In this document: positions 1-32,000 of the stretch, in pieces | Numbering within the stretch: the stretch's first letter is position 1 | How the letters are laid out: the number at the start of each line of letters is the position of its first letter | Origin: Clostridium sp. 'White wine YQ' | GTDB lineage: Bacteria > Bacillota > Clostridia > Clostridiales > Clostridiaceae | Assembly (NCBI RefSeq): GCF_028728205.1 | Contig: NZ_JAQYUU010000001.1 | Location: forward strand, 1,626,082 to 1,658,081 | Length of the DNA: 32,000 nucleotides | Direction: 5' to 3' | Position numbers and translations under genes: made by a program | The notes under the pieces: model-generated | The model's input: the letters and a program-made list of their open reading frames with translations, nothing else | Told to the model about the DNA's origin: nothing | The model's database searches: none

Positions 1-261
1 ATCGAATGGTACTAACGCAACTATAAAAAATATATTATTGGGAGTAAAAATACTCATTATTACCCCACTCACAATAAATACAAGGGCGTTAAATACTGAA
101 AATATTAATTGTAATTTAAAATATTCTTTTGGCTTTATAATCTCCATTTCTTTTCTTTTGATATATCTCTTGAAATAGTAATTAATCTTGCTCTTATTCA
201 ATAATGAGTATATTAAATAGATTACTCCTAAAGCTATCAATAACATACCAGGCCAATTCAA
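1..261 (-). CDS. Hypothetical membrane protein, N-terminal part only (gene runs off the window start)
   Basis: Absent from the ORF track because there is no stop in the window. The minus frame is open from 261 to 1. TTG at 261-259 lies 9 nt after AGGAGGGG (rc of 271-278). The translation LNWPGMLLIALGVIYLIYSLL...FSVFNALVFIVSGVIMSIF contains two hydrophobic helices. Confidence 0.4.
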   Translation of the reverse strand, partial: MNWPGMLLIALGVIYLIYSLLNKSKINYYFKRYIKRKEMEIIKPKEYFKLQLIFSVFNALVFIVSGVIMSIFTPNNIFFIVALVPFD

Positions 262-396
262 TTTAACACGCCCCTCCTAATTATTAAGTGCTTAAAAAAT
301 TCCAATTCCTTACTTAATAATTATAACATTCCATGTGATTAGTGTATACACTGAGTGTTTATTGTGTCCAATAAATCAAAGAAAAAGAGGGATATT

Positions 397-2160
397 TTAA
401 ATACCCCTCTCATCCATATTATATATATCTGAGAACTCAATTCTAATTCTTTCAACACAATTATCTATCATGCTATTAACTTGTTTGTTGCTTTCTTCTC
501 TTGTAATATTGTCAGCTATCCTTATAGGAAGCTTTATTATAAACTTTGTCCCAACCCCATATTTACTTTCAACATCTATATCTCCACTGTGCATTTCTAC
601 AAGAGATTTCACAAGTGATAACCCAATCCCACTCCCTTCATGATTTCTAGCAAAGGACTTATCAACTTGTCTAAATCTATCAAATATTATATTCAACTTT
701 TGTGGAGGAATTCCAATACCTGTATCCTCAACAGTAATAGTTATATACTCTTCTCCATCAAGTATATTTACAAATATCTCTCCTCCTGCTGGAGTAAATT
801 TTACAGCATTGGATAGAAGATTTAAAATTATTCTTTCAATTTTATCTAAATCACAAGCTATCATCTTTTCTTCAACATCAGTATCAAAAGTCAATGATAT
901 ATTATTACTATTTATATACTCAGCTACTGACATAGTGATTTCTTCAACTACATTTATAATATTGCAATTAACCATATTAAGCTCAAAATAACCTGAATCT
1001 AATTTTGTAGAATCAATTAGATTATTTATTAATCTTAAAAGTCTAAAACAGTTTTGCTTTTCTATCTTTAAGTTGTTTAGTACTTTTTCTCTATCTAACG
1101 GCTTGTCTCTATTTTGCATTTCCATTTCAACAATCTGAGTTACCCCAAAAATTATGTTTAATGGTGTTTTTAACTCATGAGAAATATTCCCAAAAAATTC
1201 TGTTCTTAAGTTCTCCAATTCATGCGCTTCCTTTTGTGATGCAAGTTCAGCTAACTTTCTATCTGTAATATCTCTAACTGTGGTTATTATTTCTTCATTT
1301 TCATCAAACTTAATAACACTAGTATTTAATTCTACCCAAAACTCATTTCCATCTTTAGTTGTAAAAATGCACTCAAATACAATAGTGTCATTTTTCCTAG
1401 CTTTTTGAAATGATTGCATTAATTGAATCTTTGTTAGTATTGATTTTTCAGACATAAGGTCATTTATATTCATGTTGATAAGTTCAACATTTGCATATCC
1501 GAACATAGTAGAAGCCGTTTGATTACAATCTATAATTTCTCCATAAAAATCATGAACAAAAATTGCATCGTTTACAGAATTATAAATTGTATATAAATAT
1601 TTTTGATTTTTAGCAAGCTCTCTTTTAGAGAATTCATTTTCAATTCGACTTAGTCCACTTTCTGCTAAGGTATTTACAAGCCCTTGATAATAACCTATTA
1701 TATCTTGTACTTTTTTCTTTGAATACCTAGGCACTCTATCAAGTGCTTCCATATAATCATCTACATCAAATCCAAATTGCAGTGCTTGATTATAGAAGAA
1801 GTCTCTGTCAATTTCCTCATCATCATAAAAGAATTGGCCCATGAAAATTGTAGCCAAATGTTCTCCTGCTATTATAATAGGAACTCCAATATCCCACATA
1901 TTATTTAAGCACTTATACTCAATATATTTTCCCTTTATAAGATTTTCATTAATACTCTTATCACTTAAAGTGCAGCGTTCATTTGTTTCTTGATGTCCTC
2001 TATGAAATTTTGTGCAAATATCTTGCCATCCAATTTTAACATAAATAGTTCCATCAACATCAATAATACCTACAGGAATACCTGAAATGGCGTATAGGCT
2101 TTCGGCCATTTTCTCTAGGGCACTTACATTTACTAATTCCGAAAAATTTAATTTTCCCAT
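397..2160 (-). CDS. Cytoplasmic sensor histidine kinase (PocR-like sensory domain, PAS, HisKA, HATPase_c)
   Basis: N-terminal PocR-type pattern (ISGIPVGIIDVDGTIYVKIGWQDICTKFHRG...ERCTLSD). PAS segment (YTIYNSVNDAIFVHD...RDITDRK). H-box FFGNISHELKTPLN, N-box LLSNAVKFT, G1 EDTGIGI, G2 GSGIGLS. No obvious transmembrane helix. Confidence 0.9.
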   Translation of the reverse strand: MGKLNFSELVNVSALEKMAESLYAISGIPVGIIDVDGTIYVKIGWQDICTKFHRGHQETNERCTLSDKSINENLIKGKYIEYKCLNNMWDIGVPIIIAGEHLATIFMGQFFYDDEEIDRDFFYNQALQFGFDVDDYMEALDRVPRYSKKKVQDIIGYYQGLVNTLAESGLSRIENEFSKRELAKNQKYLYTIYNSVNDAIFVHDFYGEIIDCNQTASTMFGYANVELINMNINDLMSEKSILTKIQLMQSFQKARKNDTIVFECIFTTKDGNEFWVELNTSVIKFDENEEIITTVRDITDRKLAELASQKEAHELENLRTEFFGNISHELKTPLNIIFGVTQIVEMEMQNRDKPLDREKVLNNLKIEKQNCFRLLRLINNLIDSTKLDSGYFELNMVNCNIINVVEEITMSVAEYINSNNISLTFDTDVEEKMIACDLDKIERIILNLLSNAVKFTPAGGEIFVNILDGEEYITITVEDTGIGIPPQKLNIIFDRFRQVDKSFARNHEGSGIGLSLVKSLVEMHSGDIDVESKYGVGTKFIIKLPIRIADNITREESNKQVNSMIDNCVERIRIEFSDIYNMDERGI

Positions 2161-2351
2161 AAAAAAACTCCTTATGTAGTATCTTTTAATTAAACAAATT
2201 TATCTCAGAATATCAATAAAAACTAATGTATCACAAATACTGCATTCTAATGTATTATATCATGTAAATAATACTTGAAAAAGAATAATTTGGGTTATAT
2301 AGAAAATTATTGTCATATTTTATGGTGCTATTAATTACTTTTGGATCTAAT

Positions 2352-2396
2352 GTATTAAAATAAAAAGGTAACTCAAAATAAAATGAGTTACCTTTT
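2352..2396 (-). terminator. Rho-independent terminator after the Rrf2 gene
   Basis: Minus strand: stem AAAAGGTAACTCA / TGAGTTACCTTTT (2363-2396) followed by a T-rich run, immediately after the stop at 2399. Confidence 0.65.
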
Positions 2397-2398
2397 AT

Positions 2399-2953
2399 CT
2401 ATTTTCTTGATTCTGGATTATTAAACCAATCTATTGTTGCTTTTCCTTGATCCTCTGGAAGTATACTAAAAACATGGTCATGTAGCCACCCTATTGTTTT
2501 CCCTTTTAAATATTGTCTCATTTGTTCTTCTGCTTCAAGCATTACAACTTTTATAGTACATGGACATTTTGTATACAGCTCTGGTTTATTATTTTTATCA
2601 AGTAATATACCATTTTGTCTTATTTCTGCACATTGAAATAAAGGTGATGTCCCCTCTACAGCCTCAACAACATCCCAAAAAGTAATTTCCTCTGCCTTAC
2701 GTGCAAGTTCATATCCTCCATTAACCCCAGGAATAGATCTTACAATTCCAGCTTTTCTTAACTTTGTATATACCTTTGATAAATATGTTTCTGAAACCCC
2801 TTGAAAGGTCGCCAAATCTTTAATTCCAACTGATTTACCTGATGGAATGTCTACCATATATAATAAGCAATGTAATGCATATTCTACCCCAATGGAAAAT
2901 TGCAATAAAATCACCATCCTAAAAAAATATAATCTTCCCACATAATACTTCAT
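2399..2953 (-). CDS. Rrf2 family transcriptional regulator (probable true start at 2917 or a nearby TTG)
   Basis: Rrf2 signature: FSIGVEYALHCLLYM and the HTH LATFQGVSETYLSKVYTKLRKAGIVRSIPGVNGGYELAR. Three Cys (C..20..CPC) in the C-terminal half. The first 12 codons of the maximal ORF look like an artefactual extension. Confidence 0.85.
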   Translation of the reverse strand: MKYYVGRLYFFRMVILLQFSIGVEYALHCLLYMVDIPSGKSVGIKDLATFQGVSETYLSKVYTKLRKAGIVRSIPGVNGGYELARKAEEITFWDVVEAVEGTSPLFQCAEIRQNGILLDKNNKPELYTKCPCTIKVVMLEAEEQMRQYLKGKTIGWLHDHVFSILPEDQGKATIDWFNNPESRK

Positions 2954-2998
2954 AAACTTTTTTTAGTCAATATCCCTCTCGTATATCATGGATAATAT

Positions 2999-3075
2999 TT
3001 ATCTATAATATATGTTGACTTTTACAAATTAACCGCATATAATAATTATAGACAACACTTATCTATAATGTATGT
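2999..3075. promoter_or_regulatory. Two 17-bp direct repeats TTATCTATAAT(A/G)TATGT spaced exactly 60 bp apart; candidate Rrf2 operators
   Basis: Copies at 2999-3015 and 3059-3075 match at 16 of 17 positions. They lie in the divergent Rrf2 / PNPOx-like intergenic region and bracket the + strand promoter. Confidence 0.5.
3015..3043 (+). promoter_or_regulatory. Sigma-A type promoter for the 3128 gene
   Basis: TTGACT (3015-3020), 17-nt spacer, TATAAT (3038-3043). Confidence 0.6.
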
Positions 3076-3127
3076 GTTATCCATTAATTTTCTAGTGTTG
3101 TTCAATATATTTTAGGAGGATTTATAA

Positions 3128-3502
3128 ATGCTTACAGAAAAGTTTTATGACGTATTAAAACATGAAGGTGTAGTTTCAATAGTATCTTGGGGGATAGATG
3201 AGCCTCATATTGTTAACACTTGGAACTCATTTATAGTTGTTACAGATGATGAAAGATTATTAATTCCAGCAGCTGGAATGCGTAAAACTGAAAAAAATAT
3301 CAATGAAAATAATAAAGTAAAATTAGCACTAGGTACTAAAGAAGTTTTAGGTTATAAGGATTACCAAGGAACTGGTTTCGTAATAGATGGAACTGCAAAA
3401 TATCTTGAATCAGGATCTGATTTTGACATGATGAAAGAAAAGTTTCCATTCTTAAGTAGAGTTTTAGAAATAACAGTTAGTTCAGCTGTTCAAAAAATCT
3501 AA
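3128..3502 (+). CDS. Pyridoxamine 5'-phosphate oxidase-like (split-barrel FMN-binding) family protein
   Basis: 124 aa. Family pattern recognised by eye (HEGVVSIVSWG...PHIVNTWNSF...LLIPAAGMRKTEKNI). RBS AGGAGGA lies 7 nt upstream. Confidence 0.55.
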   Translation: MLTEKFYDVLKHEGVVSIVSWGIDEPHIVNTWNSFIVVTDDERLLIPAAGMRKTEKNINENNKVKLALGTKEVLGYKDYQGTGFVIDGTAKYLESGSDFDMMKEKFPFLSRVLEITVSSAVQKI

Positions 3503-3540
3503 TAAAATAATATATTTTAAGAGAATTACCCCAATAAAAT

Positions 3541-3590
3541 AGCCTTTGAGATATAGATTCTTCCATATATATCTCAAAGGCTTATATTTT
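3541..3590 (+). terminator. Rho-independent terminator
   Basis: 15-bp perfect stem AGCCTTTGAGATATA (3541-3555) / TATATCTCAAAGGCT (3568-3582), then TATATTTT. Confidence 0.7.
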
Positions 3591-3694
3591 AATATAAATT
3601 ATCCATAATATTATCCTTTCATTTTTTCCTTAAATTTGAATATACATAATATATAAAAAGTAACTTATATATTATAAAAGGAGTTGTTTCATTT

Positions 3695-3907
3695 ATGGAT
3701 AAATTGAATACATTATTGAATGAACTCAGAGAAAAAGAAAATCTATCTTTTACCGATTTAGAGGAATCAACTGGCATATCTGCGACGTATCTGTGGCTTT
3801 TAGAGACAAAGGCTAATAAAATTCCTTCCCCAAGAATTTTGAATACTTTAGCTAATTTTTATAATGTGGATTATACTATTTTTATTAATGCAATAAAGGA
3901 ACGATAA
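3695..3907 (+). CDS. Small XRE-family helix-turn-helix protein
   Basis: 70 aa. HTH LSFTDLEESTGISATYLWLLE. RBS AAAGGAG upstream. Confidence 0.7.
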   Translation: MDKLNTLLNELREKENLSFTDLEESTGISATYLWLLETKANKIPSPRILNTLANFYNVDYTIFINAIKER

Positions 3908-3913
3908 GCAAAA

Positions 3914-3946
3914 AACTAAGAGATATAAGTTCTCTTAGTTTTTTTA
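3914..3946 (+). terminator. Rho-independent terminator
   Basis: Stem AACTAAGAGA (3914-3923) / TCTCTTAGTT (3931-3940) followed by TTTTT. Confidence 0.65.
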
Positions 3947-4042
3947 GTTAAATATTCAAGCATATATTAATTAATTGCTATAAAACTAAAATCGTAATAA
4001 AATAAGTAGAGATTTATTTCTATCGAAGTTTTTAGTTTAGTA

Positions 4043-4987
4043 ATGACGAAAGTGAGTGAAAACATAATGAAATTTCAGCCGAGAACAAAAGGAATTATTC
4101 TTGTAATTATAGGGTCAATGCTATGGGGAGTATCTGGAACTGTTGCGCAGTATTTATTTCAGCAAAAAGGATTTACTCCAGAATGGCTTGTAGTGATTCG
4201 TTTATTGGTTACAGGATTAATTTTATTAGTATATGCTCTCCTAAAAGGTACTGATGATATATGGAAGGTTTGGAAAACTAAACATACAGCATTAACCCTT
4301 TTACTTTTTAGTATATTTGGGATGGTGGCTGTCCAATATACATATTTTGCTGCCATAAAGCATGGAAATGCTGCAACTGCTACTATACTTCAATACCTAT
4401 CTCCAGTTGTAATTGCATGTTATTTATCTATTAGAAGTAAAAAGTTGCCAAGCCTCTATGAAATCATCGCTATTTCATTAGCAATGTTAGGTACTTTTCT
4501 TATAATTACAAAAGGAAATATCCATAACATCTCCATTTCAAAATTAGCATTATTTTGGGGAATCCTTTCAGCTTTTGCTGCAGCTTTCTACACATTACAA
4601 CCTCGTTCTTTACTTGCAAAATATAGTTCTACAATAATAGTTGGATGGGGAATGCTAATTGGTGGAATTGCCTTTAGTTTCGTTAAACAACCATGGGATA
4701 CCTCAGGCACCTTGTCCATTAATTCTATATTAGCTATTATATTTGTTGTTTTATTTGGAACTCTAATTGCTTTCTATTGCTATATGGAAAGCTTAAAGTA
4801 TATAGACCCTACTGAAGCAAGCATATTGTCTTCAGTGGAACCTCTATCAGCTGCCCTTTTATCAGTAGTTTGGTTAAAAGTTTCTTTAGGAATTATAGAA
4901 TGGATAGGTATAATTTGTATTATAGTCACAATTATGATTTTATCATATGCAAAAAACAAACCTAGTAATGCAACTATTAATTCTTAG
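4043..4987 (+). CDS. EamA/DMT superfamily transporter
   Basis: About 10 predicted transmembrane helices in two EamA-like halves (WGVSGTVAQYLF..., ...PTEASILSSVEPLSAALLSVVWL). The start may instead be the internal ATG at 4067. Confidence 0.85.
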   Translation: MTKVSENIMKFQPRTKGIILVIIGSMLWGVSGTVAQYLFQQKGFTPEWLVVIRLLVTGLILLVYALLKGTDDIWKVWKTKHTALTLLLFSIFGMVAVQYTYFAAIKHGNAATATILQYLSPVVIACYLSIRSKKLPSLYEIIAISLAMLGTFLIITKGNIHNISISKLALFWGILSAFAAAFYTLQPRSLLAKYSSTIIVGWGMLIGGIAFSFVKQPWDTSGTLSINSILAIIFVVLFGTLIAFYCYMESLKYIDPTEASILSSVEPLSAALLSVVWLKVSLGIIEWIGIICIIVTIMILSYAKNKPSNATINS

Positions 4988-5026
4988 TCTCGAATCTTAA
5001 TTATGCCAACTAACTAATTAGAAAAA

Positions 5027-5060
5027 GCTGGTTAGTGTGATTAATATCACTCTAACCAGC
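5027..5060. terminator. Hairpin between convergent genes (bidirectional terminator)
   Basis: GCTGGTTAGTGTGA / TCACTCTAACCAGC (one mismatch), flanked by an A-run upstream and a T-run downstream. Confidence 0.55.
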
Positions 5061-5068
5061 CTTAGTTT

Positions 5069-5305
5069 TTATTTAGTATTATATTTATTTATTGCTTTTT
5101 TTCTTAACTTAACACCTAGTGTTTCACTTACGAATCTATCAATAATTTCTTCTTTAGTAGTTTTTCCAGGAATAATATCTATATTATATCTCTTGCATAA
5201 CTTACTTAAGTCTGCCTTATTTATGTCACAAGTTTTTATAAAAGCAATTGCACTTTTCACACTAGGCATAACCATTATACGTTTATATATTTCATCATTT
5301 GTCAT
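5069..5305 (-). CDS. Hypothetical small protein (78 aa), possibly a gene remnant
   Basis: Balanced, charged composition, unlike the overlapping + strand ORF 5037..5318 (Leu/Ile/Phe/Ser-rich). No convincing Shine-Dalgarno sequence upstream. Confidence 0.4.
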   Translation of the reverse strand: MTNDEIYKRIMVMPSVKSAIAFIKTCDINKADLSKLCKRYNIDIIPGKTTKEEIIDRFVSETLGVKLRKKAINKYNTK

Positions 5306-5407
5306 AGATTATATTTAATGGACCATTGTATACTTTTATACCGCTCCACTAAATTTTCACCGCCTTTTCACATATAGTAATGTTTTATAATTTCTTCTTT
5401 ATTATCG

Positions 5408-6328
5408 TTATAGCTTATCATATGAATTGTTTACCTGCAAGTAGTATTCATAACAAACAACTGCTTCAACTTGCTTAAAGCCTTCGTTGATATATAAGGT
5501 CTTTGCCCTTTCATTATCTGCATTTACACAAAGCACTGTCCCCTCAAAATTCTTTTCTTTGGCAAACTTCATTGCAGCTCTAAGTAGTATTCTTCCAAGA
5601 CCTTTCCCTTGATATTCAGGAATCAAAGCAAGTGGCCCTATGTCCATAACTGATACTCCTTCATATATATCATTTCCTCCCCTAACAACTCCAACTGGTC
5701 TATCTTTGTGATATAGTATCATTAAGCCGCCTTCTAAATAAGAACTTCCAGAAGTCATCTCTTTAAGCATTTCTGGATGCATAGGTGTTTCACTTCCTTT
5801 AAGCTTTGAGAATCCACTATTTCTAATCTCACACCAAACTTCTTCATCTATTCCTACTCTAAATGGTCTAATTTCATAGTCTTCTGGTATTATGAAATCT
5901 GGCACTTCCATCTCTTTTCTTACTAGAAAAAATGAATATCTCTGTACAGTAAACTTTAGTTCTTCCATAACTCCTATAAGTTTTTTGTTTATTATAGGTA
6001 CAAAAACAAATACTTTTTCTAAATCTTTTGCCTGTTTTATTACAGCCTCCATAAGCATTTTATAATACTTTAGATCATCTACTTCTGAATGGAATATTCT
6101 AAAAGCTGCTCTTTTTCCCTTTCTATAATAACTAGTAATTACTAAAGAAGCTGTTGCTACTATCTTATTTTCTTCATTTGTAATTATAAAAGTTGGGTTA
6201 TCTTCATTAGGTTTAAATTCCTTTAGGTCTTCATCATATAAAAAAGATTCATCTACTTCATTTTTATGTTTCTTACAATATGCAATAAATTCATCTATTC
6301 TCTCATTACTCAAGTATTCTATTTTCAT
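5408..6328 (-). CDS. Two-domain GNAT family N-acetyltransferase
   Basis: Acetyl-CoA motif QGKGLGRILLRAAMKFA plus NERAKTLYINEGF in the C-terminal half. The N-terminal half is a degenerate GNAT-like domain. Confidence 0.8.
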   Translation of the reverse strand: MKIEYLSNERIDEFIAYCKKHKNEVDESFLYDEDLKEFKPNEDNPTFIITNEENKIVATASLVITSYYRKGKRAAFRIFHSEVDDLKYYKMLMEAVIKQAKDLEKVFVFVPIINKKLIGVMEELKFTVQRYSFFLVRKEMEVPDFIIPEDYEIRPFRVGIDEEVWCEIRNSGFSKLKGSETPMHPEMLKEMTSGSSYLEGGLMILYHKDRPVGVVRGGNDIYEGVSVMDIGPLALIPEYQGKGLGRILLRAAMKFAKEKNFEGTVLCVNADNERAKTLYINEGFKQVEAVVCYEYYLQVNNSYDKL

Positions 6329-6430
6329 ATATCTTCACCATCCGCTACATTAATACTTCATCTTAATTTTAATATTTAAATAAGTCTCCTTACAATAGAA
6401 AAAATATTTCTATATTATTCTTTACATATA

Positions 6431-6469
6431 ATAAAAGGACATCTTGCCTAAAAAATAAGCAAAATGTCC
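6431..6469 (-). terminator. Rho-independent terminator after the pentapeptide-repeat gene
   Basis: Minus strand: GGACATTTTGC / GGCAAGATGTCC stem (one mismatch) followed by TTTTATT. Confidence 0.55.
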
Positions 6470-6481
6470 AATACATTATTT

Positions 6482-7342
6482 CTACCAATGTGAAGGTTTA
6501 GTAAGTAATTTAGGAAGCCTAGTACTACTATCCCCTTTTGCAGCATTTATCTGCCCTTGTGTAAGAAATACACTCTTTGAAAGATTGGTTCCACTAATAT
6601 CAGCATCTCTTAAATCTGCACCAATTAGATCTGCTCCACTTAAATCTACACCTCTAAGATTTGCAGCAATAAGAAACGCTCCGCTTAAATCTTCTCCACG
6701 TAAATCCTTTTTTCTAAGATCTTTACCAACAAGATCTAATCCTCCTCCAAAAATCCTCTTCCCTTTTAAAGGAGTTTTTTTCACTGAATAATATTTTTTC
6801 CTTACTTGTTCACTCACCCTCTTAAGTAATTTATTTACACCAACTCTATACATTACTAAATCTAATTTTAGAAGAGCGTCCGGCTTTAATAAAGTGAGTT
6901 CCTCAGTCTTATCTATTATTGACTTTATCTCGAACTTAAGCTCACTGGATACTTCTTGTGATGATGCTTCTGTTAAATACCATAACATTTCATGTATCTG
7001 CCTCATAATCAAAAAACACTCATACATTTCTTTAGATGATTCAGGATTCTTTCTCCAATCATTTCCCTCATAAGTGACTTGTGCAACCTTTTGACCAGCT
7101 CCAAAACAATCATATGCCATGCATCCCTTTAATCCTTTTTTCTTAAGTTCCTTATGAACTTTACATCGAAAATCTGATTGTAAGTTTATACATGGCTTTC
7201 CTGCATCCTTATTTTCAGGAAACCCTTCGGAAGCTGAAAAATATAGAGCAACGCAGCAAAAACCAAAACATTTCTCACAATCAGCCTTAAGATTTTCATT
7301 ATTCATAACTTCAATTTTTATATTTTCATTATTATTTTTCAT
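6482..7342 (-). CDS. Cys-rich (CxxCxxCC-type) domain fused to a pentapeptide-repeat domain
   Basis: N-terminus CEKCFGFCCVALYF...GKPCINL...FRCKVH...GCMAYDCFGAG. C-terminus contains consecutive A(D/N)LxG-type pentapeptides (GEDLSGAFLIAANLRGVDLSGADLIGADLRDADISGTNLS). Confidence 0.85.
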   Translation of the reverse strand: MKNNNENIKIEVMNNENLKADCEKCFGFCCVALYFSASEGFPENKDAGKPCINLQSDFRCKVHKELKKKGLKGCMAYDCFGAGQKVAQVTYEGNDWRKNPESSKEMYECFLIMRQIHEMLWYLTEASSQEVSSELKFEIKSIIDKTEELTLLKPDALLKLDLVMYRVGVNKLLKRVSEQVRKKYYSVKKTPLKGKRIFGGGLDLVGKDLRKKDLRGEDLSGAFLIAANLRGVDLSGADLIGADLRDADISGTNLSKSVFLTQGQINAAKGDSSTRLPKLLTKPSHW

Positions 7343-7389
7343 TTTAATTACCTCTACTACAATCCCTACAAATATCTATAGTATATCAC

Positions 7390-7421
7390 AAAAAATAAGA
7401 ATCCTCATAACTTGAGGATTC
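7390..7421 (-). terminator. Rho-independent terminator after the MATE gene
   Basis: Minus strand: GAATCCTCA / TGAGGATTC stem (7399-7421) followed by TTATTTTTT. Confidence 0.7.
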
Positions 7422-7447
7422 AACAATAGGATTATAAATATCTTTAA

Positions 7448-8815
7448 TTATTCTTGGATTGCAAAATCTAAATTACCCTCTCTGTCTTTTTTATAAAAAT
7501 ATAAGAATATCCCTAATAAAAATGTAATAAACTCTGCAATAGTCATTGAGAAAATTATTCCGTGAAGTCCAATCAATGAATTTGCAATTATAATTGTTGG
7601 AATAAATAATGTTCCTTGTGAAATAGACATAATAAGTGCCTTTTTGGCTTTTCCTGTTGCTTGAAAATAACTTGTAATTAACCCAGTAAATCCATTAAAT
7701 AAAGTAGATATTAGCATAACACTTAAAATATATATTCCAATTCCTATAAGACTTTTATCTGATGCAAATAATGAGAAAACATCTTTTCTAAAAATATAAA
7801 CTGCTGATGAAAAAACACCTACAATTAATGCAATTGCAATAGCTGTCTGCTTCATTGCACTTTCCAATCGTTTTTTGTTATTAGCTCCAAAGGAATATCC
7901 TATTAAAGGAGTAATGCCCATAAATAATCCCATACATAAAAATTCAGGGAGTTGTACTATACGAAGAGATACTCCAAATGCAGCAATTACGTTATCCCCA
8001 TAACGTACTGCAAAATTATTAAGTAATAATGAGGTAACAATCAAGAAACTCGTCATTAGAAAATCTGAAATTCCAATACTAAAAACCTCTTTTATGATTT
8101 GTTTATCAAAAGAGAAATATTTAAAAGATAAATCTATGTTTTGACTCTTTGTTTGAAGATACCAAATATAATAAATTAAAGAACATAAATTTGATAATGC
8201 AAAGGCTAAAGCAGCCCCGATAACATTAAGATTAAGAACTAAAATTAGAAGTACATCAAATATTAAATTCGCTATAGTCCCTATGATTATCCCATTCATA
8301 GATTCCTTCGCAGCTCCCTCTCCTCTAACAATTTGTTCAAGAGTAAAATTAGCTACTAGAAAAGGTGTTGCTAAAAAAAGAAATGATATATAATTTTTTG
8401 TTGCACTAAATGCTTTTACGTCAGCACCAACAATGCTTGTAATTTGATTTATAAATATCATACATAAAATCGCTACGGATACTCCAAATATCATACTTCC
8501 ATATAGTACAAAAGCAGATACATTTTTAATTTTTTCAGTTTCTTTGGCTCCAAATAATCTTGAAATATAGGTCCCTCCACCTACTCCCCAAATGCTTCCT
8601 AGTGCCATTAACAAAGTCATTACTGGAAGTCCAAAGGTTATAGCTGATAGCATAATTGAATCATGAGTTAGCCCTATAAAAAATGCATTTATAATATTAT
8701 AAATTGCTCCTATAGACATTCCTAGCATCATAGGTATTGATAGGTGCATTATAGCTTTACCCATTGGTGCTTTTTCTAAATAAAATTGATCTGATTTTTC
8801 ATTAATATTTTCCAT
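7448..8815 (-). CDS. MATE family multidrug efflux transporter
   Basis: 455 aa, about 12 transmembrane helices. MatE-like N-terminus (AIMHLSIPMMLGMSIGAIYNIINAFFIG). Confidence 0.9.
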   Translation of the reverse strand: MENINEKSDQFYLEKAPMGKAIMHLSIPMMLGMSIGAIYNIINAFFIGLTHDSIMLSAITFGLPVMTLLMALGSIWGVGGGTYISRLFGAKETEKIKNVSAFVLYGSMIFGVSVAILCMIFINQITSIVGADVKAFSATKNYISFLFLATPFLVANFTLEQIVRGEGAAKESMNGIIIGTIANLIFDVLLILVLNLNVIGAALAFALSNLCSLIYYIWYLQTKSQNIDLSFKYFSFDKQIIKEVFSIGISDFLMTSFLIVTSLLLNNFAVRYGDNVIAAFGVSLRIVQLPEFLCMGLFMGITPLIGYSFGANNKKRLESAMKQTAIAIALIVGVFSSAVYIFRKDVFSLFASDKSLIGIGIYILSVMLISTLFNGFTGLITSYFQATGKAKKALIMSISQGTLFIPTIIIANSLIGLHGIIFSMTIAEFITFLLGIFLYFYKKDREGNLDFAIQE

Positions 8816-8855
8816 TACAAAATACCTCCTGTTTAAACTGTTCGATTGCGAACTA

Positions 8856-8867
8856 TTAGAATTCTAA
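8856..8867. promoter_or_regulatory. Perfect palindrome TTAGAATTCTAA, candidate MarR box upstream of the MATE gene
   Basis: The same 12-mer recurs at 9431-9442 upstream of the adjacent marR gene. Confidence 0.45.
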
Positions 8868-8934
8868 CTATTTGTGTAGCATTTATTAATATAGATATAA
8901 AGCAAATGTACAAAATCTATATTACATATAGTAA

Positions 8935-9366
8935 TTACAGATTTTTGTTTATTTTAGTAAGCAATCTCATTAATGTTTCAGCTTCCTCTTCTGTAAGATT
9001 AGCTGTAACTTCCCCTTCTATCTCTTCAAACCTTTTATTAAATGTTTCAATTAACTCTTTTCCTTTTGGCATAACATATAATCTTTTTTCCCTCTCATTG
9101 TCTTTGGGAATTCTTCTTTCGATATACCCTTTCTTTTCAAGTCCTTGAAGCATACTTGTTATGCTTGCACCTCTCTTATGAAAAAATTCTGCCAAATCTA
9201 TTTGTATTATTCCTTCATGCTCATTAATAAAACCAATTGTGCGTCCTTGTTCTCCATTTAACCCCAGCTCTGAAATACTACTATCTGTTTTATTTTTTAA
9301 CTTAATGCTAATCACTCTAAATAGGTATGAAATTGGCGCAGCTAGCTCTCTCTTCTTATCAGCCAT
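8935..9366 (-). CDS. MarR family transcriptional regulator
   Basis: Winged-helix pattern ITSMLQGLEKKGYIERRIPKDNEREKRLYVMPKG. Confidence 0.85.
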   Translation of the reverse strand: MADKKRELAAPISYLFRVISIKLKNKTDSSISELGLNGEQGRTIGFINEHEGIIQIDLAEFFHKRGASITSMLQGLEKKGYIERRIPKDNEREKRLYVMPKGKELIETFNKRFEEIEGEVTANLTEEEAETLMRLLTKINKNL

Positions 9367-9430
9367 AATTCTATATCTCCTAATAAAAAATAATAACTTA
9401 ATCCTATATAAGATAAGGTCATTATAATAC

Positions 9431-9442
9431 TTAGAATTCTAA
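9431..9442. promoter_or_regulatory. Perfect palindrome TTAGAATTCTAA, candidate MarR autoregulatory box
   Basis: Identical to 8856-8867. Lies 65 nt upstream of the marR start codon. Confidence 0.45.
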
Positions 9443-9546
9443 CTGTCAAGTTTCTAATTATTTATAATTTTATAGTTAATATAATTCTGTATAGAATTAA
9501 TGAGAGATCCTATTCTCTATGCTGAACCATAAGATCTCTCATTGTA

Positions 9547-10536
9547 TTATTCCATTATTACTTCTTCTATAAAGAGCGTTAAATTTTCCGACTGAACCAA
9601 ATTACAGAACTCATAACCATTTTCACTTTTTACTGCTAAAATAGGTCTTGTAGTTGATCCCTTATTTTGCATAACAACTACACCTTCTTGTCCATTATTA
9701 AGTTTTACTTGTAATCCATTAGGATAGCAGTAAACTGATTGAAGAAAATATTTATAAATTTCCTTATCATATTTATCCACTGCATCTGTTGTGATTTTTT
9801 CAATTGCTACATGAGGAAGCATTGGATTCTCTCCATTAATATCTTTTATGTAATCATTACAAATACCAAGTATTTTAGCATATTCATGTACATTATCACC
9901 ATTAGCACCAAAAAGTCCTGATTTATCTTCTCTTTCGTACATATAGTACACTGCCATATATGTTGTTACAGGAATTGATGGATTTCTTTTTAATATATCT
10001 TTGCCTTTTCTAACGTGGTTTTGTCCTTCTACAAATAGCTTCCCAATATCGTGCAATATTGCTGCTACTCCTAAGTTTAACAACTTTCTTTCATCATACC
10101 TTTTACTAATGCCTACCATCAATGATAACAGCGTTACATCCAGTGAGTGTAATATTAATTTTACCATTTCATCCTTTGGTGCTAAATTACTTATCATAGT
10201 AGCATTTTCCGATAAACTTATATTATCCATAATATCAGTGACAATTTCCGACACTTTAATATGATTTACTTGTTCTTTCTTTTTTACTTCTTCGTATATC
10301 TCAGCTAACCTAGATATTACATCAAGTTTTACAGGCATAGGTAATATCTCTTGCAGCGAAATCTCATCATTGCCATCTTCAATATATACAGTAATAATGC
10401 CCATTCTCTTAAGCTTTGATATAGCACTTCTGGTTAGTTTATTTCCTTTATTTAAAAACATTACTCCATATTCGGTGTAAATTGGGTTTGCTAAAACCTC
10501 ACCAACTAATCTATCTGTTGTTAGAACTAACTTCAT
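9547..10536 (-). CDS. HD-GYP family protein with degenerate HHE and GYP motifs
   Basis: HD motif AAILHDIGK is present. Where HHExxDGxGYP is expected the sequence reads MYEREDKSGLFG. The N-terminal and C-terminal accessory regions are typical of clostridial HD-GYP proteins. Confidence 0.8.
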   Translation of the reverse strand: MKLVLTTDRLVGEVLANPIYTEYGVMFLNKGNKLTRSAISKLKRMGIITVYIEDGNDEISLQEILPMPVKLDVISRLAEIYEEVKKKEQVNHIKVSEIVTDIMDNISLSENATMISNLAPKDEMVKLILHSLDVTLLSLMVGISKRYDERKLLNLGVAAILHDIGKLFVEGQNHVRKGKDILKRNPSIPVTTYMAVYYMYEREDKSGLFGANGDNVHEYAKILGICNDYIKDINGENPMLPHVAIEKITTDAVDKYDKEIYKYFLQSVYCYPNGLQVKLNNGQEGVVVMQNKGSTTRPILAVKSENGYEFCNLVQSENLTLFIEEVIME

Positions 10537-10687
10537 TTTTTTCTCCCCTCAAGTCAACGTATATATCTATTAATAACATAACATATTATGAAGTTTTTTT
10601 AAATATTTAAATTGAATTTATTTTTCAATTAAACAATATTATTGTATGAAATTTTGTTTATTTATTAAAGCAAAATGTCCTTACAAG

Positions 10688-11251
10688 TTATTTACCTATA
10701 TTTACTCCAAGTCTATAAGCTTTCATTAATATATTCTTGTTATTTTTAGATGAACTTTTTTCAAAGGCTTTTGTAGCAATTAAAGTTTTAAAATGTTCTA
10801 ATCCCATGCCCTTTAATTGTTTTGCAGTATACCTAAAATAACTTTTAAATAAAAATGAAAAAGGGGCTGCTTGAGTATATACCATTATCAACTTTTTTCT
10901 ACCAAATCTAGGAATGTGTTTTGTCTTAACTATTTCGGTTAATGGATACAGTCTATCCAGAAGTGCTTTAGTTTGTGAAGATACTTGGCATATATATACA
11001 GGGGTTCCTATCACAATATAATCTGCTTTCTTTATTTCTTCGTAAACATCTTTCATATCATCTTTTATAGCACAATCATGTACTTTTCTACAGTACAAGC
11101 ATCCTTGACATCCCCTTATATTCATATCATTTAAGTAATACTTCTTAACAACTCCACCTTCACTTTCAACTCCATTTATAATCTCTTGTACAATGGTATC
11201 AACGTTACCATTTTTTCTTGGACTTCCTATGAATGCAATTACATAAGCCAT
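10688..11251 (-). CDS. Flavodoxin-like fold NAD(P)H-dependent FMN reductase / iron-sulfur flavoprotein-like
   Basis: FIGSPRKNGNV nucleotide loop and CQGCLYCRK...C cysteine motif. The start is 1 nt after the marR stop (TAA-A-ATG), so the two genes are likely translationally coupled. Confidence 0.75.
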   Translation of the reverse strand: MAYVIAFIGSPRKNGNVDTIVQEIINGVESEGGVVKKYYLNDMNIRGCQGCLYCRKVHDCAIKDDMKDVYEEIKKADYIVIGTPVYICQVSSQTKALLDRLYPLTEIVKTKHIPRFGRKKLIMVYTQAAPFSFLFKSYFRYTAKQLKGMGLEHFKTLIATKAFEKSSSKNNKNILMKAYRLGVNIGK

Positions 11252-11252
11252 T

Positions 11253-11702
11253 TTAAACCCCTTCTTCCTTATCTGCGTCTTTTAGATTCATATAAACTCT
11301 AGCTAGATAATTTTCAAATTCTTCAATCTCCTCTTCACTAAAATCTTTATAATAGATTTTCGCCATGTTAGTTACTATACTTTCATATACTCCAACGTAC
11401 TTTCTTCCTTTTTCTGTTATTGAAATTAATGTAGATCTCTTATCCAAATCATTTACTTTCTTTTCTATATTCCCATTAAGTTCCAATCTATCTAACATAG
11501 TAGTAAGAGTAGATTTGCTTACAGATAGTTCTTCGCATAAATTTATAATAGTCATATCATTAAACTTACTTAATATGAGCAATATTCTTCCTTGAGAATG
11601 GTTTATTTTTAAAGACTTATTCTTTTTAATCTGCTTTGTAAAAATCCTTCCTGTTAGAAAATTAATTTTACTAATCCATAACCCACCTAACTTATTATTC
11701 AT
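11253..11702 (-). CDS. MarR family transcriptional regulator
   Basis: LSVSKSTLTTMLDRLELNGNIEKKVNDLDKRSTLISITEKG. RBS GGAGGG upstream. Confidence 0.85.
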   Translation of the reverse strand: MNNKLGGLWISKINFLTGRIFTKQIKKNKSLKINHSQGRILLILSKFNDMTIINLCEELSVSKSTLTTMLDRLELNGNIEKKVNDLDKRSTLISITEKGRKYVGVYESIVTNMAKIYYKDFSEEEIEEFENYLARVYMNLKDADKEEGV

Positions 11703-11719
11703 AAACTTCCCTCCAAAAC

Positions 11720-11745
11720 AAACTAGTACTATATAGTACTAGTTT
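11720..11745. promoter_or_regulatory. 26-bp perfect palindrome AAACTAGTACTATATAGTACTAGTTT (candidate MarR operator)
   Basis: Read directly from the sequence. Lies in the divergent region between marR (minus) and the EIIC-MCP gene (plus), and overlaps the putative marR -10 element. Confidence 0.6.
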
Positions 11746-11769
11746 ACAATTGAAATTATTTTCCGTCAA
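11741..11769 (-). promoter_or_regulatory. Putative sigma-A promoter of the marR-flavoprotein operon
   Basis: Minus strand: TTGACG (11769-11764), 17-nt spacer, TAAACT (11746-11741). Confidence 0.4.
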
Positions 11770-11777
11770 TGTTTAAT

Positions 11778-11806
11778 TTTACATATATTATCGGAAGCCT
11801 TATTAT
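11778..11806 (+). promoter_or_regulatory. Putative sigma-A promoter of the EIIC-MCP gene
   Basis: TTTACA (11778-11783), 17-nt spacer, TATTAT (11801-11806). Confidence 0.35.
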
Positions 11807-11885
11807 ATAAAGATTTATAGAGGTTTTTCGAAAATTATATATGTCGGAAAACCTAACAAATACAAAAGAAAAAGGAGGACTTAAT

Positions 11886-14021
11886 ATGCAAACAAACGAA
11901 AAAACAAACGCACCAGAGCAAACCTTATTTAGCAAGTTTGGAAACTTTCTAATACAAATGGTTATGCCAAACATAGGAGCATTTATTGCATGGGGAATTA
12001 TTACAGCTTTCTTTATTGCAACTGGATGGGTACCAAATGAAAAACTTGCAACTCTTGTAGGACCTATGATTTCCTACTTACTACCTATACTAATTGGATA
12101 TTCAGGTGGTAAATTAGTTGCTGGCGCTAGAGGAGGCCTTGTAGGTGCTATTGCAACTATGGGAGTAGTTGTTGGAGCAAACATTCCAATGTTCCTTGGT
12201 GCAATGATTATAGGGCCGCTTGGAGGCTTTGTAATCAAGAAATATGATCAAGCAGTAGAGGGAAAAATACCTGCAAATCTTCAGGTTTTAGTAAGCAACT
12301 TTTCTATAGGAATCATATCAGTTATTCTTACTATATTAGCTTTTTTAGGTATAGAACCTTTAGTTTATGCACTAACAGGTATATTTAAATCTGCAGTAGA
12401 ATTTTTCTTAAATGCAGGTCTACTACCATTAACATCATTATTTATAGAACCAGGAAAGATTCTTTTCTTAAATAACACAATAAATCATGGTATATTAGCG
12501 CCTTTAGGTGAACAACAAGTAACTGAAATTGGCAGATCAATATTCTATTTATTAGAAACTAATCCTGGACCTGGACTTGGAATTTTATTAGCTTATTCTT
12601 TCTTTGGTAAAGGACTAGTTAAACAATCTGCACCTGGATCAATAATCATTCATTTCTTAGGAGGAATACATGAGATATATTTCCCTTATGTTCTTATGAA
12701 TCCAGCATTAATACTTGCTGTAATCATTGGTGGAATAAGCGGAAACTTTACCTTTTTAATAACTGGAGCAGGATTAACCGGTGCCCCTTCACCTGGAAGT
12801 ATATTTGCATTAATTAAAATGGCACCATCTGATAAACTCTTCTCAGTTCTTTTAGGCATTATAGTATCAACAATATGTTCATTCTTAGTGGCATCTTTCT
12901 TTATAAAAAGAAAAGGTATTGAATATAACGAAGAGTCAGAACACGGCACAGAAAATGTACAAGAACTTCTTGGATTAATGCAAGAAGCAAAGGATGGTAA
13001 TCTACTTGTAACTTTCGGTGGACATGATGATAATAGTGCACTTGGTAAGGTTATGAAGAGCTTTAATGAAATGATAGGAAATATACGATTCTTGCTTACA
13101 AAAGTAAGTACTACTGCAAATGGAGTAATTAAAAATTCAAACGGTATGACTGAGTACATTGATAGAATTAACACTTCTTTCCACGAAATATCTGCAACTA
13201 TGGAACAAGTTACTTCTGCAGTCTTTGAACAGGCTAATGATACAAGCCATAGTAATGAAAACATGATCGAATTATCTAATAGCATATCTACCTTTAAGGA
13301 TGATATGAGTGATATCTCAAAAACTGTACTTCGTACAAAGCAATTAAGTGAAAATGCAACTAAATCAGTTGATATATTGACAAACAAATCTTCTGAAGTA
13401 AAACAAGCAGCTCAAAAAACTGCTGATAGAATTACTGAACTTAAATTAGATATGCAAAAGGTAAAAGATACAATAAGAATTATCGAAGAAATTGCTGAGC
13501 AAACTAATTTATTAGCATTAAATGCAGCTATTGAAGCAGCAAGAGCAGGAGAAGCTGGAAGAGGGTTTGCTGTTGTTGCTGATGAAGTAAGAAAACTTGC
13601 TAGTGAATCAAAAGATGCTTCAGTTTCTATATCTCAAATAATTAATAATGTTACACAAAAGTCTGAAGAAATAACTAACGAGGTATTAGAAACTGGAAAT
13701 ATGGTAGACGAACAAGCAGATGCAGTTCAAGAAGCTGCCGTTTCCTTCAATGAAATATATTCTGGAATGGAACTTATAACAAAGAGAATTGATAGTGCAA
13801 ATGATTCTCTTAATAATATAACTGTTAAAAATAATGAAACACTTAAATCAATAGAAAATATATCTGCTACTACCGAAGAAACTGCCTCATCTGTTGAGGA
13901 AGTTTATGAAAATACAAAGAAGCAATCAGAAAATATTAGCAAGCTTTTAGATTTTACAAAAGATCTAAATGAAATGGCTAACAATCTTGAAGAAGAAGTT
14001 CGTGCCTTCAAAGTTGATTAA
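11886..14021 (+). CDS. Fusion protein: PTS mannitol-family EIIC permease domain + methyl-accepting chemotaxis (MCP) signalling domain
   Basis: The ORF track gives 11841. The ATG at 11886 follows AAAGGAGGA (11871-11879). N-terminal blocks match MtlA EIIC ([90 protein letters not shown]). The C-terminus has the MCP hairpin-tip signature [35 protein letters not shown]. Confidence 0.85.
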
Positions 14022-14025
14022 AATA

Positions 14026-14060
14026 AAAAGTACTTAGTGTTTTTTCACTAAGTACTTTTT
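14026..14060. terminator. Bidirectional rho-independent terminator
   Basis: AAAAGTACTTAGTG / CACTAAGTACTTTT 14-bp stem with a T6 loop. A-run and T-run flanks. Sits between convergent genes. Confidence 0.7.
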
Positions 14061-14061
14061 G

Positions 14062-15078
14062 CTATTTTAAATTCCTTACTCCTGTTTCTAATATTTCCAT
14101 TAATAATATTGTCTGCTCATCTGTTATTGTTTTACTCTTGCCATTTATAATTGCCTCATATAAATCATCATACACTCTTCCATAATCACCATTAACTGAT
14201 TTTACTTTTTCTTCATGAATTGTGCCTTCTTCGTCTATATAAGTCAGTAGCCCATAATGCTTTATTGTATCAACACCAAAATCAGAATTCTCTGGCATAT
14301 AAAATAATTTCAAATGTTCTTCTTGACGATCTTTTGTCTCTTTTACAAAACACCCTTTTTTCCCATAGACAACAAAACTTGGCCTTTCTTTAACTCTAAA
14401 ATAACTAGATTTTACTGATACCTTAAAAATTCCGTAATACAAATCTAGATCAAAATAATCATTCATTCTCCCTGAGCCTAATAGCTGTCTTACATCATAG
14501 TGAATATTATCTGGTTTTCCAAGATAACTGATTACCTGATCTAATGTATGACAACCATGCCCATACAAGTACGATCCTGTAGGATTGAAATTAGTTATTC
14601 CTTCTGGAATTTCTGGACGAAAATAGTCATAATGCATTTCTAATTCAAGTAATTCTCCTAGTTTTCCTTCTTCTATTACCTTTTGAACTGTTAAAAAGTC
14701 ACTGTCAAAACGTCTATTTTGATATGCTTGAACAATCAGCCCTTTCTCCTTTGCAAGAGAAAATATCTCTTTAGCCTGTTCCGATGTCTCCATAAATGGC
14801 TTTTCAACTAGACAATGTTTATTATGTTCTATCACCATTTTCGCATAATCATAGTGGCTGTCATGATTTGTGCAAACTACAACTAATTGTATCTCCTTAT
14901 CATTGAGTAGTTCACTTAAATTAGAGATATAATTCACCCCATCAATTCTACTCCAGCTTTCATGATTAGGATTTCTTTGATATATAGTTTTCACTTTAAT
15001 ATTTTTTCTCTGAAGTACAAACGGAAGATGATATCTATTAGTACTTTTTCCATTTCCAATATACCCAATTGTAAGCAT
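14062..15078 (-). CDS. Gfo/Idh/MocA family oxidoreductase
   Basis: N-terminal Rossmann IGYIGNGKSTNRYH and the conserved EKP motif (CLVEKPF). Confidence 0.85.
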   Translation of the reverse strand: MLTIGYIGNGKSTNRYHLPFVLQRKNIKVKTIYQRNPNHESWSRIDGVNYISNLSELLNDKEIQLVVVCTNHDSHYDYAKMVIEHNKHCLVEKPFMETSEQAKEIFSLAKEKGLIVQAYQNRRFDSDFLTVQKVIEEGKLGELLELEMHYDYFRPEIPEGITNFNPTGSYLYGHGCHTLDQVISYLGKPDNIHYDVRQLLGSGRMNDYFDLDLYYGIFKVSVKSSYFRVKERPSFVVYGKKGCFVKETKDRQEEHLKLFYMPENSDFGVDTIKHYGLLTYIDEEGTIHEEKVKSVNGDYGRVYDDLYEAIINGKSKTITDEQTILLMEILETGVRNLK

Positions 15079-15248
15079 AAGTTCCCCCTTAAATTCTTAT
15101 ATTAAAATAAATTCTTATCATACATAATGGAATTAATTACTTACAATTAATTATATACTACTTATAAATTATACAATAGCTTATAAGCACATTTTTATTT
15201 TCAAAGAATAAAATATCACAATGATTATTAATTTATAGGAGTTTGTAA

Positions 15249-16061
15249 ATGGGATACTATGTGAAAGTAGAACCGAATGTAAAAATTTACGTTGAGGATA
15301 TTAATCCCAAAGGAGATAAAACCATACTTTTCATACATGGTTGGCCAGGAAGTCATAAATTATTTGAATATCAATTTGATACCCTTCCCCAAATGGGATA
15401 TAGATGTATAGGTATTGATACAAGAGGTTTTGGAAACTCAGATAGGCCTTTCCAGGGTTATGATTATGCAAGATTGTCAGATGATGTTAGGTGTGTAATA
15501 GATGCACTTGAATTAGATGATATTATACTAGCTGGTCACTCAACTGGTGGTTCTATTGCTGTTAAATATATGGGACGGCATAAAGGACATGGTGTATCAA
15601 AACTTGCTCTTTTTGCTGCTGCAGCTCCAAGCCTTATTAAACGAGAAGATTTTCCCTATGGTCTTGATAAAGAAACTGTCTTACAACTTATTGAAGGAAC
15701 ATATACAGATCGTCCAAAAATGCTTAAAGGTTTTGGAGACATGTTTTTCTTCCAACATACAAGTGAAGCTTTTTCAGATTGGTTCTTCCAATTAGGATTA
15801 CAGGCTGCTGGATGGTCAACTGCAGCAATTGCAAATACTTGGCTAAAAGATGTATTATTTTCAGATCTTGAAGCTATAGATGTTCCAACATTAATCATTC
15901 ATGGAATACATGATCAAGTTGTTCCTTTTGAATTAGGTGAAGTACAAAATAAAAGTATCAAAAATTCAAAACTCATACCTTTCGAATTTAGCGGACATGC
16001 ATCTTTCTATGATGAACGTGAGAGATTTAATAAGGAATTAGTTAAATTTATTGAAGAATAA
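15249..16061 (+). CDS. Alpha/beta hydrolase (non-haem haloperoxidase / arylesterase-like)
   Basis: HGWPGS oxyanion region, nucleophile elbow GHSTGG, C-terminal HG..D / GH catalytic region. Confidence 0.85.
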   Translation: MGYYVKVEPNVKIYVEDINPKGDKTILFIHGWPGSHKLFEYQFDTLPQMGYRCIGIDTRGFGNSDRPFQGYDYARLSDDVRCVIDALELDDIILAGHSTGGSIAVKYMGRHKGHGVSKLALFAAAAPSLIKREDFPYGLDKETVLQLIEGTYTDRPKMLKGFGDMFFFQHTSEAFSDWFFQLGLQAAGWSTAAIANTWLKDVLFSDLEAIDVPTLIIHGIHDQVVPFELGEVQNKSIKNSKLIPFEFSGHASFYDERERFNKELVKFIEE

Positions 16062-16073
16062 TTTCACTAAACA

Positions 16074-16111
16074 AAAAAGCCTAGATAAATAAAATCTATC
16101 TAGGCTTTTTT
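16074..16111. terminator. Bidirectional rho-independent terminator
   Basis: AGCCTAGATA / TATCTAGGCT stem flanked by A5 and T6. Confidence 0.75.
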
Positions 16112-16121
16112 AAATAATTAA

Positions 16122-17003
16122 TTATCTTTCATAAGCTTTTATTAACTCTGCTATATCGAACTTTTTCATCTTAAGAAAAGCTTCAGTTAACTGAGCCATC
16201 TTTTGAGCATCTTTATTCTGCATCATTTCACTCATAACAGTGGGTGTTATTTGCCATGAAAGCCCGTACTTATCTTTGATCCAACCACATTGCTCTGCTT
16301 CAGGAACGGCAGATAACTTATTCCAGAAGTAATCTATTTCCTCTTGATCATCACAATTTACTACAAATGAAATAGCTTCATTAAAGGTAAAATTGTGCTT
16401 ATATCCACTATCCATAGCTGAAAAAGATAGGTTCTCAAGAATGAATTTAACCTGCATTATCGTATCTGGTTTATTAAATTCATCTCCTTCTCCATATCTA
16501 TCGATATTCTCTATCTTTGAATTTTTAAAAGTAGTTGTATAGAAATTTATGGCCTCTTCTGCCTTTCCATATTGATCCCCTACAAACATTAGGGCTGGTG
16601 TGATTTTTTGCTTTATCTGAGCATCACTAGCATACATTATCTGCCATGAAAGACCATATTTATCACATACCCATCCATACCTTTCACTAAAAGGATAGGT
16701 TCCTATAGGCATAAGTGCTATACCCTCTTCAATAAACTTATTCCAGAACTTATCAACCTCTCCTAAAGTACTGCAAGAAATAACAAATGATACAGCTGGA
16801 GTAAATTTAAAATATGGGCCAGCTGATATTAGCATAAATTCCTGTCCTTCCATTTCAATTGTAAGCAATTCTGCAGTTCCAGATGGAGTGTTATTTAATA
16901 TGGTTTTGTCTATTAGTCTTGACCCTTCAAATAAAGACATATAAAATTCTGCTGCCTCACTAGCTTCCTTGTCATACCATAAGTGTGGAACTATTTTTTG
17001 CAT
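16122..17003 (-). CDS. VOC (glyoxalase-fold) protein with two tandem PhnB / 3-demethylubiquinone-9 3-methyltransferase-like domains
   Basis: Internal duplication is visible: VPHLWYDKEASEAAEFY...KYGLSWQI and ITPALMFVGDQYGKAEEAINFY...KYGLSWQI. Confidence 0.7.
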   Translation of the reverse strand: MQKIVPHLWYDKEASEAAEFYMSLFEGSRLIDKTILNNTPSGTAELLTIEMEGQEFMLISAGPYFKFTPAVSFVISCSTLGEVDKFWNKFIEEGIALMPIGTYPFSERYGWVCDKYGLSWQIMYASDAQIKQKITPALMFVGDQYGKAEEAINFYTTTFKNSKIENIDRYGEGDEFNKPDTIMQVKFILENLSFSAMDSGYKHNFTFNEAISFVVNCDDQEEIDYFWNKLSAVPEAEQCGWIKDKYGLSWQITPTVMSEMMQNKDAQKMAQLTEAFLKMKKFDIAELIKAYER

Positions 17004-17051
17004 ATTAACCTCTCCTTTATTTCTTTAGTTCCATACTAAAGAAATTCATAT

Positions 17052-19043
17052 TTAATTAGCAAATTGACTCTCATGTTTCTCAAAGAAATCTTCTCTTGTT
17101 TCTAAATATTTTAATCTATGCTTAGTTGTCTCGTCAATAAATTTGTATATTGGTTCGAAAATATAATCCCAACTCCAAAGTTTGTTATTTACATTCAAAT
17201 ATTCTCTAAGTAGTTCTGAACTATTAGGAGCTATAGGATGGATTAAAGTAAGTGTCGTTCTTACTGCATGGAAAGCATCTATTAACACTTGTTTACGAAG
17301 TTTTTCATCTCCACTTGTTTCTGCTATCCTCATATTATTTACCCAATACTTATTCATTTTACGAATATAACTATCTAAAACATAAGTTACACTGTGGAAT
17401 TCATGATTATACATATATCTTTCATAAGTTAAAATAGCATCCCTAGATTCATCTAATATCTCCTTGCTTATTTCTCCAACTGGTATATTACTTTCATAAT
17501 ATTTTTGTGCTGTATAGAAACATGAACGAGCTAACCTATTAAATACATTGGTTAATAAATTACCATCCTTTAAAACTGTATCTGGGCCTTGCTTATCCTC
17601 TTCTTTCATAAATGCTTGAGGCATGAAACTTACACTTTTCTTTACCAATCCAAGACTTAGAAAATGCATTCGTAATTGCTCAGCTGTATAATGATTTAAT
17701 AGCTCTCTTGCCATAGGTGGCTTAACTTTACCGCTGCTACTTGCTTTCTTATCCATAAATAACAAATGATTATTTGCTATTAAATGAGGAAGATTTACAT
17801 TTTCCCATTCTACTTTATCCGAACTATTTATTCCTAATAAAGCCAGTGCCATAGCCATTTCTGCATTTCCATAGAAGTAAATATTGTCTTCACCTATAAA
17901 TTGATATACCTTTGAATCCTTTGAAATCCAAAAATTCTTCCATGAGTCTTTATCTTTCCCAATAGACTCAAGATAAGTTTTTGTAAAAGAAATAGGTGCC
18001 CATAAAGATTCTGGCCATACCCAGAAGGTTAAATCCTTTAAATCTTCTTTTTCTGGTACTTCTATGCCCCATTCAACATTTCCTGATAATCTAAATGGTA
18101 CTAAGGTTTTGCCGGTTCTAAATCTAATTCCTAGTTTATCAAATACTTCTCTTGCCTTATCTCTATCATTTAAATTATCAAATACAAATGAAATAGAAGG
18201 TTTTTTGGGTTCATCAATTATTGTGTGTTTTGGTAGCTTATCTTCAAGATCTGATATTCCTTCTAACAGCTTACGTTTTACATAAATAATTGGTGGTTTT
18301 AAAAACTCTTCAATTGTATTTAATAAATACTTACGCCAGTTTGAATTGTTTCTTAAATAATTAACATCTTCATTTAATAGATTATTATATTCATCTAACT
18401 TAAAATACCAATTAGTAACATCCTTTAATTCAGGCGTTTTCCCTGATAATATACTTTTAGGATCTATAAGTTCACTAGGCATATATTGATGTCCTAAATC
18501 ACATTCATCTGCATATCCTTTTTCTGAAGCACATCCTTCAATTGGACACTTACCTACAACTTGTCGTCCATTTAATAAAACCTTTTTATCTGGATCATAA
18601 AATTGCGGTGATGATAATTTAACTAAATATCCACCTTCGTATAGTTTGTTAAATATATTCTCTGATACTTCCTTGTGAATTTCTCCTGCTCTGTCTAGAG
18701 CTGAAGCGCCATATAAATTAAGGCTCATTTCATATTTATCTAATACTTCTTTTTGTTTTTCATGATTTTCTCTAACGTAGTCTTCTATAGTTCCGCTATA
18801 TTCCCCTTCATCTACTATCTTTCTATAACTTGCTAATATAGGAGAACCATAGCAATCTGTTCCAGATACAAATATAACATTTTCAGAACCTATTCTATCT
18901 CTTAAAAATCTTGCAAATGTATCAGCGTGTACAAATACGCCTCCTACATGTCCAAAATGTAATTCTTTATTTCCATAGGGCATACCTGAAGTTATTACTG
19001 CTTTCTTAGGGAATACTGGTCTTTCTATTTTTCTATCTTCCAT
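17052..19043 (-). CDS. Class I aminoacyl-tRNA synthetase, MetRS family paralogue (divergent motifs, no C-terminal tRNA-binding domain)
   Basis: MetRS-like blocks: PYGNKELHFGH (HIGH), GTDCYGSPI, zinc knuckle CPIEGC...ECDLGH, SELIDPKSILSGKTPE. The KMSKS position reads KASSS. The ATG at 19043 lies 8 nt after GGAG; the ORF-track start at 19052 is a GTG inside the RBS. Confidence 0.8.
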   Translation of the reverse strand: MEDRKIERPVFPKKAVITSGMPYGNKELHFGHVGGVFVHADTFARFLRDRIGSENVIFVSGTDCYGSPILASYRKIVDEGEYSGTIEDYVRENHEKQKEVLDKYEMSLNLYGASALDRAGEIHKEVSENIFNKLYEGGYLVKLSSPQFYDPDKKVLLNGRQVVGKCPIEGCASEKGYADECDLGHQYMPSELIDPKSILSGKTPELKDVTNWYFKLDEYNNLLNEDVNYLRNNSNWRKYLLNTIEEFLKPPIIYVKRKLLEGISDLEDKLPKHTIIDEPKKPSISFVFDNLNDRDKAREVFDKLGIRFRTGKTLVPFRLSGNVEWGIEVPEKEDLKDLTFWVWPESLWAPISFTKTYLESIGKDKDSWKNFWISKDSKVYQFIGEDNIYFYGNAEMAMALALLGINSSDKVEWENVNLPHLIANNHLLFMDKKASSSGKVKPPMARELLNHYTAEQLRMHFLSLGLVKKSVSFMPQAFMKEEDKQGPDTVLKDGNLLTNVFNRLARSCFYTAQKYYESNIPVGEISKEILDESRDAILTYERYMYNHEFHSVTYVLDSYIRKMNKYWVNNMRIAETSGDEKLRKQVLIDAFHAVRTTLTLIHPIAPNSSELLREYLNVNNKLWSWDYIFEPIYKFIDETTKHRLKYLETREDFFEKHESQFAN

Positions 19044-19116
19044 AATAAACACTCCTTAAAATAATAATTAGTTTATCTTTCAAAAATGAATTTATGTTAT
19101 AAATGAAAAAAGCGAT

Positions 19117-19390
19117 AAAAAAACACCTCCTACAATAAATTTTTGTAGGGGCGAATCTATCGCGGTACCACCCTATTTTATTAGTATGTCGCCATACTAA
19201 CCTTATCAAGTACAAATATACTCTAGTTCTGTAACGTGAACAAACGTCATATCATCACTTATCTTTAAATAAGATCCGTATGCAGCTCCGAGCCTTGTTT
19301 CATTAAAATATCCACCATTCCCTCTCAGCAAAATAGGAACTCTCTGTAAGTTTCAATAATAACTACTCTTCTCTTCATAGCCTTTATTTT
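19117..19390 (-). promoter_or_regulatory. T-box riboswitch leader (tRNA-sensing transcription attenuator)
   Basis: Minus strand: Stem I elements GAAGAGAAGAGTA and CAGAGAG. Stem III hairpin TTAGTATG-gcga-CATACTAA. T-box AATAGGGTGGTACCGCGATAG (core at 19161-19173). Terminator CCCCTACAA / TTGTAGGAGG followed by T7 (19117-19153). Confidence 0.85.
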
Positions 19391-19395
19391 TATAA

Positions 19396-19424
19396 AGTAT
19401 AATAAATGGAAAGAACTTTGTCAA
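19396..19424 (-). promoter_or_regulatory. Sigma-A promoter of the T-box leader
   Basis: Minus strand: TTGACA (19424-19419), 17-nt spacer, TATACT (19401-19396). Confidence 0.6.
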
Positions 19425-19442
19425 GGGGTATTAAAGTCTGAA

Positions 19443-20087
19443 TTACTTATATTGAAGAACAGCAATACCTTCATGTTCTTTAATATTCTCTTTATTTACA
19501 TTAAGTTCAGCATATTCATGTGACTTAAGCCCAGAAACTTTAATAAACTTATCAACTTTTGCAAATACAAGCCCTAGTATTCCTAATGCCTTTGTTCTAT
19601 AATGCATTGGTATAATAACTGTTGGATTTAGTTGCTTCCTTACTTTATTTGCATTTGAAGCATCTATTGTAAATCCACCACCTACAGGAAGTAATAGAAT
19701 ATCCACTTTGCCTATTTCTTTTACTTGCTCTTCTGATAAAATATGTCCAAGATCTCCGCAATGACATACATTTAACCCATCTATTTCAAAATTGTATATT
19801 GTATTTTTTCCCTTCTTAGCTCCTGATTCATTATCGTGAAAAGTTTCCACTCCTTTAATTTTTATACCTTTTTCATTAAAAGCCCCCAACTTATTAATAA
19901 GTACAAAACTACTCTTTACTGCATCAACATTGTTATGATCTTTGTGTTCATGACTTGTAGATACTATATCTGCTTCAATTTCAGGTAATTCATACCCTAA
20001 CATTTTATTAAACGGATCCATAAGTACCTTAGTTCCATTCTCCGAAGTTATCATAAAACACGCCTGTCCAAACCATTCAATTTTCAT
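19443..20087 (-). CDS. MBL-fold metallo-hydrolase (UPF0173-like)
   Basis: HxHxDH-type motif SHEHKDHNN. Family-typical N-terminus MKIEWFGQACFMI. Confidence 0.85.
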   Translation of the reverse strand: MKIEWFGQACFMITSENGTKVLMDPFNKMLGYELPEIEADIVSTSHEHKDHNNVDAVKSSFVLINKLGAFNEKGIKIKGVETFHDNESGAKKGKNTIYNFEIDGLNVCHCGDLGHILSEEQVKEIGKVDILLLPVGGGFTIDASNANKVRKQLNPTVIIPMHYRTKALGILGLVFAKVDKFIKVSGLKSHEYAELNVNKENIKEHEGIAVLQYK

Positions 20088-20141
20088 ATTAAATCTCCAA
20101 TCTTTCTATTTCATATAAATTTATTATATTTTATATTATTA

Positions 20142-21332
20142 CTAATTTAAATCAAGCTTTTTATACACCTTTAAATATACTAATACTGCATTAATAAATA
20201 ACAGTGCACTTGTAATAAAGAAAACATATTTGAAACTAAACCACGCTGCAATTTGTCCTCCTAGAACTGCACCTGCAAATGCTCCTAAATATCCTGCTGC
20301 TGTAGTAAACCCAAATACTCTACCAGTAAGAGATGTTGGAGTTATTTTTTTCACCAGTATATTCACAGAAGGTATAAGCCCAGCCGCTGTTAATCCAAAT
20401 AAGAAACGTAATATCATTAATTGCCATGGATTTTTTACAAATGCTTGAGGTATAAAAATAATCCCTGCAGCAATTAATGCAACCAGTATAACTTTATGAG
20501 CACCTATTTTGTCTGAAAGTTTCCCAAGCTTTGGAGCAGCTATTATATTTGCTAGACCAGAAGCTGAAAAGGTAATACCTGCAAGTAATGCAATATGATT
20601 AGCATTCTTAGATAACTCTGAAATATAAACTGTAATAATTGGTTCAACGGTATATAGCGCTATTGTTAAAATAAGAAAGGTTATGAACATAGTTATAGTT
20701 AATCCCTTTTCAGGTACGCTATTCCATACTTCCTTTATGCTAAGAGGCTTTTTATCTTCAGGATTAAATGACTCCTTTACAAAAAATAAAGTTGTAATAA
20801 ATGCAATAAATAGTAATGTTCCAGTTATAAAAAATACACTTTTAAATCCTATATAATCGCTAATAAATCCACCAATAGTTGGTCCTAAAAGCGATCCTGC
20901 TATATTTGCTGTAGAAAGTGTACCTAAAGCATACCCTGCATGTGCTTCTTCTGTCTGGGTAGCTATTAATGTAGTGCAGGCAGTACTATATCCTGTAATT
21001 GCTCCTTGCAATAGCCTTAATCCTATAAGTACATAGACATTTGGTGCAAAACCCATTAATCCAACAATTATAGCCATACCAAGACTTGCTCTAAGTAACA
21101 TTGGCTTCCTACCATACCTATCAGCTGCTTGTCCCCAAATTGGTGAGAAAATAGCTGATATTACATAAGTAACTCCAAATGCAATTCCTGATAATTGTGT
21201 AATTGAATTTGTATTTCCTACTCCAAGATGTTTTATATAAAGTGGTAGTATAGGCGCAATCTGACTCATCCCTATTCCAGTTACAAACATTCCAAACCAG
21301 CAAACCATTAAGTTTCTTTTCCATAATTCCAT
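20142..21332 (-). CDS. MFS multidrug-type efflux transporter
   Basis: 12 transmembrane helices. MFS motif A GQAADRYGRKPML. Confidence 0.9.
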   Translation of the reverse strand: MELWKRNLMVCWFGMFVTGIGMSQIAPILPLYIKHLGVGNTNSITQLSGIAFGVTYVISAIFSPIWGQAADRYGRKPMLLRASLGMAIIVGLMGFAPNVYVLIGLRLLQGAITGYSTACTTLIATQTEEAHAGYALGTLSTANIAGSLLGPTIGGFISDYIGFKSVFFITGTLLFIAFITTLFFVKESFNPEDKKPLSIKEVWNSVPEKGLTITMFITFLILTIALYTVEPIITVYISELSKNANHIALLAGITFSASGLANIIAAPKLGKLSDKIGAHKVILVALIAAGIIFIPQAFVKNPWQLMILRFLFGLTAAGLIPSVNILVKKITPTSLTGRVFGFTTAAGYLGAFAGAVLGGQIAAWFSFKYVFFITSALLFINAVLVYLKVYKKLDLN

Positions 21333-21392
21333 AATATTTCATCTCCATTAAATAAATCAAAGTCAGAATATATTCCTTCTGAAAATAATAAT

Positions 21393-21433
21393 AAACTATA
21401 TTTTATAGTTTGTAAACTATTATTTATAGTTTG
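21393..21433. promoter_or_regulatory. Two tandem 20-bp palindromic boxes AAACTAT-N5-ATAGTTTG (candidate TetR operators)
   Basis: 21393-21412 AAACTATATTTTATAGTTTG and 21414-21433 AAACTATTATTTATAGTTTG. Located in the divergent MFS / TetR intergenic region. Confidence 0.6.
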
Positions 21434-21495
21434 ATTAATACATTATATAATGTTAAACTATTCCTATACTTTGAAATTACAAGGAGAGATAGGGT

Positions 21496-22068
21496 ATGCA
21501 GAAACGTAATTTAACCAAAGAGAAAATAATAGAAGTTTCCTTCTCATTAGCTGATGAGATTGGTCTTAGTAAAGTTACTTTTCCTAAAATTGCTGAGAAA
21601 TTGGGTATAAAATATCCTTCATTATATAATCATTTTACTAATATGGATGATCTTAAAACAAAAATGACCATATATCTTTTAAAAAAATTTAATATTACAT
21701 TAATGCAAAAATTAATTGGGAGAAGTGGCGAAGATGCCATTAGGGAATTTGCTAATTCATATAGGGATTTTGCCCTGAAAAATAAAACTGCCTATTGGCT
21801 TTTTACAAATATACCAGAGACTAGAGATGAAGAAGTTATAAATTTAGCTAACGAAACTAAGAATATAGTCCATCAAATTTTAAGCTATTACGTTAAAGAC
21901 GATGAGCTTCAAGTTCATAAAAGTAGAATATTAAGAAGCCTGCTACACGGTTTCGTTACACTACATTCAGTAGGATATTTGCAAGGACCAGTTAGCATTG
22001 AAGAAAGCTTTAAGATTATGATTGATGATTTTATTTTATCTATACAAGTGAATAATATAAATAGGTAG
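21496..22068 (+). CDS. TetR/AcrR family transcriptional regulator
   Basis: HTH FPKIAEKLGIKYPSLYNHF. RBS AAGGAGAG upstream. Confidence 0.9.
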   Translation: MQKRNLTKEKIIEVSFSLADEIGLSKVTFPKIAEKLGIKYPSLYNHFTNMDDLKTKMTIYLLKKFNITLMQKLIGRSGEDAIREFANSYRDFALKNKTAYWLFTNIPETRDEEVINLANETKNIVHQILSYYVKDDELQVHKSRILRSLLHGFVTLHSVGYLQGPVSIEESFKIMIDDFILSIQVNNINR

Positions 22069-22100
22069 TGCAATATTAATTTGACTACCTAAAAATGAAT

Positions 22101-22135
22101 TAAGGCTGCATTATAAACTATATAATGCAGCCTTA
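22101..22135. terminator. 15-bp perfect hairpin between convergent genes
   Basis: TAAGGCTGCATTATA / TATAATGCAGCCTTA with a 5-nt loop. U-tracts are weak on both sides. Confidence 0.55.
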
Positions 22136-22153
22136 ATAACTTAATTTACATAT

Positions 22154-22633
22154 TTAAAATGCTTTTTTATCTTCGTATATTTTAGGGCTAGACTTACCTA
22201 TCTTTTCAAGTAAATCTTTGATTGTTGTAAATGCCTCCGAAAGCTTAACAATCTCACCCACTTCTAATACACTTAGTTTCTCTAATAATATACTCTCCAT
22301 AATTTCAATAGACTTTCCAACTAAAGCTAGTCCCTTTTCAGTAAGTTTAATATGTGTAATTCTTCTATCGGCCTTATCTTTAATTTTAACTATATAGCCC
22401 AAATCGCTCAATTGTTGTAAACATCTACTAGTATTCGGAACTGTAATTGATAATCTCTTGTTTAAAATAGACGGAGTTATATCTTGAGAATTGTATATTT
22501 CAATAAGGGCCCTTGATAATAGTGGGCTGAGTCCTGAAACCCAGTATGGAAATAAATCTAGAACTTCCTTTTGAAATATTGTATGAAAATTAACTATTGT
22601 ATTTATTGCTTCTTTCCTTTCAACCTCACTCAT
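22154..22633 (-). CDS. MarR family transcriptional regulator, third gene of the motA-motB operon
   Basis: LQQLSDLGYIVKIKDKADRRITHIKLTEKG. The ATG at 22633 lies 6 nt after GGAGG (22644-22640) and 19 nt after the motB stop. The ORF-track start at 22672 would overlap motB. Confidence 0.8.
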   Translation of the reverse strand: MSEVERKEAINTIVNFHTIFQKEVLDLFPYWVSGLSPLLSRALIEIYNSQDITPSILNKRLSITVPNTSRCLQQLSDLGYIVKIKDKADRRITHIKLTEKGLALVGKSIEIMESILLEKLSVLEVGEIVKLSEAFTTIKDLLEKIGKSSPKIYEDKKAF

Positions 22634-22652
22634 ATATTTCCTCCATAAATAA

Positions 22653-23381
22653 CTATTCTGATTTTTTATCATTTAGCGCATATTTACGGACTACTAGTAT
22701 GTCTATGCTTCGATTTTTAGCCCTTCCTTCGGCTGTGGAATTGTCATATTTAGGTCTGTATTCACCATCTGCCTCAATTGAAAATTTCTCAGGTGCAACA
22801 TTACCTCTATTAACGAAAAATTCCATAACATTTGAGGCACGCATATAACTTAAGTCCCAATTTGAACGGAACTTTGCATTCTTTATCGGTATATTATCAG
22901 TATGTCCACTAATTCTTATCTCATTATCTAAGTCTTTTATCATACTTGATATTTGTAAAAGCACTGGATTAAATTTTTCTATTACATCCGCTTCACCTGA
23001 ATTGAAAAGAACAGTATCTTGAATGTTAATACTTAATCCTTCTGCACCAAGATTCACTTTTACTTGATTATCATATCCATTGCTTTTAATTTCTTCATCT
23101 AAGGCTGCTTTAATATCAGCCATCTTGTCTTGTTCCATTATACTATTTGTTACTTCAGCTGTCCCAGGAGTATCTCCGCCACTTTCCACCAAGACACCTT
23201 TACCACCAGCAAAAATTGCATTGAAGGTTTGACTTACTCTTGCGAGTTTTTTGTTATCTACTTGACTCATTGCAAACATTACTATGAAAAGTGCCAATAG
23301 AAGTGTCAGCATGTCCGAATATGGAAGAAGCCAGGTTTCATCAACATGTTCTTCATGATGTTCTTTTTTACGTTTCATCAT
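22653..23381 (-). CDS. motB: Flagellar motor stator protein MotB/MotS (OmpA-like C-terminal domain)
   Basis: WLLPYSDMLTLLLALFIVMF, with the conserved channel Asp. C-terminus GHTDNIP...FRSNWDLSYMRASNV. Confidence 0.9.
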   Translation of the reverse strand: MMKRKKEHHEEHVDETWLLPYSDMLTLLLALFIVMFAMSQVDNKKLARVSQTFNAIFAGGKGVLVESGGDTPGTAEVTNSIMEQDKMADIKAALDEEIKSNGYDNQVKVNLGAEGLSINIQDTVLFNSGEADVIEKFNPVLLQISSMIKDLDNEIRISGHTDNIPIKNAKFRSNWDLSYMRASNVMEFFVNRGNVAPEKFSIEADGEYRPKYDNSTAEGRAKNRSIDILVVRKYALNDKKSE

Positions 23382-23395
23382 TGGCCTCCTCTCAA

Positions 23396-24187
23396 TTAAT
23401 TTTCAGTAGTGCTACTACCTTCTTCAAGTCTTTTTCTTTCTTTTGGACTCAACATACTTGCTAATTTTTGTTCAATTGCCTTTGGATTTATACCTTCTTG
23501 TATAGATAAAATACCCTCTAGCATTAATTCCATATTACTTACTTCTACTGTTGACTTTCTTTTAAGTCTTGAAGCAAATGGATGCCAAATAACGTAACCA
23601 AAGAAAATACCGTAAAGTGTCGCAACGAAAGCTGAAGCTATCGATTCTCCAAGTTTTTCAGTATCATTTAGGTTTCCTAGTGCACCTATTAATCCTATAA
23701 CTGCACCTAAAACTCCAAGAGTAGGAGACGTTCCTCCTGCTGTAGTAAACATGGAAGCTCCGACTCTATGTCTTTCTTCCAAAGCTTGAATTTCACCTTC
23801 AAGGACTTGTCTACAAATATCAGGTTCAACACCATCAACTACCATCTCTAAACCCCTTTTCATGAAACCTGCTTCCATCTCTTGAATTTTAGTCTCTAGA
23901 GATAGTAATCCATTTCTACGAGTTTCTTGCGCTAAATTGATTATTAGGTTTATGATGTCTATTGGATCTTGCTTTACTTTATTACTAAAAAGAGCTCCAA
24001 ATAGCTTTGGCATATTTAAGAATTCTTTTGAAGTATAAGCATTCATTACTGCAGCCATAGTACCTACAAGTATAACTATTACTGCTTCTCCATTTACTAG
24101 TATAGCTACACTAGCACCTTTTAAAAGTAATCCTGTCAGAACCGCAAAAAACCCAACAACAATACCAATCAATAGAAATATGTCCAT
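23396..24187 (-). CDS. motA: Flagellar motor stator protein MotA/MotP
   Basis: 263 aa, 4 transmembrane helices. Conserved C-terminal channel region GGTSPTLGVLGAVIGLI...AFVATLYGIFFGYVIWHPFA. 14 nt upstream of motB. Confidence 0.9.
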   Translation of the reverse strand: MDIFLLIGIVVGFFAVLTGLLLKGASVAILVNGEAVIVILVGTMAAVMNAYTSKEFLNMPKLFGALFSNKVKQDPIDIINLIINLAQETRRNGLLSLETKIQEMEAGFMKRGLEMVVDGVEPDICRQVLEGEIQALEERHRVGASMFTTAGGTSPTLGVLGAVIGLIGALGNLNDTEKLGESIASAFVATLYGIFFGYVIWHPFASRLKRKSTVEVSNMELMLEGILSIQEGINPKAIEQKLASMLSPKERKRLEEGSSTTEN

Positions 24188-24538
24188 CTTCTCACCCCTT
24201 CAGTATTTATGTATTTTTCAAACCCGAAATTTGTATATTTTAGTACAAATTTGTTGATTTATGATATAGATATCTTACCATAATATATATCGTATGAAAA
24301 GTATCTTTCGATAGATTTAACTACAAATTAATTTTTTCCAACCCATGAATAATTCTCTAAGAGACAGGGATTAATCACGCTTTATGCTATTTCACAATTA
24401 ACAAAAATAATTAAATTGTTACCATTTTGTGTAAGTGTTTATCTGTGCTTAACATTTATTAATTAATGACTAAATAATCTTAAACATAAAAAAGCCTGGA
24501 TAAACATTATTTACCCAGACGTTCAATACAATTCAAAA

Positions 24539-25204
24539 TCATATTTTTGTATTTTCTGCTTTAATAGAATTTATGATCATCTCTAATACAGACGAAGAAA
24601 TATCATCAAACGTAATATCATCATTATTTTCAGGCAATTTAGTATAGCTCATTCTTTGCAGGATTCCCATTATTGTTTGAAATATATAGTAACCAGTTCT
24701 AGTTGGATTTATATCTTTTCTTAGTGTTCCATCACTTATTCCTTTATTAATTGCTGAATTCAGAAAATACTTTTGGCTTTCCTTACTCACAAAATTCACA
24801 TATTTGTTTTTAAGTTCTTCATCTGAATCATAGGAATCATAATAAAGGTCAAATAAAACAATAAATTTCATGTGCTCTCTATGCTCTTTTGCAAATTCAA
24901 TCCATGCATTAAGTATTAATTTAAGTCTTTCCAATCCACTAACATCACTATCATCTCTAACAACTATATATTCCATCATATTATCCAAAACATTCATTTG
25001 CACTTCAAATATTAATTCATCTATGGATTTAAAATGTTTATAAAAAGTAACTCTGCTTACTCCTGCTAAGTTACAAACATCCTTCACGCTAACATTAAAA
25101 AAATTATTTTCTAGAAATAAGTCTCTTGCTGCTGAAATAATCTCAACTCGATTTTTACTTTTTAAATTCTCATGCCATGAATCACTCATTTTATATAACC
25201 TCAT
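24539..25204 (-). CDS. TetR/AcrR family transcriptional regulator
   Basis: HTH VKDVCNLAGVSRVTFYKHF. Overlaps the upstream MFS gene by 14 nt. Confidence 0.85.
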   Translation of the reverse strand: MRLYKMSDSWHENLKSKNRVEIISAARDLFLENNFFNVSVKDVCNLAGVSRVTFYKHFKSIDELIFEVQMNVLDNMMEYIVVRDDSDVSGLERLKLILNAWIEFAKEHREHMKFIVLFDLYYDSYDSDEELKNKYVNFVSKESQKYFLNSAINKGISDGTLRKDINPTRTGYYIFQTIMGILQRMSYTKLPENNDDITFDDISSSVLEMIINSIKAENTKI

Positions 25205-26375
25205 CTTTATCTTTTTTAGTTAAGAATATTGTACCAAAAAGAATTAATGCACCCAATACATATGGCAAATTAAAATTAATATCAAAAAGGTTTCCTGCCA
25301 TTATTGGTCCGATTATATTTCCCATACTAGTATAAGTAGTATTTAATCCAGAAACAAAACCTTGCTCATCACTCTTAGCTTCATTTGATAACAATGTATT
25401 TACAGTTGGCCTTAAAAATGAATTAAATGTAAAAAATAAGGAAGATACAGCTAGAAGGTAAATAAAATTAACTTTCACTATCATTAATAAAAGTGCAATT
25501 GATGTCATTAACAAAGAAAACCTAATCAATTTAAATTCTCCGAATCTAGTTACCACCTTATCTAAAAGCCATACTTGAGTCATAATCCCAATGGCAGCTC
25601 CCAGTGTAATCAATATAGAGATATATTGAGAATTAAATCCATATTTATACTCTGCATAAAGTGAATAAACTGTTTCATAACTAACCAACCCAAAAGTCAT
25701 AACAAGAATTAATAACAAGTATTTAAAATATGACATATGAAATGACCTTGTAAGCTGTTTAATGATTGACTCCTGATTTTTTGATGACTTTGAAATATTT
25801 CTTTTTTCTATTGGAAGAGTTTCTGGAAGTATTATAGTTAGTAATGTTGAAATTAGTCCTAAAAATGAGGCTAAAAAATATGGCACTCGTAATCCAAATT
25901 GAGCTATTATACCTCCAATTCCAGGTCCTAATACCATACCTAAATTCATAGCAGCACTTATGTAACCCATCCCTTTTGCTCTAGTTTCTCTCGTAGTTAT
26001 ATCCGCAACATATGCTAAAACAGAAGGAACCATTATTCCTAACCCAATTCCCCCGATAATGCGGGCTATATAGAGTAGCATTAAAGTATGTGAAATTGCA
26101 AATATAAAATCAGCAATAACAGTTAAAGATAAGCCTGATAGTATCATTATTTTTCTACCATGCCTATCTGAGAGTCTTCCACCAATAGGTGAAAAGATGA
26201 ATTGCGCTGCTCCAAAGGCTGCAACTAGGTATCCTGCAGCCGCTCCAGCAACATTAAATTGCTTAAGATAGTCAGGTAATATTGGAATGACCATACCTTG
26301 TCCCAATAAAGCAATAAATAAATTAAGCATCAATATAAATAAAGGAAACCCCTTTTTTTCATGTAGTTTGAACAT
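25191..26375 (-). CDS. MFS multidrug/tetracycline-type efflux transporter
   Basis: 12 transmembrane helices. Motif A GGRLSDRHGRKIMIL. RBS GGGGGA upstream. Confidence 0.9.
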   Translation of the reverse strand: MFKLHEKKGFPLFILMLNLFIALLGQGMVIPILPDYLKQFNVAGAAAGYLVAAFGAAQFIFSPIGGRLSDRHGRKIMILSGLSLTVIADFIFAISHTLMLLYIARIIGGIGLGIMVPSVLAYVADITTRETRAKGMGYISAAMNLGMVLGPGIGGIIAQFGLRVPYFLASFLGLISTLLTIILPETLPIEKRNISKSSKNQESIIKQLTRSFHMSYFKYLLLILVMTFGLVSYETVYSLYAEYKYGFNSQYISILITLGAAIGIMTQVWLLDKVVTRFGEFKLIRFSLLMTSIALLLMIVKVNFIYLLAVSSLFFTFNSFLRPTVNTLLSNEAKSDEQGFVSGLNTTYTSMGNIIGPIMAGNLFDINFNLPYVLGALILFGTIFLTKKDKDEVI

Positions 26376-26390
26376 TATTATCCCCCTTTG

Positions 26391-26423
26391 TTTACAGTTA
26401 GTAAATGGTTTACTCTATGTAAA
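26391..26423. promoter_or_regulatory. Two adjacent inverted repeats TTTAC-N5-GTAAA (candidate TetR operators)
   Basis: 26391-26405 TTTACAGTTAGTAAA and 26409-26423 TTTACTCTATGTAAA. They lie between the promoter and the RBS of the MFS-TetR operon. Confidence 0.5.
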
Positions 26424-26425
26424 TC

Positions 26426-26454
26426 ATTGTATACATCTTTATTTGTTTTGTAAA
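26426..26454 (-). promoter_or_regulatory. Putative sigma-A promoter of the MFS-TetR operon
   Basis: Minus strand: TTTACA (26454-26449), 17-nt spacer, TACAAT (26431-26426). Confidence 0.5.
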
Positions 26455-26493
26455 GTAAAAAATAGAGTATGCAGTATTCCCACACACTCTATT
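26455..26493 (-). terminator. Terminator after the flavodoxin-like gene pair
   Basis: Minus strand: AATAGAGT / ACTCTATT 8-bp stem with a 17-nt loop, followed by T6. Confidence 0.5.
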
Positions 26494-26513
26494 TATAAAA
26501 ATTTATTTATGAA

Positions 26514-27164
26514 TTATACACTCTCTATAAAAGGCTTATCATATAACTTCTCTTCACTAACAGACATACTTCTGGCAGCTTCCACCCAATTTTTTTGTCC
26601 CTCTGAAAAAAACATCTCCCTAGGTAGTTTCGGGGATATAAAAAAATTATCTTTTGATTGATTTGAATTATTTAAAATATCATCACTTACTTCTAAGAAT
26701 GTATTATATGCATCTTTTTTGATTTCGCTATTAAAAGGAATAATATCTTTAGTCCCTCTCATAAATTCTCCAGCTCCAATTCCTACACCAAATCTCCACT
26801 CATAACCTACTTTATTGCAGAAATGTTCTAATATTTTAAGAGCATACCTAGTTTGTATTCCCTCAAAGAATCCACAGTTAACTACACCATAAACTTTTAC
26901 AGATTTTCTAATAATCTTAGCTTGTTCTTCTAAATTAACCAAAAACTCAACTACTGTTGATGGCAAAGAATCTACATACAGCGGGAAAGTAATTATTAAT
27001 ATATCTGAACTTGCAAGTTCTTCATAATTCACCTTATTATTTATGACACAATGATTTACTTCAACATTTTCAGGTTGGATAAGCGTAGTAAGTTCATCAA
27101 TAAAAAACTTAGACGCACTATTATTACCTCTTGGACTTCCATTAACAAAATATAATTTTTTCAT
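26514..27164 (-). CDS. Flavodoxin-like fold NAD(P)H-dependent oxidoreductase
   Basis: N-terminus MKKLYFVNGSPRGNNSAS (FMN-reductase-type loop). The start overlaps the upstream stop (TAATG). Confidence 0.7.
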   Translation of the reverse strand: MKKLYFVNGSPRGNNSASKFFIDELTTLIQPENVEVNHCVINNKVNYEELASSDILIITFPLYVDSLPSTVVEFLVNLEEQAKIIRKSVKVYGVVNCGFFEGIQTRYALKILEHFCNKVGYEWRFGVGIGAGEFMRGTKDIIPFNSEIKKDAYNTFLEVSDDILNNSNQSKDNFFISPKLPREMFFSEGQKNWVEAARSMSVSEEKLYDKPFIESV

Positions 27165-27739
27165 TATCTTTCCCCTCCCATAACCTTAATGTAGCTTAAT
27201 ATACTATTTACTAAACTTTCAATTTCTGCTGTCTCTCTACATACATAGCTTTCTGCATTATCCTTTTGAAAGTTTATAGCATTTGCTTGATTTAATCCCT
27301 TAAATGTCTCTTCCTCATTAACGGAAATATCACTACCATAACCAACAAAAACAAGCTCTGGATATTTCTCGTAACGAGGTGCATGATGCATTTCACCATT
27401 GACATCTTTAAAGAAAGGGAGGATTTTGCATATACCACGATCTAATACTCTTTTTATTTTAGGACTATAGCATCCATATTTTACTTCACTTAAGACGATA
27501 TACAAGTCGCTATTTATCTCATCTCTGCTTATATCTCTAGTTATATCATCAAAAACACATAGTCCCGGTGTCTTTAACCAGCAATTAAAACAGCCTACAC
27601 ATTTATTCATTTTCTCATCTTTAACATTATAGTATTTATAACTATAATTACTCTCACTAAGTTTTTTAAGTAACTCTTCTTGAAGTTCTTCTCCCACACT
27701 ATTTGTACCCTCACCATCACTAACTAACAATATATTCAT
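27164..27739 (-). CDS. Flavodoxin-like protein with a Cys motif (iron-sulfur flavoprotein-like)
   Basis: CVGCFNCWLKTPGLCVFDD motif. RBS AAGGAGGA upstream. Confidence 0.65.
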   Translation of the reverse strand: MNILLVSDGEGTNSVGEELQEELLKKLSESNYSYKYYNVKDEKMNKCVGCFNCWLKTPGLCVFDDITRDISRDEINSDLYIVLSEVKYGCYSPKIKRVLDRGICKILPFFKDVNGEMHHAPRYEKYPELVFVGYGSDISVNEEETFKGLNQANAINFQKDNAESYVCRETAEIESLVNSILSYIKVMGGER

Positions 27740-27759
27740 AGTTATCCTCCTTTTAGTAT

Positions 27760-27815
27760 GTTTACACTGTAAACTTTATATTTGTATTATATTTCACTAA
27801 GTTTACACTGTCAAC
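27760..27815. promoter_or_regulatory. Two 15-bp boxes GTTTACACTGT(A/C)AAC (candidate TetR operators) embedded in face-to-face promoters
   Basis: Box 1 at 27760-27774 is a perfect 7-1-7 palindrome. Box 2 at 27801-27815 has one mismatch. + promoter: TTTACA (27802-27807), 17 nt, TATAAT (27825-27830). Minus promoter: TTGACA (27814-27809), 17 nt, TATAAT (27791-27786). Confidence 0.6.
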
Positions 27816-27862
27816 ATTTTATGATATAATTTTTTTAGAAACTATTTTGGAGGAAAAATTAA

Positions 27863-28453
27863 ATGGCAAAAGATAACTACCATCATGGTACATTAAAAGA
27901 AGATATGATAAGAAATGGTCTACAACTTTTAAATAAAGAAGGTTTTGAAGGATTTTCATTAAGAAAAGTGGCTAGTATGTGTGGTGTAAGCCATACTGCA
28001 CCTTATAAGCATTTTAAAGATAAAGAAGATTTGATTAACTCAATAGCTTTAGAAGTTTGGCAGGCTTTTTCTGCTTCTTTATTAGAATCTACAGAAAAAT
28101 ATCCTGATAATCCTAAAATTCAAATTCTTGAGATGGGAAAATCCTACGTTAAGTTTATGGTAGAAAATCCTGAATACCTAAAATTTATGTTTCTTACTGA
28201 ACATAAATATCCAATACTTGTTAGCAATAATGAGTTACATCATCTTGATAATTCTCCTTTCCATATTTTCAAAAAATGTTGTGAGAATTACCTTAGTTCC
28301 ATATCAACTAAAAAAGATATGTATTACTTAGATACCCTGTCTATGTGGAGTTTAGTACATGGTATAGCACTACTTATTGCAAATAAAGTAATCGAATATG
28401 ATGGAGATTATTTAGACTTAGTAGAAAATATGATTAATGAAAAACTTAAATAG
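27863..28453 (+). CDS. TetR/AcrR family transcriptional regulator
   Basis: HTH LRKVASMCGVSHTAPYKHF. RBS GGAGGA upstream. Confidence 0.9.
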   Translation: MAKDNYHHGTLKEDMIRNGLQLLNKEGFEGFSLRKVASMCGVSHTAPYKHFKDKEDLINSIALEVWQAFSASLLESTEKYPDNPKIQILEMGKSYVKFMVENPEYLKFMFLTEHKYPILVSNNELHHLDNSPFHIFKKCCENYLSSISTKKDMYYLDTLSMWSLVHGIALLIANKVIEYDGDYLDLVENMINEKLK

Positions 28454-28460
28454 CCTATAA

Positions 28461-28500
28461 AAAAGAGGCGCCTTAGATATAAAAAGGCTCCTCTTAATTC
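28461..28500. terminator. Hairpin between convergent genes
   Basis: GAGGCGCCT / AGGCTCCTC stem (one mismatch) with A-run and T-rich flanks. Confidence 0.5.
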
Positions 28501-28501
28501 T

Positions 28502-28948
28502 TTATCTTTCTATAAATTTATTCTTTTTTAATACAATAGGCGTTACCCTATCTCCATAAAAATCTTCTGCATTTCCAATCACTTCGCAGCCGAACTTTTC
28601 TAACATTTTTAAAGTTATGTCTCTTGCTTCAATATATATTTCCTCTGCTCCAAGGTTAAAGACTTCATTAAGTGAAAATAATGCAATATTCTTACCTAAA
28701 CCTTTTCCGCGCAATTTTTTATCAACAGCATACCTTCCCCAATGCCATTCCCCATGTTCTTTCCAACTTGCAACAACAGCAACTATCTCTCCATTTAATT
28801 TTCCACACCACCAAATGGGTTCCAGTTCTTCTCTTATTGGAATTAACTCTTCAGGAATATGCTGTTCTCTATTAAAAACTTCTATTGATAACTTTATTGC
28901 CTCTTCCATATTTTCTAGATTTACTTTTTCTATTTTCAAAATAGCCAC
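28502..28948 (-). CDS. GNAT family N-acetyltransferase
   Basis: 148 aa. Motif A RGKGLGKNIALFSL. Confidence 0.85.
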   Translation of the reverse strand: MAILKIEKVNLENMEEAIKLSIEVFNREQHIPEELIPIREELEPIWWCGKLNGEIVAVVASWKEHGEWHWGRYAVDKKLRGKGLGKNIALFSLNEVFNLGAEEIYIEARDITLKMLEKFGCEVIGNAEDFYGDRVTPIVLKKNKFIER

Positions 28949-29009
28949 CCCAATTTACTGTTAATGTTAATCCAATTATACTATTCATATTGTGTTCCTA
29001 CAAATAATT

Positions 29010-30041
29010 CTATCTTTCTCCAATATTAAGTATCTTCCAACCGGCATAGGATATTCCCCATACCACTATAAATAATCCTACTAAAATATAACCAGCTATA
29101 TTAAAATCTAAGTTACTAATGAAGTTACAAAATTCATTATCTAGTCCAAGTATTGGTGTTATCATTTGTATTATTTCAATAAATCCAATAAACAAAGCTG
29201 CAATTACTGAAAGTCCAGTAATGGTCAGATTATAATAAATTTTGCGAATTGGTGTTGAGAAAACCCATTCGTATGCCGTGCACATAAAGAAACCATCTGC
29301 TGTATCCATTAAACTCATACCTGCTGTAAATAAGATTGGGAAAGATAGTGTAGCAAGAATTGGTATCTCATGACTTGCTGCAGTTGCTGAAGTTGCTAAA
29401 AGAGAAACTTGAGTTGCAGTATCAAACCCTAGTCCAAAAAGGAACCCCAATATATACACATGCCATCCTTTGCTTATAGACTTGTACACAATTCCAGTTA
29501 GTTTATTAATAAAGCCCTTAGTATCTTCATAATCAAGCTCTTCTTCTTTATAAGTGCCTTTTCTTACTTTTAAAAAGGTTTTAAAAATATCCTTCCACAT
29601 GAATAGATTAACTAATCCAATAATGAGAAGAAAACTGCCTGAAACTGCAAGCGAAACAGCCCCTCCATACTTTTGAAACTTTGGCATACTGTTTTCCGTC
29701 CACTTTACAGCAAAAACTGTAAGAGTAGCCATTAATATTACAACTGTTGAATGTCCAAAGGAAAATAAAAAGCCTACTCCTTTTGGATTTTGTCTTTCTT
29801 GTACCAGCTTTCTTACTGTATTATCTATTGCAGTTATATGATCTGCATCAAAAGCATGTCTAAGTCCTAAAGTATAAGAAAGAACTGCCATACCAATTAT
29901 TTGTGGATACTTGCTAACTCCTGTTATCAATAATGCTATACCTATGATATGCAATGCTAATACAGCAATAATATATCTAATGAATCCTGAATATTTCTTT
30001 TCTTGTATATTTGATTTTATTGTCTCCAAAAAGTTTTCCAT
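29010..30041 (-). CDS. HoxN/HupN/NixA (NiCoT) family nickel/cobalt permease, probably cobalt-specific
   Basis: NiCoT signature RHAFDADHITAIDN in TM2, plus GHSTVV and LGFDTATQV motifs. Preceded by a cobalamin riboswitch. Confidence 0.9.
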   Translation of the reverse strand: MENFLETIKSNIQEKKYSGFIRYIIAVLALHIIGIALLITGVSKYPQIIGMAVLSYTLGLRHAFDADHITAIDNTVRKLVQERQNPKGVGFLFSFGHSTVVILMATLTVFAVKWTENSMPKFQKYGGAVSLAVSGSFLLIIGLVNLFMWKDIFKTFLKVRKGTYKEEELDYEDTKGFINKLTGIVYKSISKGWHVYILGFLFGLGFDTATQVSLLATSATAASHEIPILATLSFPILFTAGMSLMDTADGFFMCTAYEWVFSTPIRKIYYNLTITGLSVIAALFIGFIEIIQMITPILGLDNEFCNFISNLDFNIAGYILVGLFIVVWGISYAGWKILNIGER

Positions 30042-30170
30042 CCTTTATATAATATTTTCATTTAAGAAGCCCCTTAACTTATTTGTCAAGAGGCTTAATT
30101 GCGAAAATAAATATAAACATTTATCATTACAAATACCCCCTATCATCCGTAGAGTTATTTTTCTCAAAAT

Positions 30171-30327
30171 ATAGGCAGGTCTCCTGACTTAAGTATCTAC
30201 ATTCTTATAAGCCTTCCCGAGATATCTCAGTGACATATTTTATAAGAACTACTCTTTTACAGTGGCGGGACCGTGAGGGATTTTCACCCAGCTTCCCTTT
30301 TAATTAATCAACTACGATTAAACCTAT
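30171..30327 (-). promoter_or_regulatory. Cobalamin (B12) riboswitch aptamer
   Basis: Minus strand: ATAGGTTTAATCG...AAAGGGAAGCTGGGTGAAAATCCCTCACGGTCCCGCCACTGTAA (B12 box GCCACTG = rc of 30260-30266)...CTCGGGAAGGC...AGTCAGGAGACCTGCCTAT. P1 is ATAGG / CCTAT. Confidence 0.85.
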
Positions 30328-30392
30328 ATTATATACAAATGGTATAATAGCACATTACTTTAAACAAGTATAGTTCTTTTACTACAATGCAT

Positions 30393-30422
30393 AAAGAAAA
30401 AACACTTTATATGAAAGTGTTT
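30393..30422 (-). terminator. Rho-independent terminator after the secreted-protein genes
   Basis: Minus strand: AAACACTTT / AAAGTGTTT stem directly after the stop at 30423, followed by TTTTTTCT. Confidence 0.6.
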
Positions 30423-30758
30423 TTAAGATGTCTTCGGTGCTATATATACTTCTCCATTACCTAATATAGCGAGTCTATCGTCTGGCCTAAGTGATATTGT
30501 ATTATAATAAGGCGAATTAGGTTCTAGTCTTATAGATTGCACTATTGCTTGACTTTCATCAAATATAAGCAAATATACAGTATTACTTGATGAAACATTT
30601 TTGAGATTATACATATTGGTAGGCGAATAAATAAAATCTGATAATTTATAAACCCCTTCCTTAAAAGTATTACTAGTAGCCCTAGCTGCAGGTGATGCAT
30701 TAGCAATATTAGAGGTTAACAATAATAAAAACATTAATGAAATGATAAACTTTTTCAT
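30423..30758 (-). CDS. Small secreted protein of unknown function (paralogue A, 111 aa)
   Basis: Signal peptide MKKFIISLMFLLLLTSNIANASPA. The ATG at 30758 lies 7 nt after GGTGG. Paralogous to 30806..31141. Confidence 0.6.
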   Translation of the reverse strand: MKKFIISLMFLLLLTSNIANASPAARATSNTFKEGVYKLSDFIYSPTNMYNLKNVSSSNTVYLLIFDESQAIVQSIRLEPNSPYYNTISLRPDDRLAILGNGEVYIAPKTS

Positions 30759-30805
30759 TATAAATCCACCTTTCAATTCTATTGTTTATTACATTTTTAT
30801 CTTAA

Positions 30806-31141
30806 TCATGTTTTAGGAAGAATACGAGCCTCTCCATTGCCAATTAATAGAATTCTATACTCAGGCTTCATAGGTCTCAAATCATATTTTTGTGTGCCAG
30901 GCTCTAATTTTATAATTTGCATAGCCACTTGATTTTCATTAGCAACTAATATAAAAATACTCTTCTTAGGAGAAATGTTTTCAATTGTATATAAATTATT
31001 AGGGGATGGTTCTAAATCAGATATTTTATAAACCCCTTCCTTAAAAGTAGTTGCTGGACTCGCAAGCACAGGTATTGCCACAAATATATTTAAGAATAAG
31101 CTTAATAAAACTATTAATAAAACTCTAACCTTCTTCATCAT
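30806..31141 (-). CDS. Small secreted protein of unknown function (paralogue B, 111 aa)
   Basis: Signal peptide MMKKVRVLLIVLLSLFLNIFVAIPVLASPA. ATG at 31141 follows AAAGGTGG. The 24 upstream codons in the ORF track translate the tandem repeat. Confidence 0.6.
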   Translation of the reverse strand: MMKKVRVLLIVLLSLFLNIFVAIPVLASPATTFKEGVYKISDLEPSPNNLYTIENISPKKSIFILVANENQVAMQIIKLEPGTQKYDLRPMKPEYRILLIGNGEARILPKT

Positions 31142-31180
31142 GTAACCACCTTTCAGTTTTATTATGCGTAATACAAAAAG

Positions 31181-31219
31181 CAATATACATATATACAATA
31201 TACATATATACAATATATG
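31181..31219. repeat. 15-bp tandem repeat CAATATACATATATA, about 2.6 copies
   Basis: 31181-31195 and 31196-31210 are identical. 31211-31219 is a partial copy. Lies in the divergent intergenic region. Confidence 0.8.
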
Positions 31220-31295
31220 TAATAAAATGTTATAATTTGTTAATAAATATTGATAAGATTAATCTTTAATTATTAAACCTAAGGGGGATATTATA

Positions 31296-31763
31296 TTGAA
31301 AAGAGTTAGAAAAACTATCATTGTTATTTGTATTATTTTATTAATCCCAATAATACTCACAAGTATACCCTCTGGGAAATACTTAGATAATGCTGAATTA
31401 AAGGATAAAATAAAAAAAGGTACTGCATATGATATCGAAGTTAATAAGAGCTTAAAAATCGATAATGATGTTTTGACAATTCAAAGAATAACATGTACAG
31501 ATGAAAATACTTACTTAAGATATAGCTATAAGCATAAAAAAATAGGAGGAAACTTTTATTTTCAGTCGATAGAATTATATGATGATAAGGGTAATAAATA
31601 TATTAGTCGTAGTGGAGAAAGCAAAGGAAAACTCTTTGGCCAAGAGGATTTAATTTCTTATAACTATATCAATTCAAATAGCAAAGATATTACACTAAAG
31701 CTTCAATTATATGATAGAACCTTTGAAATGAAGATTCCTTGTTCAAGGAGTACAAGCATATGA
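31296..31763 (+). CDS. Membrane-anchored hypothetical protein (N-terminal TM helix, extracytoplasmic domain)
   Basis: TTG start lies 7 nt after AAGGGGGA. N-terminal anchor TIIVICIILLIPIILTS. No family recognised. Confidence 0.55.
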   Translation: MKRVRKTIIVICIILLIPIILTSIPSGKYLDNAELKDKIKKGTAYDIEVNKSLKIDNDVLTIQRITCTDENTYLRYSYKHKKIGGNFYFQSIELYDDKGNKYISRSGESKGKLFGQEDLISYNYINSNSKDITLKLQLYDRTFEMKIPCSRSTSI

Positions 31764-32000
31764 ATATAAAAGACAAACTGCCAGATATTATTAAATGGAT
31801 AATTGCATTAATTCTTCTGCTCATATGCATTCATTTTTATTTACTTTCTTATGGTAGCTTCTCAGCCAAAGGTGCACTAAGGGATTCTGAGACAAATGAA
31901 CATTATGGTCCATCTGAAACCCAAAAAGAAATCTCATTAGATTATGGGAAAATATATTTAGGTAAATATAAAAACTGGATTTCAATAACTGCTGTAGAGA
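31760..32000 (+). CDS. Membrane-anchored hypothetical protein, N-terminal part only (runs off the window end)
   Basis: Absent from the ORF track. ATG at 31760 overlaps the upstream stop (ATGA) and follows GGAG (31747-31750). The frame is open to 32000. Translation: MNIKDKLPDIIKWIIALILLLICIHFYLLSYG... Confidence 0.5.
   Translation, partial: MNIKDKLPDIIKWIIALILLLICIHFYLLSYGSFSAKGALRDSETNEHYGPSETQKEISLDYGKIYLGKYKNWISITAVE

Follow-up and report, generated by a model that had tools for sequence, protein, structure and literature searches.

Introduction

Bacillus subtilis carries out taxis toward PTS sugars through McpC. In E. coli, PTS chemotaxis is described as indirect, as the initial annotation of this DNA had also stated: the pathway reports phosphorylation state and sugar influx, with EI and EIIA-Glc acting on the receptor-CheA-CheW complex, and its signal is chemoreceptor-independent and not amplified by the array (PMC4996493). 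The idea that PTS Enzymes II are themselves chemoreceptors goes back to Adler and Epstein 1974 (cited in PMC4996493). In both the E. coli and the B. subtilis system the attractant is recognised at the sugar site of a PTS permease, as would also be the case for the protein described here. The E. coli readout is indirect, however, whereas in this protein the permease domain is covalently joined to the receptor and is accompanied by no phosphorylatable PTS domain.

Membrane transport folds also serve as signalling input in ammonium-transporter-kinase fusions and in sensory rhodopsin with its Htr transducer. CbrA, which combines a solute-symporter domain with a histidine kinase, is a transceptor (PMC8871633), and PTS_EIIC domains combined with c-di-GMP enzymes (GGDEF/EAL) are listed as a rare architecture (PMC8846402). 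The fusion reported here resembles the PTS_EIIC-GGDEF/EAL, CbrA and ammonium-transporter-kinase proteins in having a transport fold as input, but its output is an MCP hairpin directed to the chemotaxis kinase. Sensory rhodopsin and Htr, unlike the covalent fusion, are separate proteins that signal by lateral TM contacts. The initial annotation knew of no characterised protein of this kind, and in the searchable literature we found no report of an MCP joined to a transporter domain.

The two closest protein families are canonical MtlA (TC 4.A.2), which is an EIICB protein in Bacillota and an EIICBA protein in E. coli, and the dCache_1-HAMP-MCP receptors of Clostridia, which are about 710 aa long, belong to the 44-heptad class and sense through a TM1-dCache-TM2 module. 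Here we describe, in a window of 32,000 nucleotides (the whole stretch of DNA that was analysed) from Clostridium sp. 'White wine YQ', a rare, conserved and apparently undescribed gene that joins an MtlA-type EIIC to a HAMP domain and an MCP signalling hairpin.

Results

The fusion lies in a plus-strand open frame that runs uninterrupted from 11841 to 14021 in the translation of the window. Its start is the ATG at 11886, the codon chosen both by the initial annotation and by RefSeq (WP_443112614.1); AGGAGG stands 7 bases 5' of it, and the in-frame ATG farther 5', at 11841, lacks an RBS. The sigma-70-like promoter candidate in Table 1 is a consensus match only, promoter-like sites in this region being no more numerous than expected from shuffled sequence, and neither a persuasive SigD-type promoter nor a cre site was seen by eye 5' of the gene. 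The RefSeq product name is only 'mannitol-specific PTS transporter subunit IIC', and in an older NCBI record just the last 238 aa are annotated, as an MCP.

Both halves of the protein score above their family cutoffs, in keeping with the joining of an MtlA-type EIIC to an MCP that was first proposed. TIGR00851, the NCBIfam model of mtlA EIIC, covers residues 17-343 at 473.0 bits (E 4.6e-142), a small margin that puts the score barely over the cutoff of 468.4. In Pfam, PTS_EIIC (PF02378) passes its cutoff of 30.7 bits with 66.4, and MCPsignal (PF00015) its cutoff of 34.6 with 127.7. The motifs that the initial annotation had quoted all occur verbatim in the translation. Its statement that EIIB and EIIA are missing also stands: neither PTS_IIB (PF02302) nor PTS_EIIA_2 (PF00359) has a Pfam match in the protein, which therefore itself contains no phosphorylatable domain. 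In canonical MtlA an EIIB with its Cys follows the membrane domain, and in E. coli also EIIA, whereas the C-terminus of the fusion consists of HAMP and MCP. No Cache, 4HB or other sensor domain was found, the N-terminal 343 residues being a polytopic EIIC, and the protein departs in this from classical MCP topology, in which an extracytoplasmic sensor lies between TM1 and TM2.

Table 1. Features of the EIIC-HAMP-MCP fusion gene and its flanks, in window coordinates
Feature	Position	Strand	Residues	Basis or remark
Sigma-70-like promoter candidate, TTTACA-17-TATTAT	11778..11806	+		Consensus match only, 10/12 positions
RBS AGGAGG	11873..11878	+		7 bases 5' of ATG 11886
EIIC-HAMP-MCP fusion CDS	11886..14021	+	711 aa plus stop	Domain calls, RefSeq
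N-terminal amphipathic helix	11922..11957	+	13-24	Helix predicted
EIIC scaffold (dimerisation) half, about TM1-TM5	11958..12413	+	25-176	AF2 helices, fold match; boundary approximate
NLQV in place of MtlA GFEM	12276..12287	+		E. coli residues 125-128; cytoplasmic TM4-TM5 loop / TM5 start
EIIC transport (substrate-binding) half	12414..12914	+	177-343	Hairpins with LFLNN and NPGPG; last TM helix 315-342
Equivalent of E. coli MtlA His195, in NHG	12486..12488	+	His201	Alignment
GIHE motif	12663..12674	+		Invariant in 114/114 aligned sequences including fusions
Acidic linker, 17 residues	12906..12956	+	341-357	Between last TM helix and HAMP
HAMP domain: AS1, connector, AS2	12957..13088	+	358-401	hhalign
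MCP cytoplasmic signalling hairpin, 44-heptad	13089..14018	+	402-711	Pfam, length count, model
Methylation-site consensus ATMEQVTS, N-arm	13194..13217	+	437-444	Sequence pattern only
Hairpin tip, CheA/CheW-binding region in other MCPs	13497..13601	+		Canonical; nearly identical to tip of relatives
Methylation-site consensus ATTEETAS, C-arm	13866..13889	+	661-668	Sequence pattern only
Bidirectional hairpin terminator, 16-bp stem then T run	14024..14061	.		3' of fusion stop codon

The junction differs from its first description as a linker of about 60 aa ending in an AS2-like helix. That stretch resolves into a 17-residue linker and a full HAMP domain, of which AS2 is one part. The Pfam HAMP model gives no match at the junction, even at E up to 10, and an hhalign comparison with the Pfam-delimited HAMPs of ten dCache chemoreceptors aligns this segment to HAMP positions 10-52 with a probability of 98.1% and an E-value of 6.7e-14. 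The junction HAMP is complete and is inherited from a dCache-type chemoreceptor, from whose HAMP it differs in having lost the leading Pro segment. The first part of the linker derives in turn from the C/B interdomain linker of MtlA (FFIKRKG...; the canonical protein P0009 ends ...FFIKRKGNVGEETDLE), and the linker is about 10 residues longer than in a related dCache receptor. It contains Gly and has a pLDDT below 50 in the monomer model, and no continuous helix connects the last TM helix to AS1 of the HAMP. A rigid piston coupling of the Tar type is therefore doubtful.

Beyond the HAMP, the full MCP domain with an invariant tip that had been reported is borne out by the PF00015 score and by a canonical tip, and the 155 residues that follow tip residue Glu556 correspond to the 44-heptad length. 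The modelled hairpin consists of a helix (385-553), a turn (554-558) and a returning helix (559-707), and the best PDB match is TM1143 (entry 2ch7). Methylation patterns occur on the C-arm in 5/6 and on the N-arm in 3/6 family members, which is pattern evidence only. Residues 357-711 are 38-42% identical to the Clostridia dCache_1-HAMP-MCP receptors, the match starting at the HAMP of these proteins and continuing without a gap through the hairpin in the pair that was inspected (P0343). Tip sequence and length class are common to both, and candidate methylation motifs are present, whereas the TM1-dCache-TM2 sensor of the receptors is replaced in the fusion by a polytopic transporter domain. The fusion has no close MCP relative, its best full-length match to a non-fusion MCP being 36% in a search of 90% clusters and 42% in an exhaustive search.

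These features bear on the possibility that the protein is still mainly a transporter, a polyol facilitator whose MCP hairpin would target it to the polar array or place it under the array's regulation. The transport half is well conserved, and EIIC domains alone can give slow facilitated diffusion, as in E. coli EII-Mtl. However, a complete HAMP, methylation motifs and a canonical kinase-control tip, all under selection, are what a receptor needs and a localisation tag does not. Uptake of unphosphorylated sugar would moreover leave it untrapped, and linkage to a kinase or dehydrogenase gene is absent. We judge this reading to be very improbable.

An assembly chimera or a frameshift at the junction had been raised as a concern. 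The fusion is found as a single ORF in at least 8 independent assemblies, from isolates as well as metagenomes. The proteins are 58-78% identical and agree in both junction and linker length; the assemblies come from NCBI, Logan, ENA and JGI, and their gene neighbourhoods differ. Among the fusions, dN/dS is 0.09-0.19 for EIIC and 0.08-0.30 for MCP, indicating purifying selection on every segment; dS in this comparison is at least about 0.6, and many pairs have reached or approach saturation. Independent recovery together with purifying selection on both halves means that the gene is neither an assembly artefact nor a pseudogene. The short annotation in the older NCBI record and the extreme rarity of the family might suggest a chimera, two genes run together by a frameshift, or a fusion that arose recently by accident and is being lost. 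That reading is refuted by the single open frame in the window, by the recurrence of junction and linker at such sequence distances, and by selection that has persisted while synonymous sites became heavily diverged and often saturated.

At 50% identity, the family forms a single cluster among 1.84 billion representative proteins. When 185,579 species genomes were scanned with the junction alignment as query, it was found in one, Clostridium yunnanense; the same genome collection scanned with a single protein as query yielded nothing, the patterns being too specific. Several Clostridium lineages have kept the architecture as one ORF. Several other candidates were rejected. P0006 (1026 aa) and P0008 (742 aa), considered as larger fusions, are E. 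coli-like MtlA proteins with internal tandem duplications that are probably metagenome-assembly artefacts. Matches of about 710 aa that covered the C-terminal half only, considered as other transporter-MCP fusions, are ordinary dCache_1-HAMP-MCP receptors by Pfam, and the other long or two-stretch matches are canonical IICB(A) proteins or, in one case, a double-MCP protein.

The EIIC half is 54-74% identical to the EIIC domains of Bacillota MtlA. All six fusion proteins keep 121 of the 172 columns that are near-invariant in MtlA, and each fusion departs at between 18 and 39 of 170 near-invariant positions (18 in the window's own protein), compared with a mean of 1.5 departures in canonical MtlA. 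On this alignment, the EIIC half of the fusions is a diverged MtlA subfamily. The departures lean toward the scaffold half and the N-terminal helix, with a difference in the columns kept throughout that is only marginally significant (Fisher p 0.036): the transport half keeps 69/86 near-invariant columns (80%) in the six proteins, the scaffold half 51/78 (65%), and the N-terminal helix, rewritten relative to canonical QKFGRFLSGM, one of seven.

The columns that are kept include those expected to matter for the ligand. E188, P189, K191, F194, N196, N197, N200, E224 and PSPGSI do not vary across 114 aligned sequences, the six fusions among them, and neither do LFLNN, NPGPG and GIHE, motifs that by homology putatively line the sugar site. 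The last of these is implicated in the coupling of binding to phosphorylation. Other changes fall at positions that canonical MtlA rarely varies. The residues of GFEM, 98-100% conserved there, are changed in 6/6 fusion proteins, and the column of His195, 99% conserved, reads H/M/H/H/H/Y across the six. Ser124 of E. coli MtlA adjoins GFEM and is reported to cross-link to the active-site Cys of EIIB (Cys384). Replacement of GFEM by NLQV and variability at His195 would reflect a loss of phosphotransfer constraints.

With the full-length model as query, coiled-coil proteins dominated the fold search, which was repeated with an AF2 model of the EIIC half alone (pLDDT 81.9, pTM 0.76). Foldseek matched this model to 9a2w (MtlA model; E. 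coli MtlA) at E 1e-19, and also to 9a6a_B and 9a3b; among cryo-EM structures of Glc-family EIIC the matches were 9lgt_A (E 1.7e-3) and 8qsr_A (E 8.6e-3). The EIIC half is thus predicted to have the Glc-Fru-Lac superfamily EIIC fold, comprising a scaffold and a transport domain. In Glc-family EIIC structures the dimer forms through the N-terminal scaffold, and the substrate sits in the C-terminal transport domain (PMC12900739). Taken with the junction, the fusion shares with canonical MtlA the EIIC model match, the fold, the sugar-site motifs and the beginning of the C/B linker, and differs from it in the GFEM segment, the N-terminal helix and the unfixed His195.

Such a mixture of retention and change could mean that EIIC has become a dimeric membrane anchor that binds no sugar, some other cue, for example a membrane or cytoplasmic one, entering through the HAMP or the signalling domain. 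The 18-39 departures against a canonical mean of 1.5 and the remodelling of the N-terminal helix and scaffold half would fit an anchor, and a linker this flexible makes tight mechanical coupling to the membrane domain less likely. Yet retention of 121/172 near-invariant columns, every putative sugar-site motif among them, is unexpected of an anchor, as is a dN/dS of about 0.1-0.2 over 330 residues, and the relatives as a rule make do with much simpler two-TM anchors. A role of EIIC as an anchor only is in our estimation quite improbable.

The surroundings of the gene set it further apart from canonical MtlA, in that mtl and PTS neighbours are missing. None of the approximately 33 other ORFs of at least 100 aa in the 32-kb window has a PTS or mannitol-pathway domain, which agrees with the absence of such genes noted at the outset. 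The window contains motA and motB, and no che genes are visible within it. In the five neighbourhoods examined, no genes around the fusion are conserved and no EIIB gene lies beside it; on the contig of one homologue, HPr, EIIA and a PRD/EIIB/EIIA regulator are encoded within 8 kb of the fusion.

These neighbourhoods are relevant to a further alternative, in which EIIC docks phosphorylated EIIB in trans and the protein reports phosphotransfer or flux through the mannitol PTS. The EIIB could come from the B domain of canonical MtlA, from a free EIIB or from a regulator with EIIB-like domains. EIIB and EIIC are commonly separate polypeptides in PTS systems, the sugar-site motifs including GIHE are intact, and the homologue's contig just mentioned would offer PTS partners close at hand. 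On the other side, EIIB is adjacent in none of the five neighbourhoods and nothing nearby is conserved, GFEM is replaced in 6/6 fusion proteins, and His195 is not fixed among them. We consider a sensor of PTS state unlikely.

Discussion

On balance, we are inclined to regard the fusion as a working chemotaxis receptor in which a PTS permease of the mannitol family has supplied its membrane domain in place of the TM1-dCache-TM2 sensor. This agrees in outline with the transceptor-type chemoreceptor that the initial annotation had proposed; the anatomy is supported, and hexitol binding with its effect on the MCP would be a prediction. The ligand, suggested only by family membership, would be mannitol or a similar polyol from outside the cell, bound in the transport half of an EIIC homodimer. 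Binding would shift an elevator-type conformational equilibrium, and the signal would pass through the last TM helix, which would be part of the moving transport domain, and through the conserved linker to the HAMP bundle; alternatively, the HAMP may directly contact the remodelled cytoplasmic face of EIIC. The HAMP would then set the CheA-controlling state of the signalling hairpin, and methylation of the consensus sites would provide adaptation. As EIIB is missing, the sugar would not be phosphorylated, and the receptor would therefore report ligand occupancy and not PTS flux, this occupancy signal entering an amplifying and adapting receptor array.

Geometry weighs against the sensor model: the transport domains of an EIIC dimer are off the dimer axis, where the HAMP bundle must form. 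The narrow TIGR00851 margin, the 18 departures in the window's own protein, the non-helical linker, the missing Pfam HAMP match and the marginal significance of the scaffold-half excess count against it as well. A chemoreceptor that uses an intramembrane elevator-transporter site as its ligand site, the vertical shift of the transport domain providing the HAMP input, is a more specific proposal that we put forward tentatively, as a possibility somewhat short of an even chance.

If the receptor reading is true, the fusion would be a compact model for the conversion of elevator motion into HAMP and kinase control, and it could serve as a pattern for engineered receptors that take their specificities from transporters. 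It is a simple test case of whether an EIIC sugar site can serve as a chemoreceptor without phosphotransfer. The RefSeq name covers only IIC, so that metabolic reconstructions would wrongly assign a mannitol uptake component to these Clostridium genomes and overlook a putative chemoreceptor. For PTS-linked chemotaxis, the fusion would represent a second, direct route from PTS sugars to the chemotaxis machinery, in contrast to the indirect readout of E. coli, and a covalent realisation of the 1974 proposal of Adler and Epstein that Enzymes II are chemoreceptors. By this route, a PTS-type sugar site would gain the array amplification and methylation adaptation that are absent from indirect PTS signalling.

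Domain content and gene structure

Pfam searches of the fusion protein returned PTS_EIIC (66 bits) and MCPsignal (128 bits) with neither PTS_IIB nor PTS_EIIA_2, and every motif quoted in the initial annotation, which had described an EIIC joined to an MCP with no EIIB or EIIA, stands verbatim in the translation. The NCBIfam mtlA EIIC model TIGR00851 scored 473 bits, barely above its cutoff of 468.4, and the IICBA model PRK15083 did not reach its own, as the protein lacks the B and A parts. No PTS or mannitol-pathway domain was found in the other ORFs of the 32-kb window, in agreement with the earlier statement that such genes are missing nearby. Together, these domain matches, motifs and the lack of PTS ORFs elsewhere in the window confirm the observation: its structural description was essentially right, and the finding is real. 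Judged by its sequence, the protein carries a bona fide MtlA-family EIIC domain and is not a complete Enzyme II.

The gene is a single uninterrupted ORF (window 11841-14021, +; window G+C ~30%), whose upstream ATG at 11841 has no AGGAGG-type site. The product of the functional start has 711 aa and is identical to RefSeq WP_443112614.1 (Clostridium sp. 'White wine YQ'). In this current NCBI record it is called just 'mannitol-specific PTS transporter subunit IIC'; an earlier record, WP_274228080.1, spans only the C-terminal 238 aa (window 13305-14021) under the name 'methyl-accepting chemotaxis protein', and neither name tells of the fusion. Because it has its own signals and is flanked by a divergent marR on one side and a convergent GFO/IDH/MocA oxidoreductase on the other, the gene looks monocistronic. 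Between marR and the fusion gene lies a perfect 26-bp palindrome, AAACTAGTACTAT-ATAGTACTAGTTT, which is probably a MarR operator and could also affect the promoter of the fusion gene; no marR adjoins the fusion in the other fusion-bearing genomes.

Features of the fusion gene, its product and its surroundings
Feature	Position	Strand	Remark
marR	11253-11702	-	
26-bp palindrome	11720-11745		
Promoter-like site	11778-11806		TTTACA-17-TATTAT, consensus match
Ribosome-binding site AGGAGG	11873-11878	+	seven bases 5' of the ATG
Functional start, ATG	11886	+	AGGAGG seven bases upstream
Linker, last EIIC helix to AS1	residues 341-357		
HAMP	residues 358-401		AS1, connector, AS2
Hairpin	14024-14061		16-bp stem and T run, 3' of stop codon
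motB-motA	22653-24187	-	MotB_plug and OmpA in motB

The motB and motA pair gives the organism flagellar stator genes, which fits a functional chemoreceptor. The window is also rich in small regulators paired with efflux-type transporters (7448-9366, 20142-22068, 24539-26375 and 27863-28453), with one MarR/MatE pair, two TetR/MFS pairs, and a further TetR and MarR. Two adjacent ORFs downstream of a TetR/MFS pair (26514-27164 and 27164-27739, -; 216 and 191 aa) remained without a Pfam match (E up to 1e-5). A histidine kinase that combines a PocR sensory domain with PAS, HisKA and HATPase_c (397-2160, -) appears unrelated to the fusion, and a 233-aa antisense ORF with a TTG start inside the fusion gene (12686-13387, -) comes from mechanical ORF listing and has no sign of genehood.

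Distribution and selection

The fusion is likewise a single ORF in Clostridium yunnanense YIM B02505, where it is 78% identical, and in two NCBI MAGs; Logan, ENA and JGI assemblies carry it at 74-76% and 58% identity. The gene neighbourhood differs in each lineage, and no conserved PTS neighbour was found across the lineages compared. Near the fusion, the window (10688-11702, 14062-15078) and the locus of P0003, a fusion of another lineage (L004 1947-4728), both have FMN_red, a GFO/IDH/MocA oxidoreductase and, upstream, a small gene of regulator size, a partial synteny suggesting that these two fusions are orthologous; in the other lineages the surroundings are wholly different.

Computed per segment by Nei-Gojobori, dN/dS was 0.09-0.19 for EIIC and 0.08-0.30 for the signalling domain, while the short linker and HAMP gave higher values with more noise; dS was at least 0.6 in the two large segments, with many pairs past the correction limit. 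The initial annotation had allowed for an artefactual junction. One-ORF fusions across assemblies, purifying selection and high dS rule out that the gene is a chimera of assembly, two genes run together by a frameshift, or a pseudogene in decay.

An exhaustive HMMER search of 1.84 billion 50%-identity representatives yielded a single one that has both halves, and a junction scan of 185,579 species-representative genomes found C. yunnanense only. Further long or two-stretch matches were canonical proteins and were rejected. P0006 (1026 aa) and P0008 (742 aa), from ENA metagenomes, were likewise set aside: they are E. coli-like MtlA proteins with internal tandem duplications of the EIIC region, most likely assembly artefacts, and ranked high in homology searches only because EIIC is present twice.

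The junction and the signalling half

The junction had been read as a linker of roughly 60 aa ending in an AS2-like helix; in the profile alignment the helix stands, but as part of a complete HAMP domain preceded by a 17-residue linker. Residues 357-711 are most closely related to ordinary dCache_1-HAMP-MCP chemoreceptors of ~710 aa (38-42% identity), and the alignment to them begins exactly at their HAMP. A profile of the six fusion proteins matched the Pfam-delimited HAMP segments of ten dCache receptors in a profile-profile comparison (98.1% probability, E 6.7e-14), with HAMP positions 10-52 corresponding to fusion residues 358-401; the Pfam HAMP model itself gave no match on the junction. 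The start of the linker matches the C/B interdomain linker of canonical MtlA (P0009 has ...FFIKRKGNVGEETDLE), and the family conserves both the length of the linker and several of its residues (KRK, Tyr, Glu, Gly, Glu-Asn). Compared with the dCache receptor P0343, the fusion has ~10 extra residues before HAMP and lacks the usual Pro. The most economical origin would be displacement of the TM1-dCache-TM2 module of a chemoreceptor by an MtlA EIIC that brought along the beginning of its linker or, in equivalent wording, that HAMP-MCP took the place of EIIB.

The tip Glu is residue 556, and the 155 residues after it amount to 22 heptads per arm, placing the protein in the 44-heptad class; the best solved relative is T. 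maritima TM1143 (2ch7). In the full-length AF2 model (mean pLDDT 73.5) AS2 is continuous with helix 385-553, followed by a turn (554-558) and a return helix (559-707). Methylation-site consensus patterns occur in the sequence at residues 437-444 and 661-668, and across the family in the C-arm of five of six members and the N-arm of three. If the protein were a transporter that had borrowed an MCP just for its localisation, the conservation of HAMP, the tip and the methylation motifs would be left unexplained.

The EIIC half

Among canonical Bacillota MtlA EIIC domains identity is ~80%; between these and the fusion proteins it is 54-74%. At 170 reference columns, each at least 95% conserved in 112 canonical sequences, canonical proteins show a mean of 1.5 departures (maximum 8), E. 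coli MtlA 13 and the fusion proteins 18-39, the window protein being the least diverged with 18. The placement of these changes is non-random: near-invariant columns are kept at 1/7 in the N-terminal amphipathic helix, 51/78 in the scaffold half and 69/86 in the transport half (scaffold vs transport, Fisher p 0.036). Family-wide switches affect three residues of the N-terminal helix (Q10, R14 and S17), GFEM (invariant in canonical MtlA; E. coli residues 125-128), which is N-L-Q-V in the fusions at the cytoplasmic start of TM5, and five further positions (G151E, L161F, G164A, A192T and G310D). At position 195, where canonical proteins have a 99% conserved His, the six fusions show H, M, H, H, H and Y. 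Invariant in 114/114 aligned sequences are E188-P-x-K191, F194, N196-N197, N200, E224 and PSPGSI, together with one further stretch of 15 residues.

The isolated EIIC domain of MtlA binds mannitol with high affinity. We take it that Ser124 of E. coli MtlA cross-links across the dimer and also to the EIIB active-site Cys384, and that at His195 phosphorylation is affected more than binding. If this picture is right, the kept and changed positions form the pattern expected with the sugar site kept and the EIIB interface released. An EIIB acting in trans could make the fusion a sensor of PTS flux, but no EIIB adjoins it in the five neighbourhoods compared, and the constraints on GFEM and His195 are lost. 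EIIC as an anchor only is hard to reconcile with the 121/172 near-invariant columns kept in all six fusion proteins and with strong purifying selection.

The EIIC-only AF2 model, built from the 114-sequence alignment (pLDDT 81.9, pTM 0.76), matches the integrative E. coli MtlA model (E 1e-19), models of TreP and PtsG, and the cryo-EM glucose EIIC of V. cholerae and E. coli (9lgt_A, 8qsr_A). In this fold dimerisation is through the N-terminal scaffold domain (TM1-5), and the C-terminal transport domain, which carries its substrate between hairpins, undergoes elevator-type movement (PMC12900739). By homology, the last EIIC helix of the fusion (residues 315-342) should be part of the moving domain and end in the cytoplasm, since the same helix must carry EIIB in MtlA, and this arrangement leads us to prefer coupling of the elevator to HAMP. 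Ligand occupancy would shift the elevator equilibrium, and the last helix, together with the conserved linker, would pass the displacement on to HAMP; by an alternative route, HAMP would touch the remodelled TM4-TM5 loop on the cytoplasmic side, close to the dimer axis. The elevator-to-HAMP step is one we infer, and it faces a difficulty, as the transport domains lie off the axis where HAMP must form. The linker has pLDDT < 50 in the AF2 model and is not a continuous helix. That a hexitol is sensed by conformational coupling, without phosphorylation, is a plausible hypothesis.

Discussion

The fusion belongs to the MCP superfamily, has an unconventional input, and is a modular chemoreceptor whose sensor is new and derives from a transporter. 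It is unlike described PTS chemotaxis: in E. coli, EI and EIIA-Glc act on the receptor-kinase complex, and influx is reported with no amplification (PMC4996493). Transporter-kinase 'transceptors' such as CbrA are known (PMC8871633), and PTS_EIIC-GGDEF/EAL fusions are catalogued as rare architectures (PMC8846402). We found no report of an MCP fused to an EIIC or other transporter domain in a literature search that covered subscription journals thinly, so that absence is not proof. The family is tiny and its function a sequence-based proposal, which limits the weight of the finding; it bears on the fifty-year-old question whether PTS permeases serve as chemoreceptors, and on the ways in which the motions of a transporter can drive HAMP.
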